DNA from: an uncultured Poribacteria bacterium
Lineage (GTDB): Bacteria; Poribacteria; WGA-4E; WGA-3G
Direction: 5' to 3'
Length of the DNA: 64,000 nt
NCBI GenBank assembly: GCA_951813565.1
Contig: OX638351.1
Coordinates: 4,928,001-4,992,000, forward strand
The number at the start of each line of letters is the position of its first letter. The first letter of the stretch is position 1. Under the pieces are notes generated by a model. That model saw only the letters and a list, made by a program, of their open reading frames with translations. It was not told the origin of the DNA and did not search any database. The position numbers and the translations under genes were made by a program. This document shows, piece after piece, positions 1-64,000 of the stretch.

Positions 1-2
1 AT

Positions 3-818
3 GAAGCGAAACTCAAAGAACTGATTCAGTTTCAGATTGAAGGCGGCACACACGGCATCGTCCCGTGTGGAACAACAGGTGAATCCCCCGCACTTTCAGA
101 AGCTGAACATGACAGAGTTATAGAAATCACCGTTGAAACGGTGGATGGTCGGCTACCTGTCATCGCAGGCACAGGTTCTAATTCAACAACACGCACGCTG
201 CGCGCGACAGAACACGCCAAAGCAGCTGGTGCGGATGCCGCACTTATAGTAACCCCTTATTACAATAAACCCACCCAAGAGGGATTATACGCGCACTATA
301 TGAAAATCGCTGACACAGTTGACATCCCGATTGTTGTCTACAATGTTCCCGGACGATGCGGCACGGACATCCTTTCACCAACCATTGCGCGTCTTGCTGA
401 GCATCCAAACATCGTTGCGCTCAAAGAGGCGACAGGTGAACTCAAACGCGCAAGTGAAGTCGTCAATCTATGTCCCGATGATTTCGTTGTCCTCTCAGGC
501 GATGATGTCAACACACTGCCGATTATGGCAGTAGGTGGAAAAGGAGTTATCTCGGTTGTTGCTAATGTGTCTCCCTGCGATGTCGCGGAGATGTGTAACG
601 CCTTTCATGCTGGAAATCTTGAACTTGCTCGTAAACTTCACTATAAAACCTTGCCATTAGCAGTTAATCTGTTTATTGAAACGAACCCTATTCCAGCAAA
701 AACAGCGTTGATGCTAATGGATAAACTGAACGGAAAAGTGCGTCTCCCGCTTGCACCAATGGTGCCTGCGAATCTCGAATCACTCCGCAATACACTTGTG
801 GAAACAGGATTGATTTAA
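3..818 (+). CDS. dapA: 4-hydroxy-tetrahydrodipicolinate synthase (5'-truncated by window edge)
   Basis: Frame is open from position 3 (..GIVPCGTTGES..). GTGSNST, PYYNKPTQEG, YNVPGR, ALKEA and ETNPIP motifs. Confidence 0.95.
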   Translation, partial: EAKLKELIQFQIEGGTHGIVPCGTTGESPALSEAEHDRVIEITVETVDGRLPVIAGTGSNSTTRTLRATEHAKAAGADAALIVTPYYNKPTQEGLYAHYMKIADTVDIPIVVYNVPGRCGTDILSPTIARLAEHPNIVALKEATGELKRASEVVNLCPDDFVVLSGDDVNTLPIMAVGGKGVISVVANVSPCDVAEMCNAFHAGNLELARKLHYKTLPLAVNLFIETNPIPAKTALMLMDKLNGKVRLPLAPMVPANLESLRNTLVETGLI

Positions 819-825
819 TTGTGCT

Positions 826-1212
826 ATGCTAAGTAAAAGCAGATTGTTTAATACCGATACAAACAGGACTCAAAGACATTTTTCGCAGTATTCCATCAAG
901 TGGTTTTCACTGTATGCAATCGGTTTCTCTACATTCATTTGGTCTATGGTCCTTGATTGGAGTCTGCTGGAATCGTGGATTCCATTATCCATATTTATTG
1001 TGGTGTTAGTTGCGAATGCAATACCTATCCTATTTTTGGTATCTTTCAGCCGAAAACGCAAAACTACCAATGGACTTTCCCGAATCTACCCCTATATCAA
1101 CGCATTATTATATGTTGGACTTGCAACTATTGCTGCATTAATCGGTTGGTTTGGAGGGACATTGATGGTGAAATTCATAGAATTAGGATCTACAGAGAAT
1201 TTTATATTCTAA
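826..1212 (+). CDS. Hypothetical membrane protein (about 3 TM helices)
   Basis: 128-aa ORF with three hydrophobic stretches, directly after dapA. Confidence 0.6.
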   Translation: MLSKSRLFNTDTNRTQRHFSQYSIKWFSLYAIGFSTFIWSMVLDWSLLESWIPLSIFIVVLVANAIPILFLVSFSRKRKTTNGLSRIYPYINALLYVGLATIAALIGWFGGTLMVKFIELGSTENFIF

Positions 1213-1299
1213 TGACAACCTCTATGTCTGAATTCTTTGAATTGGGTTTGGATAAGGAGTATATTTTTCTAAAATACCTATAATCTGAATATAAGAGAA

Positions 1300-2394
1300 A
1301 TGAACATGAAAAGAGCGATAAGATTTGTACTTATAGGTGTTGGGGGTGTAATAGTATTCGTAGGCATTGCTGCCGTATATATGTTTTGGCAGATGGGGCA
1401 ACCGCTCTATACGTTCGGTTCTGTCAATGCGGTTGAAAACTTGCGAGGTCCGTTAGACCCACCAGAACAGACAGATCCATCTGTGTGGCATGTGGAATCC
1501 GATATATCCCTTCACTTTGAAGTATCCGGCAAAGGCAGACCTGTCATCATTGTTCATGGCGGTCCAGGAATTCCTTATGCAAACGCATGGAAAGGGTTAA
1601 AATCGTTAGCGGAGCAATATGCATTCTATTATTTCCACCAACGCGGTGCAGGGAATTCAACCAGACCAATTGACCGCTTTGAATCAAAAAACTATCCGAA
1701 AAATATGACTCAGCTGGAACAAACGCTTGGCATTGGCGCACAGATTGCAGATATTGAGCGGATCCGCCGCATCCTCAAAGAGGAGAAATTACTGCTCATC
1801 GGGCATTCTTTTGGCGGTTTTATTGCTGCGCTTTACGCAGCGGAATTCCCAGAACAGGTTGAAAAACTGATACTTGTCACACCTGCAGGTATGCTTACGC
1901 CGCCACAGAAGGAGAATAATATCTTTGATGCTGTTAGAGAGAGAATCCCTGAAAAAGAACTACCTAAATATGATTCACTGGTAAAGGAATACTTTAATTT
2001 TGGCAATATCTTCTCAAAATCGGATGCCGATCTCGTTGATTTACATACGCAAGTAGGGCGTTATCTTTTGAAAGGGATGGGATACGACATCTCTCTTATG
2101 GATGCACCGCCTACGCCTGGTGGCTGGAGTTCATTCGCTGTTTACTTCAGTACCGGTAAATCACCAGATTTCCGCGATGCAGTCGGACACATCACAGCAC
2201 CTACGCTAATCCTGCATGGAAAGGATGACGATATTTCGCTGAATGGTAGCAAGGAATACGAGGAATTTATTCCGAATGCGAAGTTTGTATCTATCGGTTG
2301 TACGGACACATCTACCATTTCGGGACATTTTATCTATGACGATTGTCCTGAGCAGTTTGGCGCAGCCGTCAGGAATTTCTTGACTGACGAATAA
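1300..2394 (+). CDS. Alpha/beta hydrolase (proline iminopeptidase-like) with N-terminal TM anchor
   Basis: HGGPG oxyanion motif, GHSFGG nucleophile elbow, LILHGKDD, late GH. Confidence 0.9.
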   Translation: MNMKRAIRFVLIGVGGVIVFVGIAAVYMFWQMGQPLYTFGSVNAVENLRGPLDPPEQTDPSVWHVESDISLHFEVSGKGRPVIIVHGGPGIPYANAWKGLKSLAEQYAFYYFHQRGAGNSTRPIDRFESKNYPKNMTQLEQTLGIGAQIADIERIRRILKEEKLLLIGHSFGGFIAALYAAEFPEQVEKLILVTPAGMLTPPQKENNIFDAVRERIPEKELPKYDSLVKEYFNFGNIFSKSDADLVDLHTQVGRYLLKGMGYDISLMDAPPTPGGWSSFAVYFSTGKSPDFRDAVGHITAPTLILHGKDDDISLNGSKEYEEFIPNAKFVSIGCTDTSTISGHFIYDDCPEQFGAAVRNFLTDE

Positions 2395-3289
2395 ACGCAT
2401 CAATCTTTGATGAGTGCGTCTCAAAATCTCTTTCCGCTAACGATTTCAGATTTTCTGACTGCACAACAGTATCTATATCCCAAAAATCTATTGTCGGATC
2501 AATCCGTAAATAATTATCCTTCAGTAGAAGTTTCATCATATTTGCGGATGCCTGAGATTGCAATGTCATTACGTAAGAAACTAACTTGATACCGCCCCAC
2601 CCCGATAGAAAACCCCAACCTCGTCTTTTACGATACATGGACACCGAATGTCCTGTGCCAATGGACACTATTTTAACTTGTGATGCCTCTTTTCCGAAAT
2701 TTGTGAGTGCTTCCGTATAGGCAGCAACAGAAGGGTTGTTTGCCCATAAACCGCCATCTGCTAACAGATGTTTTTTTACCTGTTTAGGTGCGAAAAATGT
2801 CGGCGCAGCACAAGACGCAACAATCGCATCTCTTAGGCAAACGTCTCCATCTGAATAATCAGATTCTCCAAGTTTTTCGGCATAATTTGATCTAAAAATG
2901 TGCAGCTCACTCTTTGTAATCTCCGAAGTTGTTATCATCAAGGGTTTTGATATTTCTGATAAGGGTTTTGCAGGTATATGTTTAGCAATAATCTGCGCGA
3001 GGTTTTCATTTGAATACTTACTAAAAAACAACGGATTCCGATACCACCTTTCTCGGAATATATCGGGTGCTTCAATCTCAAAGAGTTCTACTATCTCATC
3101 CATTGGAATATCGGACACAACAGCACCGGCGATAATCGCGCCTGTGCTTGTCCCAACGATAAGATCAAAACAGTCTTTGATACGCACATCAAGCAGCTGC
3201 TCTACTTTGTTTAGGAGTTGGGCGGAGTAGATGCCGCGGGTGCCGCCGCCATCTAAAGCAAGGATATGAAAAGTGTCCGCGTTATTCAT
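2369..3289 (-). CDS. Patatin-like phospholipase (CapV-like)
   Basis: LALDGGGTRG, GTSTG and DGGLWANNPS motifs. Confidence 0.9.
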   Translation of the reverse strand: MNNADTFHILALDGGGTRGIYSAQLLNKVEQLLDVRIKDCFDLIVGTSTGAIIAGAVVSDIPMDEIVELFEIEAPDIFRERWYRNPLFFSKYSNENLAQIIAKHIPAKPLSEISKPLMITTSEITKSELHIFRSNYAEKLGESDYSDGDVCLRDAIVASCAAPTFFAPKQVKKHLLADGGLWANNPSVAAYTEALTNFGKEASQVKIVSIGTGHSVSMYRKRRGWGFLSGWGGIKLVSYVMTLQSQASANMMKLLLKDNYLRIDPTIDFWDIDTVVQSENLKSLAERDFETHSSKIDAFIRQSRNS

Positions 3290-3468
3290 TGAGTGCCTCT
3301 CTTAGTCTTTTGTCATAATCAAGTTACCACATCTGTTTGCCAAAATCAACTGATTTTCGGTTTGACTTGAATTAACTATATATGGTAAAATCGCTTATGT
3401 ATTAAGGGAGTGGGCAGTAACACCACATTAACTTGATTCATATTTATGGAGCAGTTAGGAAAACGCAC

Positions 3469-3797
3469 CTTATGCGTCAATTTAAGGATATACCCTCTTG
3501 TGGGAGCGAATCAACGCAGCATGCGCGTTTGGCATGCTGCCAAATCAACGCCAAATGCGCTTTTTGGCATTTGTCCAAATCAACGCAGCATGCGCGTTTG
3601 GCATGCTGCGGGTTTTCAACCCCGATTTTCTTCTGTAGGAGCGACCTCCCGGTCGCGAGCTGGAGCTCGCTCCTACAGAATGTCCGAGGCGACAAGTCAT
3701 GGCGAATACCACGCGTATTCGCCCAAGTGCGCTTGGCGTTGATTTGGCAATGAATTGCACGACTACAAACGCTTTTTTTCTTAAATTGACAGTTATG
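3469..3797. mobile_element. CATAGG-type MITE inserted in a REP hairpin (degenerate copy)
   Basis: Ends CTTATGCGTCAATTTAAG / CTTAAATTGACAGTTATG; 20-bp flanking repeats at 3449-3468 and 3798-3817 (2 mismatches). Confidence 0.7.
3507..3609 (+). repeat. Three tandem 34-35-nt AATCAAC-hairpin units
   Basis: Units at 3507-3540, 3541-3575 and 3576-3609 split the REP GTGGGAG|GGGTTTTCAACCCCGA. Confidence 0.85.
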
Positions 3798-3917
3798 GAG
3801 CGGTTAGGAAACCGCACCTACCGTCCGGAAAATGCGATAAATCCCGTTAATTTGGTATAAGTAGCACATTTATTGACTCAAGATATTCTACAGAGAACCC
3901 TGTGAAGGCGGTGAAAT

Positions 3918-5063
3918 ATGAAAGAGAAACCAAAAGAAAAGCTCAATCAGACACTAGAACCTCCTGTAGATGAGGAGACAAACGGTTCAGATAAAAACCC
4001 AGAAACTGAACCTCCTATTGACACCTCAATTCAACACCAATTCAATGAACTAAAGCGCGATTATCTGAACGACCGTTCCAATTCAATTAATCGGTTGTTA
4101 GTCTTTATCTGCATAGTGCTTGTCTTTTTTACGATTGCAATTCCGATTGTAACAGGTATTGCCGCGTATTTAGTCTATGAAAAGTTTGAGAGCATACAAT
4201 CTCAAATGCTAATACATGTGAATGAAGCGAGCAAACAGGCTACCGAGGCAGAAAAACATGCTAACCAAGCTGCGCAATATCTAAAGGAAATAAAGGAGCA
4301 CCAAACCGAACTGAAAGTTATTATATCCAAGTTAACGAGTAAAGATTTCAGCAATCCGAATAAGGTTGAAATTTTCAAGACAACTATTGAAGGTATTCAA
4401 AAAAATCCTGACCTATCCCTTGAAGACAAGGCTATCATTGAGGCTTACAGACTGCAGAATGCTGGCGAAATTCCAGAAGCAATTGAGAAATGGAGATCTA
4501 TCGCTAATACTGCTAAAGGTTTCAATGACGATCTTGTCGCCCGTGCATTCTTCTCAATTGGCTACCTCCATTCTGAGCAAAATGAAAATGATCAGGCACT
4601 TTCTGCTTTCGACCAAGCAATTGAACTGATGCCAGATTTTGCTGATGCGTACACCGGTCGCGGTATTGTAAAAAGTGCACTTGGAAACGCTGAGGAAGCT
4701 ATTGCTGATCACGACGAAGCGATACGTTTGAAACCCGATTTTGCTGAGGCGTACATCAATCGCGGCACAGCGAAGCGCGCACTCAAAAAATATGAGGAAG
4801 CGATCGCTGACTTTGACGAAGCGATCCATCTTAATCCGAATTCTGCTTCTGCCTACACGCATCGTGGCGTGTCAAAGAATGCACTCGGTAAATCTCAGGA
4901 GGCGATTGCTGACCATGACGAGGCTATCCGTCTCAATCCGAATTTCGTTGAGGCATATATCAATCGCGGTGCAGCAAAGCGAGAATTGGGGCAGATGAGC
5001 GAAGCAGAGAAGGATATGCAAAAGGCATTGCAACTCGCGCAGGAGCAGGAGGAGAAGCCTTAA
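3918..5063 (+). CDS. Membrane-anchored TPR protein
   Basis: TM segment, coiled coil, then about 5 TPRs (EAIRLKPDFAEAYINRG). Confidence 0.9.
   Translation: MKEKPKEKLNQTLEPPVDEETNGSDKNPETEPPIDTSIQHQFNELKRDYLNDRSNSINRLLVFICIVLVFFTIAIPIVTGIAAYLVYEKFESIQSQMLIHVNEASKQATEAEKHANQAAQYLKEIKEHQTELKVIISKLTSKDFSNPNKVEIFKTTIEGIQKNPDLSLEDKAIIEAYRLQNAGEIPEAIEKWRSIANTAKGFNDDLVARAFFSIGYLHSEQNENDQALSAFDQAIELMPDFADAYTGRGIVKSALGNAEEAIADHDEAIRLKPDFAEAYINRGTAKRALKKYEEAIADFDEAIHLNPNSASAYTHRGVSKNALGKSQEAIADHDEAIRLNPNFVEAYINRGAAKRELGQMSEAEKDMQKALQLAQEQEEKP
4956..5060 (+). repeat. 105-bp direct repeat, copy 1 (3' end of the TPR gene)
   Basis: Matches 6728-6832 except one C/T difference (5036 vs 6808). Confidence 0.95.
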
Positions 5064-5092
5064 CATAATCTGCAGATTGAAATCTCTTTTTC

Positions 5093-5121
5093 TTGAAATC
5101 TTTCACAAATTGATGTATAAT
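5093..5121 (+). promoter_or_regulatory. Sigma70-type promoter for the higB cassette
   Basis: TTGAAA-17 bp-TATAAT. Confidence 0.6.
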
Positions 5122-5207
5122 TTTCGCGGTAATTAACACGATGGTAAGTGGAGGTTTATTTTTGCGTGTGATAACGTTCTTCCTATCAGAACATCTAAGT
5201 TCGCTTG

Positions 5208-5228
5208 TGTTATCAGCATTTGATAACA
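5208..5228. promoter_or_regulatory. Operator-like palindrome upstream of higB
   Basis: TGTTATCA-N5-TGATAACA perfect inverted repeat. Confidence 0.5.
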
Positions 5229-5270
5229 ATCGTTTACACTCGCAATTCGCATTTTTGAGATAGGTTGACA

Positions 5271-5612
5271 ATGCAGATTATTTTTGAACATAAACTTACT
5301 GAATTTGCAGAACGACATTCAACCTCCAGACCGGGACTTCTCCGTTGGATCAACTTGATACAACAAAAAAATTTCAGTTCGGTAACTGCATTGCGGGAAA
5401 CTTTTCCTCACGCGGACCTCGTAAAAAAAGAAACACATGTTCAACTAAGACATCAGGTTCCTTACAGCAACCGAGAAACAACGTTTACAGTTTTCAACAT
5501 TGGCGGTAACAAAGCGCGACTTATTACAATTATGCGATATAAGTCTCGGCAAGTTGTCATTCATGAAGTGCTGACACACGCCGAGTACGATGCATGGAAC
5601 AAGAAGAGGTAA
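5271..5612 (+). CDS. higB: HigB-family type II toxin (RelE fold)
   Basis: LRETFPHADLV...TVFNIGGNKARLI...LTHAEYDAW; an insertion of about 17 aa follows ADLV. Confidence 0.9.
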   Translation: MQIIFEHKLTEFAERHSTSRPGLLRWINLIQQKNFSSVTALRETFPHADLVKKETHVQLRHQVPYSNRETTFTVFNIGGNKARLITIMRYKSRQVVIHEVLTHAEYDAWNKKR

Positions 5613-5618
5613 CGAACA

Positions 5619-6710
5619 ATGTCAACTGGAATGCCAATTCCGAAAGATATATTGTCAACATTTACGCCTTTTGGACCATCAGTTTTAGATGCAGACGTCT
5701 TGTCAGATCAGGTGTTACATGCGTCAATACAACCTATTACCAAGAAATTTGTGCATGTTACGCCTTATCCGGAAAGTGCTGTTAAGTGGCTCATAAGTTT
5801 ATTAGACCTATTCGCTGGTATCGTGAATCGGAACGAAGACCTTAGTCGTATTGTAATAACGGAAACCGAGTACCAACAACTTTCAGAATTCTTAGACGAT
5901 TTAATCTATAGTGCCGGTGAAGACGAAAATCACCCCTTGTCGGCAACAATGACAATGGTCGGTATCCTTATTAAGATGTATGAGGATCAACATTTTCCAA
6001 AGTTAGATACACTCTTTCCTGAACTTGCAGAAGGTGCATCCGATGAAGCTGTTAGCAACAATAGGGATGCGACTACTACCATATCAGGACAGATTGACAC
6101 AGATTTTGTCATTGTACTCTTTTCGATTGGTTGTCTTCTTTGGACGGGCGGCAAGTTCAAAAAAGCTATTTCTGCCTATGACTTGGCAATTAGTATAAAT
6201 CCTGATTATGCCAGTATCCACACAAGTCGGGGTGAAGCAAAGTCCAGTCTAAATAACTTTACGGGCGCAAAGGAAGACCTCCAGAGTGCATTGAAACTCA
6301 CGGAAAAACAAGGAGAAGATAACTTCAGCACTGCCATTAAGGAACGACTTGAGGAACTTGATGTGGTAGAGGCTGCTGTTGCCTATCTTTCAGCATCCAA
6401 ATTCTCGAAATTTTCCATTCTTAGAGAGTGTAAAATCCAGATGGGAACAATCCATAGCAGAGCCGATATTGTGCTTTGCGATGCAGAAGGAAATTTTATA
6501 GCTATCGTAGAGTGCAAATTGCTTGCAGGTTCCGGACATGGTGAATATAATCACGAGCCACTAAAGAGTTATCTCTGTGCAACCGACACGCTATTCGGTA
6601 TATTTGCTTCTAACATAAATCCAGATTCATGGATTTTCTATGAAAATTTGCGTCACAATCGATTTCGGCAAATTAAGCGTTCTGATTTTGAGAAGCGGGT
6701 TCTTAAGTAA
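5619..6710 (+). CDS. HigA-like N-terminal domain fused to TPR and an HsdR N-terminal-like PD-(D/E)xK domain
   Basis: ITETEYQQLSEFLDDLI..ENHPL..LIKMYEDQHFP (HigA-like); AISINPDYASIHTSRG (TPR); RADIVL..IAIVECK..LKSYL (nuclease-like). Confidence 0.75.
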   Translation: MSTGMPIPKDILSTFTPFGPSVLDADVLSDQVLHASIQPITKKFVHVTPYPESAVKWLISLLDLFAGIVNRNEDLSRIVITETEYQQLSEFLDDLIYSAGEDENHPLSATMTMVGILIKMYEDQHFPKLDTLFPELAEGASDEAVSNNRDATTTISGQIDTDFVIVLFSIGCLLWTGGKFKKAISAYDLAISINPDYASIHTSRGEAKSSLNNFTGAKEDLQSALKLTEKQGEDNFSTAIKERLEELDVVEAAVAYLSASKFSKFSILRECKIQMGTIHSRADIVLCDAEGNFIAIVECKLLAGSGHGEYNHEPLKSYLCATDTLFGIFASNINPDSWIFYENLRHNRFRQIKRSDFEKRVLK

Positions 6711-6727
6711 GCGAATAATCTGATGCT

Positions 6728-6832
6728 TATATCAATCGCGGTGCAGCAAAGCGAGAATTGGGGCAGATGAGCGAAGCAGAGAAGGATATGCAAAAGGCAT
6801 TGCAACTTGCGCAGGAGCAGGAGGAGAAGCCT
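6728..6832 (+). repeat. 105-bp direct repeat, copy 2 (stranded TPR gene 3' end, continuing KVDGE*)
   Basis: Matches 4956-5060. Confidence 0.95.
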
Positions 6833-6898
6833 AAGGTTGATGGTGAGTAAAGGTTTTGATGGGAAGGTTATCCCTGTGCAGTGAAAAGGGGGTAAAAA

Positions 6899-8268
6899 AT
6901 GGATAAAAAACAATCGACTGAACTTGAACAACAAGAAATGATGTCGGAACATTCAGTGGAATCTGAGCAATCAGAAGATGCTTCTGATAACACGACTGGT
7001 GAAAATGTTTCCACTGATAAACGCAAAATTCTTGAACGTATTTGGACATTTAGTCTTCAGCATAAACTTTTTGCCGCTGTAACGTGTGTAGGTGTGCTTC
7101 TTGGTGGTATCGGTACATTTCTTCTCGGTATTGATGCAATTCGCCCTGATAGCTCAAATTTGAGTTTAAAGGGTGAAGAAATAGTAAAGTTCATTCAAGC
7201 TGTAAAATCCGATGAAATGGCACAAGTTGAAGAATCTCTGCAGAAGGTTGAGGAAAATAAAAGGCTTCTATTTTGGACAAGGCGGTGGTAGAAGCCTACA
7301 GATTGAAACAGGATGGGAAAATTGATGATTCCATCGAAAAATGGCGTTCTATTGCAAACATAGCTGAAGGAAATAATAACGATCTTGCCTCTGGTGCGTG
7401 GTTCTCGATTGGTTATCTCCATTCGCAGGAAGGTGAACGAAAAGAGGCTATTTCTGCATACAACGAAGCGATACGGCTAAAACCAGATTTTGCAAAAGCA
7501 TTTACTAATCGGGGTGCTGTAAAGCAAGAACTTGGTAGATATGAAGAGGCGATTGTTGACTATAATGAAGCAATACGGCTAAAACCAGATTATGCAAGAG
7601 CATACTACAATCGGGGTGTTTTTAAGTATGAACTTGGTAGATATGAAGAGGCGATTGTTGACTTCAATGAAGCAATACGGCTAAAACCTGATGATGCAGA
7701 AGCATACTACAATCGAGGTTTTGTTAAGTATAAACTTGGTAGATATGAAGAGGCGATTGTTGACTATAATGAAGCAATACGGCTAAAACCAGATTTGGCA
7801 AAAGCATATTACGATCGGGGTATTGTTAAGAAAGTACTTGGTAGATATGAAGAGGCGATTGTTGACTATAATGAAGCAATACGGCTAAAACCAGATGATG
7901 CAGAAGCATACTACAATCGAGGTTTTGTTAAGTATGCACTTGGTAAATCTGAAGAGGCGATTGTTGACTATAATGAAGCAATACGGCTAAAACCTGATTG
8001 GGCAGAAGCCTATATTATTCGCGGTAATGTAAAGGGTGAACTTGGTAGATATGAAGAGGCGATAGTTGACTGCAATGAAGCAATACGGCTAAAACCAGAT
8101 TTGGCAGAAACCTATATTATTCGCGGTGCTGCGAAAAGGATACTTGGCAATCATGAGGAAGCTAAAAGGGATTTCCAGTTCGCTTTGAAACTTGCTGAAC
8201 AGCAAGGAAACGATAACCTAAAAACTATTACAGAGAAGATGATTCAAGAACTTAAAGACAAAGAATAG
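6899..8268 (+). pseudogene. Membrane-anchored TPR protein split by a 1-nt frameshift near 7259-7263
   Basis: ORFs 6899-7291 and 7273-8268 join to give EENKKASILDKAVVEAYRL, matching the paralog's QKNPDLSLEDKAIIEAYRL, if one base is added in AATAAAAGG. Confidence 0.75.
7460..8170 (+). repeat. Seven tandem 102-bp TPR-coding repeats
   Basis: GAAGC(A/G)ATACGGCTAAAACC(A/T)GAT recurs every 102 bp; 7x EAIRLKPD. Confidence 0.95.
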
Positions 8269-8321
8269 CAATTTAGACAACCCATTGATTCAGCACTTGG
8301 AAAGTTAGGCTTCTTATCAAA

Positions 8322-8717
8322 TCATAACGGCAGCGCAAAACACAAAACATAACCATCATGATCCTTCAGTTCAAAAGCACGTAAACCGTCATCAGTATCT
8401 TCAAGCGGTTCGTGGAATTCTAATCCATTTGACTGATACTCAGCAAAAAGCGCATCCGGATCAGAAGTCAGAATAAAGGCATCCCAGCGTGCCCACGCAT
8501 GCCGAGTATGGTTTGGGACTGGGTGGATATATTCAGTAATCTGTTTGAGCAGTATCCGCACATTATCACGACACACGATACCAAAAAACGGATCGTCTTC
8601 AGGGACAAGTAAATCTGTTTTAAAACCGAGTTTTTGATTGTAGAATTCTATTGATTCAGCAAGGTTATCAACAATAAAAAAGGGATAGATTCTCTCAAGT
8701 GTTACATCTTTTTGCAT
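8322..8717 (-). CDS. VOC/glyoxalase (bleomycin-resistance-like) protein
   Basis: SIEFYNQKLGF...LRAFELKDHDGYVLCF. Confidence 0.85.
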   Translation of the reverse strand: MQKDVTLERIYPFFIVDNLAESIEFYNQKLGFKTDLLVPEDDPFFGIVCRDNVRILLKQITEYIHPVPNHTRHAWARWDAFILTSDPDALFAEYQSNGLEFHEPLEDTDDGLRAFELKDHDGYVLCFALPL

Positions 8718-8782
8718 AGGAATTCTCCTTTATTTACATTTGCAATGTTTATAGTCGCGCAATTACTGTACCTTATAGATCT

Positions 8783-8858
8783 GTAGGGCGGGGTCCTTGT
8801 GCCCCGCCAATATTTGGAACATGCCAAGCAATGTGCGGGCACAAGGACCCGCACCTAC
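8783..8858. repeat. Inverted pair of GTAG-REPs (REPIN-like)
   Basis: GTAGGGCGGGGTCCTTGTGCCCCGCC ... GCGGGCACAAGGACCCGCACCTAC; related pairs at 12302-12373 and about 52730-52800. Confidence 0.75.
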
Positions 8859-8888
8859 AAAACAAATAGATTATTTTCGGACATTTTT

Positions 8889-9863
8889 ATGGCAATACTC
8901 AGATGGGGCATACTCGGTTGCGGCAATGTTGCAGAACATAAAGGCGGACCACCGCTTTACACTGTTGACGGTTCAGAACTCATTGCAGTCATGCGGCGTG
9001 ACCGCGCCAAAGCTGAATCCTTTGCAGAGCGGCACGGTGCAAAACGTTTCTATACCAACTTAGAGCAACTCCTATCAGATGACGAAATCAATGCGGTTTA
9101 CATTGCAACGCCGCCATATCTCCACTGCGAACAGACAATCCGTGCCGCACAAGTGGGCAAGCACGTTCTCTGTGAAAAACCGATGGCGATGACGGTAGAA
9201 GAGTGTCAACAGATGGTAGATGCGTGCCATGAAGCAGGTGTTACCTTGATGCTCGCTTACTACCGAAACCACTATCCGAATGTCGTGAAGATGAAAACGC
9301 TGATGGATGAAGGCGCAATCGGTGATGTCGTGCTGGCACGTATCAACTGCACAGGTTACTACAATCCGAATCGTCAAGATTTGAAGAATTGGCGGATAAA
9401 TCCAGAGATTAGCGGTGGCGGTGTGTTGATGGACATTGGTAGTCATCGCATCAGTCTGCTGCAGTATCTGATGGGAGACATCGCATCGGCACAAGGCTAC
9501 GCTGAAACGGTGCATTTGGACGCTGCGGTTGATGATTCTGCTGTGTTTTCCCTCCGTTTTGAAAGTGGCACGCATGCTGTTGCGAATATCAACTGGAATG
9601 TCGGCATCGGGATTGATGATGTTGAGGTATACGGCACTGCAGGCTGTTTACGGTGTTCGCCTCTGAATTCTGGGAATCTGACGCTTGAGACAAAATCAGA
9701 TGGACAAGTTGAGTTGCATCAAACGCCTCTGCCACATACGCATACAGGACTTGTGGAAGATTTTGTCAATCATCTCAAGACAGGTGAACCGATCCGATGT
9801 TCAGGTGAGTCGGGGATGCAGACAAATATTATCATTGAACAGATTTATGGGGATGGGCATTAA
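8889..9863 (+). CDS. Gfo/Idh/MocA oxidoreductase
   Basis: WGILGCG, VLCEKPMA, GGVLMDIGSH; start moved to MAILRWG. Confidence 0.92.
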   Translation: MAILRWGILGCGNVAEHKGGPPLYTVDGSELIAVMRRDRAKAESFAERHGAKRFYTNLEQLLSDDEINAVYIATPPYLHCEQTIRAAQVGKHVLCEKPMAMTVEECQQMVDACHEAGVTLMLAYYRNHYPNVVKMKTLMDEGAIGDVVLARINCTGYYNPNRQDLKNWRINPEISGGGVLMDIGSHRISLLQYLMGDIASAQGYAETVHLDAAVDDSAVFSLRFESGTHAVANINWNVGIGIDDVEVYGTAGCLRCSPLNSGNLTLETKSDGQVELHQTPLPHTHTGLVEDFVNHLKTGEPIRCSGESGMQTNIIIEQIYGDGH

Positions 9864-9884
9864 GATTCATCGGGCTTACAAAGC

Positions 9885-9980
9885 CCTCCAACAAGATAGT
9901 ACTTCTTTATAATCGAAAATAATATCGGGCTTGGTGTCCATACTGGATAACCTCCAACAAGATAGTACTTCTTTATAATC
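9885..9980. repeat. 30-bp direct repeat pair between convergent genes
   Basis: CCTCCAACAAGATAGTACTTCTTTATAATC at 9885-9914 and 9951-9980. Confidence 0.85.
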
Positions 9981-11134
9981 TATTGCTTAATCCGCTTGGA
10001 TTCCAAAGTCAACCATTCACCATAACCGCGCGGCATTTCCGCAGGCGGTTGTAATCCCGATTCCTCTCGCCATCGTAATAACGGATGCCTACGGTCAGCC
10101 TGCGGTAGATTCACACGCGTGCCGTAAGCTGCAGATTCAAAGATGCCCATCATCATCTCAATGACGTGTCTTCCCTCATGTCCACTGCACACATGTGGTC
10201 TTCCTTCATCCAAGGCATTTACATAATCCTCAACAAACCAGTAATCCATTTCGGATGCACTGCTTTTCGGATTGTAATGTTCGGGATACATTAATTCTAA
10301 CGATTCCCATTTGTCATTGTTGCCATCAGGCAGATAGTGTGGCGTTGGCAAATAATATGCACCACCCATTTTCCAGAAAAGTCTTCCTTCAGTTCCAAAC
10401 AGTTCCATTGTGTAGGCATTCGTATCCATTTTTTCAAAACGGTGCTGAAGTAACGTACCAGTCACGTTTCCTTCATATTGCATTGTCGCGGTGATATATT
10501 CTCCAGCAATAGTTCCCATGCCACTCGGTGATGGGACAACGTCTTCGGGCGTAATCGGCTTTCCACCAGTTGTCAGTTGTGCTACGACGCTTTCACACCG
10601 CTTGCCAAAATGTAGCATGTTGTTTAGCATGTGTGTACCGATGTTCATCAAGCCATAACCACCGTAGTAGCCTTTTCCGCTGCCGTACATATACCGCAAT
10701 TCACCGATCTTACCAGCATTGAAAGCACACGCAATTGTCTGCATAGATGCACCAACTCTACCCTGATGATGCACAGCAACTTGCACACCTTTTTCCTCAG
10801 CTTTGTCAATTACAGCATCCGCTTGCCCAAGATCAACACACATCGGCTTTTCTACTTCTATATGCACACCGTGTTCTAATACACGCATACACAAATCGTA
10901 GTGAAACTCTGTGCCGGTAGGAATCGCAACGATGTCAGGTGAGGTTTCCCGAATCATCTCATCAAGATCGGCGAACCGTGCTGTGACGTTTATCTCTGCA
11001 CCTAATGTCCTACGTCTCTCCTCAACCAAGTCGCAGAGTCCAACAATTTCCGTGCGTGGATGCGCGTGATATGCCCGGGCAGCTGCTGTTCCGCGTCCCC
11101 TACAACCCAAAATAGCAACTCGGTATGTCTTCAT
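9980..11134 (-). CDS. Gfo/Idh/MocA oxidoreductase
   Basis: VAILGCRGRG, EVEKPMC, GLMNIGTH; start at MKTYRV after an AGGAG RBS. Confidence 0.9.
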   Translation of the reverse strand: MKTYRVAILGCRGRGTAAARAYHAHPRTEIVGLCDLVEERRRTLGAEINVTARFADLDEMIRETSPDIVAIPTGTEFHYDLCMRVLEHGVHIEVEKPMCVDLGQADAVIDKAEEKGVQVAVHHQGRVGASMQTIACAFNAGKIGELRYMYGSGKGYYGGYGLMNIGTHMLNNMLHFGKRCESVVAQLTTGGKPITPEDVVPSPSGMGTIAGEYITATMQYEGNVTGTLLQHRFEKMDTNAYTMELFGTEGRLFWKMGGAYYLPTPHYLPDGNNDKWESLELMYPEHYNPKSSASEMDYWFVEDYVNALDEGRPHVCSGHEGRHVIEMMMGIFESAAYGTRVNLPQADRRHPLLRWREESGLQPPAEMPRGYGEWLTLESKRIKQ

Positions 11135-11305
11135 AGATTTCTCCTGTGTTGGAAAATTTCCATATCTGTTTGTCATACAAGCCCTGAATATCTGCACAGT
11201 AGCACAAGTTTACAAACTTATCAATTCAAATTGGTGTAGAAATAAGGTAAGTGAGTTCTCCAGCAGCATTGATCTTCTGCTCGAACCTCATTTTGGACAA
11301 AGCAG

Positions 11306-11334
11306 TTGATAAATTATACATATTCTGATATAAT
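11306..11334 (+). promoter_or_regulatory. Sigma70-type promoter with extended -10 for the methyltransferase
   Basis: TTGATA-17 bp-TATAAT, preceded by TGn. Confidence 0.55.
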
Positions 11335-11406
11335 TTCTCCACAAAAAAGTAAATCTAATCCAAATCTAATAGCGTGTTTTGAAAGCACTATTAAGAAACG
11401 AAACGC

Positions 11407-12270
11407 ATGTCTAAACACCATCTCTATTATGGAGATAACCTCACAATTCTTCAGAAGTATGTTTCTGATGAGAGTATCAACTTAATATATATTGACCCAC
11501 CCTTTAACACTGGAAGGTATCGACTGCGTACTGAAATACAAGTTGAGCAAGATGATCAAGGTGACCGAGTGGGATTCCAAGGCAAGATATATAAAACTCA
11601 CAGAGGGAAAACCAGGCACTACTCTGATAAGTTCAAAAGTTCGGATGCCTATCTCGCGTTTTTGCGCCTCCGTTTTGAAGAGGCGTATCGAGTCCTGAAC
11701 CCGCAAGGTAGTTTTTTTCTACATATTGATTACCGAGAGGTGCATTACTGTAAAGTGATACTTGATGAAATTTTTGGGCGGGACTCCTTTGTCAATGAAA
11801 TTATTTGGGCTTACGATTACGGTGGGAGGTCTAAGTCTCGATGGCCTACCAAACACGATAACATCTTGTGGTACGCTAAAACACCGAAACATTATACCTT
11901 CAATTTTGATGAGATGGATCGGATTCCGTATATGGCACCGGGGTTGGTGGGTAAAGAGAAGGCGGCGCGAGGCAAAACACCAACAGACGTGTGGTGGCAT
12001 ACAATTGTTAGCACCAATGGACAAGAAAAAACCGGTTATCCGACACAAAAACCGCTCGGAATTCTTAATCGTATTGTCAAGGTGCATTCATCGCCAGGAG
12101 ATACGCTTTTGGATTTTTTTGCCGGTAGCGGATCGTTCGGGGAAGCTGCAGCGTTGCACAACCGTTCCTCAATTTTAATTGATAATAATATCCCGGCAAT
12201 CCACAGTATCATGAGTAGATTAGCGGTTTTTGGGGTTGAACTTGTCAATGCTGATTACGAAACTTTGTAA
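11407..12270 (+). CDS. Site-specific DNA methyltransferase (N6A/N4C, beta class), orphan
   Basis: Catalytic DPPF precedes YPTQKP and the SAM-binding DFFAGSG. Confidence 0.92.
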   Translation: MSKHHLYYGDNLTILQKYVSDESINLIYIDPPFNTGRYRLRTEIQVEQDDQGDRVGFQGKIYKTHRGKTRHYSDKFKSSDAYLAFLRLRFEEAYRVLNPQGSFFLHIDYREVHYCKVILDEIFGRDSFVNEIIWAYDYGGRSKSRWPTKHDNILWYAKTPKHYTFNFDEMDRIPYMAPGLVGKEKAARGKTPTDVWWHTIVSTNGQEKTGYPTQKPLGILNRIVKVHSSPGDTLLDFFAGSGSFGEAAALHNRSSILIDNNIPAIHSIMSRLAVFGVELVNADYETL

Positions 12271-12413
12271 AAAAATTTTGAAAATATTTCATAAATGACT
12301 TGTAGGGCGAGGTCCCTGTGCCTCGCCGTTTCTTGGTTAGAAGACGACGGGCGAGCGCAGGGACCGCCCCTACAATTTATAGTGAACTTGAAAAATAAAG
12401 ATACACATTTTCT

Positions 12414-12477
12414 GTAGGAGCGATCTCCGAATCGCGACGAAACTCACTGATAGTCGGGAATCGGAGTTCCCTCCTAC
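12414..12477. repeat. REP pair (GTAGGAGCGATCTCCGAATCGCGA / TCGGGAATCGGAGTTCCCTCCTAC)
   Basis: Same composite appears inverted at about 17104-17163; parts also at 38013-38111. Confidence 0.75.
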
Positions 12478-12592
12478 CTTGAGGACAGCAGCTATCGGAA
12501 AAGTTGCGGAATGCAAACCCAAACAAGAGGAACATGTGAAATATAAATATACCAAATGTTAACTGGCACAACGCGTTATATTGAGTATTATA

Positions 12593-12745
12593 ACCCAAGT
12601 TGCTACCTATATCGCGAATGCTCTTGTAGGAGGGGTTTCTAACCCCGATTTAGAATAAAAAACATAAGAATCAGCGAAAAAGCCTTGTTTTTTCAGTAAA
12701 AAGCAGTGTTTGCTAACTTGAAATCTTGTCCGTAGCAACTTAGGT
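12593..12745. mobile_element. IS982-like MITE with 7-bp TSD TATTATA
   Basis: TIRs ACCCAAGTTGCTAC / GTAGCAACTTAGGT; TATTATA at 12586-12592 and 12746-12752; sister copy at 40756-40905. Confidence 0.88.
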
Positions 12746-12883
12746 TATTATACGAAAAATTAAAATATGTTTCCTATCTTTTTAAGTTCAAATGTCTCTT
12801 TTAGGTAAGTGATCCATTCAAGGTAAATAGTCAATAAGAATATTATCGGTAAATTCGACATAGTAGACACCGGAGGCATCAAA

Positions 12884-13543
12884 ATGAAAAGACTAAAGCA
12901 AATTTCAGAACAGATCAAAGAGAACATCGACCAATTTATAGCGGCAGCGGAAAACAACAAATCTCCGCTTGAAAAAACTATCGTTGATATGAAAAGACGG
13001 ATCGCGGAGGCGAAAGAACTTGTGGCTACAGCGATTGCGGAAGAGCAAAGACTCAAACAAGCATACTATGAAGCCGTTGAGACAGCACAAGTATGGAGTG
13101 AAAAAGTTGACGCTATTTCGCAGGATGGACACACGAAAAGCGTAAAGGAAGCACAACTGCATTTGCAACGCGTAAATGATTTAGAACGACAAATTCACGC
13201 CCAGGAAGCAGTTGTAGCAGACCTAAAAACTGCTTTGTATGAATTTTATCAACAATTCCGAGACGCAGCGAAACGGGCGGAAACGTTATCCCAACGTCAA
13301 AAACAGGCTGAAACGCGGGCAGAATTCTATAAATTATTAGCAGAATTTGATCTATCTGAGGATAATGTCGCATTTCAACAGGCAGAACAAGAGCTTAAAG
13401 AGACAGAAACCGAAGCAGAAATGTGGGAACAACGAAACCGCCGCGCCGCAGCCCAAACGGAAACAATAGAAGACAATTTAGACATTGATGAAACACTCGC
13501 AGCACTTAAAAGTGAAATTCTTGGCAGTGGTCAAAATGATTGA
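12884..13543 (+). CDS. pspA: PspA/IM30 (ESCRT-III-like) family protein
   Basis: MKRLKQISEQIKENI..SPLEKTIVDMKRRIAEAKELVATAIAEEQRL; coiled coil; C-terminal IDETLAALK. Confidence 0.8.
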   Translation: MKRLKQISEQIKENIDQFIAAAENNKSPLEKTIVDMKRRIAEAKELVATAIAEEQRLKQAYYEAVETAQVWSEKVDAISQDGHTKSVKEAQLHLQRVNDLERQIHAQEAVVADLKTALYEFYQQFRDAAKRAETLSQRQKQAETRAEFYKLLAEFDLSEDNVAFQQAEQELKETETEAEMWEQRNRRAAAQTETIEDNLDIDETLAALKSEILGSGQND

Positions 13544-14294
13544 AACCTTAAATCTGACCAAATATTTCGGTAAATTGTGTGCTGTAGATTCACTCATGCT
13601 ACATGTAGACTCAGGTGAAATATTTGGGTTTCTCGGTCCTAATGGGGCAGGTAAGACAACCACAATCAATATGCTTACAGGTTTACTTCGTCCAACATCT
13701 GGCACGGCGACACTCGGTGGGTACGATATTCAGAAACAGAGTTTACAGGCAAAGGCAATCCTTGGTCTTATGCCAGATACACCACAACTCTATGAAGCGT
13801 TGAGCGGCAGGCAGTTTGTGCGTATGATAGCCGATTTATATGAGGTGCCACCGCAACAAGCTGAAAACGAAATGGATGCGCTGCTTGAACAACTTGAGCT
13901 TACTGATGCCGCTGATGACCAAATCAAAGGGTATTCCTACGGTATGCAGAAGAAAATTCTGCTTATCTCTGTCCTCATACATCACCCAAAAATTCTGTTC
14001 CTTGATGAACCGACAAGTGGATTAGACCCGAGAAGCGCACGCACTGTTAGAGAAATTTTGCGCGAACGATGTGAACAAGGCTGCACCGTCTTTATGACGA
14101 CACACATTCTTGAAATTGCAGAACGTATTTGTGACAGAGTTGGAATTATCAGTAAAGGCCAACTTATTGCTGTCGGAACGCTTGCCGAATTACAGGCAAA
14201 GAAACGAGAATTGCGTGCACAACCCACAGACATTGACCCGCATCGGACAGAGACGTTGGAGGATATTTTTCTCGATCTTACTGCAGATGCCTAA
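13536..14294 (+). CDS. ABC transporter ATP-binding protein
   Basis: GPNGAGKT, YSYGMQKK, FLDEPTSGLDP. Confidence 0.95.
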   Translation: MIETLNLTKYFGKLCAVDSLMLHVDSGEIFGFLGPNGAGKTTTINMLTGLLRPTSGTATLGGYDIQKQSLQAKAILGLMPDTPQLYEALSGRQFVRMIADLYEVPPQQAENEMDALLEQLELTDAADDQIKGYSYGMQKKILLISVLIHHPKILFLDEPTSGLDPRSARTVREILRERCEQGCTVFMTTHILEIAERICDRVGIISKGQLIAVGTLAELQAKKRELRAQPTDIDPHRTETLEDIFLDLTADA

Positions 14295-14465
14295 AGAGTG
14301 AATTTGACTAAAGTCCGAAGTGAATCGAAACCGAGTGCGTGTTTGGTATTTAGCGGATTACTATCGGGCTTATAAAGCCTTCCCACACAAGAAAGAATAA
14401 ACGCTAAATTGACACCTATAGATATTTTAAGGTTCAACCCAACCTGCACGCTGTTTGGAGTTTAG

Positions 14466-16103
14466 ATGTTAAAAAGTATTAAGATATTGCTCAAGGCGGA
14501 TTGCTATGCATGGCTGAACAGTTTTAAACACGATAAACAAGCATGGCGTAAAAGCGTTTTAAAGGGTATCGGCTACCTCATTTTCATCGTGGCGTTGTCG
14601 GTGTTAGGTTATTCACTTTTCTCACATTTGCGGTCCACAGACGCACCGTCTCAGATGCTTTTGAGCGTGATTAACGGGTTCATGGTATTCGGAATTATTG
14701 TGGTCGCAAAGGAATTAATGGAAAGTTCATTGAGAATTTTATATGAAGCACCAGACACCCCACTGTTACACGCTGCACCAATTAAACCTGTAGCAATCTT
14801 TGGGTATAAATTTATTCATATTACGGCAACCCGTTTATTGAGCATTCTCTGCTTTTTGGGACCACCGTGGGTAGTTTTTGGTGTGATTTATGAATTGCCA
14901 TGGCATTTTTTTCCGGTTCTTTTGCCTGTTTCAGTTTGCCTACTGATAACGATCGCGAGTTTTATTACTATCAAAATGATGGTAATAGCAAGATACTTTT
15001 CATCTGTAGGTCTACTAACCACGCTAAAGGTAATCGGGACTGCTATAGGTGTGGCAGTAGGTTTTCTGCTATCCTTCACCTTGCTTTCCGGATCCGATAC
15101 AGTACCAGTGAAACGTATTTTTCTTGATTGGGCTTCTGCAAGAACAGGAGATGCGGCAGCCACATGGTATCCACACGACTGGATGGGAAAACTTCTCTTG
15201 AGTTGGGGGACTGAATCTACAGTCTGGATGCGGACGAAATGGGCGCTTGTCGGATTTGGCATAACGTCTGTTTTTACTGTATTAGCAATATTCACAGCAC
15301 AAGGGATATACCAACGTGGATGGGAAAACATCCGACAATTGAAATCGAAACGTAAACCTGCACGGACAAACGAAAACGCTGCTACTGCTCCACTTAGCGG
15401 AATAATGATAATTTTCGGACGTGGCAAGATACAATCCCTGATGTTAAAGGACTTTTTGATCTTCATCAAGTATACTGGACGGGTGATTGCTATCGTCATG
15501 TTGACAATCTTTTTGGTGGTCCACATCGGTTATTTGCTTGTGAGTGGCGGCAGTGTGGCATCAAACGCAGCAGAAATCCTCACTGTTCAAGTGCTTCTGT
15601 ATAGTTTGCTTATCACTTTTGGGATCAGTTGCAACGGTCTACGAGATGAAGCGAAAACATGGTGGATGCTGAAATCTGCTCCTATTACACCACAATTGGT
15701 ATTCACCAGCAAATTTTTGACAGCTTTGTTGTGTGCGTTGATATATGCGGAATTCTGGTCCCTAATTGCTGTTTTCATGCTTCAAATGACTGCTGACAAT
15801 GTTGTGCCGGTACTTCTTACACCTTTCATAGCGTTACCGACAGGATGTGCATTGAATACAATGATTGGTACGTTGCCGTGGATGGCGGAACTGACGCATC
15901 AACCGAAACCTGTTTTAAGAGTTTTAACTTTCACCGTGACGCTCATTATTGATGTAGTATTTGTCATCGCACCGGTAATTGCATGGTACACGAAAAATTA
16001 TATTATATTTTTAGTGTTGCTAACCATTCTATGGGTAGTTTTCATGATTTCGTATAGACACGGAATAGGAAATCTGCGAAAATTGTTAGTAGCACAACCT
16101 TGA
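14466..16103 (+). CDS. Putative ABC exporter permease
   Basis: Many TM helices; LLHAAPI and WMLKSAPITP motifs; follows the ABC ATPase. Confidence 0.8.
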   Translation: MLKSIKILLKADCYAWLNSFKHDKQAWRKSVLKGIGYLIFIVALSVLGYSLFSHLRSTDAPSQMLLSVINGFMVFGIIVVAKELMESSLRILYEAPDTPLLHAAPIKPVAIFGYKFIHITATRLLSILCFLGPPWVVFGVIYELPWHFFPVLLPVSVCLLITIASFITIKMMVIARYFSSVGLLTTLKVIGTAIGVAVGFLLSFTLLSGSDTVPVKRIFLDWASARTGDAAATWYPHDWMGKLLLSWGTESTVWMRTKWALVGFGITSVFTVLAIFTAQGIYQRGWENIRQLKSKRKPARTNENAATAPLSGIMIIFGRGKIQSLMLKDFLIFIKYTGRVIAIVMLTIFLVVHIGYLLVSGGSVASNAAEILTVQVLLYSLLITFGISCNGLRDEAKTWWMLKSAPITPQLVFTSKFLTALLCALIYAEFWSLIAVFMLQMTADNVVPVLLTPFIALPTGCALNTMIGTLPWMAELTHQPKPVLRVLTFTVTLIIDVVFVIAPVIAWYTKNYIIFLVLLTILWVVFMISYRHGIGNLRKLLVAQP

Positions 16104-16158
16104 AAATTTACTTATTTGGCTAATTACGAGTTATCAAATACACTTGAAAGAAGGAAAA

Positions 16159-16674
16159 ATGTTAATACAATACGAAGGTATAACACCGAATGTACATTCC
16201 TCTGTATTTGTCGCGCCAGGAGCGATGATAATTGGAGATGTAACAATTGGTGAAGAATCGAATGTGTGGTTCAACTGTGTGCTACGGGGTGACTTAGAAC
16301 CGATCCGTATCGGGTACCGAACAAACATTCAGGACGGAACGGTGATACACATGGACAAAGAGATTCCGTGTCTTATCGGTGATGATGTTACTATCGGACA
16401 CGGTGCTATTCTTCATAGCTGCGCTATTGAGAACGAAGCACTGATCGGAATGGGGGCAATCCTCCTGACAGGGTGCAAAATTGGTGAACGTGCAATTGTT
16501 GCGGCAGGCACGCTTGTACCTGAAGGACAGGAAATCCCTCCTGGGACAGTTGCAATGGGTGTGCCAGCAAAAGTCCGACGAGAGGCTACTGAGGCAGAAT
16601 TTGAACGCGTCCGACACGGTAAAGATGATTACGTTTTACGTGGCAGATTGATGAAAGACAGTTTAAAAACATAA
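16159..16674 (+). CDS. Gamma carbonic anhydrase family (YrdA/PaaY-like)
   Basis: Hexapeptide repeats; LRGD, TNIQDG, IGHGAILH. Confidence 0.92.
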   Translation: MLIQYEGITPNVHSSVFVAPGAMIIGDVTIGEESNVWFNCVLRGDLEPIRIGYRTNIQDGTVIHMDKEIPCLIGDDVTIGHGAILHSCAIENEALIGMGAILLTGCKIGERAIVAAGTLVPEGQEIPPGTVAMGVPAKVRREATEAEFERVRHGKDDYVLRGRLMKDSLKT

Positions 16675-16784
16675 TTTTGTGTAGGTTTAAAATAAAAAAT
16701 CAAGCGTAGGTTGGGTAGAGCGTAGCGAAACCCAACAATTCAACCGTTGGGGTGTAAAATAGTTGGGTTTCACGTTGTTCTACC

Positions 16785-16985
16785 CATAGGCGTCAATTTA
16801 GTGCCTGATTTTCTTGTGGGAGGGCTTTCTAAGCCCGATATTGTGAGACTCAAACCGTTATATCGGGGTTGAAAACCCGCCAAATGCCAAAAAGCGCATT
16901 TGGCGTTGATTTGGCAGCATGCCACACGCGCATGCTGCGTTGATTCACTCCCACAAGAGGATATATCCTAAAATTGACACCTATG
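16785..16985. mobile_element. CATAGG-type MITE inserted in a REP hairpin, 19-bp TSD
   Basis: Ends CATAGGCGTCAATTTA / AAATTGACACCTATG; GGTTTCACGTTGTTCTACC at 16766-16784 and 16986-17004. Confidence 0.85.
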
Positions 16986-17063
16986 GGTTTCACGTTGTTC
17001 TACCCAACCTACAGCATTTTTCGAACTCACGCAACAGTGTACATATAATTCTATTTTTTGGTT

Positions 17064-17199
17064 TTATAGCGGATTCTACAATTAACTGGACATCTGAGCT
17101 GTCCGAGGGAACTCCGATTCCTGACTAACAGTGGTTTCGTCGCGATTCGGAGATCGCTCCTACAGAATATATGTGAACTTATTTACATAATTTACTATA
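17064..17199. mobile_element. TATAG-ended MITE-like shell around a REP pair
   Basis: Left end TATAGCGGATTCTACAATTAACTGGACA matches (inverted) the end at about 41117-41143 and resembles that at about 46150-46167. Confidence 0.55.
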
Positions 17200-17211
17200 A
17201 AAAGGAAAGTT

Positions 17212-18252
17212 ATGGCGAAACACACATGTTTAATGATTGGTGGCAGCGGTATGGCTGGGGGTTGGATTCACAACTTCAGAAGTAATTTCAGTGACCGCGT
17301 TGAGATTGTTGGTTTAGCAGATGTAAAAACAGATGTCCTTAAAAATCAAGGTGAGGTTTTGGGACTTAGTTCCTCACAGCTTTTCACCGATTTTAACGAG
17401 GCGTGTGCCTCTGTCAAGGCAGATTTTTGCGGTGTGGCGACCCCACCTAAATTTCATAGCCCCGCTGCAGTTGCAGCGATGGAAAATGGTATGCCTGTTA
17501 TTTGCGAAAAACCGATTGCTGATACTTTAGACGCAGCAAAAGCGATGGTACGCACATCACAAAAAACGGGATTGCCGTGTGCTATTATCCAAAACTATCG
17601 TTATGCAAACAATAAACAGGAATTGGTACGCATCCGTGAGGAAGGTAAATTAGGACGTCTCCAACATATCGTAGGCAGATACGCGTGTGATTACCGCCGC
17701 TATCTCTCATGGGGTGTAGATTGGCGGCACGATATGGATTTTAGCCTTCTTTTTGAGGCATCAGTACATCACCTTGATATGCTCCGATTTCTCTCTGGCG
17801 GCGACTGTGAAACGCTGGTTGGCTTCGGTTGGAACCCCGAATGGTCAAGTTTCAAGCATTTTTCAAGCGGATACTATTTAATGCGGATGGACAATGGGGT
17901 TCACACATCCTATGAGGGAAACAGCACCGCTGCAGGTATTATAAATTGTTGGAATGGTGAACACTACCGCGCCGAATTTGAGGAAGGTGCAGTCGAAATT
18001 GCAGGTGGAAACCAAATGACGATCCATCGCGTCGGTGGCGAGAAAGAGGTCTATGAAGCTCCAGGTATCCCTTATTATGCCCATCAACATCTGTTTGATG
18101 AGTTCCTGAATTGGCTTGAAGGAGGCAAACCCTCAGACACACGGATTGAAGACAATATCAAGAGTTTTGTCCTTGTCATCGCTGCGATGGAGACGACAGT
18201 TGATGGTCAACCCAAGCAGATTGCTGATTATCTAAGCGATTTGGATCTCTAA
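17212..18252 (+). CDS. Gfo/Idh/MocA oxidoreductase
   Basis: MIGGSGMA, VICEKPIA, EASVHHLD. Confidence 0.9.
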   Translation: MAKHTCLMIGGSGMAGGWIHNFRSNFSDRVEIVGLADVKTDVLKNQGEVLGLSSSQLFTDFNEACASVKADFCGVATPPKFHSPAAVAAMENGMPVICEKPIADTLDAAKAMVRTSQKTGLPCAIIQNYRYANNKQELVRIREEGKLGRLQHIVGRYACDYRRYLSWGVDWRHDMDFSLLFEASVHHLDMLRFLSGGDCETLVGFGWNPEWSSFKHFSSGYYLMRMDNGVHTSYEGNSTAAGIINCWNGEHYRAEFEEGAVEIAGGNQMTIHRVGGEKEVYEAPGIPYYAHQHLFDEFLNWLEGGKPSDTRIEDNIKSFVLVIAAMETTVDGQPKQIADYLSDLDL

Positions 18253-18350
18253 TATTGAATGTAACGTTGAGACCGATAAATCGAGCCATACGCTATTCTG
18301 ACAATTAGCAGACAGTATGCCGATACATGTCGGGTGTCGCAAGCTCTACC

Positions 18351-18603
18351 CATAGGTGTAAACTTAAGAAAAAAATGCTGGATTTTTTCTTGTGGGAGGG
18401 CTTTCTAAGCCCGATAGAATACTCGGACATTGTGGGAGGGAGACCTTGTCCGCCCGATTGAACGAGATTCAAGCAGAAAATCCAAATCAACGCAGCATGC
18501 GCGTATGGCATGCTGCGGGGTTGAAAACCCGCCAAATGCCAAAAAGCGCATTTGACGTTGATTCACTCCCACAAGAGGATATATCCTTAAATTGACACCT
18601 ATG
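18351..18603. mobile_element. CATAGG-type MITE inserted in a REP hairpin, 19-bp TSD
   Basis: Ends CATAGGTGTAAACTTAAG / CTTAAATTGACACCTATG; GGGTGTCGCAAGCTCTACC at 18332-18350 and 18604-18622. Confidence 0.85.
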
Positions 18604-18636
18604 GGGTGTCGCAAGCTCTACCCGACCTACAAGACT

Positions 18637-18963
18637 ATGTACAATCAAAACCCCGAAATACCAACTGTTCTTGAGGATATTCCAGAATCCGAACAACACG
18701 TTCTGCTTGAAAAACTGGCACAATGGATTGTGCGCCGAAGTTTAACCGCGCCCGCTATTCTTTTTCTTGAGACAGGCAAACCTTTAAACTTTTTGGGATC
18801 GCAATTATTGATTGCTTTTAGTCCTTTTGTGCAAGCGTTTTTCAAAGGAGATCAGTACCATAAAATCGCTCTAATTCTTGAGAAAGACGAAAACGTTGAA
18901 TTACTCATACAACTTATAGAAAATCCAAAGGATGATACATCAAATGAAATAGGAGAAACTTGA
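18637..18963 (+). CDS. Conserved hypothetical protein
   Basis: LEKLAQWIVRRSLTAPAILFLETGKPLNFLGSQ; translationally coupled to the next gene. Confidence 0.75.
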   Translation: MYNQNPEIPTVLEDIPESEQHVLLEKLAQWIVRRSLTAPAILFLETGKPLNFLGSQLLIAFSPFVQAFFKGDQYHKIALILEKDENVELLIQLIENPKDDTSNEIGET

Positions 18964-20327
18964 TGGCTGTTGAACTGAGAATGCTCCAGATGGATCAGAC
19001 AATGACTAAGGGAAAAATCGGGAAATGGCTTGTTAAGGAAGGCGATACCGTGACAGAGGGACAACCTCTGTTAGAAATTGAAACGGATAAAGTTGTTCAT
19101 GAACAAGAATCGCCTGCTGATGGTGTAATTGCCCAAATACTCCCAGAAGAAGGTAGTAATGTCCCAGTTAATGCACTGTTAGCGATTATCGCTGCACCGG
19201 GTGAAGAGGTAGAACGTGTGGAAGCGGATACTACGGCAGCGCCACAGACATCTGATAAGCCAGAGCAGGTGACTACACCCGTTGCGCCAGCAAAAACACA
19301 AACTCAACCGAGTACACCAGCATCAAAAAGCATTAAAGCATCGCCCGCAGCAGAGCAGCTCGCCAAAAAACTCGCTATTGATTTAATACAGGTGAAAGCC
19401 TCTGGTCCTGGAGGACGGATCCTTGAAAGCGATATTCATCGCTATATTGAAACGAGAGGGCCCGTTTCAAGTGAATCAACACGCCTCAAAGCATCACCGC
19501 TTGCCCGGCGATTAGCAAAGGAATTTGGACTTGACCTTGCTTTAATTTCGGGTTCGGGACCCGATGGCAGAATTGTTCGCGATGACGTGATGCAAGCCAG
19601 CACTGAAATCCCCGCCCAAGTATTCCGCACTGAACCCGCTGCTTCAGAAGTCATTGAACTTAGCGGTATCCGTAAAATCATCGCTGAACGGATGACAATG
19701 AGCGTTCAGACGAACGCCAGTGTCACACTTCACACCGAAGTTGACGCGACAACCCTTGTTGAATTGCGCGGGATGTTCAACGAAGAATTACAGAAAAGAG
19801 AGGTGAGTCTTACCTTTACCGATCTACTTGTGAAGATTGTTGCAATCGCCTTAGGCGAACATCGATCACTTAATGCAACGCTTACAGATGAAGGAATTCA
19901 CATGTTAGCGGACATCAACATCGGGGTGGCAGTTGCATTGGAAGATGGACTTGTCGTGCCAGTTGTCCGCAATGCTGATAAGATAGGTTTAGCTGCTATC
20001 TCTGAACAGGTAAAAACCTTAGCAGAAAAGGCACGTAACAATCAGCTTACACCTGGTGAACTGCAAGGTGGTACTTTTACCTTGACAAACCTCGGTAATT
20101 TTGGAATAGATGCATTTACACCTATTATAAATCCGCCTGAGTGTGCGATCCTTGGGGTAGGACGCATTGTAAAGAAACCGGTTGTCCACAACGATGAAAT
20201 TGTTATTCGGAGCATGCTGGCGCTGAGTCTGACATTTGATCATCGTGTTGTTGATGGTGCACCTGCTGCACAATTCCTGCAAACGGTGTCTCAATATATT
20301 CAGAACCCATATCTATTGCTTGTATAA
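18963..20327 (+). CDS. Dihydrolipoamide acyltransferase E2 (2-oxoacid/acetoin dehydrogenase complex)
   Basis: Lipoyl ETDK motif, two E3-binding domains (ASPAA.. and ASPLARR..GSGPDGRI), catalytic DHRVVDG. Confidence 0.95.
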   Translation: MAVELRMLQMDQTMTKGKIGKWLVKEGDTVTEGQPLLEIETDKVVHEQESPADGVIAQILPEEGSNVPVNALLAIIAAPGEEVERVEADTTAAPQTSDKPEQVTTPVAPAKTQTQPSTPASKSIKASPAAEQLAKKLAIDLIQVKASGPGGRILESDIHRYIETRGPVSSESTRLKASPLARRLAKEFGLDLALISGSGPDGRIVRDDVMQASTEIPAQVFRTEPAASEVIELSGIRKIIAERMTMSVQTNASVTLHTEVDATTLVELRGMFNEELQKREVSLTFTDLLVKIVAIALGEHRSLNATLTDEGIHMLADINIGVAVALEDGLVVPVVRNADKIGLAAISEQVKTLAEKARNNQLTPGELQGGTFTLTNLGNFGIDAFTPIINPPECAILGVGRIVKKPVVHNDEIVIRSMLALSLTFDHRVVDGAPAAQFLQTVSQYIQNPYLLLV

Positions 20328-20338
20328 GGAAAACGTTT

Positions 20339-20965
20339 ATGAAAAAATGGATATGTTTACTTGTCTCGCTATTTTTGTTTACAGTAGGGTACGCTCAAGA
20401 AACAGATTTTGATGACTTGCTCGCGTCTGATGTAAATGCGGATGGAATCGTTAATATTCTTGATTTGGTGTTCGTGGCTTCACACTTTGGTGTAACATCT
20501 TCTGCGGATCAGTATGCTAATCCAGATGTAAACGGTGATGGAACTGTAAACATTCTTGACCTTACATTGGTAGCGAGCCACTTTGGTAAATATTCTGGTA
20601 TTCCACTTGAATTAACCGATAAAACATTTGACAATGTTGTGCGTAACGCAAAATTGCCTATTTTAGTCGAATTTAAGTCCGATTACTGAATCTACTGTTT
20701 ATTGATGAGACCGGTGGTCTCTGAAATTGCCTTAGAATATCGTGACGTTTTCGTCGTAGCAAAGTTAGATGTGAACGACAATCCAGAAAAAACAGAAGAG
20801 TACCACATCCGCGGAACACCGACATATATCCTATTCTACAAAGGAAGCGTTATAAGAACAATCATCGGTGCCATGCCAAAAGATAGATTGGTAAATCGTA
20901 TTCTTGAAGGGTTAACTACGGTGATAGAACCACCACTCGCACAGGAGCAAACAGACAGCGAATAA
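20339..20965 (+). CDS. Putative selenoprotein: signal peptide + dockerin-like domain + thioredoxin (UxxC)
   Basis: In-frame TGA at 20687-20689 gives VEFKSDY-U-IYC-LLMRPVV. The two track ORFs are in the same frame; the downstream half has AKLDV..RGTPT..GAMPK. Two DVNxDGxVNILDL repeats. Confidence 0.85.
20690..20726 (+). promoter_or_regulatory. Bacterial SECIS-like hairpin
   Basis: GAGACC-GGT-GGTCTC at 20707-20721; the G-starting loop begins 24 nt after the TGA. Confidence 0.65.
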
Positions 20966-22798
20966 TGCTGTCCATTGCCATACCTCCCGCGTAAGAGGTT
21001 GTAGCAGATTTTTTTCGTTTACTTGTTTTTCTGTGCTTGATTCTGTTGTGGAATAGGAAAGTGCAGATTCGGTTGCATCAAGTAAATTGACTGCGAATCG
21101 CGCAAATAGTGAATCGCCAGAAAATACAGAATAAACACCGATTTGGTCTGTTTCTGAGAACACTTCACTCTCTAATTCAATCATGGCACTGTCAGGTTTT
21201 TTCACCTGAATGTTTGGGTTTTCCACAGTTGATAAATCGATTTTCAATTGTTCTCCTGTCCGAAATATCTGCCGTGTCCTATTTTTTTGAACTGTAAGCG
21301 ACTTTATCGGGACGGTTCCCGCCTCAAGCCACGCTAAGCATCGGTACATAAATATTGGAACATCTGGAATAGTCGTGAGAAAAGAAGAAATTCCTGGATT
21401 GAACGCATCAAATTCAAAGACCAGAAATTGTCTGTCTGCCTCAGTGCCAAGCCATACCAATGCCCCTTTCTCGGATTCAATAAGTGAATTTCCCCAGAGT
21501 GGCAATTCTCTACGCACAGATTCCTTTACTTGTAATCCCATAATAGATACGTCTTGCATAATCGGATGGGTTTTATCCTCTTTGATAATGGAAACAGGTG
21601 TTGTGATAATTTCAACCGAGGATTCTGTCATGAAAGGTAATTCCCTCTCCGAATTGATAACAATGATGCTTTCTGTGCCGAGAACGTTCAAAAAGTTGTG
21701 CTCCGATGAGATTCCACCATCGAAAACGATAATGTCCGCATCACCCGTGCCGTGATATTCATCCGTTGACACTTTTTGTAGCTCAACATGATCTCCGTAA
21801 CTTCTCAAAAGTTCCATCAATAGTAGTTGATCTCTGTCGCTGACGAGTAGGATTCGGAATTGTTTTAATGGGTTAAGGATTGCCCACGTCCTATTGTCCA
21901 ACTCAAAGTCATCAGCGGCATCAACAAGGTAGAGGCTAATGGCTCTACCATCTAATCCTTCCGCATTGATAGAGAACAGAACAGTTTTTACCTCTCCAGC
22001 GGCAAGTGTTACAAGTTTTTCAGCAATTGACGTGCCATCTTCAAGTCCTAATGCAATATCTATTTTTCTTTGCGTGTCTGTCCAATTCTGAATACCCGCA
22101 AGAACCGTATATTGGTCTGCAATTCTTTCCACACTGAATTGCACAATACCGATATTTTCGGCCTTTCCTCCTACTGCGATTTTATTGATAGGCACAGATG
22201 TAACCGGCAAATTTTCAAATGAATCGCTCATAAAAAAGATTTGGTCTTGTGGTGAATCCGCATAGCGTGTTGCATGATCAAAAACAGATGTCAATTCACC
22301 AACTGCATGTGTTGGCGCGATATTTTGCACGGCACGTCGAAGTTTATCTTTATCTGTAGTAAATGCTTGTTGAATATAAGGTTTAGGGGCATGCGTTGCC
22401 ATAATCATCATGCCGCCGCTCGCAGAAACCTGACTGATGCGTTTCAACGCTTCCTGTTTAGCAAGTGCTAATCGGGCCTCTCCCATCTCCTGCGACTGCA
22501 TACTTGCCGAATTATCAACGATAAAGATTATTTTGCCATGGACTATGCCGGGAAGTTGCAAAGCAGGCCGTGCTACGCTAACGATTATGACAAGTAAAAA
22601 CAAGCCTTGTAAAATCGGTAAGAGTAGATTCCGCAGACGCTGAAAGGGGACATTCGCTTTCTGATCCTCTGCACCTGCTCGCCAAAGTAGTAGACTCGGA
22701 ACAACGTAACGTTGTCTACGCAGCTTCAGAAAATGCAGCGCAATCACGATAGGGATAATTCCTAACAAGTAAAACGCAGCCGGGTTCAGAAAAGCCAT
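20912..22798 (-). CDS. BatA/vWA domain protein
   Basis: MAFLNP..ALHFLKLRR..VPSLLLW; MIDAS DNSASM; C-terminal TM ending EWWFYHR. Confidence 0.9.
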   Translation of the reverse strand: MAFLNPAAFYLLGIIPIVIALHFLKLRRQRYVVPSLLLWRAGAEDQKANVPFQRLRNLLLPILQGLFLLVIIVSVARPALQLPGIVHGKIIFIVDNSASMQSQEMGEARLALAKQEALKRISQVSASGGMMIMATHAPKPYIQQAFTTDKDKLRRAVQNIAPTHAVGELTSVFDHATRYADSPQDQIFFMSDSFENLPVTSVPINKIAVGGKAENIGIVQFSVERIADQYTVLAGIQNWTDTQRKIDIALGLEDGTSIAEKLVTLAAGEVKTVLFSINAEGLDGRAISLYLVDAADDFELDNRTWAILNPLKQFRILLVSDRDQLLLMELLRSYGDHVELQKVSTDEYHGTGDADIIVFDGGISSEHNFLNVLGTESIIVINSERELPFMTESSVEIITTPVSIIKEDKTHPIMQDVSIMGLQVKESVRRELPLWGNSLIESEKGALVWLGTEADRQFLVFEFDAFNPGISSFLTTIPDVPIFMYRCLAWLEAGTVPIKSLTVQKNRTRQIFRTGEQLKIDLSTVENPNIQVKKPDSAMIELESEVFSETDQIGVYSVFSGDSLFARFAVNLLDATESALSYSTTESSTEKQVNEKNLLQPLTREVWQWTALFAVCLLLCEWWFYHRS

Positions 22799-22955
22799 TT
22801 TCAATGTCGGGAGTCAAAGGGTAAGAACATCATGAAGCTTAACTTTTCATAATGTATTTTGGAGTTTATTCTACTTTGGATGGATAGCAAAACGTTGCAT
22901 CTCTATATACCGCAATTCAGATTTTATGTTTGTATTACGGTATATAGGGACACTG

Positions 22956-23402
22956 TTATGGGTTAGGATTCGGTGGTGTCGTCTGTGATTCTGCTGGAGA
23001 CGGTGAAGATTCTCCATTCTCTCTTTCGTTGAGATTCTTGATAACTTCCTCTGCATCCAGTTTGCCTACTTCGCCGTAGTTTTGTAGACATTCACAAGCT
23101 TCACGAACCTTATCGTATTCACCAAGCTCCAAATAGATATTCGCTAAGTTCTTGTGCATCTCGCGAAAGACACCGGGCCAATTCCGTTCGCCTTCCTTTT
23201 CAACAATCCGCGTTGCATTTTCTATAGCAATGTTGACAACATTGTCAAACTCTGCTTTTTCTGATGCTGAAAAGGGGACATTTTCTTGTTGTCGTTGCTC
23301 ATTATAGGCGCGCAAAGCACCCAAAGCCTTGTCACATTGGTTATAAGTCTTTTCAATGCTCAAGGCACCTTCAAAGATTTTTGATAAAAACCCAAATTTC
23401 AT
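22956..23402 (-). CDS. Hypothetical helical/TPR-like protein
   Basis: HKNLANIYLELGEYDKVREAC segment. Confidence 0.7.
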   Translation of the reverse strand: MKFGFLSKIFEGALSIEKTYNQCDKALGALRAYNEQRQQENVPFSASEKAEFDNVVNIAIENATRIVEKEGERNWPGVFREMHKNLANIYLELGEYDKVREACECLQNYGEVGKLDAEEVIKNLNERENGESSPSPAESQTTPPNPNP

Positions 23403-23435
23403 AAAAATAGGTCTCATTAGTGTAAAGTCATCAAA

Positions 23436-24227
23436 TTAAAAAGATGTTTTCAGTTGTCCCCAAGTAACAGCCAATTTGTCTTTCGCTTCCACATCCAAAA
23501 CACCAGGAATACCAATTTCCATAGAGGTTTTTACCTCTTCCTCCGTCAGCGCTTTTGAATAGATGACAACTTCATCAATAATTGCATCTTCAACTCTATG
23601 GACGTTTGGGTTTTCACCCGCACCAATGTAAATTGATGCCTCTTTGAACTTTGGAAACTTGAAGTTCTCTACCTGCGAACCGATGAATTCTCCGTTGACG
23701 TAGATTTTACCGTCAGCACCGTCAGCGACTAAAACATAGTGGTACCATTCTTTCAGTTCAAATTTGAAATTTACCAATTTTTTATCCGCGTGGTGGGCAG
23801 CATCCCAAAATGGATTGAATTCAGGATTCACCATCGTACGAAATTCGCAACATCCGCCATCTACAGTCTCAATTGAGATGATCCCATCGTAAGCTGCATG
23901 TTGATTAAGATAAAACCACGCCTCCATCGTAATTTGCCCGTTTTCACCGATCGGGACGATGAAATCGTTGGGAGGAGTCATCTGGACGATGCCACCGTTT
24001 AAATGTACCGCTTTACCAAATTGACCGTCAACAAGTTTGCCACTGCCAACTAACTCGGCATCATTTCCATTGCCAGAGCCGTCTTTGAATATTTTTCCAT
24101 CAAGTTTATCAAAGGAATAGTAAACAACAATGTGATCCCTAACATCATCCTCTTCAACAGCGTAGGTGAAACTGACAGCGAAAATTAACATCGCCGAAAG
24201 TCCTAACAAAAATAAATTTCTAAGCAT
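23436..24227 (-). CDS. Secreted LamG/concanavalin-like protein with C-terminal KLAVTWGQLK motif
   Basis: Signal peptide, YYSFD..DGSGNGND, WYHYVLV, IDEVVIYSKAL; start at MLRNL after a GGAGG RBS. Confidence 0.9.
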   Translation of the reverse strand: MLRNLFLLGLSAMLIFAVSFTYAVEEDDVRDHIVVYYSFDKLDGKIFKDGSGNGNDAELVGSGKLVDGQFGKAVHLNGGIVQMTPPNDFIVPIGENGQITMEAWFYLNQHAAYDGIISIETVDGGCCEFRTMVNPEFNPFWDAAHHADKKLVNFKFELKEWYHYVLVADGADGKIYVNGEFIGSQVENFKFPKFKEASIYIGAGENPNVHRVEDAIIDEVVIYSKALTEEEVKTSMEIGIPGVLDVEAKDKLAVTWGQLKTSF

Positions 24228-24313
24228 GGTCTGTGCCTCCTTCATATCATTAGTAAAATTATTGTAGCAGACATACAAAACGGTGTCAACAAGTTTATTC
24301 TGAGGACATGAAG

Positions 24314-24474
24314 CAGAGCGATTCAATTCTCCAATGATTTTTTTTACCAAGACTCCAAAAAATCGCGTCAACCACCATGCTGACAACAAAATGCACGCTC
24401 ATCCAAGATGCAAAAACGTATCAACCCAACTTTTCGACTAAAACCGATAATTAGACAAAAATTGAATGCCTTTG
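24314..24474. mobile_element. CAGAG-ended MITE A, 10-bp TSD GGACATGAAG
   Basis: Ends CAGAGCGATTCAATT / AATTGAATGCCTTTG; TSD at 24304-24313 and 24475-24484. Confidence 0.8.
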
Positions 24475-24484
24475 GGACATGAAG

Positions 24485-24605
24485 CAGAGCCATTCAATTC
24501 TCCAATAATTTCTTCTTTTTCCTAATACCTCTTCTTGTAGGAGCGAGCTCCAGCTCGCGACCATGTGCAAAATGTTGAGAAAAACTCAACAATTGAATGC
24601 CTCTG
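24485..24605. mobile_element. CAGAG-ended MITE B (contains a REP), in tandem with A
   Basis: Ends CAGAGCCATTCAATT / AATTGAATGCCTCTG; third TSD copy at 24606-24615. Confidence 0.8.
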
Positions 24606-24683
24606 GGACATGAAGCGTTTAACTTGACTAATACCGCCTGTTATGTTAGGATAGACGCAAAAAACAACAGGGAGAGATGATAT

Positions 24684-26459
24684 ATGACACTGATTTCTAT
24701 GTTTGAGCAATCAGTCCAGAAGTATGGCAACAAACCCGCATTAGCACATAAACCGAAAGGCGGTACCTATCTGGATATTTCTTACGCCGAATTTGGCGAA
24801 TCGGTGGACGCTTTTAGTAAAGGTTTAAATGTGTTAGGGGTGCAAAAAGGGGACAGAATAGCAATTTTATCCGAAAATCGTCCGGAATGGGCAATTTCGG
24901 ACTTCGGTATCCTTAAAGCCGGTGCGGTTAACGTGCCAATGTTTTCAACGTTAACCGCGGCACAAGTTGGTTATATTCTCAAAGATTCTGGGGCAAAAAT
25001 AATCTGTGTTTCAACCAAAGACCAGCTGGAAAAGGTAATTGCAATTCGCGATAAGGTGCCATCACTTGAACAGATAATTATCTTTGATTCAATTGAAGGT
25101 AAATCTCCAGAAAGCGTTTTAGAATTTGAGCGGATATGCCATCGTGGCAAAGAAGCAGATGCACTTGAAGAGGATGAAACGGATAAAGATGATATTGCTA
25201 CGATTATCTATACCTCCGGCACGACCGGCAACCCGAAAGGTGTTATGCTAACGCATGCGAATTTTTTATCAAACTTTAATGCTTGTAAAACGCTCATTGA
25301 TGTCGGCGAAACGGATGTGTTGTTATCTTTCCTCCCGTTGTCTCATGTTTTTGAACGACTCGGTGGACACTATGTGCCAATGTTTTCTGGCGCGAAGATA
25401 GCGTATGCAGAGAGCACCTTCACAGTAGCGCAGAATATGCAGGAGGTTTCACCGACAGTAATGCTCAGCGTGCCGCGCTTGTATGAAACGATGCATGACA
25501 GGGTTTTACGTGCTGTGCAGGCGGGTTCATCGCTCAAACAGAAGATTTTCCACTGGGGTGTCTCAGTTGGTTCAGCAGTGAGTTCTAAAATTCAACAAGG
25601 AAAAAAACCATCTGCGCTCTTGCAGCTACAACAGGGCATTGCGGACAAACTGGTTTTTGCAAAGTTGAAAGCTGCAATAGGTGGACAACTGCGGTTTTTT
25701 GTGTCCGGTGGTGCTGCGTTACCACAATCAATCGCTGAGTTTTTCCACGCAGCAGGGATTCTGATTTTAGAAGGGTACGGTTTAACAGAAACCTCGCCAG
25801 TCATTAGTCTGAACCATCCGGAAAAGTGGAAGTTCGGGACTGTTGGCGCGCCTATTCCCGGTATTGAAGTCCAGATCGCTGAAGATGGAGAAATTTTGAC
25901 CCGTGGACCGCATGTCATGAAGGGTTATTTTAACAATGAAGACGCAACCGTAGAGGTTATTGATGGAGAGGGTTGGTTTCATACTGGAGATATCGGTATT
26001 ATTGACGATGATGGATTTATCAAGATTACTGACCGCAAGAAGAACATCATTGTGTTATCCAATGGTAAGAATGTGGCACCACAACCGATAGAAAGCGAAC
26101 TGGTGCAAAGTCCATTTATTGATCAGATTATGTTGGTGGGCAATGAACGTAAAAATGTTGCTGCACTGATTGTTCCGAATTTTGATGCGCTTAAATCATG
26201 GGCATCGGAGAATAGTGTTGATACGTCAGATATTCCTGAGATGTTGAAAACTCGCGAGGTGCAACAACTCATTCAAAGTGAAATTCGGGAACGTTTAACA
26301 GATTTCGCAGATTTTGAACAGGTTAGACGGTTTGTGCTGCTTGAAAAGGAATTCTCGCAGGAAGAGGACGAGATGACTCCCACACTGAAGTTAAAACGGA
26401 ACGTTATTTTTGAAAAGTATAGTGATGTGATTGAGGGTATGTATCCGGAAGAGGCGTAG
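24684..26459 (+). CDS. fadD: Long-chain fatty acid-CoA ligase
   Basis: IYTSGTTGNPKG, EGYGLTET, WFHTGDIG, ITDRKK. Confidence 0.93.
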   Translation: MTLISMFEQSVQKYGNKPALAHKPKGGTYLDISYAEFGESVDAFSKGLNVLGVQKGDRIAILSENRPEWAISDFGILKAGAVNVPMFSTLTAAQVGYILKDSGAKIICVSTKDQLEKVIAIRDKVPSLEQIIIFDSIEGKSPESVLEFERICHRGKEADALEEDETDKDDIATIIYTSGTTGNPKGVMLTHANFLSNFNACKTLIDVGETDVLLSFLPLSHVFERLGGHYVPMFSGAKIAYAESTFTVAQNMQEVSPTVMLSVPRLYETMHDRVLRAVQAGSSLKQKIFHWGVSVGSAVSSKIQQGKKPSALLQLQQGIADKLVFAKLKAAIGGQLRFFVSGGAALPQSIAEFFHAAGILILEGYGLTETSPVISLNHPEKWKFGTVGAPIPGIEVQIAEDGEILTRGPHVMKGYFNNEDATVEVIDGEGWFHTGDIGIIDDDGFIKITDRKKNIIVLSNGKNVAPQPIESELVQSPFIDQIMLVGNERKNVAALIVPNFDALKSWASENSVDTSDIPEMLKTREVQQLIQSEIRERLTDFADFEQVRRFVLLEKEFSQEEDEMTPTLKLKRNVIFEKYSDVIEGMYPEEA

Positions 26460-26501
26460 GCATAGGGCGGACAAAGCCCTCCTACAAGAAAGAATCAACA
26501 T

Positions 26502-27398
26502 CTAAGATGGCACAAGAACAGTGAGACCGTGCTTGATAATTTCAATCGTGGCAGGTGTTTCGCACATCGGTTCACCATCGGCATAAAGCATAACGGGTGG
26601 GTCGGTCTCAATCTTCAAACTACGGGTCTGATGGATTTCTACTGCAGGATGAGAGACATGACCACCCCAAAATAGGGTAACCATCAGACGAAGTACTGTA
26701 AAGGATGAGACGGGATGGATAAGGCATACATCAAAAAGCCCATCATCAAAGTGTGCGTTTGGCACGATCTTAAATCCGCCACCATAACTTTTTGTACTTC
26801 CGGTTGCAGCAAGTAGAAGCTGCCCCTCATGAGTGCCAAAGTCGCCTTCAATTCGTACGAACGGACATTCGTATTTGAATAATGTAGCGACAGCAGCATA
26901 GACGTAAGATGCTGTCCCAGAAAATGGTGTGGTGCGCGCCGCAGCGCGACGACTGACCTCAGTATCGTAGCCACAAGTCGTTATTGTCGTGAAATAGTGT
27001 TCGCTATCCTTCTCTGAGCGGACGCGACCTAAATCAATATGTTTGATCTCGCCAGTTAATAGTGTTTCAATAGCGTGCTGCGGTTTACGTGGAATACCGA
27101 CAGCAGTTGCTAAATCGTTGCCGCGCCCACACGGAATTATACCTAAGCTAACATCTGGAACAGTCGCAATACCGTTGACAATCTCATGAAGCGTGCCATC
27201 ACCACCACAAGCAATTACCCGTCGAATTCCACTTGAGACTGCTTCTTGAGCAAAACGTGTTGCATCTCCAGTGTCAGTCGTTAGCCTCATTTCACCGTTA
27301 TGGCCCGCTACTGTCAGGGCGGTGCATGCCTGCTCAGCAACCGTTTTTGCTTTGCCTTTACCAGATATTGGGTTTGCGATAAGGATAAAGTCGTCCAT
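26502..27398 (-). CDS. Diacylglycerol/lipid kinase (YegS/DagK family)
   Basis: NPISG, GGDGTLHE, PCGRGNDLA, YGGG, ADGE. Confidence 0.92.
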   Translation of the reverse strand: MDDFILIANPISGKGKAKTVAEQACTALTVAGHNGEMRLTTDTGDATRFAQEAVSSGIRRVIACGGDGTLHEIVNGIATVPDVSLGIIPCGRGNDLATAVGIPRKPQHAIETLLTGEIKHIDLGRVRSEKDSEHYFTTITTCGYDTEVSRRAAARTTPFSGTASYVYAAVATLFKYECPFVRIEGDFGTHEGQLLLAATGSTKSYGGGFKIVPNAHFDDGLFDVCLIHPVSSFTVLRLMVTLFWGGHVSHPAVEIHQTRSLKIETDPPVMLYADGEPMCETPATIEIIKHGLTVLVPS

Positions 27399-27413
27399 AA
27401 TTGTAATAACAAC

Positions 27414-30400
27414 TCACTTAATCACAGCAATCTTACCAACCTTTTTCTGCGTATCAAATTCAAGGATGTAGATATAGATGCCAGTGGCTATATCACCGAT
27501 GCTGCCATTTGTTAACCACCACTGTTTGCTATTGCCATCGCTTTCGGTGACGTTCAAGTTCTCAAGCAGTTCTCCCTTAGGTGTGAAAAGTTGGATGCGA
27601 GTGCCGATCGGCACTTTATCAAAGGTGACTGCCCCTTTATCTGCTCGGTTCGGATGGACAGGGTTTGGATAGACGCGTAACTGTGTAAAATCTTTCACTT
27701 CTGCTTCAGTAACACTCCGTTGGATTTCAACAAAGTTGGTCGCAGCTCGAATTGGGTTTTCATCAATATCAGTCACATTGGACACGGCAATCTCATACTG
27801 GTTTGTTGAAACAGCGATTAGCGACTGTAGACTTTCCGTATCAAAGGCTAAAAGAGCACGCGTTCCCATTCTGTCACGGATAGCGGACATTGGTCGTAAT
27901 CCCCCCAGCTGTTTTGGTTCACGTAAAAGATACCGGCGTTCATCACTAATGGTTGAGTTCATCCGTCTATCAAAGGCGACAATTACCCAATTGGGAGGTT
28001 GATAGGCAGCACTCAGGATTTTAGGGGCGAGACGCGGCGTTGCGGATACTGCCTCGGTTCGCTCTGTTTCTATACCCGTTTCTCCTTTTGCAGTGATAGC
28101 ATACCAATAGGTTGTATCTGTCTTGACCGTTCTGTCTAAGAACCTTGGAAGGGCAAGATTTTCTGCGATTGTTTCAAATTTGGTGTCGGCGGGCGTCTCA
28201 CCCTTTTCACCGATTGCACGATAGATAGTAAAAACAGTTGGCGTTTTTGTTTTTTCTACCATCTCCCACGTAATCTGAACAACCTTTGCTGTCAAAGGTG
28301 TAGCGTAGACATTCCATGGTGTGAGCGTAGCAACAGACTTACTATTTGTCGCAAAAGCGGATTCAATGAAACTTAGTCCTTCGTCAAGGTTAATGTAAAC
28401 TTCGTGGAACCCATTGTTGTTCAGGTCAGCGGTAAAGAGGTTTGGTGTTTCAGAGACTTTTTGGTGGAATGTTGGTATGAATGTTGTTCCATTCCATTTT
28501 ACGATATATAGATTTGGATGTGTGATGATGACAAGTTCGTTTTGCCTGTCGTCATCAAGTTCTGCTATGGTAAGGCTGTTTCCGTTTAACCGATACGGTG
28601 CTATCGCCTGTTCCCAGAGTGGTACATACTTGCCAGATGTATACGTAAAAACAAGAAACTTCCATATAGGTGAAGCAGAAGGCACATCGGGCTGTGAAAA
28701 GGTGCCGCCAACAACCAATTCCGGCTTTCCATCCCCGGTTAAATCTCCAGAAGTCAGTTGCCTAACATTATCTATATTGAGTTGAGTTTGCCACTGCAGA
28801 CGGAAACTGTCGTTTGCGGTAGCGGAATAAACGAATAATTCACCTTCGCTATCACCAACAATCAAATCAACGTTACCATCTGAATCAAGGTCGTCAATTG
28901 CAAAGTGTCGCGCAAAGATATTTTTCCCTTCCGTTTCATTAACTAACTCAGCGATTCTGTCGTAATGGTTATTGCCCCTGTTTTCAAAGATAAGAATCCG
29001 ATGATTGTTGTTGTCAATTCCAACAATTTCCTTTCTGCCGTCACCATCCAGGTCAGCGATTTTTCCACCTGAAATGAATGGTGTCTCCCAGATAATTTGC
29101 GCAGGGTAACCATTCGGTTTGAGACTCTCTATCAGAAAGGTGCGATCTTTGTCGTTAGCAAGGATTTCCAACAAACCGTCATCATCTGTGTCACCCACTG
29201 TCCACGGCGTGAAAGTTTCTAAATCTATACCTTGACCCGATAGTTCAAGAGATTCAATATCGGAAACGGTATGTGCGATTTGAAATTTACCAGTTGGTGA
29301 TCGTTCATAAATAGCGAGATTATGTAGCGCGGTCAGATCACCTCCAGAGGTGTCAGAAAGTGGGACACCGACGAGTTCAGGTAATCCGTCTTTGTCAAAG
29401 TCGGTGGTAACACCTGCAATGTGGAGTGGGGTGATGCCGAGGTCAGTTTCAACGAATCCGCTCGGTGATATAGAATTGCCGACAATGTCAATAGCATAGT
29501 ACTTTCCATCGTTGTCGGCAACTGTTTTTAAACCGACAGTGTTTTGTGCTGCAATGTAAAACTGGTATTGCCCTGTTTCCAACCCCAGAGAGAATAGATG
29601 TTCTTTTCCAAGTCCTCTTTCCTCAATAGGAGCAAAAGGAGTGATTTGACCACTCCGTCGAAAATAAAAGGTGTCACGAGTAACATCGTCTGTTGCCCAA
29701 GTGAAAATGGTGGTAGAACTGTCTCCGTATAACGTTTCAGTTGCCGTGACAGAGATGATTTTAGGAGGTGTGCGGTCCACTGTTAGCACAACTTGGTCGT
29801 GTGTCTGGCTCCCGTCTCTTCCCGTAACAACAAGGCGAACAGTGTAAACGTCCTCTGGTATATCAGTGGTATCCCATACTGCTAAATGTTCTTCTACTTT
29901 CTGCGTTGATACAGGGTCGGTAAACGGAACATAAGTTGTCGGGACAGATGAACTTCCATAAAATAGCTGCCACGAATTAAACTTATAACCTCCTGCAGTT
30001 CCGATAAATGCAATTGAAGTTGATCCGCCACTATTTGTTTCTGGAAAATGAATTCTCGCTTGTAAGACACCACTTGCTAACAAAGCGCGTTCAGCATTTA
30101 GGGTGCCCGCACCGGCAAGGTTCGGATCAGGTACATCGCTATCCTTTTCTAAAACAACATCAGTAGTGTCGATAAGTATCTGCCGGGCCTCTTCGTGGGT
30201 AAGGGCAGGTCGTTTTGATCGCATCAATGCTGCGACGCCAGCGACATGTGGTGCTGCCATAGAAGTACCGGTAAGAATACGATAGTCGTTGTCGATTTGT
30301 GTGCTGAGAATGGCGTTTCCGGGTGCTCCGATATCAACAGATGCCCCAAAATTCGATTTATAGTAACGCTGTTTATGTTGGGTCGTTGATGCTACAGAGA

Positions 30401-31442
30401 TCACTTTTCGGTATCCGGCAGGAAAAATACTCTCCGCCTCCTGTGAATTGCCAGCTGCACCAATCAATACCGCACCACGGGCATAGGCATAATCAATAGC
30501 ATCTTGAATAACAAAGGAGTGTTGTGAACTTCCCCAACTCATATTGATAATGCTTGCCCCGTTATCTGCGGCGTAGACAATCGCGGCGGCAGAGTCGTCA
30601 TCCTGCATGCGGGAACCACCACCGAGTGAAAGTCCAGCGCGCACCGCCATTAGTCGGCAATTCCACGCTACGCCTGCAATGCCGATACCGTTATTTGGCA
30701 TTGCCCCTGCGATTCCAGCGACATGTGTTCCATGTCCCGATTCATCAATCGGTTCATTATCACCCTCTATAAAATCGCCCTCTGCTTGTAGATTGGGAGC
30801 ATCGGTAAAATCCCATCCATGCATATCATCAATATAACCGTTTCCATCATCGTCTAATCCATTATCAGGGATTTCACCAGGATTCACCCATATTTTTGAA
30901 GCGAGATCATCGTGTCTATAGTCAATACCAGAGTCGATAATGGCGATAACGACTTCACGGTTTCCCTTCTCAATTGCCCACGCTTGTGGCAGATTTATGA
31001 GTGGCAAACTCCACTGTTCTGAATATTTTGGGTCGTTGGGAACAACTTCATCCGCTAATGTTGGTCGAAGATAGTTATACGCTACCGCCTCAATGAGGTT
31101 GCTCTCTTCAAATGATGCTTTAAGTGTAGGCAGGTCTGCGGTGAGTGAAAACCTTAGCAGATAGGTGCGTTGTAGGTTGGTGTTGTGTTGGGGATAACTT
31201 GTTGAAAACGGAAAGATCGGTTTCAAAGATTCCACGTTGTACTTTGCATACAATGCTGCTAACGGTGATTTAGCTTGCAGGCGTTGTAGATCTGCTGACG
31301 CTTCTGGTGTTAGGCGGATTAGTAATTCACCAGGGGTAATTTCAGGCGGAACCGCATTCCCAACAACAGCGCAATTACATAAAATCCCTACAATGAGGAG
31401 GAATAAATGAGGCAGATTTTTTGAAGGTGTCCGCTGATTCAT
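27414..31442 (-). CDS. Secreted S8 serine peptidase with FG-GAP/VCBS repeats, FN3/Ig-like domains and T9SS-like C-terminal domain
   Basis: IIDSG, HGTHVAG, GTSMAAPHV triad motifs; DxDxDG repeats; VYPNP...IATGIYIY..KIAVIK. Confidence 0.92.
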   Translation of the reverse strand: MNQRTPSKNLPHLFLLIVGILCNCAVVGNAVPPEITPGELLIRLTPEASADLQRLQAKSPLAALYAKYNVESLKPIFPFSTSYPQHNTNLQRTYLLRFSLTADLPTLKASFEESNLIEAVAYNYLRPTLADEVVPNDPKYSEQWSLPLINLPQAWAIEKGNREVVIAIIDSGIDYRHDDLASKIWVNPGEIPDNGLDDDGNGYIDDMHGWDFTDAPNLQAEGDFIEGDNEPIDESGHGTHVAGIAGAMPNNGIGIAGVAWNCRLMAVRAGLSLGGGSRMQDDDSAAAIVYAADNGASIINMSWGSSQHSFVIQDAIDYAYARGAVLIGAAGNSQEAESIFPAGYRKVISVASTTQHKQRYYKSNFGASVDIGAPGNAILSTQIDNDYRILTGTSMAAPHVAGVAALMRSKRPALTHEEARQILIDTTDVVLEKDSDVPDPNLAGAGTLNAERALLASGVLQARIHFPETNSGGSTSIAFIGTAGGYKFNSWQLFYGSSSVPTTYVPFTDPVSTQKVEEHLAVWDTTDIPEDVYTVRLVVTGRDGSQTHDQVVLTVDRTPPKIISVTATETLYGDSSTTIFTWATDDVTRDTFYFRRSGQITPFAPIEERGLGKEHLFSLGLETGQYQFYIAAQNTVGLKTVADNDGKYYAIDIVGNSISPSGFVETDLGITPLHIAGVTTDFDKDGLPELVGVPLSDTSGGDLTALHNLAIYERSPTGKFQIAHTVSDIESLELSGQGIDLETFTPWTVGDTDDDGLLEILANDKDRTFLIESLKPNGYPAQIIWETPFISGGKIADLDGDGRKEIVGIDNNNHRILIFENRGNNHYDRIAELVNETEGKNIFARHFAIDDLDSDGNVDLIVGDSEGELFVYSATANDSFRLQWQTQLNIDNVRQLTSGDLTGDGKPELVVGGTFSQPDVPSASPIWKFLVFTYTSGKYVPLWEQAIAPYRLNGNSLTIAELDDDRQNELVIITHPNLYIVKWNGTTFIPTFHQKVSETPNLFTADLNNNGFHEVYINLDEGLSFIESAFATNSKSVATLTPWNVYATPLTAKVVQITWEMVEKTKTPTVFTIYRAIGEKGETPADTKFETIAENLALPRFLDRTVKTDTTYWYAITAKGETGIETERTEAVSATPRLAPKILSAAYQPPNWVIVAFDRRMNSTISDERRYLLREPKQLGGLRPMSAIRDRMGTRALLAFDTESLQSLIAVSTNQYEIAVSNVTDIDENPIRAATNFVEIQRSVTEAEVKDFTQLRVYPNPVHPNRADKGAVTFDKVPIGTRIQLFTPKGELLENLNVTESDGNSKQWWLTNGSIGDIATGIYIYILEFDTQKKVGKIAVIK

Positions 31443-31448
31443 ACGATG

Positions 31449-32408
31449 CTAATCCAGAAGTTCAAGTTTACCTGTTTCGGGTTCGCCTTTCAAAATATCT
31501 AAGACTTTTCCAGTTTTGTCATCAATAATACCGATTACGAGATTACCCCACCCGTGGTTATAGAAACTGACTGTCCAAGCGAATCCTTGAAACCAAGCAT
31601 ATTCACGAATCCCTTTTTGATCCGCCAACGCAGCTTTGATGCGCGAATCAGATTTTGCTATGTGAAGGATTTTATCTACTTTTTTCAATGGTGTTATTTG
31701 CGGTTTCGGTTTCTGAAATTGTATCCGCTTACCAATGTTTACTTCAGGTGGTAATGCCTTTGGAGAGCGCTTAGCAAACGTTCGGAGTAGTGTAGCATGG
31801 CGGAGATATGCGTCTCGAAGTTGTTCATAGTCTTTCAATCCATATTTTATTGGAATCTTCTCATACTGCGCTGCACACATTTCAGCTGCATCTGCCTCAA
31901 GATGGAGGAATCTTGCATAATCTTTTTTCTGTTCGGCGCGTTCCTGTAGTTCTCCAAAAAAAGTAGCGTAGATACCAAAATTGTAAAATCTATCTGGATA
32001 GTGTGGTAACCACGTCTCAATGAACTTGGCAATTTTTTCGCGCTCCGCTTGTAGGACAACTTCTGTAGTTTTCGATTTTTTCCACGCAGCTTTAGCACGT
32101 TTGAGGTGAAATTGGCGTTGTTCCTGAATTTCGAGTGCCTCCTTTTCTGTGCGTGCAGCCCATTTTTCATATCCATTGCGTTTGTAGTAATTGAGGGCAA
32201 TCTCGTTCATCGGTACCGAAATCAGTGTAAGACATTCAGCTGCAGCTCCGTGCCAGAGAGCAAGTCTACCAAAATCGCCGTGCTGTTCGGACATTTTGAT
32301 AAAAATGTTAGCATTTGCAGTGCCTTCAAAGACAGCACTACACGGTTTGGTAAGTATTAGCAAAATGGGAAATAAAAGAAGTGCGGCGTTTTTCATTTTT
32401 TGTACCAT
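31449..32408 (-). CDS. Hypothetical exported protein
   Basis: 319-aa ORF with a signal-like N-terminus, ending just upstream of the S8 gene. Confidence 0.7.
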   Translation of the reverse strand: MVQKMKNAALLLFPILLILTKPCSAVFEGTANANIFIKMSEQHGDFGRLALWHGAAAECLTLISVPMNEIALNYYKRNGYEKWAARTEKEALEIQEQRQFHLKRAKAAWKKSKTTEVVLQAEREKIAKFIETWLPHYPDRFYNFGIYATFFGELQERAEQKKDYARFLHLEADAAEMCAAQYEKIPIKYGLKDYEQLRDAYLRHATLLRTFAKRSPKALPPEVNIGKRIQFQKPKPQITPLKKVDKILHIAKSDSRIKAALADQKGIREYAWFQGFAWTVSFYNHGWGNLVIGIIDDKTGKVLDILKGEPETGKLELLD

Positions 32409-32580
32409 CTTAGTAAATTTGTAGGGACTTATGATTGTCTTGTAATACCACAGGTAGTAACACGCGCCATGTAAATTTCATTTGTAATCACGTCGTTTGT
32501 AGTCGCGCAATTCATTGCACCTCTTTGAGTTTGGTACGGCACGCGGAGCGTGCCTACTACTTTTAAATGCCACTTTTGAT

Positions 32581-33696
32581 TTATTTGGAATTATAAGTCA
32601 GCATTATGCGAACTGTTGCTGAAAATGTCTCTCCTGGAGACAACACAATTACTCCTGCCGGAATACCTTTCGCCTCCAAATTGATTGCATCTGTTGGACA
32701 GGTGTAAGGTTCAAAACAGATTGCATCTCGCCTCGGTGGTGTATAGACAACTAATTCTCTAAATTGGGCATCCGATTCCATCACCATGCCGTGTCCCGTA
32801 TCCCGATTTTCAATGCGACATCGACTTACACCGTCTACCAATTCCACATCTGTGAAAACATGATCAAGTTTCAGTTTTTCAAAGGGTTGTCCATTGCGCA
32901 AATCAAGTGTTCCTGTAACATCCTTCTGTATGCCTGTTGGCACGAGAACATCGTCCAATTCCCAATATTTGTTAACAGGAACGGTAATCACTGCTTTTGA
33001 TGCATCCGCTGTTCCGGTTAGGTTTGTGCTAAAATAGGGGTGAATACCGAATCCCATCGGCATATTTCCATCGCCTGTGTTTGTGATAGCAACCTCCATC
33101 TTCAGCACAGTGTCTTTGAGGGTGTAGATAATCTCAATTTTAAAAGGAAACGGATATTGTCGGCTGACATCCGGAAAATCTTGCGAATTTAGCGAGCATC
33201 TCAATGTTGCACCGGTTTCATTAGCCTCATGTTTGTCAACTTTGTATGGACGGTTCAACAGCAGACCGTGGATAGTGGTTGGGGATTCGGGTTCTTTGTC
33301 AAACTGATAGGTTTTTCCCTCAAACTCCCATTTTCCATTCCGAATGCGGTTTGGGAAAGGAAAAAGAATTGGATTGCCGAAAGCGGTTGGACGTTGTTTC
33401 AACGTTTCCAAATCAGGTGGTTCGTCTATCAAGTTGAGCCAGTTTTTTCCATCGGAGACCCTGAACGCGTAGCAGTTATTTCCGAGTGCTGGTACAATCT
33501 CAGCAATCGCTTTGCCATCTTGTTCTATGGAGTAGACATCAAAACCATGAGAATCCCATGCTTTGCCGACTGAATATGAAGTTTGCGCCATTGTTTTTCC
33601 TTTATCAGTGTTTAGGAGTATCGTTGAAAGTAAGAGAAAAACACAGATTATCCCAATAAAAAGGGCATAAAGAAAAGAGAAAGTGGTATATTTCAT
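32581..33696 (-). CDS. Aldose 1-epimerase family protein
   Basis: PILFPFPNRI, IHG, GIHPYF, ICFEPYT. Confidence 0.9.
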   Translation of the reverse strand: MKYTTFSFLYALFIGIICVFLLLSTILLNTDKGKTMAQTSYSVGKAWDSHGFDVYSIEQDGKAIAEIVPALGNNCYAFRVSDGKNWLNLIDEPPDLETLKQRPTAFGNPILFPFPNRIRNGKWEFEGKTYQFDKEPESPTTIHGLLLNRPYKVDKHEANETGATLRCSLNSQDFPDVSRQYPFPFKIEIIYTLKDTVLKMEVAITNTGDGNMPMGFGIHPYFSTNLTGTADASKAVITVPVNKYWELDDVLVPTGIQKDVTGTLDLRNGQPFEKLKLDHVFTDVELVDGVSRCRIENRDTGHGMVMESDAQFRELVVYTPPRRDAICFEPYTCPTDAINLEAKGIPAGVIVLSPGETFSATVRIMLTYNSK

Positions 33697-33799
33697 TGTT
33701 CTTTCTCTCAACCATTGACATTTTAAAACTTGACGTAATTGAAAACATCATTACTTTACCAATTCCCGACTATATTTGACACCCGAAAATTCGGTAGTT

Positions 33800-35941
33800 T
33801 TAATTAAATATTCTACGAAGGAAGGATACACCCGAATTTCCTCTTTTGTCAACGATCATATATACTCTATTACCAAGTTCATCAATAACATGTATTTTGA
33901 TCAAATTGTCTGCAAATTTCGGATAATCCAATCCAACTGTTGCCTTCTTCTCACCATTCAGTGTCAGGACATCATGCAAAACGTTAAAATTTCCTCTAAA
34001 TTTCTTTTCCCATTCTGTTTTGTTTTCGGTAGGATCTTTTTTCCACAGAAAACTTGGAGGAGGATTTTCGTTGGTTGGTTTAACTAATAACCGAACCTGA
34101 CAAATTCCATCAGCATCCTCAACTATGAATCTTGCTTTTTTTATTGATGGTGAGAGTTTCTCAATTATCGTTTTTTCATCAAAATAGGTCTCTACAGAAT
34201 TAAAAATCCGACACTTATTTAACCATGCTGCACTACTTTTGGACAAATGTTTAGCTTGTTTCTCGTATGACATTAGATAAGATGGACTTCTGTAATCACG
34301 GTTTAAACCAAAGGATTGTGCAAATTTAGAAGTAACGGCATCTGTTGAATATCTGTCGAGGGAGTTATGTAAAATAATCTCACCACCTCGTTGCCTAAAA
34401 ACCATATCTTGTAAATAAATAGAAAGGTGTTTCATTTTAGCAGAAAGATGCTTTATTTCAGCAGAAGTAGGTATATTAGGTTTCTTTTCATTGCTTTTAT
34501 CCACGACGACAAAATAGAATTCGTTGTATGTCTCAAAATGCTGTTTAATTTCTTTCATCACTCTTGTATTAGTATATTCATGATAGTATTCATCCGCTGT
34601 TTTACCTTCAAATAGATATACCTTTGCTGAACCATTACTATTTTTTTCAAACTCGAAAGTCTTCCTTCCATACCCGTGTCGTTCCATTTCATCAGCAAAA
34701 AAAGTTTGAACGTCTCTCAATATCTTATCTATTTTCTCCGGTATATCTGTCTGAGGTAGACGGTTAGTGGGCAAGAAGTAAATCGGCACAACAACATTTG
34801 GGATATTACTTTGTCTTGAAGGCAAAAAGTGTACTATATCCCAAACACGGATGGTCCCATCTTTACCACCACCAGCCACATATTTTGAATCTGTAGAGAC
34901 ATCAACACATTTTACATAATCAGAATATCCTTCTATTGATGTATAACGGTTTCCACTTTCCGCAGACCAGAATTCCAGTTCATTGGTACCGCCACTGATA
35001 ACGGTGCTTCCATCCGATGTAAATACCAGATCATAGACATTTCCAGCAGGAATCACAGTATAGTTTTGCCAATCTGGCGGATGAAATAATTTGATATCTT
35101 CATCATTATCTGCGATTGCAAGTATAGGATTCTGGAGATTGGGTAAGAACTTCATAGCCTCAATCCTTCCAACTTTTTTGTCTATCACATCAATACTTTC
35201 TCGCCTGATGACCTTGTTTCCATCAATCTCCCAGATGTTAACGATATCCTTTCTTGAATCTATCGTTGCAATTAGTTTTCCATCAACAGAAAATGTATGT
35301 TCTTTTTCAATGTTCTTACCTTTCAACTTGATCGCCTCTATAGGCTTTGTTGGATTACTAACATCCCAAAATTCCAAACCGAGAGTCTCAACCGCTAAGT
35401 GTTTTCCATTTGGTGAAAAAGCTGCGTCAAAACCTAGACCGCGGATAGAACTAATAAACTTCCCCGCAGCAATATCCCATAATTTCACGCCATAATCAAT
35501 ATCCCTAAAATCAGAGATAGCAAGTATTTTCCCATCCGGAGAAAACGAAACTGAATATCCACTGAACTCTGCTAATGGAGTCGTAGGATTGTGGATATTC
35601 CACAATTTGATATTTTTCTTATTATCCTGACTATGGGTCATACTTACTACTAAATTGTGGTTGGTAGGTGAAAATTTGACAGACTGCAAGTAACCACCTT
35701 GTACGAATTCTGCAATAAGTGTTGGTTTTTCAGGCACAGTAGCGAATTTCTGTCGAATGTCATCTGGTATCTCCACAGTTCGAGGGATCCGTGGAGGGGG
35801 ATGATCTTCTCTTGACAAATACTTGTCGATCGCTTGCTGTCTGCTGTCAACTTGTTGATTAAAGTATCTAATTAGAAAAATTACACCGAATAGGATCCCA
35901 AATCCAATCAATAATAGTGATAAGAAAACTTTGAATTTCAA
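33800..35941 (-). CDS. Membrane-anchored WD40 protein with a degenerate metallopeptidase-like C-terminal domain
   Basis: WD40 repeats (FSPDGKILA, GGKDGTIRVWD), then PIYFLPTNR..FFADEMERHGYGRKTF. Confidence 0.8.
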   Translation of the reverse strand: MKFKVFLSLLLIGFGILFGVIFLIRYFNQQVDSRQQAIDKYLSREDHPPPRIPRTVEIPDDIRQKFATVPEKPTLIAEFVQGGYLQSVKFSPTNHNLVVSMTHSQDNKKNIKLWNIHNPTTPLAEFSGYSVSFSPDGKILAISDFRDIDYGVKLWDIAAGKFISSIRGLGFDAAFSPNGKHLAVETLGLEFWDVSNPTKPIEAIKLKGKNIEKEHTFSVDGKLIATIDSRKDIVNIWEIDGNKVIRRESIDVIDKKVGRIEAMKFLPNLQNPILAIADNDEDIKLFHPPDWQNYTVIPAGNVYDLVFTSDGSTVISGGTNELEFWSAESGNRYTSIEGYSDYVKCVDVSTDSKYVAGGGKDGTIRVWDIVHFLPSRQSNIPNVVVPIYFLPTNRLPQTDIPEKIDKILRDVQTFFADEMERHGYGRKTFEFEKNSNGSAKVYLFEGKTADEYYHEYTNTRVMKEIKQHFETYNEFYFVVVDKSNEKKPNIPTSAEIKHLSAKMKHLSIYLQDMVFRQRGGEIILHNSLDRYSTDAVTSKFAQSFGLNRDYRSPSYLMSYEKQAKHLSKSSAAWLNKCRIFNSVETYFDEKTIIEKLSPSIKKARFIVEDADGICQVRLLVKPTNENPPPSFLWKKDPTENKTEWEKKFRGNFNVLHDVLTLNGEKKATVGLDYPKFADNLIKIHVIDELGNRVYMIVDKRGNSGVSFLRRIFN

Positions 35942-36008
35942 TTTGTTTTCCTTTGCAATACTGTGCCATATTTGCTTACACTACGAAACCACTCCTACCG
36001 TGACTCTT

Positions 36009-36623
36009 TTATTGTTTAGCACACCACTCAATGCCGCGCCGCAACACCTCACGAAAGTTTGGATTAGAATAGGTAACGTTGTCATGCCCGCTCTGGAGGC
36101 AAAAAACACGGGAATTTCCATATTCACGCGCCCACCCTAACACGTCCATACTATTTGGATGATCAACAGTTAGCAGGATAGTACTATCTTCACCTGCAGA
36201 TTTCATCGTATAGGTTTCGTCTCCCATTTCCCAATCCGTAAGCCCTTCAGTAATCGGATGGGTGGGATCAGCGACTTGCACCTGCAATGTTTGCTTCGGA
36301 AAGTAACCGAAATCAGCACGACTGTTAATCCCGCACATATCAGAAAAGGCATCCCATTCTGGAAATGCAAGGATAGCGTGATGCAGGATGACCAATCCCT
36401 GCCCATGTTCAGTGAGACCCAGAATGGCTTTTGCCTGTGTTTCTGTCGGATACGGACGGTGAAAGTTGTAAAAGACGACGGTTTCGTATGCTTTCTGTTC
36501 TGGGTCGTCAACAAAGACATCAAGGTCTTCCCGAACAAACGCAATGCCTTCCATACTTTGAAAAACTGCGTCAAAATCTTTTTCACGAAATCCATGTTCT
36601 CCAGTTACGACAGCGATTTTCAT
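36009..36623 (-). CDS. ThuA (trehalose utilization)-domain protein
   Basis: GLVILHHA, HPITEGL..DETY, WAREYGNSRVFCLQSGHD. Confidence 0.88.
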   Translation of the reverse strand: MKIAVVTGEHGFREKDFDAVFQSMEGIAFVREDLDVFVDDPEQKAYETVVFYNFHRPYPTETQAKAILGLTEHGQGLVILHHAILAFPEWDAFSDMCGINSRADFGYFPKQTLQVQVADPTHPITEGLTDWEMGDETYTMKSAGEDSTILLTVDHPNSMDVLGWAREYGNSRVFCLQSGHDNVTYSNPNFREVLRRGIEWCAKQ

Positions 36624-36648
36624 GGATGTATTTTTCTCCTATCACATC

Positions 36649-36729
36649 TGTTTACGGCACACGGAGTGTGCCTACTACTATGCAGATTTTGTTTACGGCA
36701 CGCGGAGTGTGCTTACTACTTTGCAGATT
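36649..36729. repeat. Tandem 41-bp REP-containing duplication
   Basis: TGTTTACGGCAC(A/G)CGGAGTGTGC(C/T)TACTAC..GCAGATT twice; same REP class at about 32535-32560. Confidence 0.8.
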
Positions 36730-37900
36730 AATCAATAATAGCCTGATATGTTAGCACTCGGAATTGGGGGTGGAACGGTGCTTCGCCAATTAATTGTGTC
36801 ATCAAGATGCCGATTAATTCTTCAACAGGGTCAATCCAAAATGTAGTGCTTGCAAGACCACCCCAACTGTAAGTGCCTAAAGAACCGAGACTGTGTGTAT
36901 CAGCAACATTAGTAACAACAGCAAATCCTAAACCGAAACCGCTTCCGCTTCTCCACAGCGGTTGCCAATCATCAGGGATATGATTCATTGTGATAAGTTC
37001 AACTGTTTTTCTACCAATTATGTGAACACCGTCTAATTCACCTTCGTTAAGCATCATTTGGCAAAAGCGGAGATAATCTGCAGCGGTTGACTGCAACCCC
37101 GCGCCGCCAGCATGGAAAAAACTAAGCGGTCCACTTGAAACAGGCGCATTCTCTAACACCTGAATACCACCCTCTTCCGTGGGTTCATATAACGTTGCAT
37201 ACCTGTCAGCTTTTTCTTCTGGAACAGAGAAGTCTGTATCTATCATGCCTAAAGGTTCAAAAATACGCTTTTTCAAAAACTCTGCAAATGGTATACCTGA
37301 GACTACTTCCACAAGGTAACCGAGAACATCGGTAGACATGCCGTAATTCCATGCGTCGCCCGGATGATGTAGAAGCGGGATATTACCGAGTTCACTTGCC
37401 ATGTGTGCAAGATCACCACTGAAAAAATCCGCCTCTCTATACCGGTCATTAATCGGGTGCATCCAGTCGCCACCATAGATGAGACCTGCGGTATGCGTGA
37501 GTAAATGCTTTACTGTCATCTCTCGTTCCACGTCAACAATAGCATCGCCATGATTGGCGTAAACCTTCATGTCTTTGAAAGCGGGAATAAATTCGGATAC
37601 GGGTGTATTGAGTTGAAAATTCCCCTCTTCATAGAGCATCATCACAGCAACGCTGGTAATCGGTTTTGTCATTGAGTAGATGCGGAAGATGGTATCAAAT
37701 TCTATCGGTTTGACGGATGCAACATCCTGCATGCCGAATTTTTCAAAATGAACGAGCCTGCCTTCACGCGCAATCATCGTCAAAGCACCAGGGATTTTTC
37801 CGTCGTCTACCCAGCGTTGCATCGCAGGTGCAATCCGTTCTAACCGCGCTGCGGACATGCCGACTTCTTCAGGCACCGCGCGCGGAATTCCATAATCCAT
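36728..37900 (-). CDS. Serine hydrolase, beta-lactamase family
   Basis: IFRIYSMTKP (SxxK), LLTHTAG, WNYG, SWGG. Confidence 0.92.
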   Translation of the reverse strand: MDYGIPRAVPEEVGMSAARLERIAPAMQRWVDDGKIPGALTMIAREGRLVHFEKFGMQDVASVKPIEFDTIFRIYSMTKPITSVAVMMLYEEGNFQLNTPVSEFIPAFKDMKVYANHGDAIVDVEREMTVKHLLTHTAGLIYGGDWMHPINDRYREADFFSGDLAHMASELGNIPLLHHPGDAWNYGMSTDVLGYLVEVVSGIPFAEFLKKRIFEPLGMIDTDFSVPEEKADRYATLYEPTEEGGIQVLENAPVSSGPLSFFHAGGAGLQSTAADYLRFCQMMLNEGELDGVHIIGRKTVELITMNHIPDDWQPLWRSGSGFGLGFAVVTNVADTHSLGSLGTYSWGGLASTTFWIDPVEELIGILMTQLIGEAPFHPQFRVLTYQAIID

Positions 37901-38147
37901 AAGTCTGTTTCTCCTCAGTTAATAACCTAAGTTGTTGGTGTCAGATTAAGTGGCAACATAGATCTGTTGTTGCTGATTACACTATTGCTGTGTCCATTCA
38001 ATTTTATGGTAATGTCGCTATTCGGAGATCGCTCCCGCTGGATGCCATACGCGCATTCAGCGTTGATTCACAGAACAACCCTCTTTGTAGGAGGGAACTC
38101 CGATTCCCGATTACTTTGGAGACTCACAATTTAGAGTGGACATAGCA

Positions 38148-39392
38148 CTATTTCTCTGCATCAAGCAAAGCCTGATATGTGAACTTCCTGAATTCCCCTT
38201 GAAAAGGATAACGGTTATTCATAAGCTGCGTCATCAGAATCCCTATGAGTTCTTTTTCTGGGTCAATCCAAAAGGTTGTGGCAGCTGCACCGCCCCAACT
38301 GTATGCCCCTGTAGACCGTTTATTTTTATCGTCATCCTTACGGGTCACAACATGGAATCCGAGTCCGAATGCCCCATCTTTGCCATACTGATGATGTGGG
38401 TAACGCATCAGTTCAACGGTATCGGATTTTAAAATGCGCACGCCATCCAATTCACCACCATTGAGTAACATCTGACAAAAACGGAGATAATCCGCAGCAG
38501 TTGAAACGAGTCCACCGCCTCCCGAAGGGAAGAAGGATACATCATCGTTTGCAAGCGGCGCGTTTCTCGCAAGTCTAAGTCCACCTTCTTCTGTAGGTCT
38601 ATACAACGCAGCAAATCGCTCTACTTTTACCTGCGGAACTGAAAACGCTGTATCTACCATGCCGAGTGGTTTGAAAATCTTCGTCTGTAAAAATTCTTCA
38701 AACGGCATATCGGAAACAACCTCAACAAGATAACCGAGTACATCCGTAGAAACACCGTAGTTCCACCTTTCGCCGGGTTCGAAAACAAGCGGGATATCTC
38801 CCAGTTTCTCTGCCATCTCTGCTAAACCTGAACCGCGTTTAAAAATTTTCAGTTCACCATAGAGTTTATCAATAGGTTTGTCGCCCCACCCGTAAGTTAA
38901 TCCGGAAGTGTGGGTCAGGAGATGTTTCACTGTCATCTTATTTTTTGCGGCATGGGTTTCTGTCTGTTCTTTGTTGTATACCTTCATGTCTTTAAAGGCA
39001 GGTATATACATTTCAACGGGATCATCAAGTTGCAAACGCCCTTCATCATAAAGTACCATCACAGCAACGCTTGTAATCGGTTTTGACATTGAATAGATAC
39101 GGAATATCGTATCGGGTTCAACCGGTTTTTTATTTTCAACATCTCGCATGCCGATGGTTTCAAAATGTGCAATTTTCCCTTTCCTCGCTATGACAGTCAA
39201 GAATCCGGGTAGTTGTCCTTTGTCGACGTAACCTTGCAGCGTAGGTGCGATTTCTTGCAGTCGTTCAGCGGAAACACCAACATCCTCTGGTGCTGCCATC
39301 GGCAGGCCGTGCTCTTGCAGGACTGTAGCGGTTCCACAGGCGAGTATACCGATGCAGAAAACGAATAATAATATGGACTTTAGATTTCTCAA
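38148..39392 (-). CDS. Serine hydrolase, beta-lactamase family (probable lipoprotein)
   Basis: ILAC lipobox-like motif; IFRIYSMSKP, LLTHTSG, SWGG. Confidence 0.92.
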   Translation of the reverse strand: MRNLKSILLFVFCIGILACGTATVLQEHGLPMAAPEDVGVSAERLQEIAPTLQGYVDKGQLPGFLTVIARKGKIAHFETIGMRDVENKKPVEPDTIFRIYSMSKPITSVAVMVLYDEGRLQLDDPVEMYIPAFKDMKVYNKEQTETHAAKNKMTVKHLLTHTSGLTYGWGDKPIDKLYGELKIFKRGSGLAEMAEKLGDIPLVFEPGERWNYGVSTDVLGYLVEVVSDMPFEEFLQTKIFKPLGMVDTAFSVPQVKVERFAALYRPTEEGGLRLARNAPLANDDVSFFPSGGGGLVSTAADYLRFCQMLLNGGELDGVRILKSDTVELMRYPHHQYGKDGAFGLGFHVVTRKDDDKNKRSTGAYSWGGAAATTFWIDPEKELIGILMTQLMNNRYPFQGEFRKFTYQALLDAEK

Positions 39393-39410
39393 ATTAGTCT
39401 CCTTTTTTAT

Positions 39411-40205
39411 TTACGGAACTTGTTTAATATAGCCCCAACGTGTTGTCAATTTTGATTGTGGGTCAACAATAAGAATTTGGGCTAAGCCAACATCCTTAGC
39501 CTCTTTAATCTCATCTTCACTCCGTGCAACGTTGGAGATGCGTATCTCTTCAATGATACCTATCAATCCGTTTGCATTGTCAATATTTGGCACACCGATA
39601 GTAATCGGATCGTTGCTCTGAAACGAAGCCTCATTGGCTTTCTCTGCCTCTAATTGACCATCAACATAAAGCCGTCCCGTATCCCCGTCAAACGTAAAGG
39701 CGAGATGATGCCATTTGTTATCTGTAATTTGGGAGGTACCATTCATGTTAAACGCACATGCCCCATTTGCACCGATCTGTGCATGCAAGACTCTCTGATT
39801 AACCTCAACCCAAATGCCGTAATTTCGATTGGTACAACCTGCCTGCTGTTTGCAGACGATCCCCTGCCATTTGCCATCATGCCCTGTTACCTTGACCAAT
39901 ACCTCAATAGTGAGTGTTTCCAACTCCAATTTTTTCGTAGAATCTACGACAACATAACCGCTGCCATCACCAGGAAATTCTAAACCTGTTCCAAATTTCG
40001 CTTTGACCCACTTGAGACTACCGGTAATTTCACCACTGTGCCCATTCCCAGAAGCGTCTCGGACAGTCTTTCCATTTCCTTCCTCAAAGAGCCAAACGGC
40101 AACGGTGTTTCTATCAACAGCTGCATGTGTGGACATAACACTGAGCAAAACTAAGACCGCTGTAGCGATTGAAATATAGAATAACTTTGAACTGGTGCGT
40201 TTCAT
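39411..40205 (-). CDS. Secreted LamG protein with C-terminal KLTTRWGYIK motif
   Basis: Signal peptide, WLFEEG..DASGNG, WHHLAFTFD, IEEIRISNVAR. Confidence 0.9.
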   Translation of the reverse strand: MKRTSSKLFYISIATAVLVLLSVMSTHAAVDRNTVAVWLFEEGNGKTVRDASGNGHSGEITGSLKWVKAKFGTGLEFPGDGSGYVVVDSTKKLELETLTIEVLVKVTGHDGKWQGIVCKQQAGCTNRNYGIWVEVNQRVLHAQIGANGACAFNMNGTSQITDNKWHHLAFTFDGDTGRLYVDGQLEAEKANEASFQSNDPITIGVPNIDNANGLIGIIEEIRISNVARSEDEIKEAKDVGLAQILIVDPQSKLTTRWGYIKQVP

Positions 40206-40308
40206 GTTTACTTCCTCCTTTACTCCGATTGATCATGGCAAATACTATACGCGTATTTGCACTTCAGGAACATTATTACTAACAATACTGTAGACTTTGG
40301 TTATTTTA

Positions 40309-40684
40309 ACCTAAGTTGCCACCTATAAAATACTTCTAAATCCATGGGATTTGCTCTATAATGTTTCTATCAATAAAACAGAAGGAGAAACCCTATGGAA
40401 TTAACATTGTAGCAGTTTACACGATTTGTGACGATCTTTTAATTTCACTCGGTCATCAAACACATCCACAAGCACAAATGACGGATGCTGAAGTGATGAC
40501 AACTGCGATTATCGCAGCACAATATTTTGGAGGCAATCATCAAAGAGCTTGCTGTGTTCTGAAAATCCACGGATACATCCCGAATATGTTAGGACACTCC
40601 CGATATAATCGTCCATTTCATCGGATACCTCATTTGTTTCAAATACTTTTATGAAGATTGTGCTACATAGGTGGCAACTTAGGT
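40309..40684 (+). mobile_element. Internally deleted IS982-family element (transposase N-terminal remnant)
   Basis: TIRs ACCTAAGTTGCCACCTAT / ATAGGTGGCAACTTAGGT; remnant reads VYTICDDLL..MTDAEVMTTAIIAAQYFGGN..SRYNR. Confidence 0.85.
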
Positions 40685-40755
40685 TACCATAGTGAACTTT
40701 GTGTTTTTCTTAACATTTTGAACATGGTCGCGAGCTGGAGTTCGCTCCTACAGTA

Positions 40756-40905
40756 ACCCAAGTTGCTACCTATATCGCGAATGCTCTTGTAGGAGGGGTT
40801 TCTAACCCCGATTTAAAAAGAAGCATAAGAATTAGCTGGAAATCCTTGTTTTTCAGTAAAAAGCAAGGTCTACAAGCTTGAAATCTTGTCCGTAGCAACT
40901 TAGGT
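40756..40905. mobile_element. IS982-like MITE with 7-bp TSD TACAGTA
   Basis: Same TIRs and body as 12593-12745; TACAGTA at 40749-40755 and 40906-40912. Confidence 0.88.
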
Positions 40906-40937
40906 TACAGTAAGAGTTTTAGGGAGAAGGAAGAAAC

Positions 40938-41143
40938 TATAGTAAAATCTAAAATTACTTGGACAGTTCTTTATAGGTTTGATGTGTTTGTAGTCGCGCA
41001 ATTCATTGCGCCTCTTCCTGTGAATCAACGCCAAATAAGCGTTTAGTATTTGTCGGGAGCGAGCTCTAGCTCACGACTTTAAAACTGTAGGACACTTTGT
41101 CCGTGCCGAGTGACAATGTCCAGTTAATTGTAAAATCCACTAT
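40938..41143. mobile_element. TATAG-ended MITE-like shell containing REPs and one 34-nt unit
   Basis: TATAGTAAAATCTAAAATTACTTGGACA ... TGTCCAGTTAATTGTAAAATCCACTATA. Confidence 0.6.
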
Positions 41144-41197
41144 ATTAGAGAATTGAATGGCTCTGTGGGTTTCTATTTTCCGTTTGAAAGAGAACTT

Positions 41198-42211
41198 CTA
41201 ACTTGCTTTTGGGCTTCCTTTAAACACGGCATAAAGATACCAAAATGCAGGCACTAACATTATACCACCTATCACAACCACAATTAACACAGGTCGTAGC
41301 ACAGAATCGGGTGCTGCGGTGTTTGAAAAAGTCAGGTTTGGTGTAATGAGATAAGGAAACTGTGCTAATCCCCAACCGAAAATAATTAATGTGACTTGTA
41401 TCGGAACAAGTACACGCGCAAGTCGAAAGTAACGCTTCCAAATAGCCCAAATTGCACAGATCGCAACAGCACCCGTTAAGACATGAAACGGGATTGACCA
41501 AACACTATTGCCCAAGCCACGTCTTATTGAAGGTGCACCTTCCGCAGACAAAAGAAAACTGATCCCTGCCATTATACCGACACTGGCCGCAGCGATAAGT
41601 GCACGAACCCTAAAATCCTCCTGCAATGACGAATCGCCAGTTTCAAGGGTAAGATAAACCGAAGCAAGCAGCGCACACAGAGTCAAAGTGAAAAAGCCTA
41701 TCGCAAAAGGAAACGGTGCGAACCACGATGAGATAAAGTTGGTCTCTACTATGCCAGTATCTACATTGATCTGAATTGTACCTGATGCTACTGAACCTAA
41801 TGTGATACCTAACATAATTGGGGTGATAATACTCGCAACAGCGAACACACGGCTCCATCTGAGGTGTGTTGTGTCCGATTGATCATCGTAGGTCCGGAAA
41901 ACAAAGGCAGTACCGCGAAGCACAATGCCGATGAGCATTAGGGTGAGAGGAATATGTAAAGCGGTACCGATTGTCGCGAATGCTACTGGAAACGCTACAA
42001 AAAGCAAGACGACAATGACAATTAGCCAGACGTGGTTCGCCTCCCAGATAGGCGCGAGGGCATTAGTGATAATGTCTCGCTGTGCTTTCGCTCTGGGACC
42101 CGTCGCAAATAGGTCCCAGACGCCACCGCCGAAATCTGCACCGCCAGTCAACATATAGATAATTAGCGAGATTAACATCACACCTGCGATGCAGATTTCA
42201 AGACCGAACAT
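41198..42211 (-). CDS. cydB: Cytochrome bd ubiquinol oxidase subunit II
   Basis: GADFGGG, PIWEANHVWL. Confidence 0.95.
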   Translation of the reverse strand: MFGLEICIAGVMLISLIIYMLTGGADFGGGVWDLFATGPRAKAQRDIITNALAPIWEANHVWLIVIVVLLFVAFPVAFATIGTALHIPLTLMLIGIVLRGTAFVFRTYDDQSDTTHLRWSRVFAVASIITPIMLGITLGSVASGTIQINVDTGIVETNFISSWFAPFPFAIGFFTLTLCALLASVYLTLETGDSSLQEDFRVRALIAAASVGIMAGISFLLSAEGAPSIRRGLGNSVWSIPFHVLTGAVAICAIWAIWKRYFRLARVLVPIQVTLIIFGWGLAQFPYLITPNLTFSNTAAPDSVLRPVLIVVVIGGIMLVPAFWYLYAVFKGSPKAS

Positions 42212-42344
42212 TGTTTTCTCCGTTCACCCTTAGAGAAAGAAATAATTGTAGATTTAAAATTGAAGAATATACTATCCATAGGCGCTTTGTAGCGCGCCTA
42301 CCGTTGATCTCAAGAGTAAGAAGATAAGATAGCGTATTGATGCA

Positions 42345-43634
42345 TCAATTCTGGAAAATTTGACGGCGCAACAAGATTACAACGATTATTGACAGAAATA
42401 TGTAAAGCACAGTAAAACCGATAAACGGCACGATGAGATGCGGCATAGGTGTTACTGCTTCTGCTGTGCGCATATAGTTATAGATAATCCAGGGCTGCCT
42501 TCCAACTTCTGTAACTGTCCATCCTGCTTCAATAGCAATAAACCCAAGCGGTGTGCACCATGAAACAAACCTGAGGTACCAACTGTTGACAGGTAATCCT
42601 CTTTGTCTCCATGCCAACCATCCACCGAGGATACCCGCGACAATCATCACTATTCCACACGCGACCATTATCTGAAAAGCGAAATGCACAATTGCAACGG
42701 GTGGACGATCTTCAGGTGGAACGTCTTTGAGTCCCATGATTTCTGCATTGAAGTCAGAGTGTGCGAGAAAGCTAAGTGCTTTCGGAATTTCTATAGCGAA
42801 TCGGGTAACTTCAGCTTCTTCGTCTGGAATTCCACCAATGCGTAAAGGCGCGCCGCGTTCGGTTTCCCACTGCCCTTCCATTGCCGCGAGTTTGATAGGT
42901 TGATGCTTAGCAAGCCGTTTTGCGCTGATGTCACCAGAAATCGGTTGGAGAAGGGCAACTACACCACCGACACACAATGCAATCGCAAATGCTTTTCTAT
43001 GAAATGCGTTATCTGGGTCGCGTCTCAGAAAGTAGGCATGTATGCCAGCAACCGCAAATCCTACGGCGAGGAATGCAGCTAATGTCATGTGGAGTGCTTG
43101 GCTGAATGAGGAGGGATTTAGCATCGCTGCAATAGGGTCAATGTTGGTAACCTTTCCTTCAACGATTGAAAAACCTGTAGGTGTGTTCATCCAAGCGTTA
43201 GCAGTGACAACAAAAATGCCTGACAGCATTCCACCTACTAACACCATTACACCAGCGAACCAGTGGACATTCTTCGGCACACGTTCCCATCCGTATAAAT
43301 AGATGCCGAGAAAGATTGCCTCAACAAAGAACGCTAAGCCTTCCAAAGAAAATGGCATTCCGATAATTGGTCCAGCGTATGCCATGAAAGTCGGCCACAA
43401 CAAGCCGAGTTCAAAAGACAGAACAGTTCCTGAAACTGCCCCTACAGCAAACATGATAGCAGTACCTTTTGACCATCGTTTTGCGAGGGTGAGATAGGTT
43501 TTGTCCTTTGTTTTGAGCCACATCCCTTCGGCAATCACCATGAGTAGCGGCATCGCTATGCCGATGGAAGCGAAGATTATATGAAAAGCGAGAGACATCG
43601 CCATCTGAGCGCGCGCTGCTAATAGGTCTTCCAT
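42345..43634 (-). CDS. cydA: Cytochrome bd ubiquinol oxidase subunit I (short Q-loop)
   Basis: FHIIF, QPIKLAAMEG, GWTVTEVGRQPW. Confidence 0.95.
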   Translation of the reverse strand: MEDLLAARAQMAMSLAFHIIFASIGIAMPLLMVIAEGMWLKTKDKTYLTLAKRWSKGTAIMFAVGAVSGTVLSFELGLLWPTFMAYAGPIIGMPFSLEGLAFFVEAIFLGIYLYGWERVPKNVHWFAGVMVLVGGMLSGIFVVTANAWMNTPTGFSIVEGKVTNIDPIAAMLNPSSFSQALHMTLAAFLAVGFAVAGIHAYFLRRDPDNAFHRKAFAIALCVGGVVALLQPISGDISAKRLAKHQPIKLAAMEGQWETERGAPLRIGGIPDEEAEVTRFAIEIPKALSFLAHSDFNAEIMGLKDVPPEDRPPVAIVHFAFQIMVACGIVMIVAGILGGWLAWRQRGLPVNSWYLRFVSWCTPLGFIAIEAGWTVTEVGRQPWIIYNYMRTAEAVTPMPHLIVPFIGFTVLYIFLSIIVVILLRRQIFQN

Positions 43635-43650
43635 GTGACTTTACCCATAA

Positions 43651-43682
43651 CAAAAATAGGCGGGTGCAGTGACCCGCCTATA
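43651..43682 (-). terminator. Possible intrinsic terminator after the phyH-like gene
   Basis: Minus strand reads ATAGGCGGGT-CACTGC-ACCCGCCTAT followed by TTTT. Confidence 0.45.
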
Positions 43683-43696
43683 GGATACTGTAGTGA

Positions 43697-44536
43697 TTAT
43701 GATACCCACGGTTCAAGACCGAGAAGTTTTTTCCCTAACGGGGTCAACTCAGCAGTTTTGCCTTGGTTATGTTCTTTCTCTTTCTGATTTTTTCCGAGTC
43801 CTGTTAGTCGTTCGCGCCATCCTGTAACCCTATTTTCGTTTGTATCTTTGCCACCATTTGGCGCTGGTGACATTGTGATATATTGTGCCATCCGTGGACG
43901 TACAGCAGAGTTAGGACTACTACCATGCGGCAACGCACTGTGCCAGATAACAAGGTCTCCAGCCTTTCCTGCTATAGGAACTCCCTCATCCTGATATTCG
44001 CGTATCAAGCGGCGTGGGTCGGCATCGGTTGGGACGTTTTTCAACCACGACTCTAATTTTCGATGGAAGCCGGGGATGCAGGTAAATGCTCCCTGGTTGC
44101 CGGGGGTATCTGCGAGATATAAAACCCCTTGCACTTTTAACGTTACCGGCATATTATCTAACGACATGTCCCAATGCAAGTAGGGACCGGGAAACTTCCA
44201 ATCATCGCGTTCGGGGGGATTCATGCTGGCACGGTCAAAACTAACCCATAGTTTTTCATTATCCCAGATTTCTGAGAACGCTTGATGTACACGTGGATAT
44301 TGGCGGTTATCCCACAAAGCCTGATGTTGATAAATTTCCACCATAATGCCACGACGTGGCGGATCAGTAGGATACCAACTATCCGGATTGTCACCTTCCA
44401 TTTCAAGAAAATCCCATACGGCTTGTTCTGCAGCACGGCAATTTTTAAGCGGCACTGCTTCACGCACTACGACATAACCGTGTTCTTCCCAAAATTCTAA
44501 GTCTTCTTTACTAAAAACAGGCATGAGTTTCTCCAA
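43697..44536 (-). CDS. Phytanoyl-CoA dioxygenase (PhyH) family protein
   Basis: HWD facial triad, GDLVIWHSALPHGSSPN..R. Confidence 0.9.
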   Translation of the reverse strand: MEKLMPVFSKEDLEFWEEHGYVVVREAVPLKNCRAAEQAVWDFLEMEGDNPDSWYPTDPPRRGIMVEIYQHQALWDNRQYPRVHQAFSEIWDNEKLWVSFDRASMNPPERDDWKFPGPYLHWDMSLDNMPVTLKVQGVLYLADTPGNQGAFTCIPGFHRKLESWLKNVPTDADPRRLIREYQDEGVPIAGKAGDLVIWHSALPHGSSPNSAVRPRMAQYITMSPAPNGGKDTNENRVTGWRERLTGLGKNQKEKEHNQGKTAELTPLGKKLLGLEPWVS

Positions 44537-44630
44537 TATTTGATAAAGCTATACTTAAACATTATTAACGAAGCACTTACAAAGCGCGTCTACCGTGAAT
44601 TTTTCAATCAATCTGAATAACAACAAACAC

Positions 44631-45314
44631 TTATGATGTAAAATGCTGTCGGGCATATTCAAGTCGTTCCGGTACTCCGATATCAATCCATTCTGTTTCG
44701 ACTTTGTGAACGTAGAGTTGGGATAGGTAAGGGAAGACATCCCGTTCAATAGAAAAGACTTCTTTTTCTGGAAAAGCATTGACAATGGAGCGATTAAAAA
44801 GAAAAACTGCACCGTTAGCGCAGCCGGGGCGATCGGTTTGCTGCTTTTCCTTGAACTCACTTATACGTCCTTGTGCGTCAGCAACAATTTCACCGTAAGA
44901 TGTTAAATCAGACACCGAAATCCCAAGTAGTAATCCATCCATTTCAGGACGTAAAAAGGACAACATATCAGTTAAGGAGATATTTTTCATCAAGATGTCA
45001 CCGTGCAAAACAAAAACTGGAAAATCATCAACGAAACGAAATGCATTTTGAATTGCACCACCAGTGCCAAGTGGTTTATCCTCTTTGGCATATCGGATTT
45101 TCACGCCAGCACATTTTTCACCGACCTGTTTATATAGCACATCGTGTAGATGTCCAGAAGCAAGGATTACTTCATTTACACCAGCTTCAGCCAAAAGTGT
45201 TAACTGCCATTCTAAAACGGTGTTTTCACCAATTTTCAGAAGTATCTTCGGAAGTTTTGCCGTTGTCTTACCCAATCTGGTAGAAAGTCCGCCACAGAGA
45301 ATAATCGCTTGCAT
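44631..45314 (-). CDS. Sugar-phosphate nucleotidyltransferase
   Basis: ILCGGLSTRL..LPK, PLGTGGA, WIDIG. Confidence 0.9.
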   Translation of the reverse strand: MQAIILCGGLSTRLGKTTAKLPKILLKIGENTVLEWQLTLLAEAGVNEVILASGHLHDVLYKQVGEKCAGVKIRYAKEDKPLGTGGAIQNAFRFVDDFPVFVLHGDILMKNISLTDMLSFLRPEMDGLLLGISVSDLTSYGEIVADAQGRISEFKEKQQTDRPGCANGAVFLFNRSIVNAFPEKEVFSIERDVFPYLSQLYVHKVETEWIDIGVPERLEYARQHFTS

Positions 45315-45347
45315 GCAGAAATTTCCTTAGTGAACTATGAACACTCT

Positions 45348-45755
45348 GTCATAGGTACCCACTACCTAAAGGTAGGGGCTTGTGCTTCCTCGCGACTGCG
45401 GTTTTCGCTTAGCGTCCACCGTCTTAGTGTCGCTCCACTTTAGGCAGCCAAGCCCGCCTGTTTGATTTGTTTTTCGCAATGTCGTGGGTTGGCTCTGTTT
45501 CCACCCATTTTATAGCTGCCCTTTCTACCAGGCACGCCACGCGACAAGTCCTTAGACTTCGGGAGGGGGTGCCTCCGCTCACGCATTCCAGTCTGCATTA
45601 CTGCAGTAGCTTGATATGGACGCTATCCACCAACTTTATAGATTTCGTTATAGCGATGGGTTTTATTCCGCTTTCGCTGGACATTTTGTGATGTCCATCA
45701 CATTGTTAGCCGTGGAAATCCCACAAGCTAAAGCATGGGGATTTGACGGGGAGTG
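45348..45755 (-). mobile_element. Non-autonomous IS200/IS605-like element with structured omega-RNA-like body, copy 1
   Basis: Inverted copy of 57928-58334; subterminal hairpins at both ends; no TSD; TTTAA immediately upstream on the minus strand. Confidence 0.75.
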
Positions 45756-46163
45756 TTAAACTATAGAACCTTATGAGAATAAGGAAACATTTCTATGAGT
45801 TAATCCCACATTCCGCAGTTGTTTAATCAGAATTTAATATTTATAGGACAAACCCGTGTCACGAAAGGATCCGTACCGGATAATAGAGATTTGGTGCCGT
45901 GAATTAAGATTCCACTTGTCACTTTTCTTTTTCTCTAATTCACCTGAAATTGCTTGCTCGATGTAGGTGCCACGCAGGTTTGAGAAATAAATATCGAAAA
46001 TCGGAAATTCGAAGTGCGGAATGTAGGGTTAATGCGTTAGTAGTCGCACAATTCATTGTGCCTCTTTTTGTAGGAGCGAGCTCCAGCTAGCGACCTTATG
46101 ATAAAACTGTAGACCACTTTGTAAACACAGCGAACGACACTGTATTATGAATTGTAGAATCTA

Positions 46164-46550
46164 CTATAAATCACTTTCAGGCAGAAAATCAAATGCACTC
46201 TCAATTTGCTCAAGTCTTAGCACTTCTAACTTTGGCGACAAATGGATTGCAATTACATCAAAACGGCAGGGAACGTCCAATAAGTTTTGTGATTGTAGAT
46301 AAGCCAATGCGATTTTAGAAATTTGCCGCTGCTTCTGTTCGGTTACCGCGTATTGTGGCAAGCCAAACTTTAGACTACGCCGAGTCTTCACCTCAACAAA
46401 AACGATTCTTTTTTCTTGCTGGGCGATAAGGTCAATTTCACCACGTTGGAAACGGTAGTTTTGCGCAAGAATCTGATATCCTCGCGCTTTGAGATGTTCT
46501 GCTGCGAATGTTTCACCTATTTTTGCAATGTTCGGCAGTGAACGACGCAT
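46164..46550 (-). CDS. yraN: YraN family endonuclease-like protein
   Basis: GETFAAEHL..GY..NYR..GEIDLI..FVEVKTR..RFDV. Confidence 0.92.
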   Translation of the reverse strand: MRRSLPNIAKIGETFAAEHLKARGYQILAQNYRFQRGEIDLIAQQEKRIVFVEVKTRRSLKFGLPQYAVTEQKQRQISKIALAYLQSQNLLDVPCRFDVIAIHLSPKLEVLRLEQIESAFDFLPESDL

Positions 46551-46605
46551 TTGAGTTTCCTTGACTCCACCGCAAGTTGATAAATTTCCAAATGAATAGG
46601 TTTGA

Positions 46606-47196
46606 CTAATCTGGTAGCAATTTGAATGTATTTCTATGAATTGCTGAAGCACCAAACTGTGCTATTGCGAGACGATGTTGTGCTGTTGGATATCCTTTGT
46701 GTTGCTGAAACCCGTAATTCGGGTAAGTTTGATGGAATTCAATCATCAATCTATCGCGCGTTGTTTTTGCAATAACTGAAGCCGCAGCGATTGACAAACT
46801 TAAGCTATCACCCTTAGGAATTGCTTGCCCCGGAATGTTAGTTTTTGGCATCTTTGAACCATCCACAAGCAGATAATCAGGTTTCGGCGTGAGTTGTTCT
46901 ACTGCTTCCGCCATTGCTAATAGTGTAGCTTGTAGGATATTGAAACGCTCAATTTGACGGTTATCTAACGAACCGACTCCGACTGATATAGCAACACGGT
47001 GGATTTCGTCAACCAACAAGGAACGTTGTTTTGAAGTCAATTGTTTAGAATCTTTTAAACCGTGAATTTGACAACCGACAGGCAAGATGACAGCAGCAGC
47101 AACAACGGGACCTGCCAACGCCCCTCTACCCGCTTCGTCTATGCCAGCAATTAGGTTGTAACCATTTTGTCTGCGGGCGCGCTCAAAGGAGTCCAT
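46606..47196 (-). CDS. rnhB: Ribonuclease HII
   Basis: AGIDEAGRGALAGPV, DSK, SIAAASVIAK, HKGYPT. Confidence 0.97.
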   Translation of the reverse strand: MDSFERARRQNGYNLIAGIDEAGRGALAGPVVAAAVILPVGCQIHGLKDSKQLTSKQRSLLVDEIHRVAISVGVGSLDNRQIERFNILQATLLAMAEAVEQLTPKPDYLLVDGSKMPKTNIPGQAIPKGDSLSLSIAAASVIAKTTRDRLMIEFHQTYPNYGFQQHKGYPTAQHRLAIAQFGASAIHRNTFKLLPD

Positions 47197-47200
47197 CTTG

Positions 47201-47545
47201 TTATCTTCTTTGTTCTTTGACACGTGCAGATTTACCAGTGCGATCCCTCAAGTAGTATAACTTTGCACGCCGAACAGCCCCATATCGAACCACTTTAATA
47301 CTTTCAATATTGGGTGAATGAAGTGGGAATGTCCTTTCACTCCCTGTACCAAAGGCAACACGTCGGACCGTAAAAGTAGCACTGGTTCCGCCATGTGCAC
47401 GGCGAATCACGGTGCCTTCATAAGCTTGAATGCGCTCCTTCTGCCCTTCTCGGATACGGGTATTCACTCTAACAATGTCTCCAGGACTGAACTCTGGAAT
47501 ATCAGTTTTCTTATATTGATTTTCTACAGATTCTATTAAATTCAT
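47201..47545 (-). CDS. rplS: 50S ribosomal protein L19
   Basis: [24 protein letters not shown]. Confidence 0.98.
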
Positions 47546-47570
47546 TGTTTATTCCTCCTTTCTTCGTATT

Positions 47571-48305
47571 TTAACAAGATGATTTATTTTCTGATGTTTG
47601 CAAAAGAGCAAGTTCTTCATCAGTGAGTTCAAGGTTTTGAAGTAAATCTGGACGGCGTTGGGCAGTCCGTTTAATTGCTTCTGCATGCCGCCACTTTTTT
47701 ATGTTCTCATGATGCCCACTTAACAGCACTTCTGGCACTTTCATCTCCTCATATTCAGCAGGACGTGTATAATGTGGATGATCGAGCAAATCTTGACTAA
47801 AAGAGTCTTCATGTGCCGATTCAAAGTCTCCTAAAGCCCCCGGCAAAACGCGCCCGATGGCGTCAATTAGCACAAGTGCTGCGACTTCACCACCACTCAA
47901 AACGTAATCACCAATTGAGATTTCAGTTGTGACAATTTTTTGGCGAACCCGTTCATCAATCCCTTTGTAGCGACCACATATAAGGATAAGATGAGATTCC
48001 AGAGACAACGCTTCAACGAGCGATTGTGTCAACGGTGTGCCTTGTGGTGTTAAATACACAATTTGTGCATTGGATTCTGTGTTCAACGCTGCAACAGACG
48101 CAAAGAGTGGCTCTGGCTTGAGAATCATCCCCGCACCGCCACCATAAGGGTAGTCATCAACAGTTCTATGTTTATCTGTTGCCCAATCCCGCAGATTATA
48201 GACGTTAATACTGAGTCGGTCTGCGTCCTGAATGCGTTTTAAAATGCTTGTCTGCAGGGCGGGTAGGATTATCTCTGGAAACAGCGCGAGCACATCCATT
48301 TTCAT
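47571..48305 (-). CDS. trmD: tRNA (guanine-N1)-methyltransferase
   Basis: VDDYPYGGGAGM, SIGDYVLSGGE, YTRP. Confidence 0.98.
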   Translation of the reverse strand: MKMDVLALFPEIILPALQTSILKRIQDADRLSINVYNLRDWATDKHRTVDDYPYGGGAGMILKPEPLFASVAALNTESNAQIVYLTPQGTPLTQSLVEALSLESHLILICGRYKGIDERVRQKIVTTEISIGDYVLSGGEVAALVLIDAIGRVLPGALGDFESAHEDSFSQDLLDHPHYTRPAEYEEMKVPEVLLSGHHENIKKWRHAEAIKRTAQRRPDLLQNLELTDEELALLQTSENKSSC

Positions 48306-48326
48306 CTTGACGCTTGCCTGTCATCG

Positions 48327-48578
48327 CTATTCTTTAGTCCTCGGTTCCTCAAGTAGTTCAAGAATAACCTTTTTGTTTGTTTTCAATCCAGCAGTATATA
48401 GCAACGTTCTAATTGCTTTAAGAGTTCGTCCGTACCTACCGATAATTTTACCTAAATCCGCTTCTGCGACACTTAATTCAATAATAACCACCTTTTCGCC
48501 AGTTACTTCGCGGACTACTACATCATCAGGATAGTCAACAAGGGCTTTTACGATGTATTCAATAAGTTCTTTGAACAT
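48327..48578 (-). CDS. khpA: KH-domain RNA-binding protein
   Basis: LIEYIVKALVDYPDDV..DLGKIIGRYGRTLKAIR. Confidence 0.93.
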   Translation of the reverse strand: MFKELIEYIVKALVDYPDDVVVREVTGEKVVIIELSVAEADLGKIIGRYGRTLKAIRTLLYTAGLKTNKKVILELLEEPRTKE

Positions 48579-48636
48579 AACTAACTTTCAGTGGTTATAA
48601 AGCATAAAATAGAAAAAACCAGTAGCACCTGAAAAA

Positions 48637-49023
48637 CTATTCTTCTTCAGAGGATTCGGATGCTTCCTCAGTGAGAAGAACTTCCTGATCATCTGCAGAC
48701 AGAGGCATATCCTCATTTTCGTCTGATTCAACTGCTTCATCGTCAGGAAGTGGTTTTCCAAGTTTTTCAAAAGTAAATTTCTTCCAGATACCTTGTTGTG
48801 AAAGCAATCTTTTAGCTGTATCTGTTGGTTGAGCACCACGTCTTAACCACTTCAATGCTTTCTCTTCGTCAATCACGACATCTGCTGGATTCGTTATGGG
48901 ATTATAATGACCGAGACGTTCCAAAAAAACACCATCTCGCTGGGCTCGCGCATCGGCTGCAACGAGCCGATAAAAAGGACGTTTTTTTCTGCCGAGCCGT
49001 TGTAATCTAATTCTAACTGCCAA
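48637..49023 (-). CDS. rpsP: 30S ribosomal protein S16 (TTG start, acidic tail)
   Basis: [22 protein letters not shown]. Confidence 0.98.
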
Positions 49024-49237
49024 AAAATACCTCCTGGTATATAGTAAACCTATAATTATCCTTATATTTTTGTGCTCTGGCGGCTTTTAACTTACTACTG
49101 ATGGATGAATGTAAGAAGCGCAATGAATTGCGCGACTACAAACACTTCTGTTATTTTGCATTTGTTCAAATCAACACTAAATGCGCTTATAGTGTTTGTT
49201 GGGTTTCACTACGTTCTACCCAACCTACAATACTGTG

Positions 49238-50626
49238 TTATTTACGGCGTTTACGTTTCCGAGGCTTTCTTTTTTTTCGCTGTGTTTGAGGGAGCATACC
49301 CATTTTTCCAGCCATCTTTGGCATTGCCATTGATGCTTGTTGGTTCAACATGTTATTCATCATGCGGAGTTGCGAAACCAATTGATTAACCTGATTTACC
49401 GAAGTGCCGCTTCCTTTGGATATGCGGACTTTCCGACTCCGATCTAACAGCTGAGGATTTTGCCGTTCCTCAGGTGTCATAGACTGTATCATCGCTTTGG
49501 CATATTTCAGATGACTTTCATCTGGTTGTAAGTCTTTGACTGGTAATTGGTTCTTAAAAGGAACGAGATCCAACAATTGGTCAAGGGGTCCCATATTTTT
49601 TATTTGTTCAAGCTGCGTGAGGAAATCGTTAAAATTTAATCCTTTTCTCTCCGATAGTTTGCGTTCTAATTCACGTGCTTGGTCTTCGTTAAAAACAGCT
49701 TCAGCTTTTTCCATCAAGGTTTGGAAATCGCCTTGACCGATGATACGAGACGCCATCCGTTCAGGATGAAATTCCTCAAGTGCAGCTGCCTCAATCTTCT
49801 CTCCTACGCCAATGAATTTTATCGGTTTTTCAGTGACAGAACGGATAGAAAGCGCTGCACCACCACGTGCATCTCCATCCATTTTGGTCAAAATAACACC
49901 GCTAATATCTAAATCGTTATTGAAGTTTTCTGCGACGTTCACTGCATCCTGACCGGTCATTGCATCAACCACGAGCAAAATCTCAGAAGGATTTACCGCA
50001 TTCTTGATACTTTGCAGCTCTCCCATCAAGGTTTCATCAATGTGCAAACGCCCTGCAGTGTCAATAATAATACAATCGCAGCCTCGTTTTAAGGCATCTT
50101 GCACAGAATCCTTGGCAATTTTAACAGGTGACACGTCAGTACCCTGGGCAAAAACAGGGGTCTCAATTTGATCCCCAAGCACCTGTAGTTGTTTGATTGC
50201 GGCGGGGCGATAAACATCAGCCGCAACAAGCATCGGGTTGCGGCCTTCTTTACGGAATTTAAGTGCTAATTTTGCTGCGACTGTTGTTTTACCAGCACCT
50301 TGCAAGCCTGCTAACATCACAACCGTCGGACCGTTGGGTGCTATTTGAATCTTCGCAGATTCAGTCCCCATCAAAGTTGTCAATTCCTCTTTGATAATTT
50401 TTGCGATTTGGAGCTCAGGTGTGAGACTGCCCATCACCTCCTGGCCAAGTGCACGCACTTTGATATTTTCTATAAAATCGCGTGTGACCTTGTAGTTAAC
50501 GTCTGCTTCTAAAAAAGCGCGACGCACCTCACGCAGAGAATCAGAGATGTTGTTCTCTGTCAACTTTCCCTGCCCTTTTATCTTTTTGAAGGTGCTTTGT
50601 AATCGTTCGCTTAAACTCTCAAACAT
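49238..50626 (-). CDS. ffh: Signal recognition particle protein
   Basis: GLQGAGKTT, DTAGR, TKMDG, M-domain SMTPEER. Confidence 0.98.
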   Translation of the reverse strand: MFESLSERLQSTFKKIKGQGKLTENNISDSLREVRRAFLEADVNYKVTRDFIENIKVRALGQEVMGSLTPELQIAKIIKEELTTLMGTESAKIQIAPNGPTVVMLAGLQGAGKTTVAAKLALKFRKEGRNPMLVAADVYRPAAIKQLQVLGDQIETPVFAQGTDVSPVKIAKDSVQDALKRGCDCIIIDTAGRLHIDETLMGELQSIKNAVNPSEILLVVDAMTGQDAVNVAENFNNDLDISGVILTKMDGDARGGAALSIRSVTEKPIKFIGVGEKIEAAALEEFHPERMASRIIGQGDFQTLMEKAEAVFNEDQARELERKLSERKGLNFNDFLTQLEQIKNMGPLDQLLDLVPFKNQLPVKDLQPDESHLKYAKAMIQSMTPEERQNPQLLDRSRKVRISKGSGTSVNQVNQLVSQLRMMNNMLNQQASMAMPKMAGKMGMLPQTQRKKRKPRKRKRRK

Positions 50627-50739
50627 GACGATGTGTCCTTTATCAAAGGGAATCAATTATAGAATTATAGCAGATTTTATGGTCTCTGTCAAGTTTTTTT
50701 CGTCTTGACATAAATCTATATCTATGTTAAAACCATGTT

Positions 50740-51753
50740 ATGAAAAACACATCAATAAAATTTATTTTCACCGTCTGTTTAACAGTTTTCTATCTTGGAT
50801 GTCAAGGTGGCGCATTCAATTCTGGCTCTGGCGGATCTGGTTCAGGAATCATTGAAAAATCTGGCGAGTTAACACAAAATGAAATCTGGGATGGACCTAT
50901 CTATGTTACAGGGACTGTTATTGTCCCAGAAGGCATCACGCTGACGATCCGTGCGGGGACGATTATCGGGTTTGAACCAGCAGACGATCCAAGTGGAATC
51001 GTTGTGCATGGTGAACTCTACGCTGAAGGCGCTCCTGATAGAATGATAGTTTTCGGTTCTTTAGGCACTCCGAAAACACCACCGAAATCTAAAATGGAAC
51101 AGACAGCTACGACACCGATTGTACCTCCAACTCAAGGAATAGATGCAGCGCTGCCAAAAACAGGAGATTGGCAAGGTATTAGGATTGAAGCACAGAGCCC
51201 CAACAGTCGACTCACGTATTGTCGGATTCAGCACGCTACTAACGCTATTGTATGCGCAACGGATTCTGTTCAAATTGAGAGATGTCTTTTCAGCGAGAAC
51301 AAAATCGGTGTGCTTTGCGAGGATACCAACCCAACTATATCCGCCAATGAGTTCAACAGAAATGGGAGTGGGGCACAATTTCGCGGTGCCGCCGCACCTG
51401 AAGTGGAATACAATGAATTCAATGCTAACCGATTTGGGCTGGTATGTGAAGATGATTCACGCCCACGTATCCAACATAACAATATCCGATCAAACTATGA
51501 ATATGCTATCATCTGTTACTCTACCTCCTCTCCAGAGATTGTGTCCAACAATATTACTTTGAACAACGGCTGGGCAGTCTATGATGGTGGCAGACTACGG
51601 GACAATTACATCAGCGGGAATAAACAGGTAGGACCCAATGTAACTGAACTGAGTATCGGAACACAGAGCGATCAGTTTTATAGCGTTGATGAGGTTTTTG
51701 ACCCAAGAACTACGCCAGTTTCAGAGGCAGGGGTGCCGAAGGATAATTTTTAA
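50740..51753 (+). CDS. Right-handed parallel beta-helix lipoprotein
   Basis: YLGC lipobox-like motif; VPEGITLTIRAGT, GDWQGI, repeated I.C...S.P.I..N. Confidence 0.8.
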   Translation: MKNTSIKFIFTVCLTVFYLGCQGGAFNSGSGGSGSGIIEKSGELTQNEIWDGPIYVTGTVIVPEGITLTIRAGTIIGFEPADDPSGIVVHGELYAEGAPDRMIVFGSLGTPKTPPKSKMEQTATTPIVPPTQGIDAALPKTGDWQGIRIEAQSPNSRLTYCRIQHATNAIVCATDSVQIERCLFSENKIGVLCEDTNPTISANEFNRNGSGAQFRGAAAPEVEYNEFNANRFGLVCEDDSRPRIQHNNIRSNYEYAIICYSTSSPEIVSNNITLNNGWAVYDGGRLRDNYISGNKQVGPNVTELSIGTQSDQFYSVDEVFDPRTTPVSEAGVPKDNF

Positions 51754-51758
51754 TCATC

Positions 51759-52685
51759 ATGAGTCGTATCAAAGCGTATCTTGAACTTATTCGTTATCCA
51801 CTATTTGCAATTCCGATTGTTGCGACACTTCCGGGCGCGCTTATTGCCAGCGAAGGACAATTGACATGGCGCGTTGCTGCAGCACTCATCATCGCGTTGT
51901 TCGGCTACTTTGCGGGTATGATAAAAAATGACTATTTTCACCGTGAAACAGATGCGCTTACAAATCCTGAACGTCCTCTTCCTTCAAATCGCCTAACGCC
52001 TAAACAAGCTTTGGTGCCCGCAAGTATTATCTATGCACTATGCGTTCTCTGCGGATTTTTGCTAAACGTAAAAGCGGGTTTACTGGTAATGGCGTTAGTC
52101 GCAATTTCGCATCTCTATAATGCGTTTTTCAAAGCAAAAGGAATCTTAGGGAGTTTAACACTGCCTTTGGGAATTGGAATGTTGAATGTCTTTGGCGCGT
52201 TAGTCGTGAGTGGAAGTGTGCCACGGTTAGTGTGGTATGCTTTTGGGGCAACAACACTTTACGATTTAGGCACACATATTACAACCACGTTTAAAGACAT
52301 TTCACGGGATAGAGAGCATGGTATCACAACAACACCTGTACAACTCGGTATTCGTCCAGCGCTGTTTTTGTCTGCCGCCGCAACGATATTAGCTTTTGTT
52401 GTCGCGCTTCTACCGTATTGGCTGGAAGATCCGCTTATCCAAAAATCTTATGCCGTTTGGGTAATTCTGGGTGTACTCGCTGCTATTATAACCCGTATCC
52501 CACTCTATCTGCAACCGAACGAGAAAAACGGTTATTTTGCGTTACAGGGATCAATGATCGGTTCAATTATGTTTTTTCCGTGCCTCATCGGTGCACAAGT
52601 ATCTGTTATCATCTCTGCAGCTGTGATTCTACCTTTGTTGTTAGTGACAATGTTCTTGTTAAGAATTACACGACAAGAGGTCTGA
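51759..52685 (+). CDS. UbiA-family prenyltransferase
   Basis: NDYFHRETDALTNPERPLPS, FKDISRD, multiple TM helices. Confidence 0.88.
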   Translation: MSRIKAYLELIRYPLFAIPIVATLPGALIASEGQLTWRVAAALIIALFGYFAGMIKNDYFHRETDALTNPERPLPSNRLTPKQALVPASIIYALCVLCGFLLNVKAGLLVMALVAISHLYNAFFKAKGILGSLTLPLGIGMLNVFGALVVSGSVPRLVWYAFGATTLYDLGTHITTTFKDISRDREHGITTTPVQLGIRPALFLSAAATILAFVVALLPYWLEDPLIQKSYAVWVILGVLAAIITRIPLYLQPNEKNGYFALQGSMIGSIMFFPCLIGAQVSVIISAAVILPLLLVTMFLLRITRQEV

Positions 52686-52837
52686 AGATAAATATTGTAG
52701 ATTTTTAACGATATAGTAGATCGGGTACTGTAAGGGTGGGTCCCCGTGCCTGCCCGTTGTTTCTTATCAATAATGGCGAGGCACAGAGACCTCGCCCTAC
52801 AGTGATTTAAGATAGACTTTACAATAAAGGATAAAAT

Positions 52838-54283
52838 ATGAAAAATATCGTTTTTCTTATTACTGACACGTTCCGTTATGACAACCTCGGTGAACGCGCT
52901 GAAAAACCTATCCGTACACCACTGCTGGATAAATTTGAAGCGGAACGTGCAACTGCTATTGACAAATTCTATATGAGTAGTTTTCCTACAATCCCGCACC
53001 GCACTGATGTAGCGACTGGCACATTGGGATGGCCCCACTACGGGTGGCAACCAATTGATCAGAGCGGTCCAAACCATATCGCACAGCTCTTAGGTGGGCA
53101 AGGATACGCAACGCAGCTAATCTGCGATTGCCCGCATCTGTTTAACGCCCGGTTCCAGCAAGGATTTCAAGCTGCCTTCCAACATCGCGGACAAGAGGGT
53201 GATAAACCGCTGCTCCATCTGAATGACGAAATACAGACGATCATGCCGGACGACAAAACGCGTCCGAATCCTGCTTTCCGTGGAAATACTTTGCCTAATA
53301 CCCACCGTTGGACAAACAGATACTACCAATACGAGGCAGAAACGTTTTCCGGGAGGACATCGCAATCCACTGTCCGATTCTTAGAGGAGAACTATCACTC
53401 GGGACCTTTCTTCCTCTGGGTTGATTTCTTTGATCCGCACGAACCTTGGGATCCACCCGAATATATTGTCAAACGCTACGATCCAACCTACTCTGGACCA
53501 CCAATGCTACATCCAAACTATGGGCGATCATCTATCTATACTGATGCGGAGTTGCATAATCTGTGGGCACACTACGCTGGCGAATCGGAGATGGTTGATC
53601 GGCATATCGGACGAATTCTTGAAAAAGTTGACGACCTTGAACTTTGGGATGATACGCTTGTTGTCGTAATGTCTGACCACGGGATGTCTATCGGGGAACA
53701 TGGTAGGACAGGAAAATCTAACATTGATTCTGAAGACCCACGGTATTGGCCTACCTATCCTGAAATTAACCATGAAATGTTTTTGATTGCTGGCGGTGAT
53801 GTTCCACAAGGACAACGTCTGGATATGATTGCGCAACCGATGGACATTCTGCCAACGTTATGTGATTTAGCAGGTGTTACGCTTGATCCTCGGAAACCTT
53901 TTGACGGACGTTCCTTTGCAGATGCGCTTCTCAGCGGTGACTCACAACACAGAGAATATGCGGTTACTGGCACGCATATAGGTTCACGCAACGGCACTGT
54001 GCCACGCCGCGCGACAACACCCTTCCTTGTAACCGAACGGTGGGGATACGCGCCGGTAGGTGAACACGGCACACCTGAATTGTTCGACTTATCAGTAGAC
54101 CCGATTGCGACTAATAATCTTGCTGAGGACAATGCTGCACTTGTCGCCGAATTGCATCAGCTCTTTATGGCACACCTTTTGGAGCATAATGCACCAGAAA
54201 CTTTCTTAGCACTATGGCAAGACCCACCGACAGGAGAAGGTAAAGGCAAATGGTCAATTGATTATCCTGAAAAAAAAGAATAA
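52838..54283 (+). CDS. Sulfatase-like hydrolase (alkaline phosphatase superfamily) with Thr at the nucleophile position
   Basis: ITDTFRYD, FPTIPHR, FDPHEPWDPP, SDHG. Confidence 0.85.
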   Translation: MKNIVFLITDTFRYDNLGERAEKPIRTPLLDKFEAERATAIDKFYMSSFPTIPHRTDVATGTLGWPHYGWQPIDQSGPNHIAQLLGGQGYATQLICDCPHLFNARFQQGFQAAFQHRGQEGDKPLLHLNDEIQTIMPDDKTRPNPAFRGNTLPNTHRWTNRYYQYEAETFSGRTSQSTVRFLEENYHSGPFFLWVDFFDPHEPWDPPEYIVKRYDPTYSGPPMLHPNYGRSSIYTDAELHNLWAHYAGESEMVDRHIGRILEKVDDLELWDDTLVVVMSDHGMSIGEHGRTGKSNIDSEDPRYWPTYPEINHEMFLIAGGDVPQGQRLDMIAQPMDILPTLCDLAGVTLDPRKPFDGRSFADALLSGDSQHREYAVTGTHIGSRNGTVPRRATTPFLVTERWGYAPVGEHGTPELFDLSVDPIATNNLAEDNAALVAELHQLFMAHLLEHNAPETFLALWQDPPTGEGKGKWSIDYPEKKE

Positions 54284-54524
54284 AACACGTAGAAAATAAA
54301 TTTAGGGCAAGCCTCTGTGCGTATATTCGTCCAGGGGCTTTTGCCATTTGATGAATCATAAAAATAAAAATAACTTGATTTTCATTCAAAATTAAGGTAA
54401 ACTGTAAGGAAATTAACGAAATGCGTTAAATAGTTATTAGGCATTTGAAATTCCTCTGCTGCACCTCAAATTCTATCTGTTGCATATTCCATTCCTAAAC
54501 ATATCCAAATCATAGTAGGATTAA

Positions 54525-56498
54525 ATGAATACAAGAATTTTTAGCATCATAAGCGTGTTTATTCTGACATTGACCTTCTCTTCGTGTACTATGACGTTAA
54601 TAGGTAGTTCTGTATATGTTGAGCAACTCTACCAATCCGCTGAACAGTTATACACACAACAGAACTATGAAGGGGCGATCACCAAGTATACAGAAGCACT
54701 TATAGAATCAGAAAAGTCCGGTGTAAAAACTGAAAATATTGACAAAGACTTTACAACGCTGGCCAATTTCAAGATTGCAGTTACTTACTCCCGACTTGCC
54801 GAACAAACAGGGAACGTTAGCCATTACTCTACTGCGATTCGGTTAGTGGAAAATGTCGCACCAACGGCTACTGTGCCGAAACATCAAGAGGGATTAACAT
54901 ATCTCTGGGGGCATATTCTCTATCGTACAGAGCAATATGAACTCGCTGAAGAAAAGTTCTTACAGTTAATTGAAAACTTTCCAAACAGTCCACAGATAGA
55001 GAATGCGTGGTACGCCATTGGACAGTTAAATTTTAAATCGCAAAACTATGAAAACTCTCGAATTGCCTTCAGGCATATTCTTGCTGCCTATCCTACCTCC
55101 GAATTTAAAGACGATGCGCTTTACCTCATCGCCCAATCGTTTCTTGATGAAGAAAACTATGAGCTCGCCTACCCGGAATTTGATAGATTTTCCACAGAAG
55201 AATTTAAGAACTATCCCGAGATGCATGCCGATGCGATGTACAAATCCGCATACTGTTTGAATCAATTGGATAGACACGACGAAGCAATTAGTCGTTATAT
55301 AAAATTCATCATAAAGTTTCCGAAAAGTCCACTCGTAACTGCAGTATACTTCGACCAGGGCGGAATTTTTGCTAAACAGAAAAACTATGAAAACGCACGT
55401 GTCAACTACGAGTTAGCACTTCAAAATACAACAGACCAGCAACTCCAATCAGAAATACAGGCTGCAATTGGACAAATGTATTTTGACCGCGCTGACTATG
55501 AAAATGCAATCGCTGTTTATACTGCCCTTATTAATGCTTATCCGTTAAGCGACTTTGTAGCAGATGCGAAACTCGGAATCGCAGACAGTCAGTTTCAATT
55601 GGAACGTTGGAACGATGCAGTTAGTTCTTATCGAGCCGTTATACAACATGAACTGCAAAATGGTGACGGCACCGAATACGTTTTTACACCTTATTGTTTT
55701 TTCCAAGTTGGGGAAGCGTTTTACAAATTCGTCACCTCTCAGAACGAAACAGTTCTGAGCGAAGAGTTAATCGGAACCCTGGAAGTCGCGTTAAAATCTT
55801 ACCAAACAATAGCTAAGCTCTTTCCAGATAACCCGATTCTACCGCATGCATCGTATGGTGCAATCTGGACATTGGACAAGTTGGGACACACAGCAGATTT
55901 TCAGAAAGCCGCTTACGATTTTATTCAAAAGTATCAAAATGATCCTGAATTTGACATTTTTGCAGCGGAAGTGCAACTTCGTAGTGCCGACATAAAGCGC
56001 ACAAAATTTAAACAATATGTCGACGCAGCAGAAGAATATGCGCAAACTTGGGATTATCCGCCATTACCAAAGTTCCTCCTCCTAAAATTGAAGGCAAAGT
56101 TTTTTGAGGGACTCTCTTATTATCAAGCTGCCAATTCGGTAAGTGACGATAAAGTAAATACGTCTGCAGATTTGAGAACGGAATACCTTAAAAAATCTGT
56201 CGAAGCATATCACGCTGCTATAACATTTTTTTCTGATGATGTATACCTTAAAGGCGTTGAAGAGGGAAGGTATGACGACTTTGCTGAACGAAGATCGCAT
56301 GTTGAAGCGTGCATCATGAATGCAGCACTTTCGCACTTGGCACTTGAAAACCCTGATCAAACGATTAGCCTTTATATGTCAATTCCTGATTCAAGTCAGC
56401 ACTACCAAAAAGCGCAATATTATTTGAGAAAACTTGTAAATAATGAAGATCTTGTTGATGAAATTGAAGTAGTTGAACTGGAATCTATACAAAAATGA
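54525..56498 (+). CDS. TPR lipoprotein (BamD/CpoB-like repeats)
   Basis: FSSC lipobox; repeated FPNS/YPTS-type TPRs. Confidence 0.85.
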   Translation: MNTRIFSIISVFILTLTFSSCTMTLIGSSVYVEQLYQSAEQLYTQQNYEGAITKYTEALIESEKSGVKTENIDKDFTTLANFKIAVTYSRLAEQTGNVSHYSTAIRLVENVAPTATVPKHQEGLTYLWGHILYRTEQYELAEEKFLQLIENFPNSPQIENAWYAIGQLNFKSQNYENSRIAFRHILAAYPTSEFKDDALYLIAQSFLDEENYELAYPEFDRFSTEEFKNYPEMHADAMYKSAYCLNQLDRHDEAISRYIKFIIKFPKSPLVTAVYFDQGGIFAKQKNYENARVNYELALQNTTDQQLQSEIQAAIGQMYFDRADYENAIAVYTALINAYPLSDFVADAKLGIADSQFQLERWNDAVSSYRAVIQHELQNGDGTEYVFTPYCFFQVGEAFYKFVTSQNETVLSEELIGTLEVALKSYQTIAKLFPDNPILPHASYGAIWTLDKLGHTADFQKAAYDFIQKYQNDPEFDIFAAEVQLRSADIKRTKFKQYVDAAEEYAQTWDYPPLPKFLLLKLKAKFFEGLSYYQAANSVSDDKVNTSADLRTEYLKKSVEAYHAAITFFSDDVYLKGVEEGRYDDFAERRSHVEACIMNAALSHLALENPDQTISLYMSIPDSSQHYQKAQYYLRKLVNNEDLVDEIEVVELESIQK

Positions 56499-56616
56499 CT
56501 TTGCGTTGATTAGAAGGTAATATAAAACTTTGTTTTTTTCAAACTAAACATAAGGTAATTTTGTCTTATTAAGTACGGTGTCAAAATGTATATATAGGAA
56601 GAAAGAACAAAAGCAC

Positions 56617-57927
56617 ATGGAATCTTCAACCGAATTAGTCAACAAACTTAGACATCTTGTTGAGGAGTCTTGTATCCTGCAGGGGGATCAGGTATCGGCT
56701 TATACTTACGACAGCATAGTTCCTGAAGTAGTTGTCCTGCCTGCCTCTGTCCAAGAGATGCAAAATGTTCTTCAGTTTGCATCAGCACATGATTATACCG
56801 TTATGCCCGCAGGTGCGGGGACAAAACTCGGAGTCGGCAACTTACCACCGAAAACGGATATAGTGTTGGCAACGACTCATCTAAACAGTGTGGTGGAATA
56901 TGAACCTGCTGATTTGACCGTAACTGTAGAAGCAGGTATTCGGTTAGCCGATCTACAAACTGATTTAGCGAAACATCGGCAATTTTTTCCGTTAAATCCA
57001 CCTTATGGGAACAGATGTACTATCGGAGGGATTGTTGCTACAAATGCCAGTGGCCCACTTCGTCTTCAATATGGAACTGCAAGAAATTTGGTCTTAGGTA
57101 TGCACGTCGTGCACGCCAATGGTACAGTCGTAAAGAGTGGTGGTAAAGTCGTTAAAAATGTCGCAGGATACGATCTTAACAAACTTTATATCGGTGCTTT
57201 TGGAACGCTCGGTATTATCACTGAAGTAACGCTCAAATTAGCACCGCTACCTGCACGTCAGGCGATTGTTGCTGCGCAGTTTCAAAACGTTCAAGATGCA
57301 GTTAATACTGGATTGTGTATAGTCAGTTCACAGACGCTACCAACATTTGTAAATCTATGCACAAATTTGTGTATTGACCAATTTTCGGATAGAAAACCGA
57401 CATTAATAGTCGGATTTGGTGGAGATTCTGATACTGTAACATGGCAACTCAACTCAGCGCAATCACTTGTGGAACAAAACGGTGCTTTAGGTGTGCAAAT
57501 TATTGAAGGGGAATCGCAAGAAAGTATCAGTCATTTTATTCAGGAATTTTCTACGGTTGATAAGGCAACCGATACCGCGACCGTAAAGGTTAATCTCAAG
57601 CGGACAGATATCGCAGAATTTGCTGAGATAGCATTGGAAGTTACAGATAAGATGATGGCACTGTTAGGAAATGGTGTCCTTTATCTAAAAATAACATCAG
57701 ATTCTGATACCGATTTACAAGAACTTGCAAACACACTAACGGAGCTACGTCAAAATGCTGTAGATGCAGGAGGCAACCTAATCATAGAGGCTGCACCACC
57801 TGAACTCAAACGGCAGATAGATGTGTGGGGTTCCATTGGTAGCACTCTCAACTTGATGAAACAGGTTAAGGCAAAGTTTGATGGTGGTAGTGTATTGAAC
57901 CCCGGACGTTTTGTTTCAGGTATTTAG
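56617..57927 (+). CDS. glcE: FAD-binding oxidoreductase, glycolate oxidase GlcE-like
   Basis: YEPADLTVTVEAG, GGKVVKNVAGYDL, LNPGRF. Confidence 0.85.
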   Translation: MESSTELVNKLRHLVEESCILQGDQVSAYTYDSIVPEVVVLPASVQEMQNVLQFASAHDYTVMPAGAGTKLGVGNLPPKTDIVLATTHLNSVVEYEPADLTVTVEAGIRLADLQTDLAKHRQFFPLNPPYGNRCTIGGIVATNASGPLRLQYGTARNLVLGMHVVHANGTVVKSGGKVVKNVAGYDLNKLYIGAFGTLGIITEVTLKLAPLPARQAIVAAQFQNVQDAVNTGLCIVSSQTLPTFVNLCTNLCIDQFSDRKPTLIVGFGGDSDTVTWQLNSAQSLVEQNGALGVQIIEGESQESISHFIQEFSTVDKATDTATVKVNLKRTDIAEFAEIALEVTDKMMALLGNGVLYLKITSDSDTDLQELANTLTELRQNAVDAGGNLIIEAAPPELKRQIDVWGSIGSTLNLMKQVKAKFDGGSVLNPGRFVSGI

Positions 57928-58334
57928 CACTCCCCGTCAAACCCCCTGCCTTTAGGTAGGGGATGTCCACGGCTAATGATGTGATGGACAGCACGAAATG
58001 TCCAGCGAAAGCGGAATAAAACCCATCGCTATAACGAAACCTATAAAGTTGGTGGATAGCGTCCATATCAAGCCACTGCAGCACTGCAGACTGGAATGCG
58101 TGAGCGGAGGCACCCCCTCCCGAAGTCTAAGGACTTGTCGCGTGGCGTGCCTGGTAGGAAGGGCAGCTGTGAAATGGGTGGAAAGATAGCCAACCCACGA
58201 CATTGCGAAAAACAAATCAAACAGGCGGGCTTAGCCGCCTAAAGTGGAGACACTATAAGACGGTGGACGCTAAGCGAAAACCGCAGTCGCGAGGAAGCAC
58301 AAGCCCCTACCTTTAGGTAGTGGGTACCTATGAC
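57928..58334 (+). mobile_element. Non-autonomous IS200/IS605-like element with structured omega-RNA-like body, copy 2
   Basis: GTCAAACCCCCTGCCTTTAGGTAGGGG left hairpin; AAGCCCCTACCTTTAGGTAGTGGG..TGAC right end; preceded by TTTAG. Confidence 0.75.
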
Positions 58335-58374
58335 ACCCTAACATCAAGCACGCATTGAAAAGGGAGATCATAAC

Positions 58375-59994
58375 ATGGAAAACACAAAAGGGAGGATTCT
58401 GTGGATTGATAGCGCATTAAGAGTACCATTGGCAAGCCCATATTTGAAGTCTGAGTTGAAGCTTTATGTTCGGTTTTTAGAGTATCACGGATATGATGTT
58501 GTGGTAACAGATAACGGTGTAGAAGGGATCGCTTTGCTCAGAGAAAAAACATTTCACGCTGTACTATTAAATTATGAATTGCCAACACGCAACGGGGACA
58601 TGCTCTCACGCACACGAAAAGAGGACGCACACATTCCTGTCATTCTGCTGACTAAAGTCGGTGGACAAGAGATAATGGAGAAAGCGAGCCTTCATGGTGT
58701 TAACGATGTTTTGATAATGCCTACAAACCCCAGACAGTTGGTTTCATCACTCGCATTTTTACTTGAAAAACAGAACATGCGAGAAACATATACACCGCAA
58801 GCGTACGTCAAGAACTTTAATAAACAATACGCTTTGGAACACAGTCAGACACATACTTTGTTGGATGAACTTCATGATAAGGACTGGCAGGCGTGGATAG
58901 ATGCTTATGTCCATTTTGTTGAATGGGATATCAGATTGGATTCTCTTTCTAACGTTGATGAGCTTAAAACTATCCATGCCAGTGAAAAACGTGAAGCCAA
59001 CTCCGCTTTTGCTGACTATATCCAAAACACCTACAGTTTATGGCTTGACGATGAAAACTCGCCTGCATTATCCGTAGATGTTTTTTACAAATATGTTATT
59101 CCAGAGATACAGATGGGAAAATCCGTGCTGTTTGTCGTAATGGATTGTATGCGGTTGGACCACTGGTTGAAAATTGAGCCGCTGCTCTACCGTGATTTTC
59201 GCATCACAAAACACTATCACTATTCTATTTTACCGACAACGACCCGTTATGCTCGGAATGCTATTTTTAGTGGTCTTTTTCCGAGAGATTTAGCCGAAAG
59301 ATACCCTGAGTTGTATGCTGAACCCGATGAGGGACATACAAGTATTAACCGTTATGAGAAAGAACTCCTATATTTACAACTTGAGCGACATGGGATAGTC
59401 TTAAAACCATCGCCACATTATTTCAAGATTTTTGATGCGCGCGGGGAAATTCAATATTTACAGTGGTTAACTGACGCAAACCGGATTAGTTTGGCAGCAG
59501 TTGTCGTAGATTTTCTTGACATGCTGACGCACCTACGGAGTGAGGAGTCTCTCTTTCAACAACTCATTCCGAATGAAGAAGCGTTTCGGACACTTGTACA
59601 AACGTGGTTTCAGAGTTCACGTCTCTATAAAATAATTAATCTTGCAGCTGAACGTGGAACAACCATAATAATTACATCGGATCACGGATCAGTGTTGTGT
59701 CAAAACGCTGCGAAAATTTCGAGCCATCACGAGCTTACCAGTGGACTTCGAGCAAAAGAGGGCAAAAACATATCATGTGCCCCTGAAGCTGGATTGCTCA
59801 TAGATGATCCGGAAGCATATCGGTTACCAGGCGATGCAGCAGCAAAAAACTACATCATTGCGAAAGAAGATTATTTTTTTGTTTATGAAAGGCAGTTTAA
59901 CGTATATAAAGAAATGTTTGAGGGCAGCTTCCAACATGGAGGCATTTCATTTGAAGAGATGATTCTTCCCTGTGTTGTGCTTGAACCGAGGTGA
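58375..59994 (+). CDS. PorX-like receiver-PglZ protein with a degenerate receiver domain
   Basis: WD(I)RLD..EANSAF linker; VMDCMRLD, ILPTTTRYARNAIFSG, TSDHG, FQHGGISFEEM. Confidence 0.85.
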   Translation: MENTKGRILWIDSALRVPLASPYLKSELKLYVRFLEYHGYDVVVTDNGVEGIALLREKTFHAVLLNYELPTRNGDMLSRTRKEDAHIPVILLTKVGGQEIMEKASLHGVNDVLIMPTNPRQLVSSLAFLLEKQNMRETYTPQAYVKNFNKQYALEHSQTHTLLDELHDKDWQAWIDAYVHFVEWDIRLDSLSNVDELKTIHASEKREANSAFADYIQNTYSLWLDDENSPALSVDVFYKYVIPEIQMGKSVLFVVMDCMRLDHWLKIEPLLYRDFRITKHYHYSILPTTTRYARNAIFSGLFPRDLAERYPELYAEPDEGHTSINRYEKELLYLQLERHGIVLKPSPHYFKIFDARGEIQYLQWLTDANRISLAAVVVDFLDMLTHLRSEESLFQQLIPNEEAFRTLVQTWFQSSRLYKIINLAAERGTTIIITSDHGSVLCQNAAKISSHHELTSGLRAKEGKNISCAPEAGLLIDDPEAYRLPGDAAAKNYIIAKEDYFFVYERQFNVYKEMFEGSFQHGGISFEEMILPCVVLEPR

Positions 59995-60057
59995 ATTGCA
60001 GTTGTCAGGTAAACTGTAAAATATACTTTTACGTTATCAGTAATCAAAATTTATTGA

Positions 60058-61962
60058 ATGTTCTCTTCCAAGGAGAAGAAACGTATGCAAAAGAACACTA
60101 AACCTAATATCACTTCACTTTGGGTGCTGTTAATATTTATCACACTAATATTTCCGATTAGCACACAAGCACAGTTTCCTGATTTTGAGTTTTCCGACAA
60201 TCAACCTGTTGAAAAATTAAGCGCTGAAGGGTATATCTCTTTGGATAAGGTACAACCCGGAAGGGATTTCCAAATCGCAGTTGTTGTACAGATTACAGAA
60301 GGATGGCATGTTAATGCTAATCCCGCTCGCGAAGGACTTATACCAACTGAGGTAACACTTCCCGATACGCCGAACTTAACTTTTGGGAAAGTGGTATATC
60401 CGATAGGGGACACACTCAATCTCGCTTCAATAGGAGAAGCACCAGTCTACCACGACACCATCACTATCGGCATTCCAGCAACTTTGCTTCAAAACACGCC
60501 AATTGGACCTACAACTTTGGATATGCAGCTTCGTTATCAAGCGTGTAATGATGAACAGTGTCTGTTACCAGAAACGTTAAGTGTTACTATACCGATAAAT
60601 GTTGTCAGTTTAGCTGAAACCGCACAACAAGTTAATGAAACTATTTTTGCTAATGTTGCATTCGAGACACCGACAAATATCAGCGATGAAGGTGAAGGGG
60701 GGATTGCAGGAGCGTTATCTGGAGGAAAATTGTGGCTTGCATTCCTGCTTGTGTTCGCTGGTGGAATTGTGACGAGTTTAACACCTTGTGTATACCCGTT
60801 AATTCCAATCACAGTCTCAATCTTCGGCGCGAATGAGTCTACTGGTATTTTCAAATCATTTCTACTTTCTGTTGTGTATGTCCTTGGCATCGTCGTGACC
60901 TATTCAATTTTAGGTGTTGCAGTGGCATCAACAGGCGCAGTATTCGGTCAGATAATGGCGAATCCATGGGTAATCGGATTTATCAGTTTGATTCTCGTTA
61001 CGCTTGGGTTGTCAATGTTTGGTGTTTTTGAGATTCGTCTTCCATCTTCTATGCAAAACAAGCTGAATACTGTTGGTGGCGCTGGATTTGTCGGTGCATT
61101 CGGGATGGGAACTGTTGCGGGAGTCATCGCAGCACCATGCACAGGACCGGCATTAGCTGCGGTCTTGGCATATATTGCGACTACAAGCAGCTTAGTGCTC
61201 GGGTTCTGGCTGATGTTTACGTATGCCCTCGGCATGGGATTACTGTTCATCTGCATAGGTACGTTCTCTGGTTTGCTTTCTGCCCTACCACGTTCAGGTG
61301 GATGGATGTATGTCTTGGAAAATATCTTTGGCATCGCGATAATTACGATGGCACTCTACTTCCTCAAAGATGTTGAAGTTTTTGCCCCGTTGAAGAGTTT
61401 TCTGCAGAACTCACTTCCGTTTTTTGCTTTTGCAGGAGGCTTAGTTATAGTTGGATTATGGCTTAGTAAATTGACAGAACGTTTCAGTGGTATTCCCTCT
61501 GAAAAGAGGGTTCAGAAGGCGTTCGGTCTGCTGTTGGCAGTACTCGGTGCATATATGATAGTAGGCGGACTTCAACAGCCTGCTGCTGGACCACACCTGA
61601 ACTGGGTTTACGATGAACCGGCGGCATTGGAGGCTGCTAAACAGGAAGATAAATTAGTAATGCTTGATTTTTACGCGACTTGGTGCGGCGCCTGTAATGA
61701 ACTGGATCATAAAACTTTTTCTGAGCCGGTTATTGTTGACAAGTTAGAGAATTATGTTACTGTCAAGCTTGATTTTAGTGCTGAATCTGACAAGATATTG
61801 ACAGAAAAGTATCAGATTCGCGGATTGCCTGTTGTTATTTTTATGGATGCGCAACGGAATATTCTTGAGCGGATTGAAAAGTTTGTTGACGCGGAGGATA
61901 TGCTCAAAATAATTGAAGATGTTGAGACTAAAGCAAAATCTACTAAGCGGAACACTTTGTAG
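60058..61962 (+). CDS. dsbD: Thiol:disulfide interchange protein
   Basis: YQACNDEQC (alpha domain), TPCVYP and APCTGP (beta), WCGAC (gamma). Confidence 0.93.
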   Translation: MFSSKEKKRMQKNTKPNITSLWVLLIFITLIFPISTQAQFPDFEFSDNQPVEKLSAEGYISLDKVQPGRDFQIAVVVQITEGWHVNANPAREGLIPTEVTLPDTPNLTFGKVVYPIGDTLNLASIGEAPVYHDTITIGIPATLLQNTPIGPTTLDMQLRYQACNDEQCLLPETLSVTIPINVVSLAETAQQVNETIFANVAFETPTNISDEGEGGIAGALSGGKLWLAFLLVFAGGIVTSLTPCVYPLIPITVSIFGANESTGIFKSFLLSVVYVLGIVVTYSILGVAVASTGAVFGQIMANPWVIGFISLILVTLGLSMFGVFEIRLPSSMQNKLNTVGGAGFVGAFGMGTVAGVIAAPCTGPALAAVLAYIATTSSLVLGFWLMFTYALGMGLLFICIGTFSGLLSALPRSGGWMYVLENIFGIAIITMALYFLKDVEVFAPLKSFLQNSLPFFAFAGGLVIVGLWLSKLTERFSGIPSEKRVQKAFGLLLAVLGAYMIVGGLQQPAAGPHLNWVYDEPAALEAAKQEDKLVMLDFYATWCGACNELDHKTFSEPVIVDKLENYVTVKLDFSAESDKILTEKYQIRGLPVVIFMDAQRNILERIEKFVDAEDMLKIIEDVETKAKSTKRNTL

Positions 61963-61971
61963 GAGACTTAC

Positions 61972-63060
61972 ATGAAATCTGTTGAACAGGCTAAAAAAGG
62001 ATCATTTTTTTCATTTAATCGCTGGCTAATATGTACTGAGATCGTTGCCATCATCGGATTTGTACTGCTTGCGGCACTTTACACGCAACGCGGCGGTGCT
62101 GAACCTGAATCTCCACCGTTCTCTCAAGCTGAAACCTTCCTTGCTGAGGCAGATGCGTCCTTTAACAAACAGGACCTGGGTAGAGCTGTGTTCCTCTATT
62201 GGCAAGCTTTACAAGCATTAGAAACCGAAAAAACAGAAGGAAACAAAGCAGACCGTTTGCATGCTAACCTCCGTATTGCAGAGATCTATTCCCAAAGTAG
62301 TTGGTTGAAAGATGCGAAATCACGTCTGGAATATGCTTCACATATCCAACCTGACCATGAAGATGTTCTTCTCTTAAGTGGTAAACTTTTTCGCGATGAC
62401 GGTGCGAAAGAAGAGGCAGCTGAGCAATTTTTGGCGGTGTTGGATAGAAACGCTGACAATGCCGAAGCACACTATCTTCTCGGCGTTTTGTATCAAGGGA
62501 ATAAGCAGTATAAAGAAGCGTCAACACACTACAGAGCAGCAATTGAAAATGATCCTGAATTCATACATGTCCCATCTGAAAAAGCGCCTATCGGTGTGCT
62601 TGCGCGCCTTCAATTATCGCGGACCTACAACAAGATGCTTCAAAGCTACCGATTTCTTGATCGAGAACTTACCAGTGAGGATATGGCAGAAATCACTCGG
62701 CTTGAAGCACAGTCAATTAACCTTTTAGAACAAGCGCTTCAGGGACAACCGGGAATGCAGGAGATTGTCAATGACTTGATCGGTTTACTCTATGTGCGTG
62801 CCAATGCTCTTAAACGTGAAGCAGCAACAAGACCTTATGCAGACGCGTTGGAAATCTATGAACGCATTGTGGAACTTGACCCGACAGAAGTACAAGCGTG
62901 GCAGGAGATGGCTGAAATTTATGAAAGTTATCTCAGGGATAAACCCAAAGCACTTGAAATGTACCAAAAGATCTATGAACTTGCACCGCATGCAACTTAC
63001 TTAGCGATAATCAAATCACTTGAAGAAGATGTTGCTGCAGAAAATGAAGAATTGGAATGA
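61972..63060 (+). CDS. Membrane-anchored TPR protein
   Basis: N-terminal TM; NAEAHYLLGVLY, VELDP, YELAP. Confidence 0.85.
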   Translation: MKSVEQAKKGSFFSFNRWLICTEIVAIIGFVLLAALYTQRGGAEPESPPFSQAETFLAEADASFNKQDLGRAVFLYWQALQALETEKTEGNKADRLHANLRIAEIYSQSSWLKDAKSRLEYASHIQPDHEDVLLLSGKLFRDDGAKEEAAEQFLAVLDRNADNAEAHYLLGVLYQGNKQYKEASTHYRAAIENDPEFIHVPSEKAPIGVLARLQLSRTYNKMLQSYRFLDRELTSEDMAEITRLEAQSINLLEQALQGQPGMQEIVNDLIGLLYVRANALKREAATRPYADALEIYERIVELDPTEVQAWQEMAEIYESYLRDKPKALEMYQKIYELAPHATYLAIIKSLEEDVAAENEELE

Positions 63061-63073
63061 TGGAATTTAGGAA

Positions 63074-63523
63074 CTACAACTTTTGGAATTTACTAAGAAG
63101 ATTTGAGCAACATGAGCAGCGATGTCTTTTTAACATATTGTTAATTTTTTGTTTAACTTCATTCGGAAACTTCTTTGTTAGTTTGTGAAATCTTTTACCT
63201 TTTTTGCTATATGATACCTTAACAATTTCAAGTGCTAAGGGTAAATATTCCAGGTAAGCTCGTAGTTTTCTCCCCGCTTTTTTAGGCAAATATGGAACAG
63301 TTTTTACTACTCCGTCTGTTCCTTTTTTAATTCCGTTTGAAGTATGTGCGGCAAGTTTGCTCGCCACCGTCCCTATTTTTTCTCGATGCTTATATAATAT
63401 CTTAGCAAGTTCCATTGCTAAAGGCAAAAACGGTGATATTCGGGTTAATGTTATACCAGCTGCCTTTGGCAAATGTGGAATCATTGCATTTATGGCAGGT
63501 CTTAAGGAAGTTATACTAATCAT
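63074..63523 (-). CDS. Hypothetical basic protein with an internal repeat
   Basis: GAGGAG RBS; PHLPKAAG..FLPLAMELAK repeated as PYLPKKAG..YLPLALEIVK. Confidence 0.6.
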   Translation of the reverse strand: MISITSLRPAINAMIPHLPKAAGITLTRISPFLPLAMELAKILYKHREKIGTVASKLAAHTSNGIKKGTDGVVKTVPYLPKKAGRKLRAYLEYLPLALEIVKVSYSKKGKRFHKLTKKFPNEVKQKINNMLKRHRCSCCSNLLSKFQKL

Positions 63524-63594
63524 TGAATTTTCTCCTCAAAAATGGGTCAGAGATCTCCATAGTGTCCTGAATTTACATGGATTTTGGTATTATA

Positions 63595-63625
63595 ACCTAA
63601 GTTGCTACCTATGTAGTACAAACTT
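63595..63625. mobile_element. Isolated IS982-like end
   Basis: TATTATA followed by ACCTAAGTTGCTACCTATGTAG, matching the right end of 40309-40684. Confidence 0.6.
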
Positions 63626-63730
63626 TATGAAGATAAAAAAATAAATTCGGTATTTTCCTTAGTCCCGCCAAATGCGCGTGTGGCATTCAGCGGGACTGAA
63701 GAGCGTTTGACATATTCAGAATATATCTAA

Positions 63731-64000
63731 TACCACATTAACTTGATTCATATTTATGGAGCAGTTAGGAAAACGTACCTTATGCGTCAATTTAAGGATA
63801 TACCCTCTTGTGGGAGTGAATCAACGCAGCATGCCCGTCCGGCATGCTGCCAAATCAACGCCAAATGCGCTTTTTGGCATTTGTCGGGTTTTCAACCCCG
63901 ATTTTCTTCTGTAGGAGCGACCTCCCGGTCGCGAGCTGGAGCTCGTTCCTACAGAATGTCCGAGGCGACAAGTCATGGCGAATACCACGCGTATTCGCCC
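63731..64000. mobile_element. Second copy of the composite MITE at 3421 (cut by window edge)
   Basis: Near-identical to 3421-3724 but with two instead of three 34-nt units. Confidence 0.85.

Follow-up and report, generated by a model that had tools for sequence, protein, structure and literature searches.

The window analyzed here, the whole 64,000-nt stretch of DNA at G000:C1:4928001-4992000 of the single 5.43-Mb contig (43% GC) of an uncultured Poribacteria bacterium (genome G000), carries a family of hairpin units that is real, mobile, and lineage restricted and that, at 33 to 36 nt, ranks among the smallest mobile DNAs seen. The unit is a non-coding, non-autonomous mobile element that is inserted whole and without target duplication at C/G(G)-type sites (a slash in a motif marks the point of insertion or cutting), and hundreds of copies now lie in other repeats, in copies of the unit itself, and, with the reading frame kept, in ordinary genes of these sponge-symbiont Poribacteria. 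Since each insertion forms the target anew, units stack and nest; whole REP mosaics then amplify them, and slippage lengthens the stacks.

The G000 genome contains 472 units in 378 stacks, of which 318 are single and the longest has nine units. A chance origin is excluded, because a stricter count of paired units finds 410 in G000 and none in either the reversed or the complemented genome, and because the stems covary, as described below. In a scan of the phylum, the unit pattern was present in 88 of 176 genomes, with 39 of 39 congeners, 85 of 111 genomes of the family, and 2 of 64 genomes outside the family being positive, and the reversed pattern matched once. A GTDB-wide scan matched at least 118 loci, and among the 80 matches listed, 78 are titled Candidatus Poribacteria and 2 are uncultured. 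Near-identical DNA was found in nine sequencing runs from four studies, two labelled sponge metagenome, and the contigs compared from four of the nine runs all break at repeats. An Rfam search of the window gave no match, and three matches in a viral scan all lacked the hairpin when inspected by eye. Unit orientation in G000 shows no clear strand bias relative to replication or neighboring genes, and the GC skew is too weak for placing the origin.

The Type I unit consists of one or two variable bases, the leader AATCAAC, and a hairpin of 25 to 27 nt (25 nt in 306 and 26 nt in 123 of 429 units) that is built from a 9-bp stem, a bulged G, a closing C-G pair, and a 4- to 5-base loop. The leader is exact in 456 of the 472 units. 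Stem covariation, which an earlier note made from the letters of the window alone had pointed out, is confirmed: in 61/62 distinct stems, 8 of 10 pairs vary on both sides, a level reached by 0 of 500 shuffles, which is to be read as support and not as a probability, since the aligned stems are related and the pattern used to select them restricts part of the columns. The invariant leader and the covarying stem together imply that a folded single strand is recognized. Read on the leader strand, the mismatches in 79 stems comprise 53 A.C, 32 G.T, 46 Y.Y, and 6 R.R, which favors the tail strand as the folding strand. Raw folding energies slightly favor the leader strand (103 versus 32 hairpins), but this bias is gone for imperfect stems (mean of -0.29 versus +0.02 kcal). 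Two sister types accompany Type I in G000. Type II shares the leader and has another hairpin, ending in CCCC (136 intact copies), and Type III, to which about 95 of 130 leaderless hairpins belong, has the bulged hairpin core of Type I and ends in a 3' ATG tail. The three types nest in one another, to three levels. In addition, hairpin variants with other tails are nested in the units of relatives at L037 (G073), L059 (G095), and L073 (G076), which suggests that more than three sister types exist.

All 13 units listed in the earlier note are present in the window with the coordinates, strands, and lengths given there (Table 1), and a 14th, at 3691-3746, had been overlooked. None of the 13 has a target duplication, as had been claimed. 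The claim that removing units restores REPs to within 1 nt also holds, the restoration being exact at GGAG/GGG, AATC/GGG, and GTT/GGG and 1 nt off at 38037 and 41021, and the four empty REPs named for comparison (12626, 12414, 16706, and 24537) exist. The second composite copy, at 63728-64000, is 96% identical to the first and has two units, not three. Beyond these repeats, the window contains three consecutive TPR genes with 102-bp tandem repeats (3918-8268; a 112-bp duplication lies at 4949 and 6721), an orphan N6/N4 DNA methylase gene (11407-12270), two adjoining beta-lactamase-family genes about 71% alike in parts (36728-39392), and a gene for a receiver domain fused to PglZ (58375-59994).

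Table 1. Units, host REPs, and composite repeats in the window
Feature	Position	Strand	Remark
Composite REP mosaic holding the three-unit stack	3418-3724	+	Repeat families D3, D5
Host REP left half, GTGG foot, cut at GGAG/GGG	3500-3506	+	Empty form at 12626
Type I unit, first of stack: CG + AATCAAC + 25-nt hairpin, GCAGCATGC stem	3507-3540	+	
Type I unit, second of stack: CA + AATCAAC + 26-nt hairpin, GCCAAATGC stem	3541-3575	+	
Type I unit, third of stack, GCAGCATGC stem	3576-3609	+	
Host REP right half, GGGTTTTCAACCCC stem	3610-3623	+	
14th Type I unit, in GTAGTCG-type REP at TTGC/GCC, split by nested Type III hairpin, then GCC	3691-3746	-	
Type III element nested in the 3691-3746 unit; leaderless, 3' ATG tail, shortened loop	3698-3723	-	
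Empty host REP, GTAGGAGCGA class	12414-12437	+	
Empty host REP, GTAGGAG-GGG class	12626-12646	+	
Degenerate Type I unit, then GGA	14321-14354	+	One contig covers it in each of 4 runs
Empty host REP, GTAGGTTGGG class	16706-16736	+	
Two-unit Type I stack (16914-16947, then 16879-16913); REP site as at 3507	16879-16947	-	
Type I unit at AATC/GGGG, one REP stem end	18483-18516	+	
Type I unit, opposite end of the 18483 unit's REP stem (inverted pair)	18531-18565	-	
Empty host REP, GTAGGAGCGAG class	24537-24560	+	
Type I unit in GTAG foot; net gain 33 nt, target A to G	38037-38070	-	Empty class at 12414
Type I unit in GTAG foot; net gain 33 nt, target A to G	41021-41054	+	Empty class at 24537
Type I unit between rpsP and ffh	49167-49200	+	Filled and empty orthologues
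Two-unit Type I stack in second composite copy	63817-63885	+	

The shared target is about C/G(G) rather than GGG, and REPs do not seem to be required. The earlier note had described insertion next to GGG in REP stems, which is too narrow, since units also lie in coding DNA without a nearby REP. GGG does follow every stack formed by the 13 listed units, with GGA after the degenerate one, but it is over-specific genome-wide, where the 3' flanks of the 378 stacks are GGG in 271 and GCC in 27. Among 50 right-flank families distinguished for Type I and 14 for Type II, the base after the hairpin is G in 43 and 13, respectively, and in the Type I families, positions +2 and +3 are G in 32/50 and 30/50. 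CA-leader units in 27 distinct contexts have C at -1 in 20 and G at +1 in 21, with no strong signal farther out. Within host hairpins, units are inserted in the foot, the arm, or the loop and on either strand, so a position in a REP stem cannot be taken as the rule. High-copy repeats make up 34 of 58 right-flank families versus 44% of intergenic GGG sites, a weak enrichment.

The two junctions are asymmetric. The hairpin side is exact, and the leader side carries one or two bases that follow the host base, CA occurring after C and TG or CG after G or T. No target duplication is seen at filled and empty pairs; the net gain is exact at C/G sites, and one base is replaced at AGG sites. In four GTAG-foot families with AGG sites, all 223 empty copies have A and all 19 filled copies, which may descend from few events, read G-unit-GG, the A being replaced. 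A fifth AGG host, with 19 empty and 2 filled copies, shows the same A-to-G pattern. This rule has exceptions: the host CCCAT/AGG retains the left A and gains a right G, and in the OGG-family glycosylase gene described below, most intact alleles have A after the hairpin, with G in G000 and in three decayed alleles.

Stacking follows from the target itself, since the last C of a unit and the G of the host re-create C/G and thereby explain head-to-tail growth. Copies of the 3507-type site hold no unit in 37 cases, one unit in 18, two in 24, three in 4, four in 1, five in 2, and six in 1, and all 82 inner units of these stacks begin with CA. Array orders in G000 are A-B (26 times), A-B-A (4 times), longer alternating (3 times), and homopolymer arrays of up to nine units. 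The recurrence of A-B and the alternating and homopolymer arrays indicate that many copies come from duplication and the amplification of whole composites. In the window, the GTGGGAG/GGGTTTTCAACCCC site occurs four times, with 1, 2, 2, and 3 units, as the earlier note had counted, but these copies are not four independent events, and the A-B-A order at 3507-3609 probably arose by duplication within an A-B doublet. Longer stacks are due partly to slippage, of which 11 double-leader and 3 leaderless forms are signs.

Mobility is well supported by sites that are filled in some genomes and empty at the orthologous position in others, and by units inserted in frame into genes. The genome-wide search and comparison of sites suggested in the earlier note yielded about 470 units in G000, empty sites, and 3' flanks that are mostly GGG. 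Its view of a minimal mobile unit, as opposed to the end of a longer element, is sustained by paralogous and orthologous empty sites and by the gene insertions. Among paralogues in G000, empty copies number 30 for GGGAG/GGG, 37 for CATTGC/GC, 20 for CCCTAC/GGG, and 61 for AAATC/GGG, and these four classes are restored exactly when 34 to 35 nt are removed. For the unit at 49167, the same REP is filled in G106 and G104 and empty, by exactly 34 nt, in G087 and G089; these are the 4 informative genomes of 19 relatives. In one of the others, a comparable context holds a decayed unit, and the remaining 14 lack the host. Between the window genes at 16144 and 17212, 3 of 29 relatives are informative, G106 being filled at TTGC/GCC and G096 and G084 being empty.

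Genes provide further pairs, in which in-frame copies add 11 to 12 residues to the host proteins. Across 30 genomes, the OGG-family glycosylase gene is empty in 16, carries an in-frame unit of 33 nt in 11, and retains a decayed insert of the same length in 3, and the intact insert alleles form one clade with moderate support (82/62). Of six genomes, three have a Type II unit of 36 nt in the lipoate-protein ligase (LplA) gene, and the other three are empty there. An ISAs1 transposase gene has a 36-nt unit beside a conserved DAL motif in three G000 copies (G000:C1:3912536-3913327 and two paralogues; two other copies are internally deleted across the region), G089 has a different 35-nt variant at the same base, and the 12 other relatives compared are empty. 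The filled ISAs1 alleles of G000 and G089 group with different empty sisters (100/99 and 100/100), so two independent insertions probably occurred at one base; with 24 CGG sites in the element, the shared base points to a hot spot or to conversion between IS copies. No GT[AG]G-type REP was found within about 2 kb of the ISAs1 site or near the LplA site, and one lies 348 bases from the OGG site. A third in-gene candidate, at G000:3012388, has no clear orthologue in five relatives, and a further candidate at G000 379667 is weak. Fourteen other unique-flank sites entered only the alignment.

The search for a moving enzyme centered on Y1 genes, which are present in 36 of 40 genus genomes. G000 has 10 Y1 matches (five IS605-type, two subclass 1.2, and three RAYT). 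The transposase or recombinase gene flanked by unit ends that the earlier note had called for did not appear: units bracket 0 of the 10 Y1 genes in G000 and 0 of 70 genus Y1 loci, all of which were pattern scanned and 28 of which had their flanks read by eye, and inspection by eye of 12 genes flanked by leaders on each side showed nothing that looks like a transposase. Units lie on one side only in six Y1 loci. Most host REP classes adjoin a RAYT or subclass 1.2 gene somewhere in the genus. The RAYT clade, present in 89 of 176 genomes, and subclass 1.2, present in 101 of them, were rejected as cognates of the unit, as neither follows its distribution; the main RAYT clade and subclass 1.2 are common in the unit-free families f2 and f3 and are missing from some unit-rich genomes. 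The genus Y1 loci L041-L080 include many RAYT clades, each with its own REP, whose feet extend to GTTG, GCTG, and GTCG. Genus subclass 1.2 TnpA genes, a group described as being without REPs, are flanked by tandem short hairpins, for example, of the CCCTACGGG class. The Y1 classes used here follow PMC6006769.

G000 also has an active IS605 family, with a full copy near C1:228250-230010, target TTAG or TTAA, and end TGAC, that comprises a small number of tnpA+tnpB copies, some 20 copies with tnpB only, and short non-coding derivatives. The resident IS605 ends were rejected as the source of the unit, being unrelated to it. The IS200/IS605 guide rule, in what we take to be its pairing map, fits both resident IS605 ends and does not fit the unit; applied to the CAAC of the unit, the same presumed rule predicts a site at neither junction. 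One mini-IS605 of <50 bases (G000:C1:918775-918813, minus strand; one copy) consists of the left-end start, one hybrid hairpin, and the right-end tail, and follows TTAG, showing that one-hairpin derivatives of Y1 elements do arise in G000.

Enzymes of other classes were likewise considered. IS110, rejected as the mover, is absent from G000, one tyrosine recombinase match was found there, and a Y2 search gave 0 matches, as did its control. Reverse transcriptase (RT) was found in only 18 of 40 genus genomes and was not found in the unit-rich genomes G104, G087, G089, G091, G107, and G088 (92 to 97% complete). G000 has two RT genes. One, at L156 (G000:C1:3988991-3996420), is a stand-alone RT (465-amino-acid frame) next to a 54-repeat CRISPR array and a separate cas1, and the other, at L157 (G000:C1:811737-813284), is a defence RT of the DRT4 type. 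In G076, G077, G092, and G110, there are 12 to 17 RT matches each, many of them long frames on small contigs or clustered, possibly due to host (sponge) contamination of the bins. The second G000 CRISPR array, of 48 repeats, lies near another cas1, and no unit occurs among the spacers of the two arrays. One of the 12 leader-flanked genes, a cas1 with units on both sides, was set aside as a coincidence, as its units are ordinary REP-hosted ones.

Taken at a probability of about one-half, our main reading is that the unit moves as single-stranded DNA through a trans-acting Y1 HUH enzyme and that nick-primed copying or repair finishes one end. The moving strand would probably be the tail strand, read as the hairpin and then GTTGATT. 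The hairpin and tail would be bound by a Y1 HUH nuclease that belongs to the RAYT/TnpA superfamily and is encoded at another locus; this nuclease would nick the target 3' of C, and the free 3' end of the target would be joined to the donor, or would prime copying across it, from the hairpin foot. Such joining or copying would account for the precision of the junction on the hairpin side and for the G found in place of the target A, and the tail end would be finished less exactly (0 to 2 extra bases and 1-base microhomology) by a sloppy second cut or host repair. The unit would have no function beyond spreading. According to the RAYT literature, RAYTs cut 3' of C, with C/T, C/A, and C/C shown, and cleavage needs a REP bound in cis and acts over at least 400 bases (PMC3333891, PMC3479197, PMC8266576); nick-primed extension belongs to the published BIME model (PMC3333891). 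On the tail strand, the main target classes present C/T, C/C, or C/G at the hairpin-side junction, which fits RAYT-like cutting. The HUH-like transposition put forward in the earlier note is thus plausible with respect to this junction, but other features do not suit it. The tail junction of the common CA type does not lie at a C/N step, and this imprecise junction, the lost target base, and the REP-free ISAs1 site do not fit RAYT cutting. Also counting against the HUH reading are the replaced A, since strand transfer by HUH chemistry alone would leave every target base in place, the failure of the guide rule, the absence of a unit-bracketed Y1 gene among the loci scanned, and the presence of units in both orientations within REPs.

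Other explanations distribute these observations differently. A tentative possibility is a third mode of single-stranded DNA transposition, in which the hairpin and the 7-base tail would be the whole cis requirement, a non-cognate or domesticated HUH or a host enzyme would act on them, and nick-primed copying would overwrite one target base. We consider it unlikely that the mover is a different enzyme altogether, such as another HUH class, an integron-integrase-like recombinase acting on folded single-stranded DNA, or a host enzyme, the outcome being unchanged. That no Y1 gene is tied to the unit by position or distribution speaks for it, as does a match by eye, at six of seven positions, of the leader and its complement to what we take to be the integron core consensus (RYYYAAC and GTTRRRY), but the single tyrosine recombinase match and the absence of IS110 in G000 speak against it, as do the 12 leader-flanked genes. 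Enzyme-free template switching during replication, primed on 2 to 3 bases of GG or CC homology and returning at 1-base microhomology, would explain why a donor G replaces the target A and why the leader dinucleotides follow the host base, as expected from flanking homology, and slippage on these repeats is evident from the alternating and homopolymer arrays and the double-leader and leaderless forms. However, 1 to 3 bases of homology are too little for so exact a unit in 50 unrelated contexts, and the invariant leader and compensated stems are signs that a protein reads the unit, so this route seems distinctly improbable.

Target-primed reverse transcription leaves one exact and one ragged junction. 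The unit has just such a pair, and G000 has two RT genes, but spread through a leader-strand transcript that is reverse transcribed from a target nick can be given little credence, since those genes are CRISPR-linked and of the DRT4 type, RT is missing from many genus genomes, six of them unit rich, and the wobble polarity favors the opposite, tail strand. The least probable explanation, to which we attach hardly any weight, is that the unit is not independently mobile and instead belongs to RAYT-built REP mosaics as a module or forms one end of a longer IS. Most copies do ride in amplified REP composites, the enrichment in repeats being weak, but exact insertions in unique coding sequence with empty orthologues largely refute this explanation; moreover, both flanks vary, the resident IS605 ends are unrelated, and the unit has neither a GT[AG]G nor a CGTC foot.

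Small dispersed repeats SDR1-8 of Nostocaceae were reportedly described by Elhai et al. in 2008; they are said to be 21 to 27 nt long, confined to Nostocaceae, and nested in themselves, and RNA-mediated, target-primed spread has reportedly been proposed for them. Judged from these descriptions and from citing papers, Nostoc SDRs appear to be the closest precedent of the unit (PMC4390886, PMC2884548, PMC3116915). The citing texts give insertion of SDR5 between bases 3 and 4 of HIP1 (PMC4390886) and an SDR length of about 20 (PMC2884548). As represented in these sources, both kinds of repeat are very small, non-coding, and dispersed, have a conserved fold with compensatory changes, insert precisely at short sites in other repeats, and nest in themselves. 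The unit differs in its length of 33 to 36 nt, its fixed 7-nt single-stranded tag, its C/G(G) target, the base replaced at AGG, and its occurrence in Poribacteria. The earlier note did not recognize a described element, which holds for the sequence family, of which no description was found in the literature searched (subscription papers and supplements were outside its reach), but not for the kind, given the Nostoc SDRs.

The unit resembles REPs, BIMEs, and REPINs and their RAYTs, as portrayed in the literature, in its size, bulged imperfect hairpin, hundreds of extragenic copies, occasional in-frame gene insertions, and junctions 3' of C on one strand (PMC3733652, PMC3116915, PMC3333891, PMC3479197, PMC8266576, PMC6006769), the last applying to the hairpin-side junction of the main classes on the tail strand and not to the tail side of the CA type. 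It differs in having no GT[AG]G or CGTC foot, its foot being CAAC on one strand and host derived on the other, and no REPtron, none of the G000 and genus Y1 loci scanned being bracketed by units. Unlike a REPIN, it is a single hairpin that inserts alone in genes and stacks head to tail, with no inverted doublet, and it parasitizes REPs rather than being one. Like IS200/IS605 elements, it makes no target duplication, and its hairpin and 8- to 10-base tail resemble right-end geometry, whereas it has one hairpin only, a 2- to 3-base target, one imprecise junction, and an unmet guide rule. Its asymmetric ends, without terminal inverted repeats, and the lack of target duplication distinguish it from MITEs, and it matches no spacer of the two G000 CRISPR arrays. 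Rickettsia palindromic elements and intragenic REPs share in-frame insertion into working protein genes, and the former, at about 105 to 146 bp, contrast with the mostly intergenic unit of 33 to 36 nt (PMC3733652, PMC3184786).

The means by which REPs and SDR-like repeats spread have long been in question, since it is rare for the moving unit and its junctions to be defined. The present family has a defined unit and target, defined empty alleles, and a junction rule that is not trivial, and the genus gives a short list of HUH candidates, so oligonucleotide cleavage and joining assays are directly possible. If the enzyme is found, the unit would be a minimal scarless insertion tag. If the third mode of transposition holds, the same chemistry may explain SDR-like micro-elements in other phyla, and the three mutually targeting sister types would form a parasite layer on the REP/RAYT system. 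For the host bacteria, the short peptides written into a DNA glycosylase, a lipoate ligase, and a transposase are a source of protein variation.

Follow-up and report, generated by a model that had tools for sequence, protein, structure and literature searches.

The analyzed window, a 64,000-nt stretch of the genome of an uncultured Poribacteria bacterium, contains two copies of a short element that carries no genes. Copy A, a 407-nt element of the IS605 family (PATE) delimited by genome comparison, occupies positions 57928..58334 of the plus strand, directly 3′ of the stop codon of a glcD/glcE-like oxidase gene and 5′ of the gene for a PorX-type response regulator, whereas copy B, 408 nt long, lies on the minus strand (45348..45755), between yraN and a nucleotidyltransferase gene. 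Both copies, which had been spotted in a first-pass annotation of this DNA, are real and are 93.4% identical over 408 nt, and the different 3′ flanks reported there proved to be part of wholly unrelated flanking sequences. The statement that the copies hold no credible open reading frame also stood: no frame is longer than 87 codons stop-to-stop in the two window copies or 98 codons in other copies, indels between relatives of the element break the reading frames, and no protein-coding gene was present in any of the copies and relatives inspected, as is the case for PATEs. Across the genome, we identified 13 matches to the interior of the element (hereafter, the core), namely, eight full copies of 407-417 nt, one copy with an internal deletion, and four elements of a longer family; the presence of eight copies at unrelated sites implies that the element is mobile. 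In addition, a metagenome contig holds the 3′ two-thirds of the copy A sequence together with its 3′ flank. Copies A and B are both co-oriented with the neighboring genes. Orientation bias was considered as a sign of expression and rejected, given that co-orientation with host genes is no stronger for the core copies (7 of 8) than for tnpB elements (18 of 24), which show the same trend. The GC skew of this genome is too irregular for replichore assignment.

The left end of copy A (57928..57972, plus strand), which is shared with tnpB elements, consists of the guide GL AAAC (57939-57942) and a TTTA-loop hairpin (57943-57962), and is preceded, outside the element, by the tetranucleotide TTAG (57924..57927, plus strand), in which the glcE-like gene has its stop codon and which represents the target, that is, the cleavage site CL and the predicted core of the TnpB TAM. 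The right end comprises GR CAAG (58300-03), a second hairpin (58304-24), and CR TGAC (58331-34). Copy B has a TTAA-type left end with GL AAAT, the corresponding target tetranucleotide TTAA being located at 45756..45759 of the minus strand. These observations confirm that the copies follow TTTAG (with the glcE-like stop) and TTTAA, terminate in TGAC, and have TTTA-loop hairpins at both ends, as originally described, the left hairpin of copy B being a different, imperfect palindrome. The further prediction of TTTAR as the TAM did not gain support, the transposase target being a 4-mer. The pentamer precedes seven of the eight core copies in the genome, but among the tnpB elements with the same ends (22 of 24 scored), we found TTTAG in 11, ATTAG in 6, CTTAG in 2, GTTAG in 2, and TTTAA in 1, such that the fifth target base is T in 12, A in 6, C in 2, and G in 2, and only the 4-mer TTAR is conserved.

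The target tetranucleotide and the left-end guide vary together. Among 38 elements of the same genome, TTAG is paired with AAAC in 28 and TTAA with AAAT in 8, with the last base of GL complementing the last base of the target. In a collected set of 73 core-bearing elements, TTAA occurs with AAAT in 29 of 29 cases and TTAT with AAAA or AAGA in 28 of 39 (9 other and 2 unparsed), and at the right end, TGAC occurs with CAAG in 29 of 36 cases and TCAA with GAAT in 31 of 31. The same pattern is found in IS608 of Helicobacter pylori, with GL AAAG for CL TTAC and GR GAAT for CR TCAA, the latter pair being identical to that of the long family here; as portrayed in the cited account, IS608 also has subterminal hairpins, a 4-nt target selected by the left guide, and no target duplication (PMC5934647). 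Unlike IS608 in that account, the elements described here combine the targets TTAG, TTAA, and TTAT with the guides AAAC, AAAT, and AAAA, have CR TGAC with GR CAAG in the short family, and carry no genes. The match of the GL/CL and GR/CR tetranucleotides places the elements in the IS200/IS605 family by its guide and cleavage-site signature, and the target is a TTAR tetranucleotide set by the left-end guide.

The absence of a target site duplication, which had been noted for the two window copies, was supported by two related elements from other genomes (L023 and L011) that have clean empty sites (gap 0) in this genome; these sites place the insertion 3′ of TTAA and confirm the element boundaries. 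No clean orthologous empty site was found for the other non-G000 elements among the 73, and that of copy A is not reconstructable, with ~75-290 other bases separating the gene stop from the flank in the relatives compared at this site (~80% identity). The genome has 24 elements of more than 1 kb that share nucleotides 1-58 and 289-407, the two ends, with the gene-less element; most of these 24 are ~1365-nt tnpB-only elements, and four are ~1752-nt elements with tnpA and tnpB.

The last 119 nt of copy A (58216..58334, plus strand) encompass a TnpB omega-RNA scaffold and the right end, with 94% identity to the tnpA-tnpB element G000:4320891, and include the last eight tnpB codons and the stop codon (58216-58242), as seen from the translation of the tail. 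The equivalent part of copy B (45348..45466, minus strand) is 97% identical to the same element, and in all eight copies, these 119 nt are 94-100% identical to co-resident tnpB elements. Thus, the idea that the last ~110 nt are of the TnpB type was borne out in the form of a 119-nt TnpB omega-RNA with a flank-derived guide, a length that fits the size of the processed AmaTnpB scaffold, which is 106 nt after 5′ trimming of RNA supplied in vitro (PMC10278001). From what is reported of TnpB (PMC10691335), the 3′ flanks are predicted to serve as guides (58335..58354 on the plus strand for copy A and 45328..45347 on the minus strand for copy B); the first 16 nt of each predicted guide occur once in the genome, as expected for self-homing. 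We also looked for tnpA and tnpB genes with the same ends, as the annotation had recommended, and found intact ones in this genome. In particular, element G000:228258 encodes a TnpA of 141 aa that passes the curated cut-offs of transpos_IS200 and Y1_Tnp and a TnpB of 375 aa that scores 225.8 bits with guided_TnpB (cut-off 100), with motifs containing the RuvC residues D, E, and D seen by eye in the translation. The tnpA gene at 4320891 is frameshifted near its end. Genome G031 has near-identical cores with two different omega ends, and for each of these there is a co-resident tnpB that resembles it at 96-100%. When 30 of the ~180 tnpB matches were compared, the omega ends in G009 and G006 were 72-82% like the best co-resident tnpB end, and no counterpart was recovered in G020.

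Overall, the matching tetranucleotides at IS605 ends, the scarless insertion 3′ of TTAR, the TnpA and TnpB encoded between the same ends, and the near-identical co-resident omega-RNA leave us almost certain of this assignment, and the element is best classified as a gene-less IS605 derivative (PATE) composed of a left end, a ~230-nt core, and the last 119 nt. The initial view of a mobile, ORF-less IS200/IS605 element is therefore supported by ends common to intact tnpA and tnpB in the same genome. The element class is already known: PATEs and standalone omega-RNA elements likewise have no gene, IS605 ends, a right-end omega-RNA, and a flank guide, depend on TnpA and TnpB in trans, as predicted here, and have been described as sources of omega-RNA in trans (10.1101/2023.03.14.532601; PMC10691335). 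However, PATEs are presented in these sources as minimal, whereas here a covarying, pseudoknotted RNA of ~230-350 nt takes the place of tnpB in two genera and with several end types. This core RNA is absent from Rfam 15, and we found no description of it in the literature searched, the scope of which excluded subscription papers and bioRxiv supplements.

The core spans positions 57977-58208 of the plus strand in copy A and 45474..45705 of the minus strand in copy B. For the covariation analysis, we used set A5, which consists of 23 distinct short-family sequences with 69-98% identity (mean 80%), and obtained a fold model with 61 pairs in 14 proposed helices, four of them pseudoknots. The 5′ module (57977..58029) contains an H-type pseudoknot, formed by helices 57980-83/57992-95 and 57986-90/57999-58003, and a stem at 58005-08/58026-29; two stems of the module carry three and two compensatory pairs, respectively, and the 5′ pseudoknot helix is nearly invariant, with no compensatory pair in A5 and one, found by eye, in variant L238. 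The main domain (58048..58208) starts with closing helix a (58048-51/58198-201) and includes hairpin A (58052-66), the loop of which forms a pseudoknot with 58099-101, hairpin B (58073-94), hairpins E and F (58106-36), hairpin C (58144-68) with a near-invariant GGUAGRAA loop, and hairpin D (58175-97). The domain is closed by pseudoknot helix b (58138-41/58205-08), which shows compensatory change at all four pairs across families, and a loop pairing, c (58067-69/58153-55), reaches into the GGUAGRAA loop. Thus, the four crossing helices are the 5′ H-type pseudoknot, the loop-to-strand pairing of hairpin A, c, and b, and the four helices that have no compensatory pair in A5 and are to be considered tentative are the 5′ pseudoknot, a, c, and E.

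In this model, 98.3% of the paired cells are complementary and 18 of the 61 pairs show compensatory change, a result reached by 0 of 500 shuffles and compared with only 32-40% pairing in slid controls, although, because the fold was derived from the same related sequences, the controls are generous and the shuffle test overstates significance. With the divergent families added, 10 of the 16 pairs of the 3′ half are compensatory, and G-U cells greatly exceed A-C cells (159 vs. 9), which fixes the plus strand as the structured strand. As a single sequence, the core alone folds no better than shuffles (z -1.3), whereas the whole element does (z -3.65). The structured RNA interior postulated in the first-pass annotation is upheld by covariation, but its individual stems fared differently. 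GGACA/TGTCC is supported; in GATGGAC/GTCCAT, the first two positions pair in 10 of the 23 sequences, and the segments belong to two separate covarying hairpins; in TGTCG/CGACA, one position breaks in 13 of the 23, and the segments belong to two separate pseudoknot helices. Taken together, these data make it highly probable that a single fold, on the omega-RNA strand, is retained by the core (~230 nt here, ~350 nt at most in relatives) and that this structure is under selection. Decay of a tnpB coding sequence was rejected as the origin of the core, which has no similarity to the tnpB elements of the genome outside the ends, nor any sequence similarity to tnpA or tnpB. Few bacterial RNAs of such length contain several pseudoknots, and those that do are often ribozymes or RNP scaffolds.

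Comparison with known RNA families yielded no relative. Rfam 15 produced no match in the window at the gathering threshold, the best match overlapping the core being RT-19 (12.9 bits, E 8.3, cut-off 78); no match was obtained for the core variants, and no ribozyme or riboswitch model matched the core at E≤10. A group II intron, a cobalamin riboswitch, SRP, and HDV-like and pistol ribozymes were each dropped as candidates, being at odds with the core in motif order or topology and having no Rfam match. An antisense role toward tnpA or tnpB was rejected as well, the longest complementarity being 9 nt, compared with a shuffled mean of 8.6.

Two families of large RNAs from related transposons required closer comparison. 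The ~290-nt body of the element had originally been likened to HEARO, with an IscB-type RNA placed at the left end. Indeed, HEARO, the omega-RNA of IscB and IsrB (RF02033), is a structured RNA of similar size (~200 nt) located within IS200/IS605 ends, and a short word near the 3′ end of the core resembles the HEARO consensus. Nevertheless, the HEARO model was silent at all these elements, even at E≤10, its sole match in the genome being a lone iscB locus (56 bits); the core model, run with filters off on 29 Poribacteria iscB/isrB loci, reached at best 11.6 bits (E 1.6), and HMMs run on 30 such loci produced no match to the core. The placement differs, too: the IscB omega-RNA is depicted as bounded by the right end (10.1101/2023.03.14.532601), and in the isrB leaders seen here, the end hairpin comes first, in the reverse-complement sense, so that an IscB-type RNA is not to be expected on this strand behind the left end. 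Such an RNA would start at the transposon end, upstream of iscB or isrB, and carry a 5′ guide, whereas the core has its start ~50 nt from the end of the element, with a TnpB omega-RNA behind it. Among the cores inspected, none is followed by an iscB or isrB gene, and no nuclease gene is associated with them. Identity of the core with HEARO or an IscB/IsrB omega-RNA is thus exceedingly improbable.

The other comparison is with IStrons, IS605/IS607 elements with a group I intron, in which a large structured RNA, flanked by transposon ends, and a TnpB omega-RNA are parts of one transcript (10.1101/2023.11.20.567912); by this likeness, the large pseudoknotted RNA between the left end and the omega-RNA could be a self-splicing intron that hides the insertion from host mRNAs. 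However, the group I and group II intron models of Rfam do not match the core, which stops short of the element boundaries, where an IStron would have its splice sites. Furthermore, group I introns need a terminal G, whereas these elements end in C or A. Insertion inside genes is also almost absent, at 0 of 6 tested core copies versus 5 of 22 tnpB elements in this genome; overall, it was seen in none of the 40 short elements and in 2 of the 33 long ones. A splicing function of the core is, accordingly, very unlikely.

The core shows a patchy distribution. Models of its 5′ and 3′ halves matched in 25 and 27 of 151 genomes of the phylum, respectively; after the weakest model matches (G096 and G120), which have no element context, were dropped as chance, the union is 26 of 151 Poribacteria genomes, in 2 of 22 genera of one family. 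A 3′ model built without the 550-570-nt family recovered that family with up to 41 bits. An exact pattern search of genome contigs returned 65 loci, all in Candidatus Poribacteria, and one pattern searched against metagenome contigs returned two loci, both in the same family; three DNA patterns gave no match in viral contigs, and blastn against plasmids and phages gave chance matches only. None was found outside Poribacteria by exact patterns, which are blind to distant relatives, or by blastn, the covariance models having covered Poribacteria only. The Poribacteria hosts are sponge symbionts.

Among the matches inspected, the intact core is always part of an ORF-less IS605 element and is followed by a right end of the omega-RNA type, with at least three types (TGAC, TCAA, and TCAC) represented. 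One part is missing from a few truncated copies, and the truncated forms seen occurred singly, whereas the core is complete in multi-copy lineages; in the parsed element table, 23 matches failed the end-finding patterns. Helix b is separated from the omega part by a linker of 3-7 nt in 70 of the 71 elements measured (of 73), and the 5′ spacer from the left end to the core is 9-35 nt in the 63 measured, and longer where a promoter intervenes. In the 550-570-nt family, the full-length 3′ part is found only in gene-less elements, and tnpB elements share just the last ~50 nt with it. The tight junction and this restriction of the full 3′ part to gene-less elements would fit a reading in which a single guide RNA, extended so as to include both core and omega scaffold, serves another effector that shares the 3′ guide; Cas12f, with its 5′-extended tracrRNAs, provides an analogy. 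We consider such a guide improbable, because the omega part of the short family is 94-100% identical to that of an ordinary TnpB in this genome and, in the cases inspected, the TnpB-like genes of the genome have their own ends, with no orphan effector seen. The one orphan candidate considered, a 550-aa TnpB-like ORF, was rejected given that it has its own, different ends.

Several lines of evidence bear on transcription. We detected by eye sigma-70-like promoters just upstream of the core in four variants (L037, L134, L238, and L281); in L037 and L238, the -10 box is located 12-13 nt before the 5′ pseudoknot, so that the RNA start would fall at the 5′ module. No sigma-70-like site was found on the plus strand of the window copies, which would need read-through transcription. 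Fifteen runs recorded as RNA contain part of the stretch. In the four runs compared, from four studies, RNA-library contigs extend across the core in three (depth 12-58) and cover the omega region in all four, the core being uncovered in run X10; most of both flanking genes is uncovered or low. Neither gap in cover is evidence of non-expression. These contigs derive from related strains and a multi-copy element, with DNA carry-over possible, and speak to presence rather than to strand, ends, or level, such that the cover of the core and omega region lends weak support to expression. The same observations weigh on the notion that the fold acts in single-stranded DNA during peel-and-paste, setting the distance between the ends or compacting them, or that it is a relic in slow decay. 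Although the structured strand is the strand on which TnpA acts and several other interiors, unrelated but of comparable size, are mobile between these ends, the compensatory changes that long-range pseudoknots show between families whose helix sequences are unrelated, the promoter-bearing variants, and the RNA-library cover all run against this notion, which has, in our estimate, a small chance of being correct.

The best explanation, to which we assign a probability of roughly 45%, is that the element is a PATE whose core aids the production or loading of guides for TnpB supplied in trans. A conserved multi-pseudoknot RNA occupies, in the PATE, the place of the tnpA and tnpB genes of autonomous relatives. 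From knowledge of the family, TnpA would move the element in trans by peel-and-paste; a transcript comprising the core, the omega scaffold, and the 3′ flank guide would load TnpB in trans; and TnpB would cut the empty donor site (TTAR plus guide), such that the element is restored. TnpB normally cuts its guide out of its own mRNA (PMC10278001). The core might act as the 5′ leader of the guide precursor, replacing the tnpB mRNA, and could protect or mature the 5′ end of the guide or help to capture TnpB from the mRNA of another element; such a leader role would give a gene-less element a retention advantage. This role is suggested by the fact that a gene-less element has no tnpB mRNA and that the core is positioned exactly there, at a near-fixed distance and with several omega types, although inheritance of the junction might by itself account for the constancy of the 3′ linker. 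Action of the core at the RNA level, as a 5′ leader in place of the tnpB mRNA, is accordingly a tentative proposal. A bolder form, in which the core represents a new class of large multi-pseudoknot RNAs with an activity of its own, be it self-processing or the recruitment of TnpB or another protein, that is swapped among omega-RNA families and, standing in for tnpB mRNA, makes the guide of gene-less IS605 elements competitive, appears rather unlikely.

We find comparably doubtful, but worth serious consideration, the alternative that the core is an independent RNA gene, such as a ribozyme, an addiction-type RNA, or an RNA that binds a ligand or a protein, carried as cargo by IS605 ends, with TnpB trimming releasing the core and the omega-RNA serving only for homing. 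Its four pseudoknots and near-invariant loop and junction bases are more elaborate than protection of an end would demand, the ends and omega parts have been exchanged around a constant core, as in the two omega ends of G031, and some variants have their own promoter. Conversely, no stand-alone core was observed among the matches inspected, the distribution is patchy, with 26 of the 151 phylum genomes, all in one family, and neither the Rfam ribozyme and riboswitch models nor the comparison with tnpA and tnpB, described above, revealed a function of this kind.

These elements bear on the question of how gene-less IS605 guides are made and win a nuclease without a tnpB mRNA of their own. They offer a natural covarying RNA module fixed 5′ of an omega-RNA, complete with natural deletion and insertion variants, and the presence of the cognate TnpA/TnpB pair in the same genome renders the question directly testable. 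If the 5′ module indeed raises omega-RNA stability or loading, it would be useful for TnpB editing tools. Finally, a 404-nt leader family unrelated to the core amplifies with the same ends in this genome, so that the fold described here is not required for mobility; should the core prove to be an active RNA module, this second, unrelated leader family would make RNA-module guide biogenesis a general design.

Besides the elements that carry the pseudoknotted core, the genome holding the window (G000) contains a 404-nt family lacking open reading frames (L104, with which L243 was grouped), represented by five identical copies (G000:C1:2117809, 2551437, 4520876, 4652131, and 4700827) and a diverged one near G000:C1:5295840. 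These elements have the same ends as the core elements and an interior that is unrelated to the core and preceded, within the element, by a sigma-70-like promoter. A search of the 404-nt family interior against Rfam yielded no match. Because a related interior in another genome, G144, is coupled to a different omega-RNA type, the 404-nt interior possibly represents another conserved leader RNA alongside the core. A third interior, unrelated to the others, was found together with a promoter in a 447-nt ORF-less element (L105; G000:C1:963509-963955), with a right end of the TCAC type common to another tnpB family. A minimal element of 46 nt (G000:C1:918764-918809) is preceded by TTAG and terminates in TGAC, its left and right ends being fused through a shared hairpin.

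At G000:C1:2994597-2996920, a long-family and a short-family core element (L031 and L147) lie 2 kb apart, each behind one copy of a duplicated flanking sequence. The short-family element bears the TTAT-type left end of the long family; this pair is a left-end swap caught in situ. In G031, sequence resembling the 404-nt family interior lies upstream of two core elements (L008 and L025), and the preceding tetranucleotide is CTAA rather than TTAA, which suggests nesting or a chimeric left part. In six loci of one genome (L048, L052, L058, L087, L088, and L099), small repeats have inserted many times into the core and its leader, seemingly within loops, and these insertions could map the tolerant positions of the fold. 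Insertion of copy A, the gene-less element behind the glcE-like gene, may have been accompanied by a local deletion, because in element-free relatives roughly 75-290 other bases separate the glcE-like stop from the copy A guide sequence (window 57928-58374).

The sole iscB gene of G000 (L001; G000:C1:2828760-2830800) encodes 519 aa; a HEARO-like RNA lies upstream of the gene, as do two CRISPR-like repeats. A TnpB-like frame of 550 codons (L291), present in three copies (G000:C1:1649056, 2156589, and 3270070), has its own, non-IS605 ends, which are probably of the IS607 type. In one tnpB element (G000:C1:2821929-2824390), an extra transposase-like frame of 353 codons is inserted between the left end and tnpB.
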